Part shown: positions 1 to 64,000 of the stretch, in pieces | How positions within the stretch are numbered: the first letter of the stretch is position 1 | Layout: the number at the start of each line of letters is the position of its first letter | Source: Clostridia bacterium | Lineage (GTDB): Bacteria > Bacillota > Clostridia > JAAYHZ01 | Direction: 5' to 3' | Length of the DNA: 64,000 nucleotides | Assembly: GCA_050950825.1 (NCBI GenBank) | Contig: JBMNIH010000004.1 | Coordinates: forward strand, 544,001-608,000 | The notes under the pieces: model-generated | Seen by the model: only the letters and a program-made list of their open reading frames with translations | Told to the model about the DNA's origin: nothing | Database searches by the model: none | Program-made: the position numbers and the translations under genes

Positions 1-345
1 CAAATAAATTATGTTATCGGAACTCGTTTCACGCAGGAGAGGGGCTATTATGTGGAAAGCAGACGCGGTGGGGGTGGCCATATTCGAATCACACGAGTCG
101 AAGTGGACAGACCCGGCGACTACTTAATGCACATCGTAGCTTCCATGGGCGATTCCATATCCCAGCAATCCGCCCAGATATTCATACAAAACTTTATCGA
201 TTATGAAATCATTACCCCGAAAATAGGGGAACTGATGAAGGCCGCCACCAGCGATCGAGCGCTGGAAGCGATTTCACCGCCTATAAGAGACATTGTTCGT
301 GCAAGTATCATGAAGAATATGCTGGCTTGTATTCGAGTGAAATAA
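1..345 (+). CDS. ctsR: CtsR heat-shock repressor (5'-truncated by window edge)
   Basis: Frame 1 reads QINYVIGTRF...VESRRGGGGHIRI (CtsR glycine-rich thermosensor loop); directly upstream of mcsA-mcsB-clpC. Confidence 0.95.
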   Translation, partial: QINYVIGTRFTQERGYYVESRRGGGGHIRITRVEVDRPGDYLMHIVASMGDSISQQSAQIFIQNFIDYEIITPKIGELMKAATSDRALEAISPPIRDIVRASIMKNMLACIRVK

Positions 346-358
346 CAAGGAATGGAAG

Positions 359-943
359 TTGATTATTATGATGTGTCAAAAATGCAAAGTGCGAGAAGCA
401 ACGGTTACAATAACGAAGTTAGTACAAAACATGCAGATCACCATGCAGCTATGTCCCGAATGCTCAAAAAGCTTTACTCATGAAATCCATAAGCAGATTT
501 CCGGAGTGAACAACCTTTTGATGAATTTGGCGGGAACAAGCGAGCTTTTGGAGCAAGGAACGGATGAAAACGGCATGGTGTGCCATCAATGCGACATGTC
601 CTTTGCGGATTTTCGAAAAAACGGCATGGTAGGATGCGAAGAATGCTACCAAACGTTCCGTGATAGGTTTGCATCCATTTTAAAAAAATTGCATGGAAAT
701 TATCGCCATGTCGGATTGTCCTATGAAGAAATGAAAAAGGATACTCTTCCCCGGACGGAATCGACGGAGAATAAGGGAGTACAAGCGAAAGAAAACAAAA
801 ATGAAAACGTAGCGGAGCAAATAAAGAATTTGAAGAAGGCCTTGGAGGAAGCGGTGGCGAGGGAAGAGTACGAAGAAGCCGCCAAGATAAGGGACATGAT
901 TCGAATCATGGAGGATGAATCTGCGGGGGGAAACGTTGAATGA
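359..943 (+). CDS. mcsA: McsA, activator of McsB (CxxC motifs plus C-terminal UVR domain)
   Basis: Four CxxC pairs, C-terminal EEYEEAAKIRD UVR motif, operon position. Confidence 0.95.
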   Translation: MIIMMCQKCKVREATVTITKLVQNMQITMQLCPECSKSFTHEIHKQISGVNNLLMNLAGTSELLEQGTDENGMVCHQCDMSFADFRKNGMVGCEECYQTFRDRFASILKKLHGNYRHVGLSYEEMKKDTLPRTESTENKGVQAKENKNENVAEQIKNLKKALEEAVAREEYEEAAKIRDMIRIMEDESAGGNVE

Positions 944-1998
944 TTTGGTATTTGAATGAAGGCAAAGATGACGATGCGGTGATTTTCACCCGCATCAGAC
1001 TGTCTCGAAACTTAAAAGGGTATCCCTTTCCGAACCGAATGGACCGCAGCGAATCCGCGGCACTGTTAAGTCAGGTGAAAGCGGTATACGATCAAGACGA
1101 AAAATTAAAGGAACGGTACTCCTTTTATAACATAGACGAGGTTTCGGATATAAACAAAAAGCTATTGGTAGAAAAGCAGTTGATTACCCCTGAAACGGTG
1201 AACTCCGGCTTAAGCTCCGGTTTTTTACTCGATAAAAGCGAAACAGGTGCCGTTTTGATTAACGAGGAAGACCATATCCGGATTCAAGCGATCTATTGCG
1301 GTTTGGAAACCGAAGAAGCTTGGGACGACTGCTTAAGCATTGACGGACTGCTGGCAAAACGCTTGCCCTATATGTACGACAAGGAATTCGGATTTTTATC
1401 CGGTTATTTAACAACCACCGGAACCGGGCTTCAAATCACGGTGCTGATGCATCTTCCCGGAATGGTGATGACCGGCAACGTGGACAACATAACCACGGCG
1501 TGTGAAAAGCTTAATGTTTCATTAAAACCATTAACGGAATACGGAAGAAAAATCCCCGGCAACATGTTTGTACTGACGAACAAGGTGACTACCGGGGAAA
1601 CCGAAGAAAACCTTTTGACAAGTATAAAAAACGTGGCAATGCAAATTGCCGACCAAGAAAGAGCGTTAAGATTGCTGCTTTTACAGCAAAACCCGCTCAA
1701 GATGGAGGATCGAGTTTTTCGCGCCTTAGGAACGTTTATGAATGCGCGTATTTTGACCTATGAAGAATCGTTGGTATTGATGAATGATATACGGATGGGT
1801 GTTTATACCGGAATGATCCGCAATTTCGGTATCCGAACCATGAATGAAATTTTGGTATCCATTAAGCCCGGCTCGCTGCAGCAATTTAAGGAAAAACCTC
1901 TGTTGCCGGTAGAAATGGACGTTGTAAGAGCGGAGTTAATTCGAGACAAAATGGAAAAATTCTTTAGAGAGGATGGTGGATATGGAAATGTACGGTAA
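940..1998 (+). CDS. mcsB: McsB protein-arginine kinase family protein (several catalytic residues look substituted)
   Basis: RIRLSRNL and NEEDH motifs of ATP:guanido phosphotransferases; between mcsA and clpC. Confidence 0.9.
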   Translation: MIWYLNEGKDDDAVIFTRIRLSRNLKGYPFPNRMDRSESAALLSQVKAVYDQDEKLKERYSFYNIDEVSDINKKLLVEKQLITPETVNSGLSSGFLLDKSETGAVLINEEDHIRIQAIYCGLETEEAWDDCLSIDGLLAKRLPYMYDKEFGFLSGYLTTTGTGLQITVLMHLPGMVMTGNVDNITTACEKLNVSLKPLTEYGRKIPGNMFVLTNKVTTGETEENLLTSIKNVAMQIADQERALRLLLLQQNPLKMEDRVFRALGTFMNARILTYEESLVLMNDIRMGVYTGMIRNFGIRTMNEILVSIKPGSLQQFKEKPLLPVEMDVVRAELIRDKMEKFFREDGGYGNVR

Positions 1999-4414
1999 TT
2001 TTTCAGAAAAAGCGGACAAAAGTATTAAGCTTTCAAATATGATTGCAACGAAATTCGGCCACGACCAAATTGCAACGGAGCATTTGCTGTACGGCTTGGT
2101 AGCCGAAGAAACCGGTTTGGCTGCAAAGGTGTTGGCCAAGCAGAATGTTACATCCCAGGCCGTTGAAGAAGGAATTAAACGTTTTGTCGGATACGGATTG
2201 AATCCCGGAAAACCGGTATCCGGATACTCTCCGCGAGCAAAGCGTATATTGGAAATGAGTTCGCGAGAAGCGAAAAAAATGAATATGGAATACATCGGCA
2301 CCGAGCATATATTATTGGCTCTGGTGAAGGAAGGAGATACGGTAGCGGTTCGAATTCTGCTGGATTTGAACGTTCAGCCGAAGATTTTGGTTAAGGATTT
2401 GATCGAAATGATGAAAAGCGGGGAAGGAGAAGGCGAGGTCAAAGAAACCAAAACCTTGGAAAAATACGGCCGCGATTTGACGAAAATGGCTAAGGAAGGC
2501 AAATTTGACCCCGTTATCGGTCGTGAAAACGAGCTTCAGAGAGTGATTCAAATCTTAAGCCGAAGAACGAAAAACAATCCTTGCTTGGTGGGAGAGCCGG
2601 GTGTAGGCAAGACCGCCATTGCCGAATTATTGGCCCAAAGAATTGCCGACGGTGATATTCCCGAAATACTGAAAGACAAAAGAGTCATATCCTTGGACCT
2701 ATCCGCCATGGTTGCCGGATCAAAATACCGTGGCGAGTTTGAAGAACGTGTTAAAAACGCCTTGGATGAAATTACTAAATCGGGAGACATCATTCTGTTC
2801 ATCGATGAAATCCACACCATCATCGGCGCGGGAGCCGCGGAAGGCTCCATCGATGCCTCCAGTATCTTAAAGCCTTCGTTGGCTCGAGGCGAAATACAGG
2901 TTGTAGGCGCAACCACGCTGGACGAATACCGAAAACATATTGAAAAGGATGCGGCATTGGAAAGAAGATTCCAACCGGTAATGGTTGGAGAACCCTCCGA
3001 GGAAGCCACTATTGCCATTTTGAAAGGATTGAGGGACCGTTACGAAGCCCATCACGGCGTAAAGATTACCGACGAAGCCATTTACGCGGCTGTTCGGCTG
3101 TCGGTTCGCTATTTAACCGACCGGTACTTGCCGGATAAGGCCATCGATTTGATCGATGAAGCCTGCTCGAAGGTCCGTCTTGCATCCTATACCACGCCTC
3201 CGGAGTTAAAGGAGCTTGAAGAAAAACTGGCCAAGCTGGAGAACCGGAAAAACGAAGCCATCAGCTGCCAAGAATACGAAAAGGCCGCTGAAATTCGAGA
3301 CAGCGAAAAGGCCTTACGCGAACAAATTGAAGTGATTCGTAACAACTGGAGAGAATCCACAAGACAGACCAACGGAACGGTGGGAGAAGAGGAAATCGCC
3401 GAATGCGTATCCCAATGGACCGGTGTTCCCGTGAGACGTTTGGACAAAGAAGAATCCAAACGATTGTTGGATTTGGAAAACATTTTGCATCAAAGAGTGG
3501 TAGGCCAAGAAGAAGCGGTAATAAGCCTGGCAAAGGCCATTCGAAGAGGAAGAACCGGATTAAAGGATCCGAAACGACCGGTGGGTTCCTTCATTTTCCT
3601 AGGTCCTACGGGTGTAGGAAAAACGGAATTAAGCAAAGCTTTGGCCGAAGCCTTGTTCGACAATGAAAACGCTATGATAAGAGTCGACATGTCCGAATAC
3701 ATGGATAAATTCAACGTGTCAAAACTGATCGGATCTCCTCCGGGATACGTAGGATACGACGAAGGGGGGCAGCTGACCGAGAAGGTAAGGACCAATCCGT
3801 ATTCGGTGGTTCTCTTCGACGAAATCGAAAAAGCGCATCCGGACGTCTTCAACGTACTGCTTCAAATATTGGACGACGGAAGGATTACGGACAGCCAAGG
3901 CCGAACCGTGGATTTCCGAAACACCGTCATCATTATGACCTCGAATGTGGGGGCTATGCAGTTGGCGGAAGAAAGACAGCTCGGATTCACGTCCCGGCAG
4001 GACAACGCCCAATCCGATTACAAGGCTTTGAAAAACAAGGTAATGTCGGAGTTGAAAAGAACCTTTAGACCGGAGTTCTTAAACAGAGTAGACGATATCA
4101 TCGTATTCCATCATTTGACCAAAGAGCATATGAATGATATCATTGAAATTATGCTAAAGGACTTGAGAAAGCGTCTGAGCAGCAAGAACATAACCTTAAG
4201 CGTGACGGATAAGGCGAAGTCATACCTCATCGAAAAGGGCTACGATAAAGCTTACGGCGCAAGACCGTTGAAGAGGGTTATTCAGAACCTTATCGAGGAC
4301 GGCTTGGCGGAAAAGATGTTGCTAAAAGAAATTTCGGACAACGACTGCGTAACAGTGGATTTGGAAGGAAACGAACTGGTATTTAGAAAGCAAAGCGTTG
4401 CAGAAAAGGTTTAA
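1982..4414 (+). CDS. clpC: ATP-dependent Clp protease ATP-binding subunit ClpC
   Basis: Clp-N repeats, two AAA modules ([16 protein letters not shown]), UVR middle domain, LGF ClpP-docking loop; start uncertain (1973/1982/1988). Confidence 0.97.
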
Positions 4415-4419
4415 CGATT

Positions 4420-5790
4420 ATGGCTAAAATTATTCATTCGTATGTGTGTTCCGAGTGCGGATACGAAACACAAAAGTGGATGGGAAGATGTCCAGGCTGC
4501 AACTCATGGAACACCTTAACGGAGGAAATCAGGACAAACGGCAAAACGGTACCCGGCTTGAAGGAAGGGGGTACCGTTCATGCCGTTAAATTGTCCGAAG
4601 TTCCGGCAGACAACGAAATACGGTACATAACTCACATTCCCGAGCTGAACAGAGTTTTAGGCGGAGGATTCGTGAAGGGATCCTTGGTCCTCATCGGAGG
4701 AGATCCCGGAATCGGAAAATCCACTCTTCTTCTTCAAATATGCGGTTCTCCCCTTATAAAAGGGCCGGTACTTTATGTGTCCGGAGAAGAATCGGCGGCC
4801 CAAATCAAGCTTCGAGCCGACCGATTAAATGTTTCAAACGACGGTATTCTTCTTTTGGCGGAAACGGATTTTAACGCCGTTTTGCCTGTGATCGAAAAAA
4901 CCGATCCTCAAATCTTGATCATTGACTCCATCCAAACCATGTACAACCCGGAAATGGGGTCCGCTCCGGGCAGCGTTTCCCAAGTTCGAGATATCACGGC
5001 CCGTCTGATGGATATCGGAAAAAAGAAAGAAATGACGGTTTTAATCGTAGGCCATGTGACGAAGGAAGGGGCCATTGCGGGACCGAGAGTTTTGGAGCAC
5101 ATGGTGGATACGGTTTTGTATTTCGAGGGAGAGCGGCATATGCAGTACCGAATCCTGAGAGCCGTAAAAAATCGTTTCGGATCCACTTATGAAATCGGAA
5201 TATTCGAAATGACGGACAAGGGTTTGACGGAAGTGGAGAACGCCTCGGCGACGATGCTGTCCGGAAGAGATCCGGATAAACCCGGTTCCGTTGTGACGTC
5301 GGCTTTGGAAGGAACGCGTCCTCTTCTTTTGGAGATCCAAGCGCTTGTCAGCAAGTCTTTTTATCCCGTGCCGAGAAGAATGGCTACAGGGTTGGACGAT
5401 AACCGTGTCAACATGCTTTTGGCGGTGGCGGAAAAATTGGCGGGACTGCCTCTTATGCAGGACGATGTCTATGTGAATATTGCCGGCGGTTTTAAGATAG
5501 GAGAGCCTGCTTGCGATACCGCCGTTATTGCGGCCATCACGTCCAGCTTGTATAACAAATGCATACCTTCCGATACGGTGGTTATGGGCGAGGTAGGCTT
5601 AACCGGAGAGGTACGCGCCATCTCCGGTATTGAAAAAAGAATCGGCGAATGCGCTCGCATCGGATTCAAAAGATGCCTTATTCCGAAATCCAACTTTGAT
5701 TTGATCGAAAATAAAAACGCATGGAAAATAAAGCTGGAAAGTGTTCCGGATGTAAGAACGTTGATTCGACTTTTATTTCAATCGAAATAG
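4420..5790 (+). CDS. radA: DNA repair protein RadA/Sms
   Basis: N-terminal C4 zinc finger, GDPGIGKST Walker A, KNRFG motif, Lon-like C-terminus. Confidence 0.97.
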   Translation: MAKIIHSYVCSECGYETQKWMGRCPGCNSWNTLTEEIRTNGKTVPGLKEGGTVHAVKLSEVPADNEIRYITHIPELNRVLGGGFVKGSLVLIGGDPGIGKSTLLLQICGSPLIKGPVLYVSGEESAAQIKLRADRLNVSNDGILLLAETDFNAVLPVIEKTDPQILIIDSIQTMYNPEMGSAPGSVSQVRDITARLMDIGKKKEMTVLIVGHVTKEGAIAGPRVLEHMVDTVLYFEGERHMQYRILRAVKNRFGSTYEIGIFEMTDKGLTEVENASATMLSGRDPDKPGSVVTSALEGTRPLLLEIQALVSKSFYPVPRRMATGLDDNRVNMLLAVAEKLAGLPLMQDDVYVNIAGGFKIGEPACDTAVIAAITSSLYNKCIPSDTVVMGEVGLTGEVRAISGIEKRIGECARIGFKRCLIPKSNFDLIENKNAWKIKLESVPDVRTLIRLLFQSK

Positions 5791-6201
5791 CTAACGAAGA
5801 CTGTAATAACCTAAGGTCTCAATCCGTTTGCTTTCTTTAAGCATGATATCGTAAAGGTTCAAATCCAAAATGCTGCATAAAGACGTCAAGTAAAAAAGAT
5901 TGGTACCCATTTCTCTTTCTATATTCTCTGCACATTTTTCGCATAATTTGCCCTCAATGTGGGTTTTGGACAAGGCGGCCATCTCAAAAAGAGTCGTACC
6001 CTTGGAATAGTCTTGCTTTGATGTATTGATTTTAATACATCCGCATGAGGTAGCCGCTTTTGCAATGTTATTGCAAACGGAAGCATTGGTTTGCTGGAAT
6101 TTGGTGAGCGCATCTATAATGCTTTTATTTCGAAATAGCGTATCACTGACGAGAAGCTGAAAATCGTCGGCTGTAAATCCATAAGATGCAAGTTTTTTCA
6201 T
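5791..6201 (-). CDS. Conserved clostridial hypothetical protein (CGC and CxxC motifs, MazG-like helical C-terminus)
   Basis: ORF with AGGAG RBS 7 nt before ATG 6201 and a sigmaA-like promoter; resembles the small gene often found near radA in Clostridia. Confidence 0.7.
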   Translation of the reverse strand: MKKLASYGFTADDFQLLVSDTLFRNKSIIDALTKFQQTNASVCNNIAKAATSCGCIKINTSKQDYSKGTTLFEMAALSKTHIEGKLCEKCAENIEREMGTNLFYLTSLCSILDLNLYDIMLKESKRIETLGYYSLR

Positions 6202-6232
6202 AGTCATACTCCTTTTTATATTGCCTAACTCT

Positions 6233-6260
6233 ATTATATCAATCATAACATTAAAGTCAA
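6233..6260 (-). promoter_or_regulatory. SigmaA-type promoter TTGACT-N16-TATAAT with extended -10 TG
   Basis: Minus strand TTGACTTTAATGTTATGATTGATATAAT upstream of the 5791-6201 gene. Confidence 0.6.
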
Positions 6261-6435
6261 TAACATAAATAAAAAGGAAATAATACCATTTACCCTATGG
6301 TTTCCATGAGCAGCCGAATCGGTATTTCCCGGTCTTTCATGTTCTTTTCAATAAAAAAAGCCCGTCGCCGCCCTTTTGTCGGCGGCATTGAGCTTTTTTA
6401 AAGAATCGAAAGGAGGTTGAACTTAGCAATTTTTA

Positions 6436-7872
6436 TCATCTTTGCGATGATTTTTTTGTTTTCCCTTTTTTGAAAATGAAATCTCGAAAGCAAATAATAT
6501 TTATGATAACAAACATAACCGTTAAAATGATAAGGGTGATCCATGCATGGTTTCGGCTTTGAGGCGCTACGGCCAACAGAAGAAGCAGCGGGAATCCGAA
6601 TACGATAGCCCACAGCTGTTGGAATACCAAGTTGGTTGCGGCGGGAGTTTCGAATCTCGGGTCGATTTCACGCAAGAGGATAATTCCCGTGCTTGCGGTA
6701 CCGGTCAGCATTCCGTACATGGTCAACCAAGCTTCGTCCGCATAATGGGGGAACAGCTTTTTGCAGACGATACTCATGTGAATGTAGGTGATTACCCCTG
6801 CTATAATACAGATTAAGGACAGAGGGACGATAAACTCTTTGATCTTAAAGGCCGAAAGGTCGATGGCGGCAATGGAAGCTACCACCATCATGTCGAACAT
6901 GAATCCGGCGATTCTCGACTGCATAAAGTCGTTTCGGTATTCTCGCTGCATCAAGCCGCTTTTTTGCAGTCCTTTTAATATGAGCTTCAGAACAATGGCA
7001 AAAACCGTACCGAACAGGAAGTTAAAGCCCCATATTAAAGGCTGCACCGTTTTGTAGCCGAAGTCTCCCAGCCACCCGGCTTCCACCATGGCGTTAATCC
7101 CCGCCATAAAACCGTATGCCATGATGTATCCGATGAATACGAGAGCGATTTGGACCGTCATTTTGTCCATGGATTCCGACAGCGGAATTTCGTTGTGGCC
7201 GGTGATAATCTCCGCGGTGAGGTTTTCATCTTTAATGTTTTGCCCCATATCACCGTGATAACGACCCTTTCTCTTCAAAATGTTTAAATAAATGACACCG
7301 CCGATACTTGCCGATACGAATCCCATGGCCGCAACGGCCAAGCCAAAGCTGGTACCGTTTTCGAATCCGTAGTTTACTTCATAATTATGCCCCCAGTTGT
7401 ATGCTTGCCCGGGACCTTGTCCGTATCCCATGGGAGTCAGTAAGCCTGCGGCGAAAAAGTTATTCATAACGTAGGATAAACCGATTGTGATAGCCAAACC
7501 GATGATGCCTTGGAGAAGATAAGACGAAACGGTGGTCAAACCGGTATTGAAAATGTCTTTTTGCCTGTTCTTATCCTTTTGCTTTCCGACGGATTTCATG
7601 GACATGGCTACGAACCCGAGTCCAAGACCATGATACGTAAGCGCCTCCAGCGTCGAGGTGAGAAACATCGAAGACCCCGTGATTTTTTTGAATATGAAAT
7701 CCACAAACAAAATCAAAAATCCACCTAAAACCGAGCTGGGTATCATCAGTTGGCGAAGGGGTTTAATTAATTGCCTTAAAGTATTGGCCAATATCATACC
7801 GACGAGCAAAATAGTGATGGTAATTACAAACGACCATATTTCGGCATCCCAAAAGTTTAATCCTGAAACCAT
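6436..7872 (-). CDS. Sodium:glutamate symporter (GltS/ESS family)
   Basis: Polytopic membrane protein with IPSSVLGG, GQGPGQA and YGMLTGTASTG motifs; start uncertain. Confidence 0.8.
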   Translation of the reverse strand: MVSGLNFWDAEIWSFVITITILLVGMILANTLRQLIKPLRQLMIPSSVLGGFLILFVDFIFKKITGSSMFLTSTLEALTYHGLGLGFVAMSMKSVGKQKDKNRQKDIFNTGLTTVSSYLLQGIIGLAITIGLSYVMNNFFAAGLLTPMGYGQGPGQAYNWGHNYEVNYGFENGTSFGLAVAAMGFVSASIGGVIYLNILKRKGRYHGDMGQNIKDENLTAEIITGHNEIPLSESMDKMTVQIALVFIGYIMAYGFMAGINAMVEAGWLGDFGYKTVQPLIWGFNFLFGTVFAIVLKLILKGLQKSGLMQREYRNDFMQSRIAGFMFDMMVVASIAAIDLSAFKIKEFIVPLSLICIIAGVITYIHMSIVCKKLFPHYADEAWLTMYGMLTGTASTGIILLREIDPRFETPAATNLVFQQLWAIVFGFPLLLLLAVAPQSRNHAWITLIILTVMFVIINIICFRDFIFKKGKTKKSSQR

Positions 7873-8040
7873 AATTTGCACAATTCCTTCCAAGTCATAG
7901 TACTTTGTTATAGAACTCAACAACAAGTCTATTCTATACTATATCGTTCCGCCGTCAATAGTCAAACCCTTTTTAACCGTTGCAATTTTTTATTCTTCAC
8001 TGTATGGTATAGGTTATAGAAACCATATCGGAGGAGCAGT

Positions 8041-8793
8041 ATGAATGCCTGTGTCGTACAAAGAGATATAACGGAAGGTTTAAAAAGATTGGGTTTAAAT
8101 AAAGGGGATACGGTGATGATCCACAGCAGTTTATCTTCCTTTGGCAGGGTAGAAGGCGGTGCGAAGACTGTTGTAGACGCTTTGTTGGATGTGCTCGGAA
8201 ATGAGGGTACTTTGGTAGTACCGACTTTTTCGAAATATTTGTTAGGAGATGAAAAAGTATGGGACAGGGAAAAAACCCCCTCTCTTATGGGAATTATATC
8301 CGAAACCGTACGCTTACGACCGGATGCCGTAAGGAGCAGCCATGCAGCCCATCCTATATCGGCGGTGGGACCTATGGCGGATTTTCTTTGCAGGGAACCG
8401 TACAAAACGGGATTCGGTGCCGACAGTCCTTTTAAAAAGCTGGTAGATTTGAATGCTTGGATCCTTCTGATAGGTGTCGATTACAACCGATGCACGATCA
8501 TTCATCTTTTGGAGGCGGAAGCAAATGTACCGTACCGCTTTCTTGAAGAGCGAAAGGCTACCGTCATTATAGACGGTGTGGAAAATCCGAAGGGCTCCGC
8601 ATGGGAATATACCCGAAAAGACGGTATCGTAAACGACTTTCTGACATTCGGAAAAGAAATGGAGGAAAAAGGATTCGTTCGAATCGAAAAAATCGGAAAC
8701 AGTATCCTCCGGATGTTTAAAGCAAAAGACATGTATTGCTTGGGCATGGAAAAACTAAAGGAAGACCCGTATTACTTGGTGAAGAATAAATGA
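8041..8793 (+). CDS. AAC(3)/YokD family N-acetyltransferase
   Basis: MIHSSLSSFG, GTLVVPTF, RSSH and LLIGV...TIIH motifs. Confidence 0.88.
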   Translation: MNACVVQRDITEGLKRLGLNKGDTVMIHSSLSSFGRVEGGAKTVVDALLDVLGNEGTLVVPTFSKYLLGDEKVWDREKTPSLMGIISETVRLRPDAVRSSHAAHPISAVGPMADFLCREPYKTGFGADSPFKKLVDLNAWILLIGVDYNRCTIIHLLEAEANVPYRFLEERKATVIIDGVENPKGSAWEYTRKDGIVNDFLTFGKEMEEKGFVRIEKIGNSILRMFKAKDMYCLGMEKLKEDPYYLVKNK

Positions 8794-8975
8794 AGCTTCG
8801 GGGAGCTTGCCGTAATATCTTTTTGCCGAAGGGATATTGATTGATATATGGTAATTTTGATGTATAATATTACTAGTCCATTCAATCGAAGGAATCGATC
8901 GGATGAACAAAACAAATGTAAAGGCCGTTAAAAAGAGTACGTAAGAACGACCTTATGGAAAAGGAGTGTATGTAA

Positions 8976-9686
8976 GTGAACATTATTACCGTAAAAGACT
9001 ATGATACCATGAGTAAAATGGCAGCCGGTATCATAGCAGCGCAAATTAACACGAAACCCGACACGGTATTGGGTTTGGCAACCGGATCTTCTCCCTTAGG
9101 TACGTATAGAAACCTTATCGAGATGAATCAAAACGGTCTTGTGGACTTCTCAAAAGTCGTTACCTTTAACTTGGACGAGTACTGCGGACTGAGCCGCGAG
9201 AATCCCCAAAGCTATTATTACTTCATGATGGAGAACCTGTTTAAGCATGTGAATATACCGAAAGAAAATATTCACATTCCAAACGGTCTCGCAAAAGATA
9301 CGGATGAAGAATGTAAGAATTACGAACTTCAAATAAAGAAAGCAAACGGGGTCGATCTTCAGCTCTTAGGAATCGGCTTCAACGGTCATATCGGCTTTAA
9401 CGAGCCGGACGACGTGTTCCATAATTTCACAAGAAGAGTAAAATTGACCCAATCTACCATCGAAGCCAACAAGCGCTTTTTTGAAAGTGCGGACGATGTG
9501 CCGAGATACGCCATAAGCATGGGAATTAAAACCATTATGTCCGCTCGAAAGATTATATTGGTTGCAGGTCCCGAAAAACGCGAAATCATTGATAAATTAA
9601 GAGAAGAAGTTTGTACCCCTCAAGTACCGGCTTCCATTTTACACTATCATCCGGACTGTACCGTTTTTTGGGCGGAAAAAGAATAA
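8976..9686 (+). CDS. nagB: Glucosamine-6-phosphate deaminase
   Basis: LGLATGSSP, FNLDEY, GIGxNGHIGFNEP motifs. Confidence 0.95.
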   Translation: MNIITVKDYDTMSKMAAGIIAAQINTKPDTVLGLATGSSPLGTYRNLIEMNQNGLVDFSKVVTFNLDEYCGLSRENPQSYYYFMMENLFKHVNIPKENIHIPNGLAKDTDEECKNYELQIKKANGVDLQLLGIGFNGHIGFNEPDDVFHNFTRRVKLTQSTIEANKRFFESADDVPRYAISMGIKTIMSARKIILVAGPEKREIIDKLREEVCTPQVPASILHYHPDCTVFWAEKE

Positions 9687-9697
9687 AGAACATAGCG

Positions 9698-9731
9698 CCT
9701 TTCCTTCCTTTCCGATAAAAGGAAGGAAAGG
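9698..9731 (+). terminator. Probable intrinsic terminator after nagB
   Basis: CCTTTCCTTCCTTT...AAAGGAAGGAAAGG inverted repeat followed by a T-rich tract. Confidence 0.55.
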
Positions 9732-9769
9732 TGTTGTTGTTAACAATACGACGCTTCGGAGGTGTTTTT

Positions 9770-10726
9770 TTGAAAAAGCTCGGTAATATATTCAAAAAGT
9801 CTTTGATGTACCTTCTTCTGACCGTCGTTTTTGTGACAGCCGTCGGGGCCGTTTATTATTTTTGCCTAAACACCAAAAGCGCGAAAGCATACTTGGAACA
9901 AAGGCATTTAAACGTTCCATACAAAGAAACGGAAACCGGACAGCTAAAATTGGACATTTACATGCCTAAAAGAAAATTATTTACAAAAACTCCGGTTTTG
10001 GTCTATTTCCACGGCGGCAGTTGGAAAAGCGGAAGCAAGAACTTAAAAGAAAAAGACCTCGAGCTTTTCAATATTTTCTTCGAAGCAGGCTTTGCTCTTG
10101 TAAGTGCGGATTATCGATTGACAAGCGAAGTAAACAAGTTTCCCGTTCATGCGGATGACGGTGCCGATGCCGTCCGATGGGTTATAAAAAATGCGGAGAC
10201 CTACGGCTTCGATAAAAACAAAGTCAATCTTATCGGAGCTTCCGCAGGAGGACATATGGTCCTTCTAATAGGTATGGCCGGTGATCGGTTCGGCGACAAT
10301 ACAGCGGGAAACAAGGATTTTCAAATTCGAAGTATTATCGACTTATGCGGGCCGAAGGACCTTACCGATTTAAGCGATTATACCCCCGATGAACTGCCCG
10401 AGATTGAAGATTTGCTTGTCGAATTCTTAGGCGGTACATACGAGGAGAAGAAAGATCTTTACGAGCTGGCGTCTCCCATCTATCACGTCCGCAAAGACGT
10501 ACCGCCCATATTTATGGCTCACGGACGTAATGACGAAATGGTTCCTTTCCCTCAAGCGGAGAAATTTTTCCAAAAGGCAAAATCGGCGAATGCGAAAGTC
10601 AAATTCGTACCTGTAGACAATGCGAACCACTATTTTCAAGCACCGGAAAATGAAACGACGAACCCTCCGATATGGAAGGTGTTCTTAAAGATGGCTTTGT
10701 TTTTGCTCAAGAATAATATATTTTAA
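9770..10726 (+). CDS. Membrane-anchored alpha/beta hydrolase (HSL-like esterase)
   Basis: N-terminal hydrophobic helix, HGGSW oxyanion motif, GASAGG nucleophile elbow, late Asp and His; GGAGG RBS before TTG 9770. Confidence 0.85.
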   Translation: MKKLGNIFKKSLMYLLLTVVFVTAVGAVYYFCLNTKSAKAYLEQRHLNVPYKETETGQLKLDIYMPKRKLFTKTPVLVYFHGGSWKSGSKNLKEKDLELFNIFFEAGFALVSADYRLTSEVNKFPVHADDGADAVRWVIKNAETYGFDKNKVNLIGASAGGHMVLLIGMAGDRFGDNTAGNKDFQIRSIIDLCGPKDLTDLSDYTPDELPEIEDLLVEFLGGTYEEKKDLYELASPIYHVRKDVPPIFMAHGRNDEMVPFPQAEKFFQKAKSANAKVKFVPVDNANHYFQAPENETTNPPIWKVFLKMALFLLKNNIF

Positions 10727-10760
10727 AGGATACGGAATAGAAAATTCGGGGATATCCGAG

Positions 10761-11714
10761 GTGATTTTATTGAAACCGGTAAAAATAATTCTTAAGTTTT
10801 TATTAATCCTATCGACAAGCGTCATTATTTTGGCCGCGGTGTTGGCGATATATTATGCTTCCATCAACACCAAAAGCGCGAAAGTGTATTTGGACCAAAG
10901 GCATAAGAACATCACGTACAAGGAAACCGAAACGGGAAAGCTGAAATTGGACATCTATATGCCCAAAAGAAAGCTGTTTGCCAAAATTCCTGTTCTTGTA
11001 TATTTCCATGGAGGCGGTTGGGACAGCGGAAGTAAGAATATATCCGGGAAGGAATTGGAGATTGTAAACGGTATTCTTGAAGCCGGTTTTGCCGTTGTCA
11101 GCGTAGACTACCGATTAACAAGCGATACCAATAAGTTTCCCGTTCACCATAGCGACGGCGCCGACGCCATAAGATGGATTATTAAAAATGCCGACACTTA
11201 CGGGTTTAATAAGAATAAGATAAACCTTATCGGCGCTTCCGCCGGCGGACATATGGCGCTGTTATTGGGTATTGCAGGCAATCAATTCGGCGACGACACC
11301 TCGGATTTTCGCATTCGGAGCATTATCGATCTGTGCGGACCGACGGACCTTGCCGATTTGAGCGATTATACGCCGTCCGGACGGGAGTGGATGGAAGGTG
11401 TACTTTATAATTTTATCGGCGGTACCTATGAAGAGAAGAAAGAAGCTTACGAATTTGCTTCTCCCATAAACCATATTCGTAAAGATATGCCGCCCATATT
11501 CATGACCCACGGAATGAAAGACGATTTGATTCCTTTTGCACAAGCGGAAAAGTTCTATAATAAAGCGTTATCGGCCAAAGCAAAAGTAACATTTGTACCG
11601 GTAAAGAACGGGAATCACTACTTTGACGCTCCTAAAAACGAAGAATTGGATCCGCCCGTTATTAAAATCGCCATTAAAATGCTTGTTTTTCTGCTAAAAC
11701 ATAATCTATTCTAG
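10761..11714 (+). CDS. Membrane-anchored alpha/beta hydrolase, tandem paralogue of the previous gene
   Basis: HGGGW and GASAGG motifs; colinear and highly similar to 9770-10726. Confidence 0.85.
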   Translation: MILLKPVKIILKFLLILSTSVIILAAVLAIYYASINTKSAKVYLDQRHKNITYKETETGKLKLDIYMPKRKLFAKIPVLVYFHGGGWDSGSKNISGKELEIVNGILEAGFAVVSVDYRLTSDTNKFPVHHSDGADAIRWIIKNADTYGFNKNKINLIGASAGGHMALLLGIAGNQFGDDTSDFRIRSIIDLCGPTDLADLSDYTPSGREWMEGVLYNFIGGTYEEKKEAYEFASPINHIRKDMPPIFMTHGMKDDLIPFAQAEKFYNKALSAKAKVTFVPVKNGNHYFDAPKNEELDPPVIKIAIKMLVFLLKHNLF

Positions 11715-11765
11715 AATGAATATTCGAATGCTTGAGAAAATAGGGGAAGGCGGGAAAAAAATATC

Positions 11766-12389
11766 ATGCTGGATTTTAAAAAAGAGTATAAGAATCTGTA
11801 TCAGCCGAAAACATCGCCGGCTATCGTAGATGTTTCCGAAATGACCTTTATTATGGTTGACGGGAAGGGAGACCCGAATACAAGCGAAGCGTATTCCCAT
11901 GCGGTCGAATTGCTTTACGGTCTTTCTTATGCAATCAAAATGAGCAAAAAGGACATTTTGGAATATGTAGTGCCGCCTTTGGAAGGGCTTTGGAATCTTG
12001 ACGATGAAATGTTTCGAGGCGGCGGTGCCGCCATTACGGATAAAAGCAAATTCATATGGACGATGATGATACGTCAGCCGGATTTCGTTACAAAAGATAT
12101 TTTTGAAGAAGCGGTTTCGACTTTAAAAAAGAAAAAACCTCATCTCGACGGGTCCTTGGCGCGACTTGAAAAATTTACGGAAGGCTTGTGTGTACAAGTC
12201 ATGCACATCGGATCATACGATGAAGAAGCTTCAACTATTGTGCTTCTTGACCGTTATGCGGAAGAAGAGGGCTATTCGATTGATATTAACGAAAAAAGGT
12301 GGCATCATGAAATCTATCTTTCGGATCCTCGCAAGACGGAACCGAATAAATTGAAAACGGTAATTCGGCATCCGATAAAGAAAAAATAA
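11766..12389 (+). CDS. GyrI-like small-molecule-binding domain protein
   Basis: DFKKEYKNLY, GKGDPN, VPPLEGLW, HHEIYLSDPR motifs. Confidence 0.85.
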   Translation: MLDFKKEYKNLYQPKTSPAIVDVSEMTFIMVDGKGDPNTSEAYSHAVELLYGLSYAIKMSKKDILEYVVPPLEGLWNLDDEMFRGGGAAITDKSKFIWTMMIRQPDFVTKDIFEEAVSTLKKKKPHLDGSLARLEKFTEGLCVQVMHIGSYDEEASTIVLLDRYAEEEGYSIDINEKRWHHEIYLSDPRKTEPNKLKTVIRHPIKKK

Positions 12390-12410
12390 CAAGATTGAAA
12401 GAAGGATCTT

Positions 12411-12674
12411 TTATTTTTTAAACTTGCTGCCTTTTCTTGCCCTTAATCTTGCCATTTTTTCTTCGATGCGTTGTTTTACACGTTCCGTTTCATCGGGATC
12501 CGGTTCGATGGCTATGATTTCACCATTGTCAAGATAGACCGAGAGCCAATCTCCTTCTTTGGCATCCGAAGGAAGCATGGAAACATCCGCGATATGCTCC
12601 GTTTCCTTGTCGCCGGCTAACAAGACGGCTTTTTTTTCATCTACGATTCGATCGATAACGGCTTTTATCTTCAT
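12411..12674 (-). CDS. DUF3006 family protein
   Basis: VIDRI...AVLL...LPxDAKEGD pattern; typical position downstream of a ComEC-like MBL gene. Confidence 0.8.
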   Translation of the reverse strand: MKIKAVIDRIVDEKKAVLLAGDKETEHIADVSMLPSDAKEGDWLSVYLDNGEIIAIEPDPDETERVKQRIEEKMARLRARKGSKFKK

Positions 12675-12715
12675 GTACAAAAATGATTCCTTTCTTTTCG
12701 TTGATATCTTAAATT

Positions 12716-13867
12716 CTATCCGTTTTTCTCCGTCTCAATGCGGTAGGTTTTTCCGTCGGTAATGACTTTGACTGTACCGTGAATATCGGTTCCGTATATT
12801 TTTATATTCCTCTTTTTTAGCCTTTCGATGATCTCGGCATGAGGATGACCGTACGCATTTCCTTCTCCCGCAGAATAAACGGCTATTTCGGGGCTTACCG
12901 CATCTAAAAAAGCCGATGTACTAGATGAAGTGCTCCCGTGATGGCCCACGTGCAATATATGAGCTTTGATGTTATACCCGCGATCGAGAATTTTCTGTTC
13001 TCCGCTTTTTTCCGTATCACCGGTAAATACCAAAACGATATCACCGAATTGGATACGTGTTGCGATGGAATCGTCGTTATAATTTCCCGTAAGATCGCTC
13101 GGATGGATGACTTGTATGTATAAATCTCCAACTTGAAATTCTTCCCCGGCTCTCGGTTCGTGATAACCGGCACCGCTTTCTTCTATGGCGTCTAAAACTC
13201 TTTCAAATGTTTTCGTTGACTGAACATTCCCCGCGAGCCAAACCTCATCGACTTCAAATGCTTTCAATACTTTATCCATTTGCCCGATATGGTCGGCATG
13301 CTCGTGGGTTCCGATTAGGATATCAATGGACACAACGCCTTGGGATTTTAAATAAGGTACGACTTCATTTCCCGTATGGGTGCCCGTATCGATCAGCACG
13401 GTAAAGTTCGGACCTTGAAGCAAGGTGGCGTCGCCTTGACCGACATCGATAAAATGGATCGTCATCTCACCGTTATTGGAATCGGATAAAGGGTTGCTCA
13501 AGGGCTGTGTTGTTATCGCTTCGGATTCTTTTTGTGTTTCTTCGGTATCTTCCGGCTCGACTTTCACGGTAACTTTAATTTCCGATAAATTGCCGAGATC
13601 GGATTTTTCATCGGAGGTTTGAACATTGTCCGAAAGGGTTGTTTCGTAAGCAGAGTCGTTATTTTCAATCGTTTTGAAGGGTTCATCCGTAGACGGAATT
13701 AGTATCGTTGAAACGAAGAAAAGGATTAAAAACGCGATGAAAACGCCCGATGCTTTTTTTCGCGTATTGACTTTCAAAAATTTAATTTTTCCCGTGATGA
13801 TGCCTTTCAAGCCGATCAATATTCCGATTAACGACAGAAAAAACATTATAAACACCAATGAATCCAT
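12716..13867 (-). CDS. Membrane-anchored ComEC/Rec2-like metallo-beta-lactamase-fold nuclease
   Basis: HFIDVGQGD, THEHADHIG, FTGD, GHHGS, YGHPH motifs; two N-terminal TM helices. Confidence 0.88.
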   Translation of the reverse strand: MDSLVFIMFFLSLIGILIGLKGIITGKIKFLKVNTRKKASGVFIAFLILFFVSTILIPSTDEPFKTIENNDSAYETTLSDNVQTSDEKSDLGNLSEIKVTVKVEPEDTEETQKESEAITTQPLSNPLSDSNNGEMTIHFIDVGQGDATLLQGPNFTVLIDTGTHTGNEVVPYLKSQGVVSIDILIGTHEHADHIGQMDKVLKAFEVDEVWLAGNVQSTKTFERVLDAIEESGAGYHEPRAGEEFQVGDLYIQVIHPSDLTGNYNDDSIATRIQFGDIVLVFTGDTEKSGEQKILDRGYNIKAHILHVGHHGSTSSSTSAFLDAVSPEIAVYSAGEGNAYGHPHAEIIERLKKRNIKIYGTDIHGTVKVITDGKTYRIETEKNG

Positions 13868-14273
13868 ACATTATCCCCCTTTTGCCAATAAAACAAAACG
13901 TATGCCTAAAAGCATTCAAAAACATAAAGTATACGCTCACCAAAGTTTTGCTTGTTATCTTTAGTTAATGAAGCCTTATCCCCCGAATGACATATTTAAC
14001 GAGTTGATTATAGCATAAATATGTCGAAATATGTCGATTGAGTTACAAATGTTTCCTAAATCTTTATGCGGCTATGAAGACAGGGGAGATATTTTTGAAT
14101 AGTTCCTTTCATTCTTGGAAAGCTAGAATCGAGGTGATGTCATATGTCCGTCAAGCACGATAGAGAAAACAAAAAAGGGAATAAACAGGATAAGCTGAAA
14201 AATGCAACGGAATCGATTCCTTCAGGCCAACAAAATCAAGGCCATAATGCAAGAAAAGAGTCCTTAGGACCGA

Positions 14274-14939
14274 ATGGAAAAAGGTAAGATAAGAATGTCG
14301 GAAGAGCATATTCGTCAATTGCATTCTCTTTTTTCGCAAATCGAGGTTCATTTGCTGAACGACGATAAGCCGTCCGAATATCTTAATGCCGTTTATAACG
14401 ACCCGATGTTTCGACAATATCCCTTCGATATGCTCTATAAGCTGAAAAAGACGGAGCAATCCAAGGTGCACCATCCCGAGGGGAACGTTTGGAACCATAC
14501 CATGTTGGTAGTTGATGAGGCTGCACAGGCAAAAGCAAAAAGCCGTAATCCTGTCGTTTTTATGTGGGCCGCACTCTTGCATGACATCGGAAAGCCCGGT
14601 ACCACTCGGATTCGAAAGGGCAGGATTACGGCTTATGACCATGACAAATTAGGGGCGGAGCTTTCCGTAAGGTTTTTAGAATGCTTCACGGAGGATAGAG
14701 GATTTATCCGTGAGGTATCGGAATTGATTCGCTACCACATGCATATCCTTTATGTACTGAAGAGCTTGCCTTTTGCCGACTTGCAGGGACTGTGCAAGAA
14801 TACGGATATATGGGAAGTAGCTTTGCTGGGCTTATGCGACAGGCTGGGAAGGACGAATCCGGATCGTGGCAAGATAGAGGCTGACATCCGATTCTTTATT
14901 GAAAAATGCAACGTCTCCAATAAAAGCATGGACTTGTAA
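14274..14939 (+). CDS. HDIG/HD-domain phosphohydrolase (resembles the HD domain of multifunctional CCA enzymes)
   Basis: HHPEGNVWNHT and ALLHDIGKP motifs. Confidence 0.85.
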   Translation: MEKGKIRMSEEHIRQLHSLFSQIEVHLLNDDKPSEYLNAVYNDPMFRQYPFDMLYKLKKTEQSKVHHPEGNVWNHTMLVVDEAAQAKAKSRNPVVFMWAALLHDIGKPGTTRIRKGRITAYDHDKLGAELSVRFLECFTEDRGFIREVSELIRYHMHILYVLKSLPFADLQGLCKNTDIWEVALLGLCDRLGRTNPDRGKIEADIRFFIEKCNVSNKSMDL

Positions 14940-14974
14940 TGAGAATTCTTCATATATCGTTTAAAAACGGCAAA

Positions 14975-15579
14975 TCAATGGATTTCTTCAATATTCAGTT
15001 CGATGCCCTGTTCAACAAATGTGAGCACGTTCCCGGAACGCTCCAAACGATAGACAATATAGTAATATTCAAGGGATTTGGGATAAACATCCTTGCCGTA
15101 AATTGACCATGCTTCCTCGTTAGGTTCTCGAAGCACAAAAACACCCGTTGTTCCGTTTTGGCATCCTTCAAGTCCCGGCGCAGGAACAATCCGCTTGTCA
15201 TCAATTTGCCCGGTATAGCCGGCGCCGCACACAATATGAATGACAGCGGGTTCGAATGTCCCGATTAATACTTCATCTACGTTGATTTCTGCAGTAGTAA
15301 TATAAAAGACGGATTTTGCATCCTCCTTGATTCGAACACTTTCAATTTTAGAAATTGTACCTTGAATCGTCAAATTATTGCGAATAGATTTCATCTTTTA
15401 TAATTCGCGGTATTTCTTGCGATGCGACGAAGACAGGATTGGATATGGCTTGCGCCGCAATATGATATTCCGAAGGTGTATCCATTAAAGTACCTGAAGT
15501 ATTTCCGTTTTTCACATTCGGTATTGTAATCGCAGCGGCAACAATTATGCACAGGCAGGCTGCCATTGCACTCCATTTT
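14975..15579 (-). pseudogene. Fragmented anti-sigma-factor-like membrane protein
   Basis: TM segment KWSAMAACLCIIVAAAITIP in one frame, downstream extracellular domain in another; N-terminus missing. Confidence 0.55.
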
Positions 15580-16032
15580 TCACATACCGGCGGCATACCA
15601 ATACCGACAAACAATAATTTTTCGTTTTTCGGTAGGAAGCTCTGAAAGAAATGCGTTTATGGCACTCACAAGCAGCTTGCGATTCCATTCATCTTCCTGA
15701 TTCTTTGAATCGGCTACAATTGCCGACGGTTCATCCAAGACCAATGCAATCTGTCCGGAGCCGCGTTTCTCTGCTTTATTTCTCTTGTAAACGTTAAAAG
15801 AAAGATTTCTTACGATCTTACCAAGATATGTAGATAATATTTTAGGTCTGTTTGGCGGAATAGAGTTCCACGCATGCAGATAGGTATCGTTTACACATTC
15901 TTCTGCATCTTCTTGATTATCTAAGATATTCTTGGCAATTGATAAGCAATAGGATCCGTATTTCTCCGATGTCACGGAGATTGCCTTTTCATTTCGCTCC
16001 CAATACATCCGAACGATTGAATCATCATCCAT
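15580..16032 (-). pseudogene. ECF sigma-70 factor, truncated in region 4
   Basis: MDDxxIVxMYWERNE, DAEECVNDTYL motifs; stops at RYWYAAGM before the region-4 HTH. Confidence 0.8.
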
Positions 16033-16243
16033 ATGCGATTCTTCCGTTCACCTATATACACAACTTTTGGGTTTGAATCTTACACCTCTTTTCAACATTT
16101 TTTATGGCAAAAACCTTTGAATTCAATGCTTCGTCTTCACATGATAAATATCCTGTTTATTATAGCATTTCTCTTGCCATATTCGGAAATGATTTAAAGA
16201 AAAGCCCACAAGCCTTAAGAATTTGCCGGCTCAACGCCGGCTA

Positions 16244-16298
16244 TTGACATAACGGTCTAATAGTGTTAGACTAATAACAAGGTTTAACGAAATTAGAC
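16244..16298 (+). promoter_or_regulatory. Promoter TTGACA-N17-TAGACT overlapped by two palindromic BlaI-type operators
   Basis: GTCTAA-N5-TTAGAC at 16255-16271 and GTTTAA-N5-TTAGAC at 16282-16298 directly upstream of the blaI-like gene. Confidence 0.75.
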
Positions 16299-16311
16299 TT
16301 GAAGTGATGAA

Positions 16312-16677
16312 ATGAAAGATTACAAATTGGGCATGATGGAAACAAAGTTTGCCGAGCTCATCTGGGACAACGAGCCCATTTCCTCCGGTGAGCTGGTGAA
16401 GCTATGTGAAAAAGAATTGACATGGAAAAAATCGACCACTTATACTATGCTGCGCCGACTCTGTGATCGCGGTATCTTTCGGAACAGGGAGGGAACGGTC
16501 TCTTCGCTGATGTCAAGGCAAGAATTTGCCGCTCTGCAGAGCGAGAAGTTTGTTGAGGAGACCTTCGACGGTTCGCTTCCTAAATTTCTGGCGGCATTTA
16601 CGATGCGGAAGAAATTGTCCGAAGAGGAAATAAACGAGCTTCTGAGGCTGATTAATGAAAAGCGGGGTGATACCTGA
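16312..16677 (+). CDS. BlaI/MecI/CopY family transcriptional repressor
   Basis: WKKSTTYTMLRRL winged-helix motif and FDGSLPKFLAAF; coupled to an M56 gene. Confidence 0.92.
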   Translation: MKDYKLGMMETKFAELIWDNEPISSGELVKLCEKELTWKKSTTYTMLRRLCDRGIFRNREGTVSSLMSRQEFAALQSEKFVEETFDGSLPKFLAAFTMRKKLSEEEINELLRLINEKRGDT

Positions 16678-18044
16678 TGTGGATATACACGCTTTTACCT
16701 CAAATTCTAAACATGAGCATAACGGCAAGCATAGTTATCATTCTCGTACTTGCAGCCCGATTCCTATTGAAAAAAGCACCGAAGGTATTTTCATATGCCC
16801 TTTGGGCTGTTGTTCTTTTCCGCCTTATTTGCCCCGTATCTTTTTCATCTCCAATTTCATTGATAGGGTTCATTTATCCTTCGGCAAGAACGGTTGACAA
16901 TGGCGCTTACAGCAGTCTCACTTATATCCCTACGGATATGGTACCGCAGGTGGATTTACCGGTACCGGGTATTAATGGAGCCTTACATGGCATCCTGCAT
17001 GAGGGCGGGGAGGGGACTTCCGGCGCTTCGCTTGAATTCCCGATGGCTTTTGCCACAATGCTCTGGCTTTTCGGTATCGGGGTAATGATGATATACGGCG
17101 CAGTTTCATTAATCCGCTTGCGTAGAAAGCTCACCGGCGCCGTCCGGCTGCGGGAAAACATCTATCTTGCCGACCATATCGTCACTCCGTTTGTTATCGG
17201 CATACTGCGTCCGAAAATTTATCTCCCTTCGACGCTTCGGGGGGAAGAACAGAGCTATGTTATCCTGCATGAACAGACGCATATCCGTCGACAGGACCAT
17301 CTTGTTAAAATGTTTGCTTTCCTCGTTTTGGTTGTTCATTGGTTTAATCCGCTTGTATGGGTTGCTTTTGTATTTATCGTTAAAGATATGGAGATGTCCT
17401 GCGACGAGCGGGTCATAAAGCTCATGGGTGACGATATCCGCGGTGAATACTCGACGTCTTTGCTGTCTTTATCGGCGGGGAAGCGCCTGATAAACGGCGG
17501 TATGCCTGCCTTCGGCGAGGAGAATATCAAGGGACGTATCAGGAACGTCATGAACTATAAAACACCGGCGGCTTGGGTTGTTATCCTTTCAATATTATTT
17601 GTGGTCGCTCTGAGCGTAGGTTTAGCGTTGAACAAGTATTTGGTTACATTGAATGTGGAAAATATTGCCGATGCCATTCTCACAACCGAGATAGAAGGAT
17701 GGTACCCGCTTGCAAAAGGCACGCCGTATCATCTCAATGAAGAGGAATTAAATTCTATCATCGAGTTGGTTAATAAATCATCGAAAAAACCCATTTTAGA
17801 TAAATACAAGCCAACCTACGGAGATCTGTATAAGACGTATTGCACAATTCAATTCGTGATGGCAGGTGCAAACGGCGTACCCGAAGGAACGTACAGGCTT
17901 CAGCTATACAATCATAAGGATTGGAACATCCTTCGCGGTGAAAGCGAGTATAAGCTTGCGCTCGTTGATACCGACGGAAATAAAATGTGGCAGCTCTCGT
18001 ATGATACATGTTACCAATTTAAGAGCCGCTCGAACAATATTTAA
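16677..18044 (+). CDS. BlaR1/M56 family metallopeptidase sensor with a non-PBP C-terminal domain
   Basis: HEQTH zinc motif, HWFNPLVW, EMSCDE; TM helices. Confidence 0.9.
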   Translation: MWIYTLLPQILNMSITASIVIILVLAARFLLKKAPKVFSYALWAVVLFRLICPVSFSSPISLIGFIYPSARTVDNGAYSSLTYIPTDMVPQVDLPVPGINGALHGILHEGGEGTSGASLEFPMAFATMLWLFGIGVMMIYGAVSLIRLRRKLTGAVRLRENIYLADHIVTPFVIGILRPKIYLPSTLRGEEQSYVILHEQTHIRRQDHLVKMFAFLVLVVHWFNPLVWVAFVFIVKDMEMSCDERVIKLMGDDIRGEYSTSLLSLSAGKRLINGGMPAFGEENIKGRIRNVMNYKTPAAWVVILSILFVVALSVGLALNKYLVTLNVENIADAILTTEIEGWYPLAKGTPYHLNEEELNSIIELVNKSSKKPILDKYKPTYGDLYKTYCTIQFVMAGANGVPEGTYRLQLYNHKDWNILRGESEYKLALVDTDGNKMWQLSYDTCYQFKSRSNNI

Positions 18045-18276
18045 ATCGATTGAATTCCTCTGAAGAAAATATGGACATCGGATAAAAGGAATGATTGCCT
18101 CATTCGTTTGAAAATCACGAATATGATAGACGTGATGAGTTTGATATAAAGTGTACCCTTTGTCAAGGACAAAATGAGTTTTTGATTTCAATTCATAAAT
18201 GAGTATTCAGTGGCTGTTGATTCACCTGTCCCGGACTTTGAGTACTACCATACCGGTGTTTCGGAGTCAGGTTTCC

Positions 18277-18447
18277 GCATTTATTCCACGATCCTCTTGA
18301 CAACGAGCCTCTGCCGGCATGTTTGCTGGCATCAGAGGCATCCCCCATGCTGAACAAGGCAGAAGGGCTCTGGAGGTGGTTGATGCCCGGTCAGATAGCC
18401 TAACATGCCGGGCTCTCATTGTCAAGAGGCTTTCGCGGCATAAACGC
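18277..18447 (-). other. Conserved ~170-nt hairpin element (copy 1), candidate ssDNA promoter/origin or structured RNA
   Basis: Nested inverted repeats; homologous to 23274-23439 with compensatory changes. Confidence 0.7.
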
Positions 18448-18457
18448 TGCCTTCCCA

Positions 18458-19417
18458 TCAGCTCTCCTTGAATCCATTTGGCTTGGGTATATTTAGTGGA
18501 TACTCGCCAGTTGTTAAATATTTGTAATACTCTGCAGGAGATAGCTTTGCTAAATCCCATTGATATCTTTCGTAGTTATAATACTCTGTCCAGTCAGTTA
18601 TTGCTGATAGGATTTCTTCATAAGTGTTACACTCTTCGATATGAATTTCATCCTTCATATGTCCGAAGAAGGACTCTTGCGGAGCGTTATCCCAGCAGTT
18701 TGCCCTTCTGGACATTGACTGCCTTAATTCGCTGTTTTTAATCAGCTGTATAAAACTAAGACTAGTGTAATGTGACCCTTGATCACTGTGGATTAGGGTT
18801 TCTGCCGTTAAGGAAATCCCATGTTTTTCAATGAGCTGATTCACTGTCTCAAGTACAAAATCAACTTCCAAAGATGGACTCACTACCCATGCTAGGAGTT
18901 CTTTTGTACAGGCATCTATAATAGTAGACATATAGCATCTAGGTGCTCTACCGTTAATAATATATGTGATATCTGTAAGCAGAACTTTCCGTGGTCCATG
19001 TTCCTCAAACTCGCGATTCAGGAGATTTGGAGCGACATAGGAAGTACCTATCGCTTTTGCTATACGTCTGTATGGATTTGCTTTGCGAATTGGGCATTTT
19101 AATCCATACTTCTTCATAAGACGCCGAATCTTTTTTATGTTCATGACAACCGGTGGAGTCTGATGCAGTAATCTCATATAAATCCCACGTGCACCCTTAT
19201 CATATCCTCTGTGTTTATATGCTTCTATGATGAGAAGAAAATCCTGTTGATCCTGTTCTTCTTTCTGTTTTCTAACTTCTTCTGTAGTGAGATAGTGATA
19301 ATAGCCGGATCTAGAAACACCAGCGATTTCGCACAGGACAGAAACATTTAAAAGATTCCCATGCAGTGCTACTGTTTCTTGTATGATTTTATACTTGGCA
19401 TTTGCAGGAATGATCAT
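18458..19417 (-). CDS. IS3-family transposase OrfB (DDE/rve)
   Basis: TDITY, IHSDQGSHY, CWDNAPQESFFG motifs. Confidence 0.95.
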   Translation of the reverse strand: MIIPANAKYKIIQETVALHGNLLNVSVLCEIAGVSRSGYYHYLTTEEVRKQKEEQDQQDFLLIIEAYKHRGYDKGARGIYMRLLHQTPPVVMNIKKIRRLMKKYGLKCPIRKANPYRRIAKAIGTSYVAPNLLNREFEEHGPRKVLLTDITYIINGRAPRCYMSTIIDACTKELLAWVVSPSLEVDFVLETVNQLIEKHGISLTAETLIHSDQGSHYTSLSFIQLIKNSELRQSMSRRANCWDNAPQESFFGHMKDEIHIEECNTYEEILSAITDWTEYYNYERYQWDLAKLSPAEYYKYLTTGEYPLNIPKPNGFKES

Positions 19418-19818
19418 AATTCCCGTGCCTCCGGATCTAAAGATACAATTTTTTTTAGAAACTCTATCTCTTGCTCCTTATATGCCAGTTGCATCTCTAG
19501 GTATTTAATCCTGTTTTCTGCTGACATATAGCCGTTTCCAGCTTGCATATAAGTATTCAAGTCACGGAATCCATTGCCTTTTTTTACTTCATTACGGATC
19601 ATTGTTTTTAATCCGCCAATCCTTATTTCGCCTAGTATCTCGGGATTAATGCCAAGAGATTTAACTATATCTTTTGGTAATTTCCCTTGCATTAGTGCAT
19701 TCCAGAATTCTTTTTTGAATTCCGCAGAGAAGTGTACAGTGCTTGGTGATACATCCAGAACATACTTGCTTTTTCTTAACTCGGACATTTCTTCTGGGGT
19801 AAATTTCTTATTTGCCAT
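19414..19818 (-). CDS. IS3-family OrfA; probable -1 frameshift to OrfAB at an A8 run
   Basis: Ends EIEFLKKI; CTAAAAAAAATT slippery site near 19449-19456 with the -1 frame open into orfB; ATGA overlap; GGAGG RBS. Confidence 0.88.
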   Translation of the reverse strand: MANKKFTPEEMSELRKSKYVLDVSPSTVHFSAEFKKEFWNALMQGKLPKDIVKSLGINPEILGEIRIGGLKTMIRNEVKKGNGFRDLNTYMQAGNGYMSAENRIKYLEMQLAYKEQEIEFLKKIVSLDPEAREL

Positions 19819-19882
19819 ATATGCCTCCAATCCAACTACATTTATTGTAATATGCATCTGAATTGAAGTCAAAAACTGTTCT

Positions 19883-20030
19883 TGTCCGGAATATAGGGTT
19901 TTGAAAATGCATGTGTCCGAACAACAGGGATTATATAAAATCTATTGTCCGAAATGTAGGGTTTTTTCAAAAACCTAATGTCCGATGGTAAGGGTTTTGA
20001 AAACCCAAAGTGTCCAAGCTATAGGGTACA
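19883..20030. repeat. Five phased TGTCC-N7-AGGG repeats at the IS3 left end
   Basis: Copies start at 19883, 19914, 19946, 19979, 20011; the same motif forms the core of both terminal IRs. Confidence 0.85.
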
Positions 20031-20080
20031 TTATAGATAGTTGCGACGAGATAAAAACAATGTTTTGCCCTGAAATGTCA

Positions 20081-20105
20081 AAAACCCTTGCAGCGCAAGG
20101 GTTTT
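20081..20105 (-). terminator. Hairpin downstream of tRNA-Ala
   Basis: AAAACCCTTGC-AGC-GCAAGGGTTTT perfect inverted repeat. Confidence 0.65.
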
Positions 20106-20116
20106 CGGTCAAAATG

Positions 20117-20192
20117 TGGTGGAGACGAAGGGACTCGAACCCTCGACCTTTCGGATGCGAACCGAACGCTCTCCCAGCTGAGCTACGCCCCC
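20117..20192 (-). tRNA. tRNA-Ala (anticodon CGC)
   Basis: GGGGGCGTAGCTCAGCTGGGAGAGCG...TTCGG-TT-CGC-AT-CCGAA...GGTTCGAGTCCC...CTCCACCA; 76 nt, G3-U70 pair, encoded CCA. Confidence 0.97.
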
Positions 20193-20303
20193 ATACAAAC
20201 GAGAATATTATACCACATTTTAAATTTTCGTAAATAGAGTATAGAGTATTATCAAAGAAATCAAAAACTTTTTACAAATGACGATGAGCCTATACCGGTA
20301 CCT

Positions 20304-21809
20304 TTATAATACCTTTAAAAGGTCCTGCAGTAACAACCAAGCTTTTTCGTCTATCGCTTTGCATTCGTCAATAAGATAACCGATTTTTTCACGTATTTCA
20401 CGGGATGCAAGCGCTTGAATCTGTTTCTCTCCGCGCTCCCAACCGCCCAATACTTGGTACATTTTTAATGCGCACGCCGCCGATTCGGCAAATCGTTCCG
20501 CAATTTTTGCATATAACGGTTGCTTCGGATTTTTATCGGCCAGCTTTTTAAAGTATTTATATGCGTTTTTACGCCCGTCGGCAAGACAATCTACGGCATC
20601 TTGATGACACATAAGTCGTTCCACAAGCAGGGAGCTTACCATGTCTTTATTGATTTGACTTTCGTCCAATAGAGCCTTTTTCCATGCTTCATAAGCATAT
20701 CCGGCTTTTGCATATTCATAATGCCTTCTCGGCGTCATAACCTCGATAGCGTTTTCAACGACGTTTCTTACCGTGTATCTTTTGCCGGTGATTTCCCCGA
20801 ATGACATAAGTGCATTGGTACTTTGATTTTCCCACCACCGGTCGGTTATATAATAACCGGATTCGTCAAAACGTACGTTTGCAGCATATTCCGAGTAATT
20901 CTGAAACACGTTCCATCCTAATAGGATATTGCCGTTATCGCGATAACCGGTTATGATTCCCGGTTCGGGAGGACCGATGACACCCCTTGCGATCACCGGG
21001 ATACCGTTATCAATTTTTTCTTTAATGAAGTTTATAAACTCGGCCTTTTGGGTTGTTTGCGATCGGCCGATCAGATTGAATTGACAACCTATAGACTCGA
21101 TGGCACGGCGGAACACCTTGGAAGGGTCGTCAAATGTAAAAATATCGCCCACGTTACCTCCGTCCCAAGTCGTTTCGTTCCAACTAAGGCGAAAAGCCAT
21201 ACCGCAATAGACGATTGCATCCGTATAGTCCAGCTCAATCCCCATGTAATTCGCCGCCGCTTTCATACAAATCGGTAGGGGAGTGATCCCGCCGAACGCA
21301 CCGTAATGAACCTTAGGAACACCGTATAAAACAACGCTTCCGTCCGATACATGTCTTTGTTCATGGTTATTCATTTTTACAATCCCTTCCTTTTCTTTTT
21401 GAGAAACCGGATTGAAATTTATAGATACGCCGAAAACACCGGCAGTTAAAACGGTACGGCCGACAGATCGTTTTTGTCTTCGAAAATCGCTCGGATTAAA
21501 ACCGGTAATACGCTTGAAAGCTCTTGTAAAAGAATCCGGATTTGAAAAACCGTATTTTGTAGCAATGTCCAAGATATTTTTATCACTATGAGAGATGTCA
21601 AAAGCCGCATGTGCAATTCTTCTGCTTAAAACGTAGCGGGATAAGGATTTTCCCGTCAGCTTGGAAAAAACGGATCGAATATGCGACAGAGAAAACCCCA
21701 CCGCCTTTTCAAGCTCCGCATACTCGAAACCGGTTTGTAACCTATTTTCAACGAATATAATGACCGAAGAAACCATAACATATTGATCCATCACATCACA
21801 ACCGTTCAT
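20304..21809 (-). CDS. AraC-family regulator with N-terminal HTH and a large C-terminal domain (BtrH/peptidase-C39-like, tentative)
   Basis: DIATKYGFSNPDSFTRAFKRITG AraC signature in the first 110 aa. Confidence 0.82.
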   Translation of the reverse strand: MNGCDVMDQYVMVSSVIIFVENRLQTGFEYAELEKAVGFSLSHIRSVFSKLTGKSLSRYVLSRRIAHAAFDISHSDKNILDIATKYGFSNPDSFTRAFKRITGFNPSDFRRQKRSVGRTVLTAGVFGVSINFNPVSQKEKEGIVKMNNHEQRHVSDGSVVLYGVPKVHYGAFGGITPLPICMKAAANYMGIELDYTDAIVYCGMAFRLSWNETTWDGGNVGDIFTFDDPSKVFRRAIESIGCQFNLIGRSQTTQKAEFINFIKEKIDNGIPVIARGVIGPPEPGIITGYRDNGNILLGWNVFQNYSEYAANVRFDESGYYITDRWWENQSTNALMSFGEITGKRYTVRNVVENAIEVMTPRRHYEYAKAGYAYEAWKKALLDESQINKDMVSSLLVERLMCHQDAVDCLADGRKNAYKYFKKLADKNPKQPLYAKIAERFAESAACALKMYQVLGGWERGEKQIQALASREIREKIGYLIDECKAIDEKAWLLLQDLLKVL

Positions 21810-22039
21810 TTCCTCTATATGGAGTGATGTCAGTATATCATACGAAAAAAATATCTTCTCGACTTTTTTAATGATGTTAAATGAAAACCCAAACGAATTG
21901 TGTTATTTAAGATAACAACATTCATGCCGAGATAAGGGACGATTAAGTCTATATAATGGTGTAAAAAGAAGTTGAGCCAAAGCTCATACCTCGGTTAGAA
22001 TATAAGTGTCATCAAATACCAAACCGAGGAGGATGAACC

Positions 22040-23254
22040 ATGGCTCAGTTTAATATTACAATAACCGAAAAACTTTTGCACGGACTATTTTTATCAAACG
22101 GCAGGGATGAAGCATTTTCCAAGCTATTAGAGGAAATCTTCAACCAGGTACTATTAGCCCAATCTTCAGAACAGGTAGGAGCTGAACCCTATGAGAGAAC
22201 TGAAGAAAGAACTGCCTACCGCAATGGTTTTCGAGACAGACAGATGACTACTCGAGTTGGCACACTTACTCTGCGGGTCCCCAGGCATCGCAATGGTAAG
22301 TTTTCTACAGAGCTGTTTGCCCGATATCAACGCAGTGAACAGGCCTTGATACTGGCCATGATGGAGATGGTGATTAATGGGGTTTCAACTCGTAAAGTTG
22401 AAGCCATCACACAAGAGCTCTGTGGTAAATCGTTTTCTAAATCCACAGTTTCAGCTCTTTGTAAGCAGCTGGATCCCATGGTTCACGCTTTTAGGACAAG
22501 ACCGCTTGAAAGTCATTATCCCTTTCTAATTGTAGATGCTCTTTACCTTAAGGTGCGTGAAGATCATCGGGTTGAGTCAAGAGGATTACTCATCGCCGTA
22601 GGTGTCAACGAAGAAGGTTATCGCGAAATTATTGGCTTTCAGGTGGCTAACACAGAAACTGAAAGCAGTTGGGGGGAATTCTTCGCATCCCTAAAGGAAA
22701 GGGGATTAAAAGACGTTCGCTTAATTACATCCGACAATCACAAGGGGCTTGTCAATGCAGTCAAGAGACATTTTCAAGGAGCAACCTGGCAACGATGTCA
22801 AACCCATTTTTCAAGGAACATGCTGGATCACACTCCTAAAGCACTACAGCCTGTTATCAAAGAAGATCTTCGTGAGCTGTATGAAGCTGTTGACTTAGAT
22901 AGCGCTCGAAAGGTCAGAGATCAGCTCCTTGGTAAATACGGGACGATAGCTCCAAAAGCTGCTACTCTATTAGACGAATCCTTCGATGATGTCACGGCGA
23001 TTCTGGCAGTGCCCCTGAAATATCGAAAGCGACTACGTACTACAAACGGCGTGGAACGGCTCAATCAGGAAGTGAGGCGGCGAGAGCGGGTAATACGCAT
23101 CTTCCCTAATGAGGCATCCGTAATCCGCTTGATAGGTGCCCTGCTTATGGAACAAGATGAAAAGTGGCAAGCAGGCCGTAAATACTTTGATATGGATTTA
23201 TATTATCAAAGTATGGAAAACAAGAAAACCAAGGATAGAAACCCTGCTGCCTAG
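22040..23254 (+). CDS. IS256-family (mutator) transposase
   Basis: YRNG, GVSTRKV, DALYLKVR, WQRCQTHF, RTTNGVERLNQEVRRR motifs. Confidence 0.97.
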   Translation: MAQFNITITEKLLHGLFLSNGRDEAFSKLLEEIFNQVLLAQSSEQVGAEPYERTEERTAYRNGFRDRQMTTRVGTLTLRVPRHRNGKFSTELFARYQRSEQALILAMMEMVINGVSTRKVEAITQELCGKSFSKSTVSALCKQLDPMVHAFRTRPLESHYPFLIVDALYLKVREDHRVESRGLLIAVGVNEEGYREIIGFQVANTETESSWGEFFASLKERGLKDVRLITSDNHKGLVNAVKRHFQGATWQRCQTHFSRNMLDHTPKALQPVIKEDLRELYEAVDLDSARKVRDQLLGKYGTIAPKAATLLDESFDDVTAILAVPLKYRKRLRTTNGVERLNQEVRRRERVIRIFPNEASVIRLIGALLMEQDEKWQAGRKYFDMDLYYQSMENKKTKDRNPAA

Positions 23255-23273
23255 GGTACCTACTACTATCATT

Positions 23274-23439
23274 GCATTTATTCCACGGTCTGTTGACAAC
23301 GAGCCTCTCATGGCCTGTTTATATGCATCAGAGCCATCCCCATTGTTTTATCGATATGTCTTACGCTGGAGTGGTGATGCCTGGCAATCAGCCTAACATG
23401 CCATGTACTCATTATCAACAGCTTTCGCGGCATAAAAGC
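23274..23439 (-). other. Conserved ~170-nt hairpin element (copy 2)
   Basis: Homologous to 18277-18447; inside the IS256 between the transposase stop and right IR. Confidence 0.7.
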
Positions 23440-24090
23440 TTTCGTCTGGTCCGGTTGATAACATCAATGTCCTTTAGCATACCGGCTGGACAAACCGAGG
23501 TAATTTACACACTATTTTGGACTTGACTCACATTCACATTGTGGTGGTTTCTTTTTGTGTTGCGAATTGATAAAACGCATAATCATTATATAACAGTTTA
23601 TTAAAATGTGAATACATACTATTTATAATATTTTCCGGCTATAAAATTATTACCTGAAATATTTGTAAGTGTCAAAGAAATCAATACATAGAATAAAGCC
23701 TCTGTAGATAGTACCATCATAATTAAACGTGGTTGGTAAAGTCGAAAAAGATGAAAAGTTAAATGCGAAAAAAGTCCTCTAATAACAGAGGTCTTTTAAA
23801 ATGCTTCATGGTAGGTTGTGGCCGGTCTTGCGTTTTCGCCGTCCTATCCACCCTACATTTGTTTGAAACTATATTTACGCTTTCAATTATTTCTTACCTA
23901 ATCCAAACAACAATTGAATAACCGTTTCGACAATCTTCTATTCGGATTCTTCCATTTCTATATCAAACTCATTACATAATTTTAATGTATAAGACAGAGC
24001 AGCATTGGCTCTTTTTTCTTTTGGGATCTTATCATTGAAAGTTTTTATGTATTCCAAACTTATTGTCTACCAAATCGCTTTTTAAATAAT

Positions 24091-24115
24091 AAAACCCTTG
24101 CAGTACAAGGGTTTT
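24091..24115 (-). terminator. Hairpin next to the distal att site (probable original tmRNA terminator)
   Basis: AAAACCCTTG-CAGTA-CAAGGGTTTT immediately after the displaced ssrA 3' end. Confidence 0.6.
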
Positions 24116-24117
24116 GT

Positions 24118-24155
24118 TGGTGGAGGCGAGCCGTACCTCCCCATATCCACAACCA
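24118..24155. other. Distal attachment site (duplicated ssrA 3' end plus attP arm)
   Basis: Core 24118-24130; ATCCACAACCA at 24145-24155 is the inverted repeat of TGGTTGTGGAT at 31414-31424. Confidence 0.85.
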
Positions 24156-25693
24156 CCCTCGTATATGTTATGCCGACTCATGTCAATTGAGTGAATATCA
24201 AGCGTATCATCGTAGACGATAACTTTCTTGACATATGTTTGGATAATTTGCTTTTGCTCTTCCGGAGTTCTGCTCCTTATGTCGGCATCCTTAGCCAGAT
24301 ATGCTCTTATCATTTCTTCCGAAGGGGCATGAGCTTGAGCTTGGATCTTGGCTTCCTCGATCTTCAACTCGAGAGCCGATCTCTTCGCTTCGAGTTCGTC
24401 CATCTTTTCTTTCATGCTCGGGTGAAACATCCCTGCGGCTATGGCATTGACGATATTATTGATTTCGGTCTTAATGCCTGTCAAACGGTCCGTAAACGCT
24501 TTTATATCTCTGTCGATCTCTTTCGTTTGCTCGGCCGCATATTCCATTACCTTCTTGGCGATCGTGTCAATGGCCTCGGGGGAGAATACGTTTTTCTCCA
24601 GATATTCTATCACGATATTTTCAACGTAATCCTTTCGGATGTTTTTCATATCGCAGCTCTTTGTTCGCTTGCGAATAGAGCACTCATAAGTCACCTGCAG
24701 AGTTTTATTCCTGCCCGCATATCTTCGATTGCCGACCATGGCTCCGCCGCATTTACCGCAGAAAATGATACCCAGATAATAAGATACGTCTCTTTCGCCT
24801 TGTTCGCCGCTCGGACCTCGTTTCATTCTTTCTCCATTCTCGCTTGCACCCTCTCCCAGGCTTCGTCCGTCTATGATCCGAGGCATGCCGCCCTCGATTC
24901 TTGATAATCTCCTCCTCACTTTTGCTTTTGCGGTGGTTACGCTTTCCGTCTGATTTTTCGGATCGGAGCGATTGAATATGTAAACGCCACGATACTTTTC
25001 ATTTTATAAGTATCTCGTGCAAGCCGTTCTTCCCGAAACGGCCTGCCGGTCTTGTGTCCTGCAGCCAGTCTTGATTCAGCTGCTACGTATAATTTCGCCG
25101 TATCCAGAGCCAGCAGGCATACATCTCATAGATATAGCCTGTACGAGCCGGCGACTTCGTGCTCGTTGATAATGTAGGTGCCGTCCGGGGCTACGTCGTA
25201 TCCCAGCGGAGGTTTCCCGCCGGTATGTTTGCATTGCAGGGCAGTCTCTCTCATGCCCTTCATGACTTCCCGGGCAAGGTTTCGGCTGTAATATTCGGCC
25301 ATTCCCTCAAGGACGGATTCAAGAATAATGCTTTCCGGACTATCGTCCAGGTTTTCGAGAACCGATATAAGCCTGACACCGTTCTTCTTTAGCTGACGCT
25401 TATAAAATGCGGAATCATACCTATCTCGGCTGAACCGGTCCAGCTTATGTGAACGATGACAGCAGCAAACAGACCCAGGGCGCTGTCCTGTATCATCTGC
25501 AGAAAGCCAGGTCTGTCATCTGTTGTTGCGCTCCGGGCTTCATCAGTATATATCTTGACAAGGCGGATCCCATTTCTATCACAGTATTCACGGATAGCGC
25601 GAAGCTGAGCTTCTATTGATTCTTCGCGCTGGTTGTCACTGCTATACCTTGCGTACGCTGCTGCTTTGATCATCGGTTGCCCTCCTATATGCA

Positions 25694-25707
25694 AGAACTT
25701 ATGTTCG
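25694..25707 (-). promoter_or_regulatory. LexA/DinR (Cheo) box upstream of the integrase
   Basis: CGAACATAAGTTCT on the minus strand matches GAAC-N4-GTTC, about 9 nt upstream of the GGAGG RBS. Confidence 0.7.
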
Positions 25708-25735
25708 TAGTTATAATAAAAAAAAATAAAGTTAA

Positions 25736-26251
25736 TTAGTTTTCTTGGCTGTAATGTGAAAATTTAATACCTAATCTACGAAGCATATCAAAAGTGTTTA
25801 TATATTGGACATTAAAAGCTACACAAACATTAGGAATAGGTATTCTCTTTTTAATTTCTTTATTAAAAGCCTCGTGTGTAACTACTATTAACCCTTTTGC
25901 CTTTGCATATGCGATCAACCATCCATCTGCACAGCTTGCAAATTCACTTTTGGCTTCTGGTTTAAATTGTGTTTGGTTATATGACCATGTCATAATGTCT
26001 CTATAAGCGTCAATAACGTCATCTTCACCGGTTGATTTACACAAAGATTCAAAATTTTCTATCCATTCTGCTAATTCATCTTTTCCTTTTTTTATTTCCG
26101 ACATTATACGATCAATTATGATTATATGTTGATTTTTAATATGAACGCTTAAAGCCTCCCAAAAAGGAGGCGCTATGTCGAATGCATAGTACCGACGTGA
26201 AGCTTCCATAAAAACATTAGCATCTGGGATAAATATAGTATTACTGGTCAT
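25736..26251 (-). CDS. DUF4411 family (PIN-like) protein, candidate toxin
   Basis: DANVFMEA..YY..D..P.FW, ADGWLIAYA, VVTHE, IPNVC motifs. Confidence 0.85.
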   Translation of the reverse strand: MTSNTIFIPDANVFMEASRRYYAFDIAPPFWEALSVHIKNQHIIIIDRIMSEIKKGKDELAEWIENFESLCKSTGEDDVIDAYRDIMTWSYNQTQFKPEAKSEFASCADGWLIAYAKAKGLIVVTHEAFNKEIKKRIPIPNVCVAFNVQYINTFDMLRRLGIKFSHYSQEN

Positions 26252-27405
26252 AATAAATTCCCCAATTCTAACGACTCAGCATAGCGCTCAAAAGTCTTTC
26301 CATACAGTCCTGTAAGTTGATATGCTTCATGATATAGAAGTTTTTCTTCTCGAACAGCAGTGATTATAGCTTCTGCAAAACGTCGGCCGATACGCAGATT
26401 TTGGCTTGCGTAGAAATTACCTCCATCATTGTTTTGATTCTTATTTTTCTCTTTTGTCTGATAGTCATTATAAAACTTTATAAATGTATCTTTTGTAATA
26501 TATCCTAAGTCAAGAGCTCTACGTGCAACGACCAACTCGCTTACCTTAAATTGGCGTGCTAGTATCTGAAAAGGTTCAGAATTATTGGAAACTGTAGACC
26601 AGATTTCCTGAAATTCATGCTTAGGAACCAAAAACTCTGCAGCTAACATATTACAAATTAGCTCAATTTTATCTTCAGCGGGCTGAAGATCACGGAGATC
26701 AAATGCAGCGCTAACACCAAACCAAACATGAGCCAACTCATGTGCTAGTGTAAACATCTGAGCAGCTTTTCCGTCAGCACCATTTACAAATACTAAAGGC
26801 GCATATTCATCGACTAAAACGAAACCACGAAATTCGGATGGATTAAGTTTGCGATGTGTATTATTTCCTACAACGCTATTAACGACTACAATAATGCCTA
26901 TATTTTCCATGCGGATTTGCAATTCTCGTAATGCTTCAGTCCAATTTGGCTGTTTTGCTGCCCATTCCTCTTCAAGCCCTAATGTCTTTCTCATTTTCTG
27001 AGCTACATAGGAAGGATCCTCTGCAAGATCTACCGAATTTACAAAAGGTAACGGGTCATGACCTTGCTCAATAAGATAATCACGCATCCAATTCTGGCGC
27101 CGTTTCATTATCTGTACGGTTTCGATAAGTTCAGCGCTGAATTGATGCATAAATTGATTTTTGTCGGTACGGAAATATGGAATAGGAAGTTGCTCTACTG
27201 GTGGCTCTGGAAGGAAAAAATAACCCAGTGGAGTATAAGTTGCTTTTGCCAAGTCTTCTAACTGGCGCAAAGTAGGCATACTTTCTCCTTTTAGCCACTC
27301 AGATAGCTTTGGAAACCTCTGTTCGATTGTAAAGGCTCTGCCCGACCTTTCAAGAGCCCATAGAAGAACAGATTTTTCTATAGCTACTTCTGGTATTTTA
27401 GCCAT
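26248..27405 (-). CDS. HTH-XRE plus ImmA/IrrE (M78) metallopeptidase fusion, candidate antitoxin
   Basis: PTLRQLEDLA HTH, EFRGF, FTLAHELAH; 4-bp overlap with the DUF4411 gene. Confidence 0.9.
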   Translation of the reverse strand: MAKIPEVAIEKSVLLWALERSGRAFTIEQRFPKLSEWLKGESMPTLRQLEDLAKATYTPLGYFFLPEPPVEQLPIPYFRTDKNQFMHQFSAELIETVQIMKRRQNWMRDYLIEQGHDPLPFVNSVDLAEDPSYVAQKMRKTLGLEEEWAAKQPNWTEALRELQIRMENIGIIVVVNSVVGNNTHRKLNPSEFRGFVLVDEYAPLVFVNGADGKAAQMFTLAHELAHVWFGVSAAFDLRDLQPAEDKIELICNMLAAEFLVPKHEFQEIWSTVSNNSEPFQILARQFKVSELVVARRALDLGYITKDTFIKFYNDYQTKEKNKNQNNDGGNFYASQNLRIGRRFAEAIITAVREEKLLYHEAYQLTGLYGKTFERYAESLELGNLL

Positions 27406-27551
27406 GGCACCATCACCTCCTTTCATCAATAATTATGTTACAATATATTATAACATTTTCCCTTTATTTTTTGCTTCTTTTGGACATCAGTTTTTGAAAA
27501 ATATCTTCAAATTCTCACTATTATTTCTAATTACCTTTAAATTGTGTTAGT

Positions 27552-28007
27552 TTATAAATTTTTATAAACTCCAGGTGGATCGAAATAGATTATGTAATTG
27601 CCGCGCTTTTTGCATTTTCCGTACATGGCATTGTAAGTAGCAAAAGCGTCCTTTAAAAAATCCTCAGTTACTCCTATATATTCAGCCATTTCATATTGAT
27701 TTCTGCATCCAGCTTCAAAGGCCTTGATTATATTTTTCAGTGTCACAAGCCGCTTTACTGCCCACCGTCTGGCTTTTATTTCCTGCTTGCGGTTGGCTGT
27801 CACCGACGTATCGATGATGTTGCCGCATGAAGTAAAATGATGTCCCAGTTCCTCGGCCAGTACGCATGCTTTCTCGGCGGTGGTTGACAAATTCTTGCTT
27901 AACGCAATGGCATTGTCGTAATAAAGCCCTTTTATCTTGCCTCGGAGAGGTAAAGTCACAACCTCGATGCCCTCTCTCTCAGCCTCTAGAAGCAATCTTT
28001 CGTACAT
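27552..28007 (-). CDS. ImmA/IrrE family metallopeptidase (prophage anti-repressor)
   Basis: LAEELGHH motif, KQEIKARRWA, MAEYIGVT. Confidence 0.88.
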   Translation of the reverse strand: MYERLLLEAEREGIEVVTLPLRGKIKGLYYDNAIALSKNLSTTAEKACVLAEELGHHFTSCGNIIDTSVTANRKQEIKARRWAVKRLVTLKNIIKAFEAGCRNQYEMAEYIGVTEDFLKDAFATYNAMYGKCKKRGNYIIYFDPPGVYKNL

Positions 28008-28069
28008 GGCAAACCTCACAAATATATAACCCATGCTCGCACACTTATATACTTCGAGCGTACCTCATA

Positions 28070-28471
28070 TTACTTTTTTCCTGCCCAGAATTGATGCCCG
28101 CATTTAAGGCAAGTCACTCTGACTTTTTTGGATCCGATATTGCCGGCCATAAGACCGATACCGCCGGTAAGAGAAGCACCAACCACAGCTTTCCCTATTC
28201 CAAATCCCTTTTTGTGTGCTGACAAGCTTGTTGAATAGCATTTCGGACAGTAGGCGATGCCTTCTTTATCCAGCTGTTTGGCTCGCTCTTTTAGTGCTTG
28301 ACGATTAACTTCTTCACTGAAGTATTCTTCCTTGACTTGATCTTTTAATCTTTCCCAGAAGCTTTTTTTAACCGGTTTTTCAACCGGTTCCCCCTGCGAT
28401 TCTCCGATGGGAGCGCCGCAATTTGAGCAGAAATTACCAGTTATTTCATGACCGCAGTTTGAACAAAACAT
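28070..28471 (-). CDS. Zinc-ribbon protein with glycine-rich hydrophobic segment (prophage accessory)
   Basis: CSNCG x2, CPKC, KKGFGIGKAVVG, CLKCGHQF. Confidence 0.75.
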   Translation of the reverse strand: MFCSNCGHEITGNFCSNCGAPIGESQGEPVEKPVKKSFWERLKDQVKEEYFSEEVNRQALKERAKQLDKEGIAYCPKCYSTSLSAHKKGFGIGKAVVGASLTGGIGLMAGNIGSKKVRVTCLKCGHQFWAGKK

Positions 28472-28486
28472 ATAAACACACCACCT

Positions 28487-28891
28487 TTAAGAAATAATAA
28501 TAACAACTACTATAATAATTAATGCAATCATGCCTAACAAAGCAATTATTGTACCACATCCGCAGCCTTTTGGCTGTGCTGCTTGTTTCCGAGGTGTCCT
28601 CAGTTCTCTTTCTAATTCTTCTATCTCTTTATCCAAGTCAATATATAATCCCATAGCATGCCTACAGCCTTCATGAAAGAGGCCTGCTTTTCTTGCTTCT
28701 TCCAGCGTCGGGTAGCCTTTTGTTCTTCCTGTGATGCTTAAGATTTTTCCCTGCCAAGGCTTGCATAATGGGCAATCGGTTATGTGAGTAGATATTTTTA
28801 CAAGGTCACGCCCCAATTCTTTAGCTCTCTGGGTAACTGAGAAAATATGCGGCTCTATATTTGAAGGTTTAGTATTTTTTGTGTTAGACAT
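28487..28891 (-). CDS. Small membrane-anchored protein with a phage minor-capsid/MuF-like Cys-His domain
   Basis: H...CPLCKPWQGKILS...GLFHEGCRH plus C-terminal TM helix. Confidence 0.6.
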   Translation of the reverse strand: MSNTKNTKPSNIEPHIFSVTQRAKELGRDLVKISTHITDCPLCKPWQGKILSITGRTKGYPTLEEARKAGLFHEGCRHAMGLYIDLDKEIEELERELRTPRKQAAQPKGCGCGTIIALLGMIALIIIVVVIIIS

Positions 28892-28963
28892 TCAATCACC
28901 CATAACTTCATTCATTTTTCTTACGCTGCTGCCGTTTCATCCTCACAAACTCCTTAAACCGTT

Positions 28964-30238
28964 CTATGGTCTAATTTGGGGTTGATTGTTTGGAGCGGAT
29001 TTTAAAGCCAATTTTCTAGCTTTCTCAAGTCTTTCCAAAAGCTTTGGGGGAGAAGCACCTGGAGCGTGTTTTTGTTTTGCAAATCTTTCAAGAACTTCAA
29101 TTTCTTTTAAGTAATCCTTTCGCTTCCTGTAAATGATCGCTAGTTGCTCATAATACCAGGGAGCAACTCCCCATTTTTCAGCTCTGCTTTCAGCCTCTAC
29201 CGCCTTTATCAGCTCTTGCAATAGTTGCTCAGCTTTCTCTAAATCACCAACACGTTTTAATTCTTTTATAGTTTCTACATACTCGGTATAGTGTCTGCCT
29301 AAATAGTATCCTTGCTTTTCTGTCGATTTCCGAGGAGCAAAATGGAGATTGCCATATACCTCTTTAGTTGTATCATCACTGGTTCCTTCATTTTCATGAG
29401 GTGGCCATGACACCTGATATTGGGTCAAGTATGTCTTGTTAATGTTGATAATAGGGGCTTGACTCAGCCGCTTGTTAAGCCATATATGTACTCCCAAGCT
29501 CGGCGCCTTAAAACTACCTCCTCGGATCAATCCGGCAATGGCAAACGATTGAATATTTGTGGCATCCATTGCGGAGGCTAATTTTGCAGCTATTTCCTTG
29601 GCTATATAGCCGACATGACTACCTCCTATTTCAGCTTTAATAGCATTTGGATCATACTTGTTCGACGGTTCGCGGACCAATTGAACACATACGGGGACAA
29701 GATAGCCATTACTGCGGGGTTTGCCAGCGAACTGTTGTAGAGCTTTTTGTCGATAAGATTCCCCGCGTACCAGATCAAGAGGCGCTTCCCATTTCAGCCA
29801 TTCCTCATTTTCTATCCAATCAGGAGAAGTATTGGCTTCTAGGATTTCTATTTTTTTTCTAAAGAAGGAGTATTTTTTGCTGTTTATTTTAGCCAAAGGT
29901 GCAATTTCTGTTTTGTTTGTTATAGGTTCCTCTGTTAAGAACCTTGCTGATTGTTGTTTCTCAATGTTCTGAGGAGTCTGGTGATCTGATTTATTTCTAA
30001 AATGCACTTTGTTTCTAAACACAAGATAGGTCGGGAGCGTAAGGATTCCTAACAGGCCTAAAAAAGGGTTAGAAGAATCGTTGATTGTTGCGCCAGTAAT
30101 AATAGCCGACACAATGAGAAATCCAATAAGCAAAAGTGTATTAGATAGCCCTTCCTCTCGAAAGCGCCATTGTTTTTTTACGCCCATAAAAAGAGCTATT
30201 ATACAGGAGATAAATAATCCCAAAAAATAATCGAACAT
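28964..30238 (-). CDS. Membrane protein with a HIRAN domain and TPR-like C-terminus
   Basis: N-terminal TMs; VRGESYRQ...LVREPSNKYDPNAIKA...VGYI HIRAN signature; YEQLAIIYRK helical repeat. Confidence 0.75.
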   Translation of the reverse strand: MFDYFLGLFISCIIALFMGVKKQWRFREEGLSNTLLLIGFLIVSAIITGATINDSSNPFLGLLGILTLPTYLVFRNKVHFRNKSDHQTPQNIEKQQSARFLTEEPITNKTEIAPLAKINSKKYSFFRKKIEILEANTSPDWIENEEWLKWEAPLDLVRGESYRQKALQQFAGKPRSNGYLVPVCVQLVREPSNKYDPNAIKAEIGGSHVGYIAKEIAAKLASAMDATNIQSFAIAGLIRGGSFKAPSLGVHIWLNKRLSQAPIININKTYLTQYQVSWPPHENEGTSDDTTKEVYGNLHFAPRKSTEKQGYYLGRHYTEYVETIKELKRVGDLEKAEQLLQELIKAVEAESRAEKWGVAPWYYEQLAIIYRKRKDYLKEIEVLERFAKQKHAPGASPPKLLERLEKARKLALKSAPNNQPQIRP

Positions 30239-30258
30239 AATATATCACCATAAAGATC

Positions 30259-30582
30259 CTATTGGGTCTCTTTTTTCTGCCTCTTCATCTTAACAAACTC
30301 TTTAAACCTTTCTATTTCCTCCAACTCTTCCTCAGTCCAGTCTTCGCCCTCGTGATGGGCGGCGATGGTTTCGATTGGTTCTCTGATACTGACTCGGCCA
30401 AGAAGGTAATCCAAGCTAACGTTAAAATAATCGGCTAACTTGGCAACCGTAGTAAGATCCGGTTCGCTTTTGCCCGTTTCATATTGCGTATACGTAGTAC
30501 GGCTAACGCCCAACATTTGAGCAATATCCAATTGCTTTAATCCTTTTTCTTCTCTAAGCAATTTTAAACGTTCACCAATCAT
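30259..30582 (-). CDS. CI/ImmR-like XRE repressor
   Basis: RLKLLRE...YETGKSEPD...LDYLLGR HTH; TIAAH tail typical of ImmA-cleaved repressors. Confidence 0.92.
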   Translation of the reverse strand: MIGERLKLLREEKGLKQLDIAQMLGVSRTTYTQYETGKSEPDLTTVAKLADYFNVSLDYLLGRVSIREPIETIAAHHEGEDWTEEELEEIERFKEFVKMKRQKKETQ

Positions 30583-30618
30583 TTTACACACCACCAGTAT
30601 TTGTATATTTATTATACC

Positions 30619-30732
30619 TGTCAACAATGTTGACATCAATAAATGTCAAAAAAATTGACACAAATTTTAAAATAGTGCTTGACAATGTCATAGTTCTTGA
30701 TTTATAATGAAGACAGGTCAAGAAAAATGACT
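30619..30732. promoter_or_regulatory. Divergent CI/Cro control region with four TGTCA-N7-TGACA-type operators
   Basis: Palindromes at 30619-30635, 30644-30660, 30686-30702, 30716-30732; TTGACA (30679) and TATAAT (30703). Confidence 0.8.
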
Positions 30733-30748
30733 TATCGGAGGTGTAAGC

Positions 30749-30900
30749 GTGAGAATTTGGTTAAAAGAACTAAGATATAAGTCAAATAACATGACACAGG
30801 AACAACTGGCAAAGGCGGCAGGCATTTCAAGAACGATGATAACTGAAATCGAAAACGGAAATGCGAATCCGTCTGTGGAGGTAGCAAAAAAAATAGCCGC
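30749..30900 (+). pseudogene. Cro-like HTH regulator truncated by a deletion
   Basis: MTQEQLAKAAGISRTMITEIENGNANPSVEVAKKIA, then runs into the antisense of another gene. Confidence 0.8.
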
Positions 30901-31050
30901 CGTCGTAGTTACGGCTTTGGTCGTCGTTACCGTAGCGTCATCGCCCGATACTTGATCCGTTTTGCCGCCTTGCGATGCCACCACAATAATCACAACCAAT
31001 ACGGCAACAACCCAAAACCACCATTTTTTAAATAGCTTCATAGTATCCAT
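30896..31050 (-). pseudogene. 5' fragment of a phage membrane/surface protein (KKWWFW type)
   Basis: KLFKKWWFWVVAVLVVIIVV TM plus Thr-rich linker, cut at the cro junction. Confidence 0.65.
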
Positions 31051-31148
31051 ACCTCCTTACTTAATTACCATTATTTTAAGTTATTGGTCAACGTTTTGCA
31101 ACAATCGGTAGCTTGTAATTGTTATTAATTTTTTGTATCGCTTTTATT

Positions 31149-31289
31149 GTGGACGCAGACGAGGCCCTGCAGGAAATCCTCAAGGCGCAGCGGCTTGAAC
31201 TGCTCGACACAAAGAAATTTGCCGGACTAAAGAAGTTGTACGAAGAAAAGTACCTGCTTGAGGACGATTTGGAAGAAGAAGAACCGTAA
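31149..31289 (+). pseudogene. Short acidic ORF or 3' gene fragment
   Basis: VDADEALQEILKAQRLELLDTKKFAGLKKLYEEKYLLEDDLEEEEP* with coding-like composition; no clear RBS. Confidence 0.35.
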
Positions 31290-31341
31290 CACATGGGAAA
31301 AACACACCTCATCCGGCGACGGGCTGATGAGCTAAAAATTG

Positions 31342-31365
31342 AAGAGCCGTGAGGCTCTTTTTTTT
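31342..31365 (+). terminator. Intrinsic terminator at the prophage end
   Basis: AAGAGCC-GTGA-GGCTCTT followed by a T run. Confidence 0.75.
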
Positions 31366-31428
31366 ACTGCTTGGTTTTATGTCGATATCCTGTTATCGGT
31401 ATCGTAGCTTTAATGGTTGTGGATTCAA

Positions 31429-31784
31429 TGGTGGAGGCGAGGGGAGTTGAACCCCTGTCCGAAATCGCATCCACAAGAATTTCTCCGGGTGCAGTCTGAT
31501 TTTCAATTTCCTCTAAGGGACGCTACAGACTCGCTTCTCTTAGAGTAGTTACCGATTTGTCATGCACGGATTAGATAACAATTACCGTGTCACGTTCACC
31601 GCTAATCGACGCCCTTTTCGCAGCCGCGGTGTACTGCGAGAGGACGGCTGCCTAATGATTAGGCAGCGTATGCTACATTATTGTCAGCAGTTAATTTTTA
31701 AGTTCTCGTTTTTTAAAGAGGCCAACGAGAATCCTCTACCCGCTTATCCTGCTTCAACAATCCCGTCGAAACCGGTTCGCCCCC
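31429..31784 (-). ncRNA. ssrA: tmRNA; tag peptide (A)ADNNVAYAA
   Basis: 5' GGGGGCGAACCGGTTTCGACGGG, 3' GGTTCAACTCCCCTCGCCTCCACCA; tag ORF at 31659-31688; 4 nt downstream of smpB. Confidence 0.96.
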
Positions 31785-31788
31785 ATGA

Positions 31789-32259
31789 TTAATAGGATTG
31801 TTCTTTCATTCTCATTTCGATCTCGCGCTTTGCATCGCGTGCGATCATGTCTTGGCGTTTGTCGTAGGTTTTCTTCCCGCGGCATATGCCAAGCTCCACT
31901 TTTACTCGAGGACCTTTAAAGTATAAAGATAAAGGCACCAAAGTTTTTCCTTTTTCGGACACCAGGCCGGCTAATCTTGAAATTTCATGCTTGTGCATCA
32001 AAAGCTTTCGGTCTCTGTCAGGGTCTTTGTTGAATATGTTTCCCTGCTCGTATTTGCTAATGTGCAATCCTTTCAAAAACAGTTCTCCGTTTCGAACTTG
32101 GGCATAGCTGTCTTTAAAATTGGCTTTGCCGCCTCGAACGGACTTAACTTCAGTACCGGACAATACAATTCCGGCTTCCATTGTTTGCTCTACAAAGTAT
32201 TCGTGTCTTGCTTTTTTATTTTGAACAATAATCTTCGTTTCTTTTTTTGCTGTTGTCAT
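31789..32259 (-). CDS. smpB: SsrA-binding protein
   Basis: [35 protein letters not shown]. Confidence 0.98.
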
Positions 32260-32501
32260 TTCCGAGCTTTCACCGTTTCAATACCCTCGTTAATATTGGA
32301 GAGAAACTGCCTTTTTTGAAATTTCCGCCTTCTGTGACCGTACAGTAATTATAAGCAACAAATCGATTAATGTCAAGGAATCGACCTTGGAAAATATTAT
32401 TTATACTTGAAGTTAACAGATAAATATTTATTCTTCTAAATTTTATTTTCATGTGTTATAATCTATAGCATAAACGAATATCGAGGAGGGTAATAAACAG
32501 A

Positions 32502-32921
32502 ATGGCTATATTTGGCTCGAAAAAAAAGTGTCCCCATTGCGGAAAAAACAATAAAGTAGACGCCAAGAAGTGTGTGAAGTGCGGTGAGGCGTTTGATAAG
32601 TTGGCACCGTCATTTGTCCAAGGTACAGCATGGAGTGCAGCCGATCGTTATGAAAGCCCGGAAGAAGAAAACAAAGGGTATGAATATGTTGAAGAACCGG
32701 ATACGTTCTGGAAGGTCATTTTAATCATCGGTATCATTTTTACCGTAACATTCTTGTTCATGGGATTCGGTTTGCCGTTGCTTGTATTAGGTATCATCGG
32801 TCTGAAAAAGAGGATTGCAGATACGCCTTTCAAGATAAAATTCGGTATTATTATCGGTGCGCTTATACTGGGTTATTTAACTTACGAATTTATCCTTTAC
32901 CCGCTTGTTCGTATTACGTAA
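32502..32921 (+). CDS. Zinc-ribbon membrane protein
   Basis: CPHCG...CVKCG then two TM segments; strong RBS. Confidence 0.7.
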   Translation: MAIFGSKKKCPHCGKNNKVDAKKCVKCGEAFDKLAPSFVQGTAWSAADRYESPEEENKGYEYVEEPDTFWKVILIIGIIFTVTFLFMGFGLPLLVLGIIGLKKRIADTPFKIKFGIIIGALILGYLTYEFILYPLVRIT

Positions 32922-32968
32922 GTTGTCAGAAGGTACATAAAAAGATCAGGGGATATAAAGAGAAAGAG

Positions 32969-32990
32969 AGGATGCTTCGCATCCTTTTTT
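32969..32990 (+). terminator. Intrinsic terminator
   Basis: AGGATGC-TTC-GCATCCT followed by a T run. Confidence 0.7.
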
Positions 32991-33177
32991 CGTTCGTATT
33001 GACTTGCTTACAAACGTGTGGTAAAATATGTAACACATTGATACCGTTTCGTTTTTTGTGAGGTTTTATTTTATGTTGTAAATTCAAACGCTTGCTAACA
33101 AGCGCCCGCCCATGGTAATATTGTATTAATATTGTTTACCGAATTTATACCGTTAAGAGAGATAAGCAGGTGATTCA

Positions 33178-33909
33178 ATGCAATACGCATTATTAACCGA
33201 CAAAGGTAAAGTGAGAGGAAAAAACGAAGATAATTTATTCGCCCGTTTGTATACCGATACAGCAGGCTTTTTTATGGTAGCCGACGGTATGGGAGGTCAT
33301 GTGTACGGCGATGTAGCCAGCGGTATTGCGTCGGATATAGCGAGTTTGCATTCGGAAGCTTCAATATTGTCCATCATCAACGGGGAAGACCCGGAAAAGG
33401 TTCTATTTGCTCTTGTAGAAGAAATAAATAATAAGATCATGGAACAAGCTTTACAGAATCGAGAAATGTTAGGTATGGGAACCACATTGGTGATGGCTAT
33501 TGTTTGTAACAATAAACTGCATATCTCTAACGTCGGTGACAGCCGACTGTATTTATATCGCGACAAGGAATTGCAATTGCTTACCGTAGACCATTCGGTA
33601 GTTCAAGAAATGTACGAACAGGGAATTATCAGCAAGGAAGAGGCAATCGGACATCCACAGAAAAATATCTTGACTCGTGCGGTTGGATGCGATAAAAATG
33701 TAAATCCGGATTATTTCGAATACGATATATATAAAGAAGACATCCTTCTCCTATGCACGGACGGTTTGACAAATATTGTGGATGACAGTGTTATGGCGGA
33801 GATAATAGGGAAGAATAACGATTTAGAAGCATTGTGCAACGAATTGGTCGCGATTGCCAATCAAAACGGCGGTTTGGACAATATTACATGTATTGCCGTA
33901 AAAATTTAA
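33178..33909 (+). CDS. prpC: Stp1/PrpC PP2C-type Ser/Thr phosphatase
   Basis: NED, VADGMGGH, NVGDSRLY, CTDGL, GGLDNIT. Confidence 0.93.
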   Translation: MQYALLTDKGKVRGKNEDNLFARLYTDTAGFFMVADGMGGHVYGDVASGIASDIASLHSEASILSIINGEDPEKVLFALVEEINNKIMEQALQNREMLGMGTTLVMAIVCNNKLHISNVGDSRLYLYRDKELQLLTVDHSVVQEMYEQGIISKEEAIGHPQKNILTRAVGCDKNVNPDYFEYDIYKEDILLLCTDGLTNIVDDSVMAEIIGKNNDLEALCNELVAIANQNGGLDNITCIAVKI

Positions 33910-33998
33910 TCCCGACTTACGAATCATATATAGACAGCATGGAGAATTTTTACGTCGATTACCGGACAACAGACTTGAAAGGCGGTTAACCCGTATTT

Positions 33999-36101
33999 AT
34001 GGATTTGATAGGTAAGGTTTTTGATAATAGATACGAAATCATTGAAAGAGTTGGAGTCGGCGGCATGGCGGTGGTGTATAAAGCCAAATGCCGTTTGCTG
34101 AACCGATACGTAGCCGTAAAGGTTTTAAAGCAAGAATTTTCGGAAGACGAATTATTTGTCAATCGTTTTCGGATTGAAGCCCAAGCTTCGGCGGAATTGG
34201 CCCATACCAATATTGTATCTATCTATGATGTGGGTAAATTTGAAAATTATTATTACTTGGTAATGGAATTCATCGACGGTATGACCTTGAATGATTTCAT
34301 TACCGAAAAAGGCGTACTGTCTTCCGAAGAAACCTGCATCATTTCACTGCAAATATTAAGCGCGTTGGAAAAAGCGCATTCGAAGGGCATTGTCCACTGC
34401 GATATCAAGCCCCATAACATTATGCTGACTCGGGACGGAACAGTGAAAGTTTGCGATTTCGGGATTGCCCGAGCCGCATCCATGGCCACAACCACCATAT
34501 CCACAAAGAATATGGGATCGGTTCACTATTTGTCTCCCGAACAAGCCCGAGGCGGGTATGTCAGTGCCAAGTCCGATATTTATTCCTTGGGTGTCGTCAT
34601 GTACCAAATGGTAACGGGCGTGCTTCCCTTTACGGGAGAATCACCGGTGGCCATCGCTCTTGGGCATATACAAAAAGATCCCGTTCCGCCTATCGAGCGA
34701 AACGAGAACGTATCGCCCGTTTTAAACGATATTATTCTGAAAGCCATGCAAAAATCCGAAGCGGATCGATACGAGTCGGCTGCCCAAATGATCGAGGACC
34801 TTTCGGAGAAAATGAATATCAGCATACCCGGGCCGGTGATTCAGAGCAAGAAGGAAAGAAACAAGTTGGATGAAAACAAGATCAAGAAATTAAAGGTCGA
34901 GACCGATGAATACGAAGAGGTAGCTAAAATTCGAAAAGAAAAGCGGAGAAACCGAACGGCGGTATGGGGAGCCATTTTTGTTTCGTTAATTATCATCGGA
35001 ACCATGAGCGCATTGGCCTTTAATTTGATTCCTTCGTTAATACCCGAGCCTGCCTATTACGTGGTAGAAGATTACAAAGGACTGGATTACAATTATGCAA
35101 AAAGCATTTTGGAAAACGTTCCCCAAGTGGAAATCATAGTCGAAACGTCCTTTGTAAACAGCGAAACGGTTCAGGAGGGAATTGTCATTTCCCAAAGCGT
35201 GGAAAAGGGAATTGTATTTAAGGAAGGAATACCCAACCGGATTAAGTTGACGGTAAGCAACGGACCGAAATTAATCACCATATCCAATTACAAGAATACG
35301 CAGGCAAGAATTGCGGAAATGGAATTGAAGAGCTTAGGCTTTAACGTGGTTGTGGAGGAGGAACACAGCAACGTACCGGCCGGATACGTGATTCGTACCG
35401 ACCCGGATGGCGGCATGAGCTTAAAGCCCAACGAAACCATCATACTGTATAAAAGCTTAGGTCCTTTGTTCGTCAAAGTGGAAGTGCCGGATTTATCCGG
35501 TTTGACGCTGACGGAATTAAGGCAAGTTTTGGGAGAGAAAAACCTGAAGATCGGCGATATACGTCCTACAGGACAAATCAGCTTGGTTGCAAAGGTCATC
35601 GGACAATCGCCTCAACCCGGAACGATTGTGGACGAATATAGCGAAGTGAATATCGTTTTTGAAGATATTACCGAAGAGCAGCCGCCTTTCGAGGAACCCG
35701 AAGACCTTATTTATCCTTATGTGTTTATTCCGTCGGATTTGAATCGATATAGCGAACCGATCAAGGTATTGTTTGAAGTGAAACCCAGTGATACCGGGCA
35801 GGTTTCGACACTGTATAACGAATTTTTGAATAAGGATGAATTTCCGATTTATGTGGATATTCAGGTACCTGCCGGTGGAAATACGGAAGTCTTGATACTG
35901 GTCGACAACAAGTTCTATGATCGATTTATCTTGGATTACAACGAGCTTGTTGAAGCCGGTTTACATAACGAAGATAACGAATATAATGAAGATATCGAAG
36001 ATAACGAAGGCATCGAAGATACGGAGGACACGGAAGGTGTTCAAACCGATGAGGAATTGCAAAATTCGGATAACGACGACGAATACAGCGAGGAGGATTG
36101 A
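33999..36101 (+). CDS. prkC: PASTA-domain Ser/Thr kinase (PrkC/PknB)
   Basis: GVGGMAVVY, VAVKVL, DFGIAR, YLSPEQARG; TM; three PASTA-like repeats; acidic tail. Confidence 0.93.
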   Translation: MDLIGKVFDNRYEIIERVGVGGMAVVYKAKCRLLNRYVAVKVLKQEFSEDELFVNRFRIEAQASAELAHTNIVSIYDVGKFENYYYLVMEFIDGMTLNDFITEKGVLSSEETCIISLQILSALEKAHSKGIVHCDIKPHNIMLTRDGTVKVCDFGIARAASMATTTISTKNMGSVHYLSPEQARGGYVSAKSDIYSLGVVMYQMVTGVLPFTGESPVAIALGHIQKDPVPPIERNENVSPVLNDIILKAMQKSEADRYESAAQMIEDLSEKMNISIPGPVIQSKKERNKLDENKIKKLKVETDEYEEVAKIRKEKRRNRTAVWGAIFVSLIIIGTMSALAFNLIPSLIPEPAYYVVEDYKGLDYNYAKSILENVPQVEIIVETSFVNSETVQEGIVISQSVEKGIVFKEGIPNRIKLTVSNGPKLITISNYKNTQARIAEMELKSLGFNVVVEEEHSNVPAGYVIRTDPDGGMSLKPNETIILYKSLGPLFVKVEVPDLSGLTLTELRQVLGEKNLKIGDIRPTGQISLVAKVIGQSPQPGTIVDEYSEVNIVFEDITEEQPPFEEPEDLIYPYVFIPSDLNRYSEPIKVLFEVKPSDTGQVSTLYNEFLNKDEFPIYVDIQVPAGGNTEVLILVDNKFYDRFILDYNELVEAGLHNEDNEYNEDIEDNEGIEDTEDTEGVQTDEELQNSDNDDEYSEED

Positions 36102-36127
36102 GTCCATGACGTTACGGAGGTGTAAGC

Positions 36128-37012
36128 TTGCCTAAAGGAATTATCCTAAAGGGAGTAGGAGGACTTTACACGGTATACAGCGAAGGTAGAACCTATAGCT
36201 GTAAACCGAGAGGCGTTTTTCGTATCAAAGGAGTCACACCTCTTCCGGGGGATTGTTGCATGTTTGATATCGTAGACGACGAGTTAGGCTTTATTCTCGA
36301 GATACTGCCGAGAAAAAATGAGCTGATACGTCCTGCGGTAGCGAACGTCGATATCGCGGCCATTGTAATCGCATTATCCTCTCCGGAGCCTGATTTTTAC
36401 ATGGTGGATAAAATCATCGCTACTTGTTTGGTGAAAAAAATCGAGCCGATTCTTATCGCGAACAAAGCCGATACGGCCAAGGAAGAGATATGGGATACCT
36501 TCTTAAAAAATTATGCCCCCACCGGGCTTCGATATTTTAAGATATCGGCAAAGAATGAAACGGGTTTTGAAGACCTTTTAGAATATTTTGATTGTAAGAC
36601 CGTGGTGTTTGCCGGGCAGTCCGGTACCGGAAAGTCTACTATCATTAACGCGATCGTCGGGTATGAATTGATGGAAACCGGATGTATCAGTGAAAAGATA
36701 GAGCGTGGCAGGCATACTACCCGCCATACCAACTTTATTCATATAAAAAGCGGAGCTTTTATCGCCGATACGCCGGGATTCAGCAATGTGGAACCGGAAG
36801 GGATCGATGAAAAAGAGCTTCATTTGTATTACCCGGAGTTTAAGCCTTGGATCGGGCAATGCAAGTTTCAAACCTGTGTCCATATAAAAGAGCCGGGATG
36901 TGCCGTAAAGGAAAAAGTGCAGCAAGGATCCATCGGAGATCTGCGCTACGAAAACTACAGCCGAATGTATTATCGAATCATGGAATTAAACAAACAAAAG
37001 CGAGGATATTGA
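36128..37012 (+). CDS. rsgA: Ribosome small subunit-dependent GTPase A
   Basis: [25 protein letters not shown]-terminal zinc site. Confidence 0.96.
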
Positions 37013-37014
37013 TT

Positions 37015-37671
37015 ATGATTAAAATAGCGCCTTCCATATTATCGGCGGATTTTTCCGCTCTGGGAAACGAATTAAAAAGAGTGGAAGCGGCCGGTGCCGA
37101 CTATATTCATATCGATGTCATGGACGGACATTTCGTTCCGAATATAACCTTTGGACCGCCCGTGGTCAAGGCCATCCGGAAATATACGAAGCTTCCTTTT
37201 GACGTACATCTTATGATAACGGACCCGGATAAGTATATCGACGATTTTGTCAATGCGGGGGCCGATATTATCACCGTTCATGCGGAAGCCTGTGTGCATC
37301 TGAATCGCACCATCCAAAACATAAAAGACAAAGGAATCAAAGCCGGTGTGGTTTTGAATCCCGCAACGTCTTTGTCGGTTTTGGATTGGGTGTTAAACGA
37401 TATTGACATGGTTCTGATTATGAGCGTAAACCCGGGCTTCGGAGGACAAAAATACATCGAAAGATGTACCTCTAAGATCGCGGCTTTAAAAGAAAAAATC
37501 GATTCGTTGAACCTGAAAACGGATATCGAAGTGGACGGAGGAATAACGGCCGATAATATCGGCAAGGTTGTGAAAGCCGGCGCCAACGTTATCGTTGCAG
37601 GATCCGCTATTTTCAAACACAAAGATTTAGGAGAAGCGGTGCGACTTTTAAGAGAAGGTGCCCGTTCGTGA
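37015..37671 (+). CDS. rpe: Ribulose-phosphate 3-epimerase
   Basis: [37 protein letters not shown]. Confidence 0.97.
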
Positions 37672-38315
37672 ATACGGCGGTAATCTTCTTAGCCGGAGAA
37701 ATCAAAGACTACTCCGTTATTAAAAAATACACCGAACAAGCCGATTTTGTCATATGTGCCGACGGGGGAACCCGTCATGCGGATTATATGAATGTTATTC
37801 CCGATATGATCATCGGGGATATGGATTCCATCGATCCGGACCTTTTGGGTAAGTATATCGGTAAAGGTGTCAAAACACGATTGTTCAAAACGGAAAAGGA
37901 CGAGACCGATTCCCAATTGGCCGTCGATATCGCTTTCGAGCAAGGCTTTAAAGACATCGTGTTGCTGGGAGCCTTCGGCTCTTTGCCGGACCATACGTTA
38001 GCCAATGTAATGCTGTTGGAGTATATCCGTCAAAAAAAGGGAACCGGTAAAATTGTTACGGATAATGCCGAGCTTTCAATTGTTCGGAATTGTACCGAAT
38101 TCGATAGAGAATGCTTTAATCGGATTTCGTTGATTCCCCTTACGGAGAAGGTTTCCGGTATCACCACCGCAGGATTGAAATATAAGTTGTTAAACGATGT
38201 GCTATATCGTGCCGATACGCGAGGTATAAGCAACAGATTCGAAGAGGAACGGGTCCGCATCGAGGTCCAAGAAGGAGTTTTGCTGCTGGTTAAGGTGCGA
38301 GAGGAAACCGATTAA
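37668..38315 (+). CDS. thiN: Thiamine diphosphokinase
   Basis: CADGG, GDMDS, KDETD, DHTLAN, GLKY; conserved position after rpe. Confidence 0.93.
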
Positions 38316-38341
38316 AAACGAAGGAAAGTCGGGGTAAAGAA

Positions 38342-39532
38342 ATGGGTACTGCTGAAATAGTAGACATTGCAAGGAGCGTATGGAAAGCAATAATAATCAT
38401 TGTTCTTGCTTTCGCCGCTTTAAACTTTTTGATTCAGGCCCTTTTACGATGGGAAAAACGGTTTATGAACAGGATATTAAACCGGATCGAATATGAAAAT
38501 GAATTTGCCGTCAGTTATGCCCATGTAAACGATCTCATCTACATAAGAGAACGAGTCACCAATCGTAATGCCATCCCGCTGCCGAAAATAAGGGTGGATT
38601 TCAGCACACCGTCATCATTGGAATTTCCCGAAATCAAAACCGCATTAGTCAATACCTCAAGAGTCGTTACGAGCTTGTATTCATTAGGCTCCGATCAAAG
38701 AGTTCTTCGTAACCGATCCGTTAAATGTACGACGAGAGGTTTTTATGATATTAAAGGCGCCAGTGTTACCGTTCGAGGATTCATATCCGGCGCACTGTTT
38801 TCCCGTGCCGTGGAGATCAATGCCAAGCTTTGGGTTTATCCCGAATTCATCGACATGCGAACCCTGTATCAATTCAGCTCCAGCCCCATGGGGGATGTGA
38901 TTGTTCGTCGGTGGATCATGGAGGACCCTTTTTTATACTCCGGAGTTCGCGTGTATCGTCCCGGAGACGCTTTTAAGAAGATCCACTGGGGGTTGACGGC
39001 AAAAAATCGAGAAATCATGGTAAGACAAAACGATTACACATCGGAGATGAAATTGTGCGTAGCCTTGAATATCCAACCGTCACCAGTGCTTTACGGAAAC
39101 ATTGTCGATAAAACCATAGCCGAAACCGGAATCAAGGTTGCCGCCACACTCGTAGACCAAGCGACGGAGGTCAATGCTCCGGTTAGCTTTATTTGCAATT
39201 CCATACGAAGAGGCAGCAGAAACGCCATTGAAGTCATTGATTACGGAAAAGGCAAAAAGCATTTTGCGTATATCATGGAGAATATGGCCCAGCTTATGAT
39301 CAATAACAGCAGGACCTTAGAAGAATTGGTGGATTACCTCTATGAGAACATTTCCGATAGCGCTATTGTCATTGTCACGCATTATGTGAACTATAACGTT
39401 TTGCACTCCGCGGGACGTTTAAGCGGAAAAGGGAATAAGGTTCAGTTTATTGTTTTGGACGACGAATATAAATACAACGATATTCGAATGAATACGGACA
39501 TTGTATTTTTGAGTATGAAGAATGCCGTATAA
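38342..39532 (+). CDS. DUF58 domain protein
   Basis: GVRVYRPGDAFKKIHWGLTAK motif. Confidence 0.85.
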   Translation: MGTAEIVDIARSVWKAIIIIVLAFAALNFLIQALLRWEKRFMNRILNRIEYENEFAVSYAHVNDLIYIRERVTNRNAIPLPKIRVDFSTPSSLEFPEIKTALVNTSRVVTSLYSLGSDQRVLRNRSVKCTTRGFYDIKGASVTVRGFISGALFSRAVEINAKLWVYPEFIDMRTLYQFSSSPMGDVIVRRWIMEDPFLYSGVRVYRPGDAFKKIHWGLTAKNREIMVRQNDYTSEMKLCVALNIQPSPVLYGNIVDKTIAETGIKVAATLVDQATEVNAPVSFICNSIRRGSRNAIEVIDYGKGKKHFAYIMENMAQLMINNSRTLEELVDYLYENISDSAIVIVTHYVNYNVLHSAGRLSGKGNKVQFIVLDDEYKYNDIRMNTDIVFLSMKNAV

Positions 39533-39564
39533 TGCATATATATGATGAAAGGGAGTAAGGTGCC

Positions 39565-40686
39565 GTGAGACAGGTATCGTATAACAAAAAAGGCCAGAAA
39601 ATTGTAACCGTTACCTTTGATCCTTATTTTTTAACGGTTATGATGATTTTTTGCAGCCTCTATCCGTTCGTTTTAGGGTTGACCACCGTAACGCGGTTGG
39701 ATGTAGGAAAACCCATTTACATTATCCCTCTTTTGTTATTCGCTGTAGCGCGCTTTTTGACCTATTTGGACGAAACGGACCAAAAAGGAAAATACTCATT
39801 CAAAGTAAAAGGAGTAAAAATTCCGATCAAGTATTTGACACTGCCTTTACCCTTTGTGTTTATGCTGGTGAACTTTAACGCCTATACGTTAAAAAGTCCC
39901 GTTGTTTTTCTCATTGATTGGATCGTTCTGAGCGTTTTTTACTACTTCAGCTTGATTTCAAAAAAGAATGCAACGAAACTGCTGAAGATGTTCCATTTCT
40001 TTCTCGGACTCCTCTTTTGCGTCGGTGGGTTTTATATCTCTCTTCGGCTGTCGACGGATTTGGCCGTTTCACTGTCTTTCCTTTGCTTGATAACGTATTT
40101 TATAGGAATGCTTTTAATCGGCGCCAAACAAATCAGCATCAACACCTCGGCGGTCAAGGAAATGGTGGAGAAGTTTTTACGCTTTGTGAGGAATTTGTTG
40201 CGGCAAATCGGAAGGATTCTGTCACCGAAGCAAAACTTTTATCGTTTTATGAACTTTTTAACAAAGAGAAACCAGAAGAATACCATAGCCTATGATGATA
40301 TAATTGAAGATATCGATAATGGAAAAATATACGAAGATATCAACGAGCATCCGAAATATTATTTCAAGAATATTCGAAAGTTTATCAACTTGATGCTCAA
40401 AATTCGATATTCCTATGCATATGTATTGTACAGCTTCAATGAATGCGGTATACCGGTAGACAAAACCGATACACCTTCCCAGTTGAAAGGACGATTAAAG
40501 AAGGAATATGATCGTACCGACGAACATTATGTATTCAACAATTATTTTTCACGGCTCACTTCCATATATGAAATCGTACGATACGGAGAAAAACTGCCGG
40601 ATCCTTCCGAATATGCCGATATCGAAAATGATGTCAAAAGTACGGTACGATTGGCAAAGACCATTGTAAAAAAGAGCGTTAAGTAG
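39565..40686 (+). CDS. Polytopic membrane protein with a DUF4129-like C-terminus
   Basis: About six TMs; DTPSQL...LTSIYEIVRYG motif. Confidence 0.6.
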   Translation: MRQVSYNKKGQKIVTVTFDPYFLTVMMIFCSLYPFVLGLTTVTRLDVGKPIYIIPLLLFAVARFLTYLDETDQKGKYSFKVKGVKIPIKYLTLPLPFVFMLVNFNAYTLKSPVVFLIDWIVLSVFYYFSLISKKNATKLLKMFHFFLGLLFCVGGFYISLRLSTDLAVSLSFLCLITYFIGMLLIGAKQISINTSAVKEMVEKFLRFVRNLLRQIGRILSPKQNFYRFMNFLTKRNQKNTIAYDDIIEDIDNGKIYEDINEHPKYYFKNIRKFINLMLKIRYSYAYVLYSFNECGIPVDKTDTPSQLKGRLKKEYDRTDEHYVFNNYFSRLTSIYEIVRYGEKLPDPSEYADIENDVKSTVRLAKTIVKKSVK

Positions 40687-40740
40687 AAAAACGAGCTTCA
40701 TAAATTTGTACAAAAATTTTGCTATATTTTCGATTTTTAA

Positions 40741-40769
40741 TTGACAAAATCGATTTTTGTCGTTATTAT
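40741..40769 (+). promoter_or_regulatory. SigmaA-type promoter TTGACA-N17-TATTAT with an overlapping palindrome
   Basis: TTGACAAAATCGATTTTTGTCGTTATTAT. Confidence 0.5.
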
Positions 40770-40999
40770 ATTGAATAGTTAGAAATTGTTTTTGATTTTT
40801 TTAGTGTAGGAAAGCTATATATTTATATAATTTCGTATATTTATACAGTTTATTTTGCATAAAGTTTATGATATAATCACGAGCAAGAAACAATCCATTC
40901 ATTCACCTTCCGTTTGTATGATGTTAACCGCTTGCTTTCACAAGGTTAAAATTTTTTCATACGGAAGGTTTTTTTTGTACGAATTAAATAGGGGCGCAT

Positions 41000-41851
41000 A
41001 TGACGATAAAAAACGAGAATCTTTTTAAAACCTTGGTAATATCGGATTTGGACGGAACACTGTTGAATAACGAAAAAAGAATTACGGAATATACCGAAAA
41101 GACCCTCAATCGATTAATCGGCTGCGGGATGAATTTTAGCATTGCTACCGCTCGAACGGCGGCTACGGTACAAAAGCTTCTTTCGAGTATTCATGTGAAT
41201 ATACCGGTGATTTTAATGAACGGTGTATGCGTATATGATCTTCATACGCAAAAATATGTGCATATGGAATCCATGGCAAGGGATGCGGTGAAAAAGCTGA
41301 TCGATGCCGTGACTCCGTTACAATCCTCCGGATTTTTATATGCCATTCAAGACCATGAATTGTTCACGTTTTACGAGAACGATGCTTCGCCTCATGCGAC
41401 GGAGTTTATACGGGAACGAAAAGAAGGTTACGGCAAAGTTTTCACGAAGGTTCGTTCCTTTTACGATTGCTTGGATTTCAACCTTGTCTATTATTCCGTA
41501 GCCGACAGCAAAGAAAACCTTGCGGATGTGTATCGGAAAATTGAATCCGTAAACGAGCTTCGGGCGGAATTCTACAAAGATACCTACAATGAGGGTTATT
41601 GGTATTTGGAAGTATGCTCGCGCAACGCATCCAAAAGCCATGCCGTGGAGTTCCTTCGCAAAGCATACGGCTTTCAGCTGGTTTTCGGATTCGGTGACAA
41701 TTTGAACGATCTGCCCCTTTTTAAAGCCTGCGACCAAAGCTTTGCCGTTATGAATGCGGCACCGGAGGTTAAAGCAAAAGCGTCCCTTGTGATCGAAAGC
41801 AACCAAGAGGACGGTGTTGCCAAATGGCTGGAGCAAAATATAAGGTTATAG
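41000..41851 (+). CDS. Cof-type HAD-IIB hydrolase
   Basis: DLDGTLL, ATAR, SK, GDNLND, NA...DGVA. Confidence 0.92.
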   Translation: MTIKNENLFKTLVISDLDGTLLNNEKRITEYTEKTLNRLIGCGMNFSIATARTAATVQKLLSSIHVNIPVILMNGVCVYDLHTQKYVHMESMARDAVKKLIDAVTPLQSSGFLYAIQDHELFTFYENDASPHATEFIRERKEGYGKVFTKVRSFYDCLDFNLVYYSVADSKENLADVYRKIESVNELRAEFYKDTYNEGYWYLEVCSRNASKSHAVEFLRKAYGFQLVFGFGDNLNDLPLFKACDQSFAVMNAAPEVKAKASLVIESNQEDGVAKWLEQNIRL

Positions 41852-42007
41852 ATTGCATGCTATAATCGGACACGGAATGTATTCATCGGACCTTTAATTG
41901 TATTTCCATTCCTCCCGTTTATTCTATATAATGGATATGATTTAAGCTTTGTGTAAGGCTTTACACAGGGAATGTTCGATTATGTTCAAAAAGGGGGATT
42001 ACATTCC

Positions 42008-45000
42008 ATGAAACATCGAATCTCTGTCATACTTTTGTTTTCTTTTCTGCTGCCGCTGCTGTCCGGCTGTACGAATGATACGGACCTATCTTTTGCGGAT
42101 TCCGGCAATGACCTTCCGTTTTATGCATACTCCTTGTACTGTCTTCACATCGAAGACCAAAAATCCGATCAAGAAATACTTGAATACATGGATAACATAC
42201 CTTCTTATTCCGTATCCAAAAGATTCTACACGGGAGAAGACCTCGGATACAAGGATTCATTCAAAATGGCAGAAGACGGTAAGTTTTTATATATCAAATT
42301 GTTCTATGAAAACGTATACGAACACAGCGAATCGAAGAACAAGCAGCACGTCTTGCTTTTCCGAGCGCAAAATGCCGGGATTATCCATACCGTTCCCGTG
42401 GTCTATTACGAAGACCGGCGTGTAAACTTGGAGTTTAAACAGGCATCGGAAAGAATATTCGGGACGGCGGATATTGAAACAAGGGAGACGGAGGAAGGCT
42501 TTGAAGCCTTCGTGAAAATTCCCTTGCAGGACTTGGAAATCGATCTTGATAAGCTTCAAATGAATGTTCTTCGAATCGATTGGGGAGCCAATCCCATGGC
42601 ATCCTATTTCCCCGTTGAAAGCTCTTACTTCTTCGATTCTTCAGGGAATGCCATACATGTCGTCGTCTTTTTAGGAGACCAAGGTCGCTTCGTAAACGTA
42701 AAATATTCGGACAGCATAAAGGATAAAGATTTTGAAAGACCTCAAATCGAGATAAAGTGTATCGGGGTGAACAAACAGCAAATTTTCGTTAAAGGAATAA
42801 GGAACGATTATCGTTTGCTTTGGGAGACTCCCGAGGGAAAGACGGCCGAGCTTTCGGCGGACATAAAGAGGGGCAAGGGGGTCGATGTATTGACCTTCGA
42901 GCATCCTCCGGTTTCGGAGGAAGGAGTATACCGGATTCATTTAGGGGATAAAAAGGAGACGGTTCTTTGTGTAGAGAAAAGATTCTTTATTCAGGCGGCG
43001 AATCAAAACGTCATAGCGGAAGAAATCGAGAAAAAGGATGTGGATATCAATAAAATAAGCGACAGGGCAAAGCTTATGTTGGATATCGTTCCGCCCTATG
43101 CGGGCATCATCACCATTCCGGATCCGAAGGATACTACCCTTTGGCCGTACAGCACATTTTCTTATTCCATTTTAAATCCGTATCATATTAAGTCCAACAA
43201 AACCGGCGATTTGTATCCGGACCCGGATCAATTTCCCGAGACGAATGTTGCAAGAATCGATAACGGAAATGGCCGGATTGTGGAATATCCGTACTATTTA
43301 AGCCCTGACGGTGCCGTCTGCTACTTAACCCCTGCTCTTTGGGCGGGGCAAAAAGAATACGTTTTAGTGAATTTGCCCGAGTTGGCCAAATCGGACCCGG
43401 CGGGAGCCGCTTACGTATTGGCAAAAATTTGCGAGCACTATCCGGATTATTCGCCCGCCATCGAATACTACTTTACGAGTTATCCCATACCGAAAGCGGC
43501 GGGACCTCCTTACGCCTATTACGGAGGATTTTGGACGCGGTGGTTTTACGGCGATTTGTATATGGTCGCATCCGTTGCCGAAGCTTATGCCGAGGTCCGA
43601 AAAACCAACGCTCTTGATAAGCTAAGGGCGGAAACCGGCAGAGATTTGGAAAAAGAGATTTTGGAGATAATTCAAGAAGGAATCGACATATCCGATTCCT
43701 ACGGAATACAAAATACGAATATGGATGCAAGCCAATGGGAAGGGTTGATTCGAATCGGAAAAGCTTTAAATAACCCCGACTATATCCATCGCGCCTTGGA
43801 GCGAATCGAGCCCTTTATACGAAACAACTACTTGTTTGACGGCTTTTGGATGGAAGTAACGTTATCCTATCACAGGCAAATTACCGGAGGTTTATACCGG
43901 GTTTTATCTTTGATCACCAACTACAGCGACCCGGAAGGCTATATTTACCCGGGAACGGGGAAGAGAATCGATCGTTTTCGATTTTTGGAGCTTTTCCCCA
44001 TATTACGGCAATCCCAAGCCGTAACCGGTATATTGTCCTTTCCTAACGGCCGATACCCTTCCGTACAGGATACCCATGCAACGGATTACGGATCCACGGT
44101 ACCGCAGACCTTGGATGACATATTGATGCCGGCTTCGGGAATCGCTCGGCTGACCGGAAACACCAATGCTCTTAAGAATGTACAAACCCATGCGCTGATG
44201 TTGTTTACTCCTAAATACGGGCACAGCCATGACGACGCTTTGTCCATGACTCTTCATGCGTACGGCGTGGAAGTACTGCCGGATTTGGGGTACACCCATA
44301 CCTATAACCGAGCTTGGACCATATCCACCTTCTCCCATAACACCGTAACGGTAAACAAAATGGATTCGAGAAGTAAAGACGGAGGAAATATATTGCGATT
44401 CGTTCCTTCGAATAATTCCGTAGGGGTCGTAAGAGCCTATGACCCGGAAGCCTACCCCGAAATTGATATCTATGACAGGGAAATGATCTTTGTACCTTTG
44501 CAAAAGGACGGTCCGGAAGGATATGTTTTGGATATCTTCCGAGTCAAAGGCGGTACTTGCCACGAATACTCCTTGAATATGTGCGCCGATTACGATTATA
44601 ACCTTTCAACCGATGTAGCTTGGGAGGATGCTTCCGAAACCATGCTGCCGGAAGGCGTAAAGTACGTAAAGCCTGCAAGCGAAACGTCTTCGGGAGACGC
44701 CTCCGGTCATTACAAAGCCTATATGTACGTACAGGACGTACAATCCGCTCCCTTGGAGAACAGATCCTTTTCTTTGTCGTATGAAATAACGGATGTTATG
44801 CAAGAAGGTGCGGGACTGAAAATTCTCGGTGCAAAAAACTCGGGAACACTGTTATTGGGAAAGGCTCCTTCCATGAGAGCAACCCGACAAAAAGTGGAGT
44901 ATGATACCAACGACCGCTGCGACGACTACTTCATGGATAAAATGGTGCTAAGAAGAGAGGGTGAAGATGTATCTTCCGTCTTTGTAACGCTTTTAGAGCC

Positions 45001-45592
45001 CTTTTCACGGCGCTATCCTTCACGGGTCCGGAAAATCGAAAAGCTTGAAGCCGACGGTTTAGGTGAGTTCGACGTAGCGGTAAAGGTGGTAACCGAGGAG
45101 TATACCGACTATATCTTCAGTGCATATCAAGAACCGATCCGTGTGGAAATCGACAGCATTCTCTTTCAAGGTCGATGTGGTTTTGTAAGAGTGCAAGACA
45201 AAAAGGTTCTCTACATGGAAGGAATGGATGCGGAAATGTTACGGTACGGCGAGCTTTCTCTTACCGAGAATCGGTCCTGCGAAGGTGTCATTCAGAAAGT
45301 GTATGCCAAATCCCGAAAGGATTCGTTTAACGGTTTTGCAACGGATATCAAGCCGGAGGAGGGACTGAAAGGAAAATATATCATTGTAATGCATCCGGAC
45401 GGTACGACGAACGGATATGAAATCAAGAAGATTACGGAAGAAGACGGACAATTTATTGTCGATATAGGCGATATGGAACCGGGATTTCAATTTACGGATG
45501 AAGATTCAACGGAAATGACACATTATCCTTTCAAAAAACGGGAGGGGACCGTGCGGTTTGTCATTTACGATGTTCAAAATCTACGGCCTTAA
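42008..45592 (+). CDS. Large lipoprotein with a heparinase II/III-like polysaccharide lyase domain
   Basis: Lipobox LSGC; DGFWMEVTLSYH, GHSHDDALS, DLGY, HNTVTVN motifs. Confidence 0.8.
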   Translation: MKHRISVILLFSFLLPLLSGCTNDTDLSFADSGNDLPFYAYSLYCLHIEDQKSDQEILEYMDNIPSYSVSKRFYTGEDLGYKDSFKMAEDGKFLYIKLFYENVYEHSESKNKQHVLLFRAQNAGIIHTVPVVYYEDRRVNLEFKQASERIFGTADIETRETEEGFEAFVKIPLQDLEIDLDKLQMNVLRIDWGANPMASYFPVESSYFFDSSGNAIHVVVFLGDQGRFVNVKYSDSIKDKDFERPQIEIKCIGVNKQQIFVKGIRNDYRLLWETPEGKTAELSADIKRGKGVDVLTFEHPPVSEEGVYRIHLGDKKETVLCVEKRFFIQAANQNVIAEEIEKKDVDINKISDRAKLMLDIVPPYAGIITIPDPKDTTLWPYSTFSYSILNPYHIKSNKTGDLYPDPDQFPETNVARIDNGNGRIVEYPYYLSPDGAVCYLTPALWAGQKEYVLVNLPELAKSDPAGAAYVLAKICEHYPDYSPAIEYYFTSYPIPKAAGPPYAYYGGFWTRWFYGDLYMVASVAEAYAEVRKTNALDKLRAETGRDLEKEILEIIQEGIDISDSYGIQNTNMDASQWEGLIRIGKALNNPDYIHRALERIEPFIRNNYLFDGFWMEVTLSYHRQITGGLYRVLSLITNYSDPEGYIYPGTGKRIDRFRFLELFPILRQSQAVTGILSFPNGRYPSVQDTHATDYGSTVPQTLDDILMPASGIARLTGNTNALKNVQTHALMLFTPKYGHSHDDALSMTLHAYGVEVLPDLGYTHTYNRAWTISTFSHNTVTVNKMDSRSKDGGNILRFVPSNNSVGVVRAYDPEAYPEIDIYDREMIFVPLQKDGPEGYVLDIFRVKGGTCHEYSLNMCADYDYNLSTDVAWEDASETMLPEGVKYVKPASETSSGDASGHYKAYMYVQDVQSAPLENRSFSLSYEITDVMQEGAGLKILGAKNSGTLLLGKAPSMRATRQKVEYDTNDRCDDYFMDKMVLRREGEDVSSVFVTLLEPFSRRYPSRVRKIEKLEADGLGEFDVAVKVVTEEYTDYIFSAYQEPIRVEIDSILFQGRCGFVRVQDKKVLYMEGMDAEMLRYGELSLTENRSCEGVIQKVYAKSRKDSFNGFATDIKPEEGLKGKYIIVMHPDGTTNGYEIKKITEEDGQFIVDIGDMEPGFQFTDEDSTEMTHYPFKKREGTVRFVIYDVQNLRP

Positions 45593-45610
45593 TTCGAAAT
45601 AAAAACAAAT

Positions 45611-45652
45611 AAAAAAGAACTCCGTCTTTTTTACGAGCGGAGTTCCTTTCTT
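45611..45652. terminator. Bidirectional terminator between convergent genes
   Basis: GAACTCCG...CGGAGTTC flanked by A and T runs. Confidence 0.65.
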
Positions 45653-45665
45653 TCGATAGGAAATA

Positions 45666-46847
45666 TTAAAACACTTCTTTTGCGAGCTTTTCGAAAGCGG
45701 GCAGCGATCGTTCGATCATTTCATAATCTACGCAATAAGTAAGCCTTAAATAGCCGCCGCATCCGAATCCGGATCCGGGAACGATAATGAGGTTATACTT
45801 TAACGCCAATTTCGTAAAAGCCACGTCATCCGGGATAGGGGATTCCGGGAACAAATAGAAAGCGCCTTCCGGTTTGATGCATTTGAAACCTAAATCGACT
45901 AAAGCGTTGTATAAAAGATCCCGTCTTTTTTTGTAGTATTCAACGTCAATGGATTCGTTAATGCAATCGATGACTATGTGCTGCCCTACGGCGGGAGCAT
46001 TGACATAGCCTAATGTTCGGTTGCAGAAAATGAGAGCGTCCATTAACAAATCGGCATTGTCGATTTCCGGGGAAACGGCGATGTAGCCGATGCGTTCTCC
46101 CGGTACGGCCAAGGATTTGCTGAAGGAATTTACGGAAATGGCGTTTTTAAAGAAATTGAATACGGAAGGCACCTTTTTACCGTCATAGACGATTTTTACG
46201 TAGGGTTCGTCGGCAATGACGAAAATTTGGGTTCCGTATTTCTTCTTGGCGGCGGTAATGACATCGTTCATTCCTTTTAGCATGTCTTCTTTGTATATAA
46301 CTCCCGTCGGATTGTTGGGAGAATTGTACATCACGACTTTGGTTTTTTCGTTAATCAGCTTCTCAAGCTTTGCCAAATCGGGCATGAAGGTATCGTGTAT
46401 GGTGTCGCAAACCGTCAATTTTCCGCCGTGATTATCCACGTAGAAACCGTATTCGACAAAATACGGAGAAAAGACGATGACTTCTTCGCCCGGATTTAAT
46501 AAAGATTTGAACAAAACATTCAAAGCGCCTCCGGCTCCGCAGGTCATAATGACGTGGGAAGGAGGGATGTCCTTTTTACTTTCTTTCGATAAGCTGTCGG
46601 CAACGGCTTTTCTCGCTTGCCAATAACCGGCATTGCTCATGTAGCGAAACATGCCGGTCTCTTCTTCGCTTGCAAGTCTTTTTAATGTTTCTTTCACGGA
46701 CCGAGGAGGTTCGATCACCGGGTTTCCCAAACTGAAATCAAAAACATTTTCGGCCCCGACTTTGGCTTTCAGCTTTTCTCCTTCTTCGAACATGGAGCGA
46801 ATAAAAGATGCTCGTGTAAGATTTTGTACGATTTTATCCGAAAACAT
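45666..46847 (-). CDS. PLP-dependent class I/II aminotransferase (aspartate aminotransferase-like)
   Basis: FDFSLGNP, NSPNNPTG, DEPY, SFSKSLAVPGERIG. Confidence 0.93.
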   Translation of the reverse strand: MFSDKIVQNLTRASFIRSMFEEGEKLKAKVGAENVFDFSLGNPVIEPPRSVKETLKRLASEEETGMFRYMSNAGYWQARKAVADSLSKESKKDIPPSHVIMTCGAGGALNVLFKSLLNPGEEVIVFSPYFVEYGFYVDNHGGKLTVCDTIHDTFMPDLAKLEKLINEKTKVVMYNSPNNPTGVIYKEDMLKGMNDVITAAKKKYGTQIFVIADEPYVKIVYDGKKVPSVFNFFKNAISVNSFSKSLAVPGERIGYIAVSPEIDNADLLMDALIFCNRTLGYVNAPAVGQHIVIDCINESIDVEYYKKRRDLLYNALVDLGFKCIKPEGAFYLFPESPIPDDVAFTKLALKYNLIIVPGSGFGCGGYLRLTYCVDYEMIERSLPAFEKLAKEVF

Positions 46848-47141
46848 GATATGCACCTCTTTAGAGCAGTCCTGACTACTGCAAAACCTTTCCTTAAATT
46901 TATGATATAGTTTACTCCAAAACGTGGAAAGTTGCAATTCCAAAAATGATTCCTTTCAGAATTGCCGAATCACCCTTCATTGAAAAGATAGAGTAAATCT
47001 TACCGAGCCAACGGCCTTAAGATTTACCGTCGACACGGATGAAGGAGAATCGAAAAATACCTACAGAATTCCCTTATTGAAATAGCTTTGCAAGACCGGT
47101 AAGATTGTGTTGTTAAAGTCATATTGAAAAGAGGTGCGGCC

Positions 47142-47951
47142 GTGTATTTTTTAAAAGAACAGCTGAAGTTATTTGAATGCAACAAGGTTGTTAACTGGCA
47201 CGAACATGTACGAGACAACAACCGAGGACAGCTGGACGAAGAACAATGCGACTTTTTGGTGGAAGCGGCGAAGAGAGCATATATGGATGTTTTGGTGGTT
47301 TCGAGGCCGATTTCGGGGGGAAGCCCCACACCGGAAATGTTTCGAGCCAAGAATAATGTGGTTGCGGCGGCCATGAAAAGGTATCCGCAGATTATTAAAG
47401 GTATGGCTTACGTCAATCCCGGATACATGAAGGAGTCGTTGTACGAAATCGACCGTTGCATTAAAGAATTGGGCATGACCGGAATTAAGCTTTACAACCA
47501 ATATTTCATTTCCGATCCGGTTGTACGGCCGGTTATTGAAAAATGCATTGAATTGGATATACCGATCTTGAGCCATGCCGGGAAATTAAATACCGTTCCG
47601 AATCCCCAGCCTACCATCTCCGACGGCACTCATTTTGCCGAGGCTGCAAGGAATTATCCCGAAGCCGTGTTCGTCTACGGACACATCGGAGGCGGCGGAG
47701 ATTGGCAGTGGTCCTTAAAAGCCATTGCGGATTACCCGAATGTTTACGCCGACATCAGCGGCAGTGTTTACGACGAAGGAATCATTGAACAAGCCGTGAG
47801 CTATTTAGGAGCCGGAAGGCTTTTGTTTGCAACGGACGGGTCCTTCTCCCAAGGTATCGGAAAGCTTTTGGGAGCGAATATCTCTCAAGAGGACAAGATT
47901 ACCATTTTGAACAATCCTGCATTTGCTCGGTATCTCGAAAGGGGGCTCTGA
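47142..47951 (+). CDS. Amidohydrolase_2 family protein
   Basis: WHEH, GIKL, PILSH, GHIGG, RLLFATD. Confidence 0.85.
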   Translation: MYFLKEQLKLFECNKVVNWHEHVRDNNRGQLDEEQCDFLVEAAKRAYMDVLVVSRPISGGSPTPEMFRAKNNVVAAAMKRYPQIIKGMAYVNPGYMKESLYEIDRCIKELGMTGIKLYNQYFISDPVVRPVIEKCIELDIPILSHAGKLNTVPNPQPTISDGTHFAEAARNYPEAVFVYGHIGGGGDWQWSLKAIADYPNVYADISGSVYDEGIIEQAVSYLGAGRLLFATDGSFSQGIGKLLGANISQEDKITILNNPAFARYLERGL

Positions 47952-47953
47952 TC

Positions 47954-48751
47954 ATGATTTACGATGTTAATACCTATATCGGACACTGGCCGTTTCGAAA
48001 GATTCGAAACAATACGCCGGAAGAATTGGTGAAAAAAATGGATGAAGTCGGCATATCGGTAGCTTGCGTTTCTTCGGTTCATTCCGTTTTCTACAAAGAC
48101 GCGATGGAAGGAAATACGGAGCTTGCGGAAGAAACTCGACCCTACAAAGACCGTCTTTTGCCCTTTGCCATTATCAATCCTTTGTATCCCGCTTGGAAAA
48201 AGGACTTTTTAACCTGTATTGAAAAAATGAACATGAAGGGTTTGGAGCTTTATCCGTATTACCACCGATACGACTTGAATTGTCCCGAAGCGGTGGAATT
48301 GGTCCGGATGGCAGGGGATTTGGGAATCCCGGTCCACCTTCCTTGCGCTATCGTGAATGTAAGGCAAAGGCATTGGATGGATACCAACGAGAACCTGAAT
48401 ATCGGACAAGTGGAACGACTTATGGAATTATGCCCCGACACCGACATTATAATCACCAACGGTCCCTCCGAACAGATTGCGGCAAAACTGAAAAAAGCTA
48501 CCCAAGGGCGAAAGGGAAAGGTATTCTATGATTTTGCCCGAGTGGAAGTATTTCCGGTACGAGGTCAAAAAACAAACTTTCAAGCATTAGTGGAAGCGGC
48601 CGGTGTCGACCGAATCGTTTTCGGCTCCTGCTTGCCCTTCCAGTACGCGGAACCTCAGATGGTTCGTTTGAATCAAATGGGCTTGAAAGACGAGGACATG
48701 GAAAAGATACTTTATAAAAATTTGCAAACGTTATTGACGGAGAAGAAATAA
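47954..48751 (+). CDS. Amidohydrolase_2 family protein with a degenerate metal site
   Basis: DVNTYIGHWPFR, LYPYYH, RIVFGS. Confidence 0.8.
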   Translation: MIYDVNTYIGHWPFRKIRNNTPEELVKKMDEVGISVACVSSVHSVFYKDAMEGNTELAEETRPYKDRLLPFAIINPLYPAWKKDFLTCIEKMNMKGLELYPYYHRYDLNCPEAVELVRMAGDLGIPVHLPCAIVNVRQRHWMDTNENLNIGQVERLMELCPDTDIIITNGPSEQIAAKLKKATQGRKGKVFYDFARVEVFPVRGQKTNFQALVEAAGVDRIVFGSCLPFQYAEPQMVRLNQMGLKDEDMEKILYKNLQTLLTEKK

Positions 48752-49875
48752 TGCACCTTACAAATTTCGATCTCGATAACTATCTCAAAGAACTGGAAAC
48801 CATAGTGAATATGGACAGCGGCAGTTCGTATCCCGAAGGGGTAGCCAAGGTAGCCGATTTTTTCATAAAGAAATATAAAGAGCTCGGTTGTTACACGGAT
48901 AAGGTGAATCTTTCGCCTCGGATCGGACCTTGCGTTAGGGTCTTAACAAAGCACACGGACCGGTTTGACGTTTTATTGGTGGGACACATGGATACGGTTT
49001 TCCCCGAAGGTACAACCCTTAAAAGACCCTTTCGGATCAAGGACCGCATTGCCTATGGCCCCGGAGTGGTAGACATGAAGGCCGGCCTTTTATCGGCCTA
49101 CTATGTCATAAAAGAATGGATGTCGCAAAAAAATCGTGAGGGATCTATCTGCCTTTTGATGAACAGCGACGAGGAGATCGGCTCCGTCTATTCCACTCCT
49201 TGGATAAAAGAGCATGCGGCAAAAAGTAAAGTAGCTTTTGTTTTGGAACCGGCGAGATCGGACGGATCCTTTGTGATTGAGCGAAAGGGAACGGCCAAAT
49301 TTGAAGTTATCTTCCGAGGGGTTTCGGCTCATGCCGGGGTAGACCCCGAAAAAGGAAAAAGTGCCATTGTAGAGATGGCTCGTTGGATTCTGGAATTGGA
49401 CGAACTGAACGATTACGAAAAAGGTTTGACATTGAATACCGGAACCGTCACCGGCGGAACGGTAGTAAATATGGTAGCAAATCATGCCGTTATGAAATTA
49501 GACACACGTTTTAAGAATCCGGAGCAGATCGAGAAGGTCGAAAGTGTCATGAACCGGATGATCGAGAACCCTATGGTAAAGGGTGTTACGGCTTCCGTGA
49601 AGCGGATCAGTTATCGGGAGCCCATGAATCCCAACGAAAGGACCTGTGCTTTGGCGGCAAAACTGGAACGGTTAGGCAAAAAGTCCGGTATTTCGGTTAA
49701 GTGGAGGCCCACGGGAGGCGTCTCCGATGGCAACGGGATATCTTCCTTAGGCATTCCGGTTATTGACGGATTCGGACCGGTCGGTGGAAATACCCACAAC
49801 GAAGGGGAATACTTGGAAATCGATTCCGTATACCCTCGAATCCGGCTTTTGTACGATATCATCACGACGGTATAG
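48751..49875 (+). CDS. M20 family metallopeptidase (carboxypeptidase G2-like)
   Basis: GHMDTVF, GPGVVDMKAG, DEEIGS, AHAG, GGVSDGN. Confidence 0.92.
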   Translation: MHLTNFDLDNYLKELETIVNMDSGSSYPEGVAKVADFFIKKYKELGCYTDKVNLSPRIGPCVRVLTKHTDRFDVLLVGHMDTVFPEGTTLKRPFRIKDRIAYGPGVVDMKAGLLSAYYVIKEWMSQKNREGSICLLMNSDEEIGSVYSTPWIKEHAAKSKVAFVLEPARSDGSFVIERKGTAKFEVIFRGVSAHAGVDPEKGKSAIVEMARWILELDELNDYEKGLTLNTGTVTGGTVVNMVANHAVMKLDTRFKNPEQIEKVESVMNRMIENPMVKGVTASVKRISYREPMNPNERTCALAAKLERLGKKSGISVKWRPTGGVSDGNGISSLGIPVIDGFGPVGGNTHNEGEYLEIDSVYPRIRLLYDIITTV

Positions 49876-49978
49876 CATTGAAAATTCCAATTTTATCGGC
49901 TGTTATTTACGATTCGTTTCATGTAGAATAAATGTTATGAATGAATAAAATTTGTGAAAAACGGAAGGAGAAAGATAG

Positions 49979-51346
49979 ATGGGATTGATTAGGGCGGCAG
50001 TAGGAACAATAGGAGGAACGCTGGCGGATCAATGGTTGGAGGCCATCGAGCCTGCAAAAATCGACAATACGATTTTGGCTACATACGGCGTTTCGGTAAG
50101 CAGGCGAAAGAATGCAAGAGGATCCAACCGAAAAGGAACCGAAGACGTGATATCCAACGGATCGATAATTCACGTTCCGGAAAATGTATTTATGCTTTTA
50201 GTGGACGGCGGAAAGATCATATCGGCTACGGATCAGCCCGGATACTACCAAGTTGATAACTCCAGGTCGCCATCCATCTTTTTTCAATCGGATGAAAACG
50301 TAACCTTGCCGGGATACAATAACACCGAACGAAATGCCATCCAAAGACCCGGCGGGATTGTGAATACATTAAAGGACTCATGGGAGCGATTCAAATTCGG
50401 CGGAACAACGCCTTTGAAGCAAAGAGTGATATATATTAACAAACAAGAGATACCGGGGGTTCGTTTCGGAACGAGAAATCCGGTACCCTATACCGATCGC
50501 GTATTGGTACCCGGAAGACCGGTTCCTTGTAAAGTGACTTCTTTCGGAACCTATTCCATCAAAATTTCGGACCCCTTGCTGTTCTATAGCGAGGTGTGCA
50601 GCAAAACCGATAAAGTGAACTTTACGATAGAGGATATGGCCGAGCAATACTTAAACGAGTTCCTGATGGCCTATACGACGGCGTTGGCAAAGCTGTCTTT
50701 AAACAACATCATGGTATCGGACATTCCCATGAAAACCATGGAACTAGGCCAATACATGGCGGAAGTTCTGGACCAAGAGTGGCTGAGCAAAAGAGGTTTC
50801 TTTATCCATAGCGTCGGTATCGCCGGAATTTCCTTCGACGAACAAACCAACAAGCTTTTGGAAAAGTACGCAAGCGATTCGATTCTTATGGATCCCAATG
50901 CAAGAGCCGCAAGAATGACGGCAAGCCTGGCTTCCGGATTGGAAGCGGCAGGCTCTAACGAAGGAGGTGCCATGCTCGGATTTGCCGGTATGGCTATGGG
51001 AATGAACGCGGCACATACCGTAGGTGCTATGCCTTACCAACAAGTGCAGCCGCAAGGGGCCGCACCGGCGGCAGGAGCTGCGCCTGCAGGGACACAACAA
51101 GGATGGACTTGCGCTTGCGGGCATACCATGCCGCAAGAGGCAAAGTTCTGCAATATGTGCGGAAAGCAAAAGCCTGTTGACAAGCCTTCGGATCAATGGA
51201 AGTGCTCCTGCGGTTATGAAAATACCGGAGGCAAGTTCTGCAGCGAGTGCGGCAACAAAAGACCCGAAAAGGTAAAATGTTCAAACTGCGGTAAAGAGTA
51301 CGACGTACCTCCGAAGTTCTGCAGTGAATGCGGTAATGCATTTTGA
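49979..51346 (+). CDS. SPFH/band-7 protein (YdjI-like) with C-terminal zinc ribbons
   Basis: MGLIRAA..LADQW, ISNGS, RFKFGG; repeated KFCSECG. Confidence 0.85.
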   Translation: MGLIRAAVGTIGGTLADQWLEAIEPAKIDNTILATYGVSVSRRKNARGSNRKGTEDVISNGSIIHVPENVFMLLVDGGKIISATDQPGYYQVDNSRSPSIFFQSDENVTLPGYNNTERNAIQRPGGIVNTLKDSWERFKFGGTTPLKQRVIYINKQEIPGVRFGTRNPVPYTDRVLVPGRPVPCKVTSFGTYSIKISDPLLFYSEVCSKTDKVNFTIEDMAEQYLNEFLMAYTTALAKLSLNNIMVSDIPMKTMELGQYMAEVLDQEWLSKRGFFIHSVGIAGISFDEQTNKLLEKYASDSILMDPNARAARMTASLASGLEAAGSNEGGAMLGFAGMAMGMNAAHTVGAMPYQQVQPQGAAPAAGAAPAGTQQGWTCACGHTMPQEAKFCNMCGKQKPVDKPSDQWKCSCGYENTGGKFCSECGNKRPEKVKCSNCGKEYDVPPKFCSECGNAF

Positions 51347-51358
51347 AAATGAGGTATT

Positions 51359-52405
51359 ATGAGTAAGGTTCAAGAATATAAATGTTTGAATTGCGGGGCG
51401 GGTCTGCATTTCGACCCGCCCTCCGCGAAATGGAAATGCGGCTATTGCTTCAGCGTGTTTGAAAAAGAGGCGTTAGAGGCTGCCTACGGGAAAGACATAC
51501 ATAAAACAACAACGGCGGAAGAAGAGAAAAAGGAAGACTTAAGCTGCTACCGTTGTGCAAGCTGCGGGGCGGAGCTGGTTACCGACCAAACGGTATCGGC
51601 TACCATTTGTTTGTACTGCAAAAGTCCGTCGATTATCAAAGAACGATTATCCGGAAAGTTTGAACCGAAATTCGTAATTCCGTTTAAGCTGACGAAAGAC
51701 CAAGCCAAATCCATTTATACCCAATGGGTAAAAAAGCGTCCCTTTGTTCCGGACGAATTCTTGGAAAAAGAAGAGGTGGACCGAATTACCGGGGTTTATG
51801 CTCCGTTTTGGCTTTACGACAGTTACGTTATCGGCCAAATCGAAGGAGAGGGAACAAAGGTCAGCCACTGGAGAGCGGGAGATTATCGATATACCCGGAC
51901 GAAGTATTACCGTATTGAAAGAGAAGGAACCGTAACGTACAAGCGTGTACCGGTGGACGCTTCCGTGAAGATGGATGATACTTTGATGAATAACATCGAG
52001 CCTTATAACTATTCGGATTTGAAAGATTTTTCAATGGAATATCTGTCCGGCTTTATGGCGGAACGATACGACGTTTCCTCCGATGAAGGGGAAGGTATCA
52101 TGAAAAAAAGAGTGGAGCGATACGTGGAACAGCGGCTGTTAGGTACCGTTACCGGATATTCTACCGCTAATATGAACAAGAAAAACATTCGCTTTACGGA
52201 AATTGCATGCCACTATGCCATGCTTCCCGTGTATTTGTTGGTCCATAAATACAATGACAAATCGTACATGTTTGCCGTGAACGGGCAAACGGGAAAAGTT
52301 ACAGGAGACACACCGGTGTCATTAAAAAAGCAGCTGTTTTTTGCAATGCTTGTTTTTTTGATTACATGGCTGGTTGTCGTGATTGGAGGCGCTTTCCTTG
52401 GCTAG
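51359..52405 (+). CDS. Zinc-ribbon membrane protein (YdjG-like)
   Basis: CxxCGA motifs, VIPFK, YAPFWLYD, VNGQTGK, C-terminal TM. Confidence 0.8.
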   Translation: MSKVQEYKCLNCGAGLHFDPPSAKWKCGYCFSVFEKEALEAAYGKDIHKTTTAEEEKKEDLSCYRCASCGAELVTDQTVSATICLYCKSPSIIKERLSGKFEPKFVIPFKLTKDQAKSIYTQWVKKRPFVPDEFLEKEEVDRITGVYAPFWLYDSYVIGQIEGEGTKVSHWRAGDYRYTRTKYYRIEREGTVTYKRVPVDASVKMDDTLMNNIEPYNYSDLKDFSMEYLSGFMAERYDVSSDEGEGIMKKRVERYVEQRLLGTVTGYSTANMNKKNIRFTEIACHYAMLPVYLLVHKYNDKSYMFAVNGQTGKVTGDTPVSLKKQLFFAMLVFLITWLVVVIGGAFLG

Positions 52406-53228
52406 AATAAGAAGAATTTTCTCGTTTCTATTGCTTTTACTCCTTGTATTTCTTCCCGTTATAGCGACGGCAGGGTATACGGAAAATATCCGGGACGATT
52501 TGGGTTTTTTAAGCGAAGAAGAACTGGATGAGTTACAAACGTTAATCGATGAGGCGACGGCTCTTTATGATGCGGATCTTGTCATTGTCATAACGGACGA
52601 TCTTGCCGGAAAATCCTCGAAGGATTTTGCCGACGATTATTATGACGAGAACGGGTACGGTATCGGATTTGATTATTCCGGAGTTTTGCTTCTTGTCAAT
52701 ATGGAGTACCGGGAGATTTGGCTTTCTACAGCAGGAAAGGCTATTCGTGTTTTCACCGACCGAAGAATTGCCGCTGTGAACAATCGGGTGGCGGATTATT
52801 TTTCAAAAGGGGAATGGTACCAAGGATGTTTGGCCTTTATTGCCGAGTTTAAGCGGTATATGGAAGAAGGAGTTCCCCAAGGACAGTACAATGAAAATTC
52901 GGAGTACTATCCGGTGTATACGCCCACCTTTTGGGAAAAAGCTAAAAATCAAATAACCAAAAGATCCACTTATTTGATCTCCCTTCTATCGTCAATTTTA
53001 GTGACTTTACTTGTTACCTCATCAAGAAAGAAGCAGAATACGACTCATTTGCTTACGTACGAAGAAAACGATTCTTTCAAATTAATCCGATCTCGAGACG
53101 ATTATCTGAGGGAAACCACAACGTCCGTTCGTATATCCTCGGATTCGAACCGCAGCTCGACGAACAGAAGCAGCACCCACCGAAGCTCAAGCGGTCGATC
53201 CCACGGAGGAGGCGGCAGGAAATTCTAA
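52383..53228 (+). CDS. TPM domain protein (YdjH-like)
   Basis: Signal peptide, ADDYYD, GVLLLV, Ser-rich tail ending GGGGRKF. Confidence 0.85.
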   Translation: MEALSLARIRRIFSFLLLLLLVFLPVIATAGYTENIRDDLGFLSEEELDELQTLIDEATALYDADLVIVITDDLAGKSSKDFADDYYDENGYGIGFDYSGVLLLVNMEYREIWLSTAGKAIRVFTDRRIAAVNNRVADYFSKGEWYQGCLAFIAEFKRYMEEGVPQGQYNENSEYYPVYTPTFWEKAKNQITKRSTYLISLLSSILVTLLVTSSRKKQNTTHLLTYEENDSFKLIRSRDDYLRETTTSVRISSDSNRSSTNRSSTHRSSSGRSHGGGGRKF

Positions 53229-53360
53229 AGGGATATATTTTACGATGCATTTGTGAACAAAATGAAAATTATTCGGGACAAGCGTTTCATTCTTGTCCGA
53301 TGAACGATATACTGGTATACAGGTTCAGATAGTATTATTGGATTTGGAAGGAGAGCTTTT

Positions 53361-54752
53361 ATGTTGAAGTATACGCTAAAAAACATTATGCGTGTGCCTT
53401 TTGCTAGTATTGTTCTATTTTTAATCGTTACGTTTCTTTTCACCGGGTTTATGGTCACGTTTTCCGTGGCAAGATCGGCGAAACAGAACATGGAAGATGT
53501 GCGCATAGAGATGGGCGGACGAGTCAATTTGGAAGTCGATATGGAGTCATTCATCAACGAGTTGATAAAATACCAAGAAGGATCAACCACAACCCAACCG
53601 TCTATGAAAAGATTGGAATGGTCCCAGATCGAGTATATTTTACGTTCGGAGTATGTGCAAGATTACAATGTAACGATTGAAGGTGCAGGAAAATCTCCCA
53701 TCAAGCATGTGACACTGGAATCTACGGAAGAATCCAATGAAAACAATCCGGACTTCCGATTAATCGGCGACACAAGGTTGGAATACAACAGCGATTTCTA
53801 TTACAAAGAGAAGTATTTGGTAGAAGGAAGAGGCTATACCGAGGAGGAAGTGGAGAATAAAGCGCAGGTAGCTATCCTCGACCGCAGGCTTGCCGACTTG
53901 AATCAATTGAAGATCGGAGATGTGATCGAATTTACGTCCGTCGAAGGCGTCGATATGAATCTGGAGATTATTGGGATATACGAGGATACCATAGAAGATA
54001 CGGGTGCCATACCGGTATCCTACATGGTTCGAGCAAATGCCATCTATGTCCCGTATACGACCGCCATGGAATCAAGAGGGGACGCATCCTACAAAGACCT
54101 CATAACGGAAACGGCTTTCTTTTTAAAGGATCCCTTGAAAATCGAGGAGTTTAAAAACAAACTGTACCGAACTACGATGCAATTCAAGGGTTATCTGTTA
54201 AACGCCGACGACAGCATATATGAAAAGAAAGTGCTGCCTTTAATATTCACAAGATTAATGATTCAACAACCGGCTATAATTATTTCCATCATAGGATTCG
54301 CCCTTTCGGTCATCTTTATCCTTTTTGCATCCTTCGGAAGAAAGAAAACGGCCGCCGCTTTGAAAGTGATGGGGTATCGGGAGAAGCGAATATTTGGAAT
54401 GCTTTTTACCGATATTGCACTCATCGTCGTATTCTCCTTTGTTTTGTCCTTGATATTATCCTTCATATTCATACAGCCTGTTGCCGAAAATGTGATACTG
54501 TCTACGAGAAACGCCGTGGACAATACGATAGCCAAACTCATACAAAACGCTGCGGAAAATACGTACATGGGCGGGGGAATTTTGGACTCTTTGGATGTGG
54601 AACCTATATATGAAATTTCGGCAGGTTTAAAACCGTCTGCGGCTCTTATCGCTCTTTGTATGGTTCTTGCTTTATCGGTTCTTCAGTTTGGTATGTGTCG
54701 ATGGGCAATTCATACAGGCGATCCGATGATTATAAAAAACAACCATGAGTAA
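53361..54752 (+). CDS. MacB/FtsX-type ABC transporter permease
   Basis: N-terminal TM, large extracellular domain (LVEGR, LKIGD, IIGIY), three C-terminal TMs. Confidence 0.85.
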   Translation: MLKYTLKNIMRVPFASIVLFLIVTFLFTGFMVTFSVARSAKQNMEDVRIEMGGRVNLEVDMESFINELIKYQEGSTTTQPSMKRLEWSQIEYILRSEYVQDYNVTIEGAGKSPIKHVTLESTEESNENNPDFRLIGDTRLEYNSDFYYKEKYLVEGRGYTEEEVENKAQVAILDRRLADLNQLKIGDVIEFTSVEGVDMNLEIIGIYEDTIEDTGAIPVSYMVRANAIYVPYTTAMESRGDASYKDLITETAFFLKDPLKIEEFKNKLYRTTMQFKGYLLNADDSIYEKKVLPLIFTRLMIQQPAIIISIIGFALSVIFILFASFGRKKTAAALKVMGYREKRIFGMLFTDIALIVVFSFVLSLILSFIFIQPVAENVILSTRNAVDNTIAKLIQNAAENTYMGGGILDSLDVEPIYEISAGLKPSAALIALCMVLALSVLQFGMCRWAIHTGDPMIIKNNHE

Positions 54753-54771
54753 ATAAAAGGGGGAAGCGGAA

Positions 54772-55464
54772 ATGAGCAGCGTAATATTTGAATTAAAGAA
54801 CGTGATGTATTCTTATAAAGTGAAGACCGGAGCCAACGTAAACGTTATCCGAAATGCCACTTGTACCTTTGAATCGGGGAAAATATACGCGATACAAAGC
54901 ATTAAAGAAAGTGGAAAATCAACCCTTTTAAAGATCATGGCCGGATTGGACCGACCGGATTCCGGTGAGATACTGTATAACGGAGAAAATATCGCCGAAT
55001 GGGATTCTTATGTTTATCGTAAAACCATGACGGCATTGGCTTTGTCCGGAATGGATTTGATAGAAAGATATACCGTAATGGACCATATTTTAGCCCAATT
55101 GGACGTATCCTGCCCTGAAAAAACCGACAAGCACGGACAAATGGCGAAGGAGATTTTAAGCGATACGGGCATCGAAAAAAGCTTGTACAATAAAAAAGCA
55201 AACCGGTTGGACGGATATAATAGGCAGGTCCTTCGTTTGGCAAGAGCTCTTGCCACTTTCGGCAATGTGATCCTTTTCGATGACGTGGATTTGGAGCTTA
55301 GCAAGGAAGAAACCGGCAAGTTTTTGGAGCTTATACGAAGGATTGCAAGAGAAAAAGAAAAATGCATTATATTTACTACGGAATCGCCGCTAACTGCAAT
55401 GGAAGCCGATGAAATTTATACCGTCAATCGGGGAACCGTGATCAAGATCAAAAAAGTAGGATAA
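54772..55464 (+). CDS. ABC transporter ATP-binding protein (LolD/MacB-like) with degenerate motifs
   Basis: SGKSTLL..MAGLD.PDSG; altered signature, D-loop and H-loop. Confidence 0.8.
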   Translation: MSSVIFELKNVMYSYKVKTGANVNVIRNATCTFESGKIYAIQSIKESGKSTLLKIMAGLDRPDSGEILYNGENIAEWDSYVYRKTMTALALSGMDLIERYTVMDHILAQLDVSCPEKTDKHGQMAKEILSDTGIEKSLYNKKANRLDGYNRQVLRLARALATFGNVILFDDVDLELSKEETGKFLELIRRIAREKEKCIIFTTESPLTAMEADEIYTVNRGTVIKIKKVG

Positions 55465-55505
55465 TATATAAGAAAGAGGGAGGAACCCCCTTTTTTATAC
55501 CCTTT
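55364..55505 (+). repeat. Diverged direct repeat, copy 1 (3' end of the ABC ATPase gene plus terminator)
   Basis: GCATTATATT..ACGGAATCGCCGCTAA..TATACCGTCAATCG.GGAACCGT matches 57379-57516. Confidence 0.8.
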
Positions 55506-55626
55506 CTTAACGACTCCGGCATAAATGGATTTGATGAAATAAATACCGGACCCGTTGTTTTTCGTTTTTCTTCCTATATGATGAAATATATCAAGCTATG
55601 CCATAAAGTCATGATGGAGGTAATTA

Positions 55627-56437
55627 ATGAACGAATTTGTTACGGCAATTCAATTTCAGTCTGCTCAAACACCCGTCATCGTTCAAGTGGAAAAAAGGCG
55701 CTTTTGCCTCATCAAGTAGGCATAAAAACCATTGCTTCTTCTCTATGCAATCATTCCGAAATGAGAAGCTTTTTCGGAAATGATGAGCCGGGTTACGGGT
55801 ATCAATATCCTATGGAACCGGGAGAACCCGGGTACGAAGCCATTGGTATTATTGAAGTCATCGGAGCTGCTGTGAACACGCTGAAGCCCGGAGACGGCGA
55901 TTATGATAACAAAAGGTTATCCGTCATCGGATTAGGTGCAATCGGTCTGTGCACCGTCCGGCTATTACATATGTTTCCTACGTCGGATGTAACGGCGTTT
56001 GATTTATCATTGGATAAGCTAAAGCTTGCAAAAGATTTTGGTGTAGACCATACATTCCTGATAGAACCCGATAGAAATTACGATGAACTTGATAAATTTA
56101 TCGGACGGTTTGATGTGGTCATCGAGTGTTCCGGACACAAGAGCGGACAGGCGCTTGCATACACGCTTTGTGACAAAACCTAATATTCACCGGCTATTGC
56201 AAGGATCCGGTTCCGGTACGCCAATCCGTGTTGTTTAACATAAATACCACGATATACAATCCCGGTATTTTAACTATAGAGGATTTAAAAGCGGTTGCCG
56301 CTTTTTACAACAAAAAAACGATTGATCCCTCTCCTTTGATTACGAAAATTATCCGTCCGAACGCGGATGAATACATTCAAACCATTCAAGAGATCAAAAA
56401 AGGAGAAATCATTAAAGTGTTAATTGACCGGAGGTAG
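55627..56437 (+). pseudogene. Zinc-binding (MDR) dehydrogenase, frameshifted and internally deleted
   Basis: LCNHSE, GYEAIG, GLGAIG Rossmann motif, VIECSG; split over three frames. Confidence 0.75.
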
Positions 56438-56439
56438 CT

Positions 56440-57314
56440 TTGAACATAGCGGTAGATACATATAGCTTCGTTATGAATTTTGGCCGGCACAGGTACAAGC
56501 CTTCTAATCCATGGACCTTGTCCTGCTATTTTGACTTTGTTATAGAAAACAGGCTTAACGGCATTCATATGGATCCCGCCCATTATGATCCGGTGAAGGA
56601 TGTGCCGGTACCGGATCGTTTTTGCAAGGAAAACAATCTGTATATCGAGTTAGGTGCCATGGAAATTCTGTCGGACGATTTTATGGATTATTTTAATGCC
56701 GCTTATTTAAAACATTTATCGGCGGTTCTCCGCCGGACAATCCTGCCGTGATGAAAGAAAGAATACTCAAATCAAAAGAAAAGCTCTCACATGTATTACC
56801 CTTGGCGGAAAAATATCGGATTAAATTGGCTCTTGAGAATCATATTGATATAACATCGGATGATTTGGACCGGTTAATTGATTTCGACAGTCCTTCTATA
56901 GGCATTTGCTACGACAGCGGCAACTTCTTGGCAATGGATGAAAATCCGTTGGATGCATTCTATCGATTCAAAGACCGCATCTTGTGCACTCATCTAAAGG
57001 ATGTTTGCCCGAAAGAACGGTATCCGGATGCACCGAGCTTCGGCCTTCCTGGAAAACAAGTGCAGTTCTGTGCATTGGGAGAAGGTATCTTGCCTATTCA
57101 AGAGATTCTGGCCGAATTATTGGCAGCGAAAGGAAAAGATGCATATATTACTTTGGAGATTCCCACACCTGTACAAAGCTCTCTTTCCCAAGCCTGCTTG
57201 CTACAAAAAGAAATAGACAATGTATTAAAAAGTATGGAGTATATAAGAAGAATAAAGCCGAGTTTAATGGATAGAAAGAAAGGCGAAAATTCTTGTCCGG
57301 AAAATTCCGTCTAG
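56440..57314 (+). pseudogene. Sugar phosphate isomerase/epimerase (TIM barrel), split
   Basis: LALENH, CYDSGN, THLKD, LGEG, TLE in the downstream fragment; N-terminus in another frame. Confidence 0.75.
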
Positions 57315-57378
57315 CACGAAAAAAATCACTCGGCCGGATAATGGCGATAAGCAATTTTTCGTACGGCAAGACAAAAGC

Positions 57379-57516
57379 GCATTATATTCAAACGGAATCG
57401 CCGCTAATCGACATGAAAGCCGATAAAGCATATACCGTCAATCGAGGAACCGTATTCAAGATAATGAATGTTTGGTGATACGAAAGAAAGGGGGAACCTC
57501 TTTTTTTGTATCCTTT
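57379..57516 (+). repeat. Diverged direct repeat, copy 2
   Basis: Encodes TESPLIDMKADKAYTVNRGTVFKI versus TESPLTAMEADEIYTVNRGTVIKI. Confidence 0.8.
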
Positions 57517-57675
57517 TATATGACATCAACACAATAACGACAAAAGTCGCGATTATATGACAAGAATCATCTCTTCGGACGAATTCCTTTACCGGGATAT
57601 CCGTTTATGTATAATAAGGGTATACATTTGAAAAGCGTTCCGAAAAGAACCTTTTCCTAACGAAAGGATAAAGCG

Positions 57676-58776
57676 ATGGCAAGGTTGAACATGGTATTGG
57701 CGGATACAAACGCCGAATATTGTGATTTCGTATTCGAGTATTTTAATTATCGGTACAAAGAACGATTTCGAATCGATTGCTTCACCGATACGGATGCATT
57801 TATAAAATACATTCGGTCCGAAGGACAAACGGTGGATCTTCTCCTTATCTCCATTGATTTTTTAAGTAAAATGACGTCCGAAGACATCGAGCAAAATGTT
57901 AAAGTCATTGTGGAATTGAAAGAAAACGCCGAAACCGGGAAAACGAAATATCGATCCGTAAACAAATACAGCCGAATCGACGATATGGCCCAAAGGCTAT
58001 TGGACATCTATGCCGATGAATATCGTTTGAAGGATGAAAACACACTTCCGGAGTTTGCCGGCAAAAAGACCTTGGTGATTCCGGTATGTTCACCGGAGGG
58101 AGGATGCGGAAAAACCGTTATCGCCGTAGCGTTAGCCCTCATGTACTCGAGCCTAGGGAAAAAGCCTTTTTACTTAAACTTGGAGAAGTATTATTCTCCC
58201 GTGAAAATTTTCAACCCTTCAACCTTACGAGGCATATCGGATATTCTCTTTTACATTCGAAACCAAGACTCGAATATCCGCACAAAAATCACCTCCTTTA
58301 AATGTACGGATCCGGATTACGGCGTGGATTATTTGTCTCCCGTCGCAACACCGAGAGATTTGGAGGAGACGAATATCCGGGAGGTGATCACATTGGTACA
58401 AGAAATCATCTCCGCCGAGCTGTACGACGTGATCCTTATCGATACCGACGGATCTTTTGATCTTTTAAAGCCGGAATTCATCAAGATATGTACAAAAATC
58501 GTCGTTCCTTATACCCAATCGGAATACGGAATCAATAAAATAAAATCCTTCATAAACAATCTGGAAAGATCCTTTCAAAACGAAGAAGAATGGCTCCGCG
58601 ATAAATTGATTTTAACGGCAAACAAGACGGAAGGGGCGGCCGAAAGAATCTTGGAGTCTTACATGAAAGCACCAATTCCTTTTCCGCTCTTTAATTCGAT
58701 GAACGGGTGCATACAATCCGTATTGAAGCATGATGCATTAAAGGAACTGTATAACGTTTTAAATTTCCGTATATAG
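57676..58776 (+). CDS. TadZ/CpaE-like protein (atypical receiver plus MinD/ParA ATPase)
   Basis: SPEGGCGKT, YLNLE, YDVILID; first gene of the tad locus. Confidence 0.8.
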   Translation: MARLNMVLADTNAEYCDFVFEYFNYRYKERFRIDCFTDTDAFIKYIRSEGQTVDLLLISIDFLSKMTSEDIEQNVKVIVELKENAETGKTKYRSVNKYSRIDDMAQRLLDIYADEYRLKDENTLPEFAGKKTLVIPVCSPEGGCGKTVIAVALALMYSSLGKKPFYLNLEKYYSPVKIFNPSTLRGISDILFYIRNQDSNIRTKITSFKCTDPDYGVDYLSPVATPRDLEETNIREVITLVQEIISAELYDVILIDTDGSFDLLKPEFIKICTKIVVPYTQSEYGINKIKSFINNLERSFQNEEEWLRDKLILTANKTEGAAERILESYMKAPIPFPLFNSMNGCIQSVLKHDALKELYNVLNFRI

Positions 58777-58805
58777 CCGAAAGAACAGAAGAAGGAGAAT
58801 ACGTT

Positions 58806-60014
58806 GTGATTACGACGGAATTGGTTAACGAGCTTTGCAATCGGGTAGGGGAAAATACGGACCTTTACACATCCATATCCGACGATGCCATACGAAGTAA
58901 AATTACCGAAGCGGTGATGGAAAAATCTCGACACATCCTTTTGTCGGCAAATGAAAAAATCGAATTGATTAATCTTGTTTTTAACAGAATGCGGGGTATG
59001 GATATCCTGCAGCCGCTTCTTGACAACGAGGAGATAACGGAAATTATGGTGAACGGACCCGACCGTATCTTTATCGAAAAGAAGGGCGGCATCGTTCCTG
59101 TTTCCGTCAAATGCGATGCCAAACAGCTGGAAGACATTATTCAAAAAATCGTTTCGTCGGTTAACCGAACGGTAAACGAAGCAAACCCCATATGCGATGC
59201 TCGATTAAAAGACGGGAGCCGTGTTCATGTGGTCATGAAGCCTTTGGCATTGAACGGTCCCATTTTGACCATAAGAAAATTCTCCAAAGCACCGATGGAC
59301 ATAAATACCCTCATATCCTACGGCACGATAACCGAAGAAGCCGCCGATACTCTTAAAAAATTGGTAGAAGCGAAATACAACATTTTCATATGCGGCGGGA
59401 CCGGATCCGGAAAAACCACATTTTTAAACGTTTTGTCCAATTTTATACCCAAAGACGAAAGAATCATTACCATTGAAGACACGGCAGAGCTGCAAATTAC
59501 CGGAGTCGCCAACCTGGTGCGATTGGAAACAAGAAACGCCAATCCCGACGGGGAAGGAGAGATTCGTATCCGAGATTTAATCCGAGCCGGCTTAAGAATG
59601 AGGCCGGACCGCATCGTGGTAGGCGAAGTGAGAGGTGAAGAAGCATTGGACATGCTCCAAGCGATGAATACGGGGCATGAGGGGTCGCTGTCGACGGGAC
59701 ACGGCAATTCCTGCAAGGATATGATCAGTCGATTGGAAACCATGGTGCTTACGGCAGCCCGGATGCCCGTTGAATCCATAAGGAAGCAGATTGCTTCCGC
59801 TTTGGATATTATGATTTTTCTGTCCAGAATGAAGGACAAGTCTCGTAAGGTGATGGAAGTATCCGAGGTGGCGGGCTATAAAGACGGGGAAGTCCTCTTA
59901 AATCCGTTATACAAATACGAGGTTTTAAAAGACGGTACCGGAAAGCTGGTCAGAACCGAAAACGATATGGTCAACAAAGACAAATTCATGATATACGGTT
60001 CGGGAATGATTTAG
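58806..60014 (+). CDS. tadA: TadA/CpaF pilus assembly ATPase
   Basis: EIMVNG, GGTGSGKTT, TIEDTAEL, LRMRPDRIVVGEVRG, MNTGH. Confidence 0.95.
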   Translation: MITTELVNELCNRVGENTDLYTSISDDAIRSKITEAVMEKSRHILLSANEKIELINLVFNRMRGMDILQPLLDNEEITEIMVNGPDRIFIEKKGGIVPVSVKCDAKQLEDIIQKIVSSVNRTVNEANPICDARLKDGSRVHVVMKPLALNGPILTIRKFSKAPMDINTLISYGTITEEAADTLKKLVEAKYNIFICGGTGSGKTTFLNVLSNFIPKDERIITIEDTAELQITGVANLVRLETRNANPDGEGEIRIRDLIRAGLRMRPDRIVVGEVRGEEALDMLQAMNTGHEGSLSTGHGNSCKDMISRLETMVLTAARMPVESIRKQIASALDIMIFLSRMKDKSRKVMEVSEVAGYKDGEVLLNPLYKYEVLKDGTGKLVRTENDMVNKDKFMIYGSGMI

Positions 60015-60040
60015 CCACAGCAAGGGTAGGAAGTTACGGT

Positions 60041-60808
60041 ATGGAAAAAAGAACTTTGGCAAAAAAGAAAATATATGATTCTTACGTTTTTTCAACCAAG
60101 GAGAAGCTGATGTACGGTGCGGCAGGGATGATCTTTACGTTTGCTATCGGATATATCTTTTACCGCCGTATCGGTTTTTCCGTTCTTTTGTCTTTCTTAG
60201 GGCTGTATTACTTGAAAATGAAGAAAAAGCAGTCGGTAAAAAAGCAAAAACAAGAGCTGAACGTCCAATTCAAGGATCTTCTGTACTTTTTATCAACCTC
60301 TTTATCGGCCGGAAGGTCGTTGGAAAATGCTTTCGAATCTTCCCTCGAATCGCTTCAAAGACTATACGGGCATGAAGAAAGCCATATCGTAGCGGAGGTT
60401 ATGATTATTCTGGGGAGGCTGAATATGGGGGATACCGTGGAGGAGTGCTTAATCGATTTTTCCAAAAGAGCGCGGATAGAAGATATTTCGAATTTCACGG
60501 ATGTTCTGGTTACCTGCAAACGAAAAGGAGGAAACGTAAATGAAGTTATCAGGAATGCATCGCGAGTCATAAAGGACCGGATTGAGATTATGCAGGAAAT
60601 CGAAATCATGTTGGCGGGAAAAAGAATGGAGCAAAGGATACTGGGTATATCTCCCGTAGCCCTAATCCTCTTGTTGTCATGGTTGGCCGAGGACTTTATG
60701 GCACCGGTTTTCAACAGCCTTTTAGGGCATACGGTAATGACCGTTGCTTTGGTTTTAATCGCTCTTGGCTATTTATGGTCGAAGAAAATCATGGATATAT
60801 CGGTATGA
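60041..60808 (+). CDS. tadB: TadB-like type II secretion system F family protein
   Basis: LSAGRSLENA, GGN motif, TM pattern; follows tadA. Confidence 0.85.
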   Translation: MEKRTLAKKKIYDSYVFSTKEKLMYGAAGMIFTFAIGYIFYRRIGFSVLLSFLGLYYLKMKKKQSVKKQKQELNVQFKDLLYFLSTSLSAGRSLENAFESSLESLQRLYGHEESHIVAEVMIILGRLNMGDTVEECLIDFSKRARIEDISNFTDVLVTCKRKGGNVNEVIRNASRVIKDRIEIMQEIEIMLAGKRMEQRILGISPVALILLLSWLAEDFMAPVFNSLLGHTVMTVALVLIALGYLWSKKIMDISV

Positions 60809-60822
60809 AAGGAGTAACAATC

Positions 60823-61707
60823 GTGACCTTTGTATCTTGGATTCTCTTGATTTTTGCCGTTCTGCTTACCGGTATCCTGCTGATTACGACGGGGCTATAC
60901 GGAAAAAAATACAAACCCTATATTCTCCCTCTTCGATCCGATGAATACTTAACGAAACCCTTGTTGCCCTATGGACTGTTTCTGCTGGATTTGATTTGGC
61001 GGGGACATCCCGGCGAATACGGCAAAAAGCTTCTGCGGAAAACCGGTTTTATATACGGCTTGGATTATGCTCCTTACTATTACCAAATCCATATGGCCGG
61101 CAAGCTTGTGTACATGACGGTGTTCGAAATCATTCTCTGCTTTTTTGGTATTGTTGCAAAGTCGGAACCGTTGTTTTTGGCTTTATTGATCCTATGCCCC
61201 GCCATTCTTTTCTTTTTGTGCGACCGAGTTTTAGACGAAATCGGCGAGAAAAGACTGCAGGAGATCCGTAAGGACTTTCCGGATTTCGTAGGGAAAATTA
61301 CGTTGTTGATGGGAGCGGGGCTCAATGTGCGTCAAACCTTTGAAAAGATCGGATCCGACAGCCTTAAAGACAGCCCTCTGTATGCGGAAATAAAAAGAAC
61401 GGTATCGGAATTGCAGTCGGGAAAATCCGAGATTGAGTGCTACCAAACGTTTGCGGAAAGAATTCGAATTCCGGAAGGGAATCGCTTAATCGGCATTATC
61501 ATACAAAACATTCGTATAGGAGGTGCCGCCATGCTTCGAGAGTTGGAATCGTTAAGCGGCGAGTGCTTGGCCGTAAGGAAAAACAACGCCTACCGATTGG
61601 CGGAGGAAGCGCAAGCCAAATTAATCTTTCCTATGATCCTCATGTTTATCGCCGTTTTGTTAACCGTTATGACACCGGCAATTCTCTCCATGAGGGGATT
61701 GATATAA
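60823..61707 (+). CDS. tadC: TadC-like type II secretion system F family protein
   Basis: DFPDF..LLMGAG, AEEAQAKLIFPM; start probably GTG 60823 (or ATG 60805). Confidence 0.85.
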   Translation: MTFVSWILLIFAVLLTGILLITTGLYGKKYKPYILPLRSDEYLTKPLLPYGLFLLDLIWRGHPGEYGKKLLRKTGFIYGLDYAPYYYQIHMAGKLVYMTVFEIILCFFGIVAKSEPLFLALLILCPAILFFLCDRVLDEIGEKRLQEIRKDFPDFVGKITLLMGAGLNVRQTFEKIGSDSLKDSPLYAEIKRTVSELQSGKSEIECYQTFAERIRIPEGNRLIGIIIQNIRIGGAAMLRELESLSGECLAVRKNNAYRLAEEAQAKLIFPMILMFIAVLLTVMTPAILSMRGLI

Positions 61708-61735
61708 AGACATATGAAATGGAGGATGAAGACCC

Positions 61736-61993
61736 ATGTCGACAAAACGAAAGAAAAATGAAATGCAAAAAAGGTACTCGGGAAAAAAAGCTTATCAAAT
61801 CAAAAACGTATTTACGGATAAACGCGGCATTAATACGGTAGAAATTATCATTATTCTTGCGGTTTTTATCGGACTGATTCTTTTGTTTAAAGACTATATA
61901 ACCGAATTCATACAAAAAGTATTCAGTACCATAAACCGAGATACGGACAGCATTTTAGGAATCATTTTTCCTGTCGTCAAAGGCAGGATGTAA
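61736..61993 (+). CDS. Flp1 family type IVb pilin
   Basis: DKRG-INTVEIIIILAVFIGL prepilin cleavage motif (G, E+5). Confidence 0.88.
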   Translation: MSTKRKKNEMQKRYSGKKAYQIKNVFTDKRGINTVEIIIILAVFIGLILLFKDYITEFIQKVFSTINRDTDSILGIIFPVVKGRM

Positions 61994-62010
61994 AAGATGA
62001 AAATTCGAGG

Positions 62011-62697
62011 ATGGCTATGGGTAAATTAGCATGCTTTCGAAAAAACCGTAAAAGTTTCGATACCGTGAGGAAAGTACTGAAAGAAAAAGAAGGTGTTGCA
62101 ATCATAGAAGCCGCCTATTTATATCCCGTCGTTATTCTTATCATAGCGGCCTTGTTGATAGCAGGCACGGTTTGGTATCAAAAAGCCTATTTTAAATCCT
62201 TGGTGAATCGTTCCGTTCAATCCATCTCCTTTTCGGTGACAAAACCGCCGAACGTCACGGCAAACTTAAACGAAAACGGTGCGAGCTTTCTTGATCTTCC
62301 CGTTTATTATTCCGTCGAAACGCTGAATGAACGAATCGAAAGAGAGGTTCGCAAAAACATGGAAAAAGGATTGGAACGCTATGTGATTTACTCTTTTAAC
62401 GAGCCGATAACGATCCGTACCCAAATCGTTAACCGTGTGTTTTACAAAGATCTTTTGGTGGAAGTGACCATACCCTGCAAGGTCCCTTTCGGGTTCTTGT
62501 TCGGAACGACCGACAGCGAAGGCAACCTTTTGTTTCATGAAAAGATATCCGTTTTACTACCGGCAACCGCGGAATTAGTTTGGCAAATCGATTTGGTTGA
62601 AGATTCATTGAAGCGATTGGGTTTGGATGATAAAAAAGATCAATTTATAGCAAGCTTAACGCGGCCTTTAAAAATGCTGTTGGAGAAAATGTATTGA
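62011..62697 (+). CDS. TadE family pseudopilin
   Basis: KEG-VAIIEAAYLYP motif. Confidence 0.82.
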   Translation: MAMGKLACFRKNRKSFDTVRKVLKEKEGVAIIEAAYLYPVVILIIAALLIAGTVWYQKAYFKSLVNRSVQSISFSVTKPPNVTANLNENGASFLDLPVYYSVETLNERIEREVRKNMEKGLERYVIYSFNEPITIRTQIVNRVFYKDLLVEVTIPCKVPFGFLFGTTDSEGNLLFHEKISVLLPATAELVWQIDLVEDSLKRLGLDDKKDQFIASLTRPLKMLLEKMY

Positions 62698-62716
62698 AAG
62701 TGCGGGAGAGAAGATC

Positions 62717-64000
62717 ATGTTTCAAAACGGTAAAAATCAAAACCGATGGAATCGGTCCGGGTCTATTACCGTATTTTTAGCCGCCGTTTTGGCAACGGTT
62801 ATCACTTTCACCGGCTGCATGATAGATCTTGCACGCATTAAGCTGGCAGAGGCTTATGTAAGCCGTGCAGCCCATGCGGCCGCTTACTCGGTTTTATCCG
62901 GGTTTCATAAGGATCTGGAAAGAGACTATGGCTTGATGGCGATATATGATAGCGATTCATTGATAAGTGAGGAAACGGTTTTACGTATTGTCGAGAACAA
63001 CTTAAACATACATACGGAAAAAGGCTTGGATCTTTACAATTTTAAAACGGAGAGTGTAAAGGTTATGCCAAAGGTTCATTTTTTGTATCCCGACACCGTA
63101 AAAAGCCAAGTCGTTACTTTCATGAAATACAGAGCGCCCATTGAAGTCGTCGACTCCATACTTGAACAGTTGGACCTGTTATCGCGACTTGATGTTACCG
63201 TGAAAGGCATGAACATCAAGATCAAATTCGAGAAGAAGATCAATAAATTGGAGAATCGCTTGATAAAGCTGGATCTTATAACGAAAAAGCTGTCTAAGTT
63301 CAATATGGATAGGATTAGCGGGTTCTCGTGGTACGAAGCCTACCGAATGCTGTTCGGTTATCGCGTGACCATGGAGTTAATCGATTATGTTCAAAACCAA
63401 TTAAGCCGAATTACAATACAAAAGAATGACGATCTTTATACGCTTCGATTGAAAATCGAAAGCTTCAATCGGTGGGTTGGGATTCTTAACGGTTCGGGAA
63501 TAGGACCGCTATCCTTCGTCCCTATACCGGATATTTCTATGGAGCCGGAGTCCGAAGCAAGGGATATGTTCATAAAGGAGCTGCAGGAGGGAATACAAGA
63601 AGCGAAAAGGCAAGTAGCCTTAGTTTATATTGACATGGACCGAGCTTTCCGTGCAGGACTTTCGGAAATGACGGACAAGCTTTTATGCTACATTTATGAC
63701 TGCCAAGATGCCGTAGCTTTGTGTAACGGGATTATAGCGGATTCTCAAGAAGCGGTGAAGCTGGCGAGAGAAGGGTTGGAGCTTCTTTCTCATGACAAAA
63801 CGCCGGTAGGGCAAGAAATGAAGTTGGAGTTTGAAAAGGCTCTTCGGTCTCTTCGAAAGGAGAATACGGAAAGACTAAAAGAGAATATATTGCATAACAA
63901 GGATTTGCTGTCCGGGCTGTTATCGGCGGTAAATAATATGGAGGAAGATGCAAAGGAAGTATTCCATCGGTCGGGCATATTGGATGTAGGCTTGGCATTA
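62717..64000 (+). CDS. TadG/TadE-like large pseudopilin (DUF5702-type), 3'-truncated by the window
   Basis: Frame from ATG 62717 appears open to the window end: RSGSITVFLAAV...IDLARI...SVLSGF...YGL. Confidence 0.75.
   Translation, partial: MFQNGKNQNRWNRSGSITVFLAAVLATVITFTGCMIDLARIKLAEAYVSRAAHAAAYSVLSGFHKDLERDYGLMAIYDSDSLISEETVLRIVENNLNIHTEKGLDLYNFKTESVKVMPKVHFLYPDTVKSQVVTFMKYRAPIEVVDSILEQLDLLSRLDVTVKGMNIKIKFEKKINKLENRLIKLDLITKKLSKFNMDRISGFSWYEAYRMLFGYRVTMELIDYVQNQLSRITIQKNDDLYTLRLKIESFNRWVGILNGSGIGPLSFVPIPDISMEPESEARDMFIKELQEGIQEAKRQVALVYIDMDRAFRAGLSEMTDKLLCYIYDCQDAVALCNGIIADSQEAVKLAREGLELLSHDKTPVGQEMKLEFEKALRSLRKENTERLKENILHNKDLLSGLLSAVNNMEEDAKEVFHRSGILDVGLAL

Follow-up and report, generated by a model that had tools for sequence, protein, structure and literature searches.

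The closest described relatives of the element reported here are the single-strand origins (sso) of rolling-circle plasmids. palA of pT181 is an ssoA, a region of about 160 nt that folds when single-stranded, is bound by RNA polymerase, which primes synthesis there, and works in one orientation only (PMC5703833, PMC8860593). It carries the RSB, which the available sections of these two papers also place in ssoU, ssoT and ssoW, and which the first of them names as a recombination site. The published RSB is 5'-TTATGCCGAGAAAATTT-3' and the CS-6 motif is 5'-TAGCGT-3' (PMC4598088, available text).

As an element type the sso is also known from integrated elements, namely ICEBs1 and, putatively, the ICEs of Mycoplasma. 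sso1 of ICEBs1 works, in one orientation only, and aids the stable acquisition of the element after transfer (Wright, Johnson and Grossman 2015, PMC4595007). It resembles the hairpin described below in being a plasmid-type sso inside an integrated mobile element, for whose life cycle it matters (PMC4595007). It differs in being of the pTA1060 (ssoT) type and in belonging to a 20-kb conjugative element with rolling-circle replication and single-stranded transfer, whereas our hairpin is found in insertion sequences (IS) of 1.6-2 kb with a DDE transposase. In the Mycoplasma ICEs a stretch like a plasmid's putative sso is described between the gene for a DDE (Mutator-like) transposase and the terminal inverted repeat (Guerillot et al. 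2014, PMC3942029, available sections). This is the same position as that of our hairpin, though the likeness comes from the description in those sections and not from sequence, and the Mycoplasma elements are large and conjugative. The ISLre2 proteins of the genome studied here match the NCBIfam Mycoplasma ICE transposase-like model, below its cut-off. A further report deals with the insertion of an IS close to a plasmid sso and not with an sso within an IS (PMC12016507).

Within full-text literature, a scope that excludes subscription journals, ISfinder notes and supplements, we found no sso in a simple IS, nor one tied to the step from figure-eight to circle in IS transposition. The copy-out/paste-in route is taken by a large proportion of bacterial ISs. 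One strand of the element is joined end to end to give a figure-eight, which host replication turns into a double-stranded circle, and 'host replication' is all to which this conversion is credited (PMC3299598, and the available part of PMC7780238). Against this background our results suggest two things as new, the carriage of an sso-like hairpin by at least six transposase families and a mechanistic link to that conversion.

Two copies of one hairpin and their carriers

The window, the whole stretch of 64,000 nucleotides that was analysed (contig JBMNIH010000004.1 of a Clostridia bacterium, positions 544,001 to 608,000), holds two copies of a non-coding imperfect palindrome of 160-175 nt, which has no reading frame common to its copies and which we call the module. 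Copy A is at 18277..18447 in an IS3-type element and copy B at 23274..23439 in one of IS256 type. In both it is the minus strand that folds, which for copy B is antisense to the transposase. By pairwise alignment the two can be aligned end to end, with identity beginning at GCATTTATTCCACG and ending after CGCGGCATAAA, sharp borders and unrelated flanks. Mean column identity is 79% over 254 columns, flanks counted in, and R1, a covariance model introduced below, scores the copies at 185.9 and 152.1 bits respectively. A preliminary description of this DNA had claimed that the same hairpin is carried by unrelated IS3 and IS256 elements, and the alignment and folds bear this out. All of the shared blocks that it quoted are present, both of its pairs of compensatory differences are visible, the apical part is free to vary and each copy folds into one long interrupted rod, as it had stated.

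The IS3-family element with copy A spans 18143..20035 on the minus strand (1,893 bp) and is present five times in the genome, once as a partial copy. Its ends were set from the extent of the repeat and from an empty site: a contig from a DNA run joins 18142 to 20036 without the 1,893-bp element (4 letters ambiguous), so the module travels inside the IS3 element. Its orfA (19414..19872, minus) has a Pfam HTH_Tnp_2 domain. Its orfB (18458..19417, minus) encodes an rve integrase core with Pfam matches to rve, rve_2, rve_3 and HTH_21, scores 254.8 bits against NCBIfam transpos_IS3, over the cut-off, and has its stop codon about 10 nt from the module. The IS256-family element with copy B (21941..23526, plus) has three genome copies and approximate ends, drawn from the extent of the repeat; its transposase (22040..23254, plus, Transposase_mut) has its stop codon 19 nt ahead of the module. 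TGTAAA, the subterminal sequence named for IS256 ends in the available part of PMC7780238, is present at both ends of this element. The transposases of the two carriers are unrelated, rve/HTH_Tnp_2 in the one and Transposase_mut in the other, and the minus strand of the module is sense to the IS3 genes and antisense to the IS256 gene. The repeat common to the IS copies reaches 123-127 nt past the module in the IS3 type and 86-92 nt in the IS256 type.

Across the host genome (3.55 Mb in 11 contigs) there are 29 copies of the module, all inside six types of IS. These are one IS3 type (type A, five copies), three IS256 types (type B with three copies, type D with six, one diverged and one interrupted, and type S2 with one) and two ISLre2 types (type C, UPF0236, with 13 near-identical copies, and type S1 with one); type C is the most prolific IS of the genome. 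Each of the 29 lies within a repeated unit extending past the module on both sides, and in every case the module starts about 2-45 nt 3' of the transposase stop codon. Its distance from the IS end is 61-190 nt, the ends of the IS256- and ISLre2-type elements being approximate only, as the boundary walk was rough. All 29 copies are on contigs of 143-728 kb alongside ordinary genes. None of them is solo, and no target-site duplication flanks the module in 12 aligned copies; its ends are inverted repeats, but with no duplication and no solo copy among the 29 it does not have the make-up of a MITE.

Module-free repeats in the same genome comprise two IS1182-like types, IS1634, IS4, IS91, two IS110, two IS30, three IS21 types, an IS481 type, a group II intron and other types of IS256, IS3 and ISLre2. 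Because many ISs of the same families are without it, the module is an optional cassette and not a required part. The sample does not suffice to test enrichment by family. No IS copy differing solely by the absence of the module was found; a module-less copy of ISLre2 type (C2:187983-189581) is simply truncated.

Searched with blastn, 12 of 61 relatives have the module, and a covariance model finds it in 23 of 151 genomes of the class, from 18 of 107 genera (G000 included in both counts). A pattern scan with one genome per species gave at least 99 further module stretches. Their hosts include Acetivibrio, Ruminiclostridium, Thermoclostridium, Anaerobacterium, Caldicoprobacterales, Lutisporaceae, Thermoanaerobacterium, Syntrophomonas, Tissierellia and other Clostridia, with a few loci on short contigs binned to other phyla; as several loci stem from one and the same assembly, they are not independent. 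A transposase homologue lies no more than 700 nt away in 81 of the 99 matches listed, and its 3' end points toward the module in all 81. For 44 of the matches listed the transposase is of IS256 and its sense strand is the module plus strand (44/44). IS3 accounts for 12, with the RSB strand (the strand bearing the RSB-like motif, minus in the window) as sense in 10 and the plus strand in 2. The RSB strand is also sense in the 11 matches with an unclassified DDE transposase of 475-491 aa, in the 6 with ISLre2, in 4 of the 5 with IS21 (after istB, or an istA fragment; the plus strand is sense in the other) and in the 3 with an ISNCY type (NF033594, IS481-like). Among the matches listed, the RSB strand is thus antisense in 44/44 IS256 loci and in 3/37 other loci. 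The 475-491-aa protein is labelled 'DDE-type integrase/transposase/recombinase', once 'IS6 family', and its NCBIfam matches are all below cut-off.

The remaining 18 of the matches listed comprise seven with flanks homologous to parts of ISs, one with an ISLre2 remnant, one full-length copy (L128) at 583 nt from a Mob_Pre relaxase gene, one upstream of an IS110 gene, five with no IS signal in at least 500 nt present on each side, and three that lie too near the end of a contig for a verdict. Most homologues are in or beside ISs, with 29/29 copies in the host genome and 81/99 of the matches listed beside a transposase, to which the remnants and flanks add eight. The cassette's place is after the stop codon of the transposase and before the right terminal repeat. 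The preliminary description had proposed an exchangeable module from two families; it is an exchangeable cassette that elements of at least six transposase families carry in their 3' non-coding part.

Covariation and the folded strand

An alignment of 51 variants, mutually less than 93% identical, has a consensus of five helices with 42 pairs. Paired cells make up 97.3% and compensatory changes are found at 20 of the 42 pairs. Not one of 500 shuffles matched the observed value on any of five covariation measures, and sliding the partner by 1-3 columns, as a control, brought pairing down to 34-46%. The covariation is in helices 2, 3 and 5; helix 1, which joins the module ends, is invariant, in part by construction as the scan pattern fixed the RSB ends. 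The structure of the module is under selection, as had been proposed from the two window copies and as the further homologues confirm. With 29 copies in one genome and no shuffle matching the observed covariation, the likeness among the copies goes well past chance.

The folded strand can be told from the wobble pairs. G-U on the minus strand amounts to 135 cells at 24 pairs, against 19 cells of A-C, which would count as G-U on the plus strand, at 9 pairs, and RNAalifold gives -38.8 kcal/mol for the minus and -26.7 for the plus strand. The individual copies agree, with the minus strand folding better in each. As RNA, copy A folds at -83.0 kcal/mol (z -5.06) on the minus strand and -75.8 (z -3.36) on the plus strand; for copy B the values are -65.4 (z -5.70) and -48.3 (z -1.85, with 8 of 200 shuffles equal or better). 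As DNA, copy A gives -43.7 (z -5.5) for minus and -36.9 (z -3.5) for plus. The G-U bias is alike in IS256-borne and other copies, so it is independent of transposase transcription. It would be unexpected for a neutral double-stranded palindrome, which is disfavoured for that reason. Together these data point to the window minus strand as the folded one, whichever way the transposase reads, and suit DNA better than mRNA. That the minus strand folds, and that it is sense in IS3 and antisense in IS256, had both been part of the preliminary description; fold energies, RNAalifold, the G-U count and the strands of the genes all agree with it.

It might be supposed that the module is a structured RNA, acting as a stabiliser or terminator in the 3' UTR of the transposase message, or else transcribed from the module as an antisense or small RNA. 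It is a long stable hairpin with G-U pairs placed directly after a stop codon, and metatranscriptome contigs span the IS and the module, although these contigs give no strand or transcript ends and RNA libraries may contain DNA carried over. No single mRNA role fits a favoured strand that is antisense in 44/44 of the IS256 matches listed and sense in most of the others. No terminator was called at the module, the terminator scan giving only small hairpins outside it, and there is no run of T after the stem. cmscan of 15000-27000 placed no Rfam family at the module at E up to 1 and returned only a tRNA and two weak matches elsewhere. The base stems are also homologous to a DNA replication signal (see below). 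We consider a structured RNA very unlikely. The earlier expectation of an RNA, to be sought in Rfam or on a northern blot, is not supported by this evidence, which points instead to a single-stranded DNA element; the folded strand would ignore the direction of the transposase because the element is single-stranded DNA rather than RNA.

Homology to plasmid single-strand origins

The folded strand of copy A has an RSB-like motif, TTTATGCCGCGAAAG (18430..18444, minus), which agrees with the published RSB at 12 of the latter's first 13 bases. It forms the 5' arm of the base stem P1 and pairs with the 3' arm CGTGGAATAAATGC (18277..18290, minus) with one G-T wobble and one G/A mismatch. The RSB-like motif of copy B is read at 23422..23436 (minus). 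TTATGCCGCGAAA, which the folded strand reads at its 5' end, is present in 45/51 variants, where part of the motif was fixed by the scan pattern. Its place, the foot of the rod, is that of the RSB in pE194 and pT181. Each of these plasmids has one RSB, which opens a rod with a P1 of 5+4 pairs (one mismatch, one G-T wobble), an internal loop and a long P2; the 3' partner in P1 is TGGAATAAA, the same as in the module, and pE194 carries TGGAATAAATGCG where copy A has its P1 3' arm.

Model R1 was built solely from the 51 IS-borne variants, a training set chosen by the RSB-end pattern, and recovers both plasmid origins over the full model and on the RSB strand: pE194 at 637-798 with 42.5 bits (E 4.7e-11) and pT181 at 3767-3930 with 42.3 bits (E 5.1e-11), where the E-values are rough owing to a short calibration. 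Higher scores, again on the RSB strand over the full model, come from the small MOBV Bacillus plasmids of B. sonorensis (L151, 79.2 bits) and pFL7 (L150, 73.8 bits), and from a 75-nt mini form on a B. cereus plasmid (L152, 71.7 bits). The opposite strands of the plasmid targets give 22 bits or less. blastn of the module minus strand against plasmids matched nothing beyond its first 36-44 nt; the matches are on 15 Bacillus plasmids, in DNA that bears no annotation, and the matched regions hold rods whose outer stems are like those of the module on both arms. These comparisons, made at the level of sequence and predicted fold, show the base stems of the module to be homologous to palA/ssoA of rolling-circle plasmids. 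The preliminary description had recognised no named family, and in this it needs correcting, as the module has the RSB stem of a rolling-circle plasmid sso and the IS-built model finds palA/ssoA of pT181 and pE194.

The module shares with palA/ssoA a non-coding imperfect palindrome of about 160-170 nt of which only one strand folds well, an RSB in the rod's 5' foot whose P1 pairing has an identical 3' partner, wobble and mismatch, and the layout of P1, internal loop and long P2. It differs in its interior stems P3 and P4, which cannot be aligned with the plasmid forms, and in its setting, inside ISs on chromosomal contigs and not beside rep, dso or mob. It also differs in CS-6. An exact CS-6 (TAGCGT/A), which ssoA has in its terminal loop, is found in 2/51 variants. 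In its place 49/51 variants have a nearly invariant TAGGCT in an internal and not the terminal loop, the first four letters being fixed by the scan pattern; in copy A this is at 18397..18402 (minus), within the asymmetric internal loop that follows P3, where one could expect CS-6. A strict ssoA was rejected on this ground, CS-6 being missing from 49/51 variants, so we place the module among RSB-type sso-like elements, with ssoA as the nearest.

We also rejected an identity with ssoT of the pTA1060/pBAA1 type. On the published sso stretches of pTA1060 and pTA1040, with coordinates from PMC4595007, R1 found nothing better than E 8.9. The matches on Bacillus plasmids are likewise not pTA1060-type ssoT, since the published ssoT stretches of pTA1060 and pTA1040 look different. 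In the pFL7-like and B. sonorensis plasmids and in the B. cereus-group 75-nt form, P1, an AAAG loop and a GAGGCTC block are near-identical to the module, and P2 with its TTGACA-like sequence is nearly identical too, but the interior is replaced in B. sonorensis and missing in B. cereus. These hairpins are unannotated in their records, and we found no description of them as sso.

TTGACA, a -35-like hexamer, lies in stem P2 of copy A at 18420..18425 (minus). A TTGACA-like hexamer is found 16-18 nt before TAGGCT in 41/51 variants, with exact TTGACA in 19/51. The promoter scan did not flag TTGACA-17-TAGGCT, whose second hexamer matches at 3/6 positions. By eye, TTGACA followed after 17 nt by an unpaired TAGGCT would resemble a pre-opened promoter, which we offer as a remark only.

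Homologous hairpins on small MOBV Bacillus plasmids raise the idea that the module is a working sso serving the carrier replicon: ISs on conjugative or rolling-circle plasmids or ICEs would supply it, or would have captured it there, and it would work only there. The full-length copy near a Mob_Pre relaxase gene would fit this, as would the part that the ICEBs1 sso plays in stable acquisition after transfer (PMC4595007). An IS inserts either way round, however, and an sso works one way, so any benefit to the carrier would be haphazard. All 29 host-genome copies are moreover on large contigs with ordinary genes, and the association is with particular IS families and not with plasmid genes. For these reasons service to a carrier replicon seems to us hardly probable.

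The module could also be a selfish palindromic cassette, MITE-like or the relic of a plasmid sso, which brings no benefit to the IS, has spread by recombination at its RSB ends and is harmless in a 3' non-coding region. Its borders are sharp and its ends conserved; variant G049 and the Bacillus plasmid forms retain only the outer stems around a different interior, and the available part of PMC5703833 names RSB as a recombination site. Metagenome contigs end at the module borders, some of them linking its two ends across another interior, five copies among the matches listed are apparently solo, and many sister ISs lack the module. Such a cassette would however be expected to look otherwise in several respects: there is no flanking target-site duplication, no solo copy among the 29 of the host genome, and the position after the transposase stop is constant over at least six families. 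The compensatory changes in helices 2, 3 and 5 and the strand bias are unlike those of a neutral double-stranded palindrome, and the module has been retained in the most prolific IS of the genome in 13 near-identical copies. RUP of Streptococcus pneumoniae is likewise a small repeat reported preferentially within insertion sequences. It is thought to be a miniature element mobilised by a transposase, with target duplication, and the module differs from it in lacking the duplication and in its sso homology. A purely selfish cassette is in our view unlikely, and the hitch-hiking in IS ends that the preliminary description had put forward, though possible, is not the best reading of these data.

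A putative priming site for IS circles

The reading towards which we lean is that the module is an RSB-type sso-like cassette of circle-forming ISs and a putative second-strand priming site for their circular intermediate. The available sections of bioRxiv 10.1101/2023.06.07.543989 and PMC3942029 list IS3, IS21, IS256 and ISLre2 as circle-forming, presumably by copy-out/paste-in; this covers the carriers of those four families and not the unclassified DDE (475-491 aa) or ISNCY type. In IS2, a member of the IS3 family, the right end is the donor (PMC3299598), which makes the sense strand the circularised one. Synthesis extending the flanking 3'-OH would displace the circularised IS strand as single-stranded DNA. 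Once single-stranded, the RSB-bearing strand (minus in the window) may fold into the rod, host RNA polymerase would bind the RSB stem and make a short primer, as at plasmid ssoA, and DNA polymerase would copy the single strand from it. In this way the module may speed the conversion of the displaced strand into the double-stranded, integrating IS circle. In the IS3 type the module would be near the 3' end of the circularised strand, so that synthesis would run back through the whole element.

The strand logic fits IS3, where the RSB strand is sense in 10 of the 12 matches listed and in the IS3 element of the window. The orientation in IS256 is opposite, so the model predicts a left-end donor there; in the available literature on IS256 transposition we found no evidence for a left-end donor. 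IS circle junctions were not seen in contigs from DNA and RNA libraries, and such contigs count as evidence neither way.

A wider version of the priming model is more tentative, but possible. Copy-out/paste-in ISs of Clostridia would carry their own lagging-strand origin, a plasmid-derived hairpin recruiting RNA polymerase on the displaced strand, and its orientation would report the donor end, the right end in IS3, ISLre2, IS21 and the unclassified DDE type and the left end in IS256. The cassette may derive from rolling-circle plasmids by capture, and recombination at the RSB ends may have carried it from one IS family to another.

If the priming model is true, the IS-borne sso would be the first replication signal in cis to be linked with the figure-eight-to-circle step, that step would become testable, and replication modules would be seen to move among plasmids, ICEs and simple ISs. 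Should the module play no part in the IS, it nonetheless stands as a clear structured DNA cassette common to at least six transposase families. The hairpin could serve as a trial sso for vectors in cellulolytic and biogas Clostridia, and as a compact marker it breaks up metagenome assemblies at IS ends.

Reduced and altered forms of the hairpin

The plasmid pBGM of B. cereus ATCC 4342 carries a mini-hairpin of 75 nt (L152:1500-1574), which consists only of the RSB base stem P1, an AAAG loop and the next stem, P2, and scores 71.7 bits with R1, the covariance model built from 51 IS-borne variants of the module. It is suggested from this that P1 and P2 form the functional core. The observation also covers six further B. 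cereus-group plasmids of 34-41 kb, hit when the minus strand was compared with plasmids by blastn. In another genome, G049, the variant at C232:1649-1809 (L038 / L043) is identical to copy A of the window (18277-18447, minus strand) over 27 nt at either end, but its interior is unrelated; even so it scores 91.2 bits with R1.

The borders of the module are places where metagenome and metatranscriptome contigs break (window positions 18271-18277 and 18448-18450), and some contigs link the two ends of the module (18311 to 18415) through 81 other letters. These breaks at the borders, together with the joints over a differing interior, show that several variants of the module and several carriers occur side by side in the communities of biogas and bioreactor samples.

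Transposase and plasmid-like settings

At 11 loci (L055, L065, L078, L090, L100, L112, L117, L129, L135, L141 and L145) the module lies beside a DDE transposase of 475-491 aa, with 9-15 nt between the end of the transposase alignment and the module in every case. The family is large: of 8,000 candidates that were scored, 4,135 relatives reach E 1e-10. It is assigned to no IS family; the matches to IS6, IS66 and IS3 are weak, every one below the cut-off. The full-length module on a contig of Ruminiclostridium hungatei (L128, 820-981 in the module orientation) is 583 nt from a gene for a Mob_Pre (MOBV-type) relaxase. Its surroundings are plasmid-like or mobilisable, and a setting of this kind may be where ISs captured the cassette.

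The module as a target and its genomic neighbours

In the genome that holds the window, one IS256-type element (type D) has an ISLre2-type element (type C) inserted in its sso-like module (L012 / L026; G000:C2:38744-39254 and about 1.6 kb beyond). The insertion point is close to the 3′ end of the module, and about 10 bases are repeated where the IS256-type sequence resumes. The hairpin can therefore be an IS target in its own right. A further ISLre2-type copy of type C (G000:C2:187983-189581), which continues straight into unique sequence, was considered as an empty site and rejected, as it is truncated: its last 403 nt are missing, and with them the module as well as the end of the element.

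Repeats are very abundant in this genome, where 106 regions of 700-6000 bp together take up 250,760 bp (about 7%). Twelve are IS1182-like elements and five are a group II intron; the others include IS256, IS3, ISLre2, IS21, IS30, IS110, IS4, IS1634, IS91 and IS481. Within the window, about 85 nt separate a tRNA gene (20120-20192, minus strand, 64.1 bits) from the IS3 element, whose end is at 20035. The gene for an AraC-type regulator of 501 aa (20304-21809) comes next, between the IS3 and IS256 elements.

Follow-up and report, generated by a model that had tools for sequence, protein, structure and literature searches.

Two insertion sequences in the window, the 64,000-nt stretch of clostridial DNA analysed here, each carry a copy of one ~170-nt module. 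This module is probably a ssoA-like single-strand origin (sso) that rides as cargo inside insertion sequences (IS) and acts on whatever single-stranded DNA (ssDNA) carries it. Such origins occur in rolling-circle plasmids and have been recognised in conjugative elements since 2015; they determine host range and how an element establishes itself once it has been transferred as ssDNA. In what follows we document the fold of the module, the strand that folds, the conservation of its promoter-like boxes and its homology to experimentally defined ssoA regions. That the clostridial type, which lacks the CS-6 motif, would still prime, and what its substrate would be when it rides in an IS, we infer.

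Two copies of one module in two insertion sequences

Copy B (23274-23439, minus strand) lies inside an IS256-type element and copy A (18278-18447, minus strand) inside an IS3-type element. The two are ~77% alike and align as one ~170-nt module. R1, a covariance model made from six module variants of the source genome, both window copies included, scores copy B at 167.3 bits on the minus strand and copy A at 179.7 bits.

The IS256-type element (21941-23528, plus strand, ends approximate) was delimited by comparison of three genomic copies and by its terminal inverted repeats (21945-21965 and 23504-23524). Its transposase gene (22040-23254, plus strand) matches Pfam Transposase_mut with an E-value of 4.5e-134, and copy B starts 20 nt past the stop codon of this gene, with ~89 nt left to the right end of the element. 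The IS3-type element (18148-20035, minus strand, ends approximate), delimited by comparison of four genomic copies, carries orfA (19414-19872) and orfB (18458-19417) on the minus strand, with Pfam matches to HTH_Tnp_2 and to rve, rve_2 and HTH_21, respectively. Copy A starts 11 nt past the orfB stop codon, in the same sense as the transposase. The two copies share one orientation in the window and have opposite orientations relative to their transposase genes. Loose contig ends fall at the borders of both elements, at 23528/23529 for the IS256-type and at 18147 and 20035 for the IS3-type element.

A protein-coding reading of the region around copy B (ORFs 23272-23526 and 23136-23396) was set aside, since substitutions there track base pairing. 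Metatranscriptome contigs (runs X15, X16, X17 and X19), which give neither strand nor ends and come from a type of library in which DNA is possibly present, span both elements together with the module, while none was found on the neighbouring AraC-type gene. Transcription through the module is possible.

Promoter-like boxes

The minus-strand sequence is TTGATA-ATGAGTACATGGCATGT-TAGGCT in copy B and TTGACA-ATGAGAGCCCGGCATGT-TAGGCT in copy A, with spacers of exactly 17 nt and a TG at -15/-14 in both. The -35-like hexamer (23413-23418 in copy B, 18420-18425 in copy A) is base-paired in the stem, and the -10 box TAGGCT occupies 23390-23395 and 18397-18402, respectively. Together with the preceding TGT it forms an extended -10-like element (23390-23398 in copy B, where the TG-bearing triplet appears as ACA at 23396-23398 in plus coordinates; 18397-18405 in copy A) at the mouth of an asymmetric internal loop. 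The window contains two occurrences of the 13-mer that surrounds the -10 box, where chance would give 0.04. Measured against the promoter consensus, the two -35 boxes match at six of six and five of six positions, the spacing is 17 and the TG is present; the -10 box agrees with TATAAT at three of six positions (T1, A2 and T6). A plain consensus promoter scan does not list the boxes of the window copies, the -10 box matching at only 3/6.

Across 96 homologues the columns of the -35 box read T95 T95 G71/T25 A92 C74 A58, so that the first two T are kept in 95/96 sequences and the A at position 4 in 92/96. The TG at -15/-14 is present in 77 of the 96 and the exact TAGGCT in 63. A hexamer of the form TAnnnT lies 16-18 nt past the -35 box in 74/96 homologues, and in 83/96 when distances of 14-20 nt are allowed. 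The stem pairs that flank the -35 box vary freely with compensation, unlike the box itself, and homologues with a different inner domain carry TG together with TAAAAT (four sequences), TATAAT (three) or TAAACT (two) at the place of TAGGCT. The promoter-like boxes are kept beyond the needs of pairing, and better -10 hexamers substitute where the inner domain differs.

The first-pass annotation had described a minus-strand promoter with an exact 17-nt spacer and a TG in both copies, and had made conservation of the -35/-10 spacing in homologues a touchstone of its reading. The boxes, the spacer and the TG are borne out by the sequence, in a family of 29 genome copies and 96 homologues, and the spacing is kept at 16-18 nt in the 74 homologues just counted. 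This promoter geometry is a trait of the family, not an accident of two copies, and it is the known working principle of ssoA-type origins.

Fold, folded strand and covariation

The -35 box and the spacer are paired in the consensus fold of the six variants, in the fold over 96 homologues and in the ssDNA folds. At the mouth of the loop the stem is closed by the first T of the -10 box; the remaining AGGCT with ~7 further bases faces three unpaired bases (AAA) on the other arm, giving an internal loop of ~12-13 nt on the box arm versus 3 nt opposite. The GGC of the -10 box pairs with a downstream GCC in a 3-bp mini-hairpin that is kept in 94.8% of cells, which indicates that the loop is partly closed. 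The earlier picture of a paired -35 box and spacer with the -10 box opening into a large bubble holds for the pairing and for the asymmetric loop; the bubble itself is not fully open, given this mini-hairpin.

Covariation supports the fold. Among the 96 aligned homologues, 93.2% of pair cells are paired compared with 74.0% after shuffling (none of 500 shuffles reaches the observed value), while controls with slid partners give 34-47%, and 49 of the 58 pairs have changes on both sides. The alignment of these sequences (A4) was fitted to the model and so favours its structure; the margin is still large. The basal stem (pairs 13-25 with 316-329 of A4) is kept in 93-94 of 95 sequences and contains an invariant G-T wobble, scored as GU in 90.

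The folded strand is the minus strand of the window. G-U pairs occur on the modelled strand in 90, 55, 44 and 35 sequences at four pairs. A G-T wobble on the minus strand corresponds to an A-C mismatch on the plus strand, so it is the minus strand that folds. Predicted ssDNA folds agree, with -30.5 kcal/mol (z -3.77) for the minus strand of copy B versus -20.5 kcal/mol (z -1.20) for its plus strand, and -41.2 kcal/mol (z -5.39) versus -36.2 kcal/mol (z -3.8) for copy A. The wobbles and the folding scores (z -3.8/-5.4 on the minus strand versus -1.2/-3.8 on the plus strand) thus confirm the strand that had been proposed from the letters alone. In the IS-borne copies of several families, structure and boxes alike show clear signs of purifying and compensatory selection.

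The G-U/G-T evidence does not separate RNA from ssDNA, and the module could in principle act as a structured RNA, either as a 6S-like RNA polymerase decoy, an alternative raised at first reading, or as a 3'-UTR stabiliser or processing element of transposase mRNAs. An RNA would fold alike, the RNA-library contigs include the module, and in the IS3 and ISLre2 elements the folded strand is the transposase sense strand just past the stop codon. We nevertheless regard an RNA function as very improbable: the module is antisense in IS256 (nine listed loci as well as the source genome), in IS630 (L038) and in one IS110 context (L048) while being sense in another (L079), its relatives lie on plasmids at known sso positions, and no Rfam family is matched at E<=1, 6S included. 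An Rfam cmscan of 17500-24500 at this threshold returned only tRNA and one chance match, with no 6S at the module, and the decoy found no support there.

Kinship with ssoA-type single-strand origins

By its sequence and predicted structure, the module is a homologue of ssoA-type single-strand origins. R1 matches pT181 at 3762-3932 (39.9 bits, E 3.4e-10), directly past the pre/mob gene, pC194 at 2042-2215 (36 bits, E 4.1e-9) and pE194 at 632-801 (29.9 bits, E 2.2e-7), these E-values being rough because of a short calibration. The matched stretches of all three plasmids contain TTTATGCCGAGAAAA and TAGCGA/T, the sequences quoted for the RSB and CS-6 motifs of sso in PMC6395029. In 3/3 plasmids the match lies on the strand of the rep gene (Pfam Rep_1, Rep_trans and Rep_OBD); in rolling-circle replication this rep-sense strand is the one displaced as ssDNA. 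By the account in PMC5703833, sso work in one orientation only, and RNA polymerase recognises the ~160-nt ssoA, folded in its single-stranded state, and primes it.

A blastn search of the module in distant mode against 72,556 plasmid records gave a single match, which falls in a stretch without annotation on a MOBV plasmid of 8 kb from Bacillus sonorensis. R1 scores this stretch at 78.2 bits, and blastn with the stretch itself finds matches in 76 plasmid records, 73 of them from Bacillus, most of those listed being 5-13 kb in size. Rfam gave chance matches only for the Bacillus sonorensis stretch, and the phage collection held no match to the module.

The 5' base of the folded strand carries the RSB-like motif TTTATGCCGCGAAAG (copy B 23422-23436, copy A 18430-18444, minus strand), which in both copies is identical to the quoted RSB at 13 of 15 positions. 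The 3' partner of the basal stem is CGTGGAATAAATGC (copy B 23274-23287, copy A 18277-18290, minus strand). In the family the RSB is kept as TTTATGCCGCGAAAG together with the partner CGTGGAATAAA, and its columns are conserved in 92-95 of 96 sequences; 80 of the 96 were found by a pattern demanding the RSB and the 3' partner, so that the conservation of both is partly a product of this selection.

The kinship does not extend to CS-6. A strict CS-6 (TAGCG[AT]) in the apical part was found in 2/96 homologues, which is chance level (shuffled mean 1.97), and the corresponding site reads CAGCGT in copy B and CAGAGC in copy A. CS-6 was also considered as an equivalent of TAGGCT and ruled out, because in the covariance-model alignment the pT181 counterpart of TAGGCT is TAGCTA, with CS-6 only further along. 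With the defining CS-6 absent, the module is best described as an ssoA-like sso that bears an RSB and forms a distinct clostridial type, and not as a canonical ssoA.

Copies and neighbours across Clostridia

The source genome holds 29 copies of the module, comprising 11 distinct sequences down to 70% identity. All of them lie inside IS; by Pfam, 29/29 copies adjoin transposase genes, 10 of IS256 type (three subtypes), 5 of IS3 type and 14 of ISLre2/UPF0236 type (two subtypes), and the ISLre2 copies have the module in transposase sense. One seemingly module-less copy of a 13-copy ISLre2 element (C2:188092-189582) proved to break off where its transposase gene ends and is uninformative. Among 60 further genomes of this class, R1 detects the module in nine, with IS256, IS630, ISLre2 (twice), IS110 and an HTH_38 gene as neighbours, and a pattern scan of the species collection gave at least 117 matching stretches, mostly from Clostridia metagenome-assembled genomes.

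Neighbouring genes were surveyed at 80 of these stretches, listed as loci, which gave 123 ORFs no shorter than 150 aa and no more than 450 nt away from the module; Pfam was run on 70 of these, namely those of at least 180 aa, within 200 nt and without overlap with the module. Large serine recombinases adjoin the module at 17 of the 80 listed loci, 16 of them convergent, with the stop codon 14-25 nt from the module in 15 and 122 nt in one. IS256 transposases follow at 12 loci, nine antisense-downstream as in the window and three sense-upstream, then ISLre2 at two (sense), IS3/rve at two to three (both orientations), HTH_38 proteins and DDE_Tnp_1 at two each, and IS110, IstB of IS21 and a tyrosine integrase at one each. 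A Mob_Pre relaxase gene at one of the 80 (L086) lies upstream on the same strand at 34 nt, the pre-palA layout of pT181. At several loci no mobile gene lies close by. In Clostridia the module is thus a frequent companion of mobile DNA. Mobile elements with Mob/Pre relaxase or serine recombinase genes are often transferred as ssDNA, and these contexts, in elements expected to travel as ssDNA, fit an sso.

The idea of one orientation rule per IS family was ruled out, as IS256 shows both orientations. Besides the missing CS-6, two observations speak against an sso: the window copies lie in chromosomal IS and not in a replicon known to pass through ssDNA, and the orientation to the transposase varies, being antisense for nine and sense for three of the IS256 cases among the 80 listed loci and sense for ISLre2.

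Orientation also bears on the view that the module is chiefly an ordinary double-stranded promoter, directed leftwards in the window, with the second arm acting as a terminator or insulator. Such a promoter would point out of the IS3-type element and oppose the IS256 transposase gene in direction, firing from a perfect or near-perfect -35 box with a 17-nt spacer and a TG, and the -35 box, the spacing and the TG are all conserved. At L040, L116 and L126 the module lies upstream of an HTH_38 gene and in its sense, and RNA-library contigs cover the region. We consider this account improbable all the same. A transcript starting past TAGGCT would hold one arm only, yet both arms covary over 58 pairs with strand-specific wobbles; the -10 box matches at 3/6 and is absent from the consensus scan; the direction is inconsistent relative to neighbouring genes; and the homologous elements are ones for which a role on ssDNA has been tested. 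It is possible that duplex promoter activity or a structured RNA exists as a side function, but neither explains the covariation of both arms together with the homology to ssDNA origins.

The module as cargo in a tolerant slot

Relatives of the IS256 transposase in the window with at least 76% identity carry the module, at seven distinct places in three genomes. No module was found beside relatives of 63% identity or less, in a search that covered 23 of 30 loci (six loci of the source genome and one already known being left out) and in which the downstream flank was short at some loci. In one module-less relative the right terminal repeat lies ~35 nt past the stop codon, and in another a different insert of ~130 nt with its own inverted repeat occupies the same slot. 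These module-less relatives indicate that the module is cargo in a tolerant slot and dispensable for the family.

A slot that accepts inserts might also retain an inert one, a remnant of RSB recombination or of plasmid/ICE co-integration kept merely because it is tolerated. The RSB is described as a plasmid recombination site in PMC5703833, and the slot of the IS256 relatives is indeed variable, with 35 nt, a different hairpin-bearing insert of ~130 nt, or the module. Against this, purifying and compensatory selection is clear across IS-borne copies that differ by up to ~30%, which makes inert cargo barely credible.

Proposed mechanism and substrate

We propose the following general mechanism for a single-strand origin carried in this way. 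The minus strand of the window, once single-stranded, would fold into the imperfect ~170-nt hairpin, which would rebuild a duplex -35 box and spacer and leave TG-n-TAGGCT unpaired, in the manner of a promoter that is already melted. Of the two arms of the folded minus strand, the ascending one would serve as the non-template and the descending one as the template. Host sigma-A RNA polymerase would bind, start opposite the loop and run towards the tip of the hairpin, yielding a short primer RNA of plus-strand sense, from which DNA synthesis would proceed rightwards in window coordinates. DNA polymerases would extend this primer and so turn the ssDNA into double-stranded DNA. The scheme is carried over from the plasmid relatives.

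With regard to the substrate, the most economical reading is that the module would act on any ssDNA that carries the IS in the right orientation. Candidates are the conjugatively transferred strand of an ICE or plasmid, or the displaced strand of a rolling-circle replicon, and the IS would thereby be a portable sso.

A bolder alternative is that the module is used on the copy-out intermediate of the IS itself. The strand displaced in copy-out-paste-in transposition would then be a single-stranded circle, and RNA polymerase would prime its complement to give the double-stranded IS circle. The IS families that carry the module are mostly among the circle-forming copy-out-paste-in ones, which comprise IS3, IS21, IS30, IS256, IS110 and ISLre2 according to bioRxiv 10.1101/2023.06.07.543989. 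They are represented at the listed loci (IS256 12, ISLre2 2, IS3/rve 2-3, IS110 1, IstB 1 and HTH_38 2 of 80), and IS256, ISLre2 and IS3 account for 29/29 copies in the source genome; in addition, matches to 15 DDE_Tnp_1, 7 IS110 and 2 Y1 transposases were counted as module-less, solely because the 29 modules adjoin other families. That host replication turns the figure-eight, in which one strand is bridged, into a circle of double-stranded DNA is described as established in PMC7780238.

Several findings weigh against this use. The counts are raw relative to the abundance of the IS families, and they are inflated because IS copies are clonal. The IS630 neighbour (L038) and the two DDE_Tnp_1 neighbours misfit, IS256 shows both orientations, and IS256 relatives at 60-63% identity and below do without the module, which is thus dispensable for the family. 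Moreover, 17 of the 80 listed loci lie beside serine recombinases and not IS. We judge a role in the IS's own transposition to be unlikely. A broader proposal, which we would entertain only tentatively, is that several copy-out-paste-in IS families in Clostridia each took up a plasmid-type sso, with RNA polymerase priming the displaced, circularised IS strand or, in a milder form, with the IS serving as portable sso cassettes. The possible effect of family abundance, the clonality of IS copies, the misfit neighbours and the two IS256 orientations together lead us to rank the general reading, in which the module would act on any ssDNA carrying it, before the one confined to the IS intermediate.

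Biological significance

In one genome at least three IS families carry this conserved and covarying sso-like module, in 29 copies, and in other Clostridia it occurs beside IS110, IS21, IS630 and IS30-like genes. An active module would mean that lagging-strand origins are spread by IS among plasmids and ICEs. Should the IS-circle reading be true, the single-stranded IS circle would be a real transposition intermediate, explaining the path from figure-eight to double-stranded circle in these hosts; if the milder form is true, an IS-borne sso would improve the establishment of the conjugative element or rolling-circle plasmid in which it has landed. More generally, a widespread clostridial sso type with an RSB and without CS-6 is useful for the annotation of mobile elements and for anaerobe vectors.

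Comparison with known systems

A literature search brought up no paper that describes an sso within an IS, and the closest case is the ISLrh repeat in pGK12 (PMC12016507). There, a 17-bp terminal repeat of an IS5-family element, located upstream of the plasmid's own sso, alters host range and replication. The likeness is that an IS-derived sequence near an sso affects the replication of a rolling-circle plasmid; unlike the module, no sso lies within that IS.

6S RNA resembles the module in that it, too, is a long hairpin whose central asymmetric loop imitates the open state of a promoter. The module differs in keeping DNA-promoter hexamers, whose conservation is not expected of a 6S mimic, and in having relatives among ssDNA origins.

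Other single-strand origins share the function proposed here and not the sequence. The sso of pTA1060/pTA1040/pBAA1 type are known as ssoT. R1 found nothing at the sso of pTA1060 (6349-6549) or pTA1040 (5109-5307), located by the coordinates in PMC4595007, and its best score elsewhere was 7.9 bits; pUB110, which carries ssoU, likewise gave no R1 match (best 9.8 bits, E 0.088). The sso1 of ICEBs1, by the account in PMC4595007, belongs to an integrated conjugative element and aids establishment after ssDNA transfer. It is a precedent for an sso in an integrated mobile element and not only in plasmids, although neither it nor the pTA1060-type sso matches the module in sequence or structure, and ICEBs1 is conjugative and not an IS.

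The Frpo and ssi elements of F-like and IncI plasmids are ssDNA hairpins that rebuild a -35 box and spacer, leave the -10 box imperfectly paired, and are primed or transcribed by RNA polymerase. The module has the same working geometry, with a paired -35 box and spacer and an imperfectly paired -10 box, which is a likeness and not membership. The hosts belong to a different phylum and the context differs. The blastn search of the 72,556 plasmid records matched no enterobacterial plasmid. Of the original comparison with Frpo and sso elements, the sso half is sustained by the R1 matches to pT181, pC194 and pE194 and by the RSB, and the kinship with Frpo is not.

The closest counterparts are the ssoA/palA origins. 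Like the module, they carry the RSB at the 5' base with its GGAATAAA partner, form an imperfect hairpin of ~160-170 nt on one strand only, and hold hexamers resembling -35 and -10 boxes in the ascending arm; where the module has TAGGCT, pC194 has TAAACT, pE194 TATACT and pT181 TAGCTA. In pT181, as at L086, the origin lies directly past the Mob/Pre gene. Unlike ssoA, the module is without CS-6, and its conserved unpaired element is TG-n-TAGGCT with the 3-bp mini-hairpin; its RSB reads GCGAAAG where that of ssoA reads GAGAAAA; and the window copies, in contrast to plasmid ssoA, sit in insertion sequences on the chromosome. The module represents a known class of origin, in a distinct motif type and in a new vehicle, the insertion sequence.

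Module contexts and variants

Among the 80 loci listed from a pattern scan with at least 117 matching stretches, the ssoA-like hairpin module is not confined to insertion sequences: at 16 of them (L078, L096, L099-L103, L109, L113, L121, L125, L128, L129, L134, L139 and L150) the module and a large serine recombinase gene are arranged tail-to-tail. A gap of 14-25 nt separates the recombinase stop codon from the module at every one of these loci except L078, where the distance is 122 nt. At such loci the module is probably the single-strand origin of a family of integrative elements.

The IS256-type element of the window can be compared with a relative of 60% identity in another genome (G061:C52; L216 1250-1600, minus strand). 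The two elements share the same terminal repeat. In the relative, the module slot is occupied by a different insert of ~130 nt that contains an inverted repeat (GTCAAGGGT...ACCCTTGAC) and is possibly a further hairpin carried as cargo. The ~89 nt that separate the module from the right end of the window element (23440-23528) are also present in this module-less relative, and the module is thus an insertion upstream of a conserved sub-terminal segment. A pair of modules, 340 nt apart, occurs in genome G000 (C2:38745-39254), where an ISLre2 copy abuts a truncated IS256-type copy, a nested insertion adjoining the module.

Variation also extends to the module itself. Variants (L040 1501-1669, minus strand; also L104, L131, L089, L120 and L135) retain the RSB motif at the 5' base, the -35 box and the outer stems. 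Their inner domain is unrelated, and they carry a near-consensus TG-n-TAAAAT or TATAAT at the place of the -10 box. For the copy in the IS3-type element, contigs of metatranscriptome runs X17 and X19 (depth 3.5 and 6) connect 18311 directly with 18415 and so leave out 103 nt that correspond to the hairpin interior. This join could reflect a deletion variant, or a jump of the polymerase or reverse transcriptase over the stem.

Surroundings of the IS3-type element

Several palindromic TTTTCAAAAACC-like units (inverted repeats I2 and I15) occur in the 5' untranslated region of the IS3-type element (19887-20003). Some 85 nt outside the element, past its left-hand end (20035), lies a tRNA gene (20120-20192, minus strand; Rfam tRNA, 64.1 bits), directly preceded by a promoter-like TTTACG-16-TATAAT with TG (20234-20207). 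On its other side, the element is situated ~105 nt downstream of a plus-strand ORF with an HEQTH motif, which ends at 18043 (stretch 16900-18043 and upstream). Ahead of this ORF lies a smaller one of 121 aa, and together they resemble a BlaR1/BlaI-type sensor-repressor pair.
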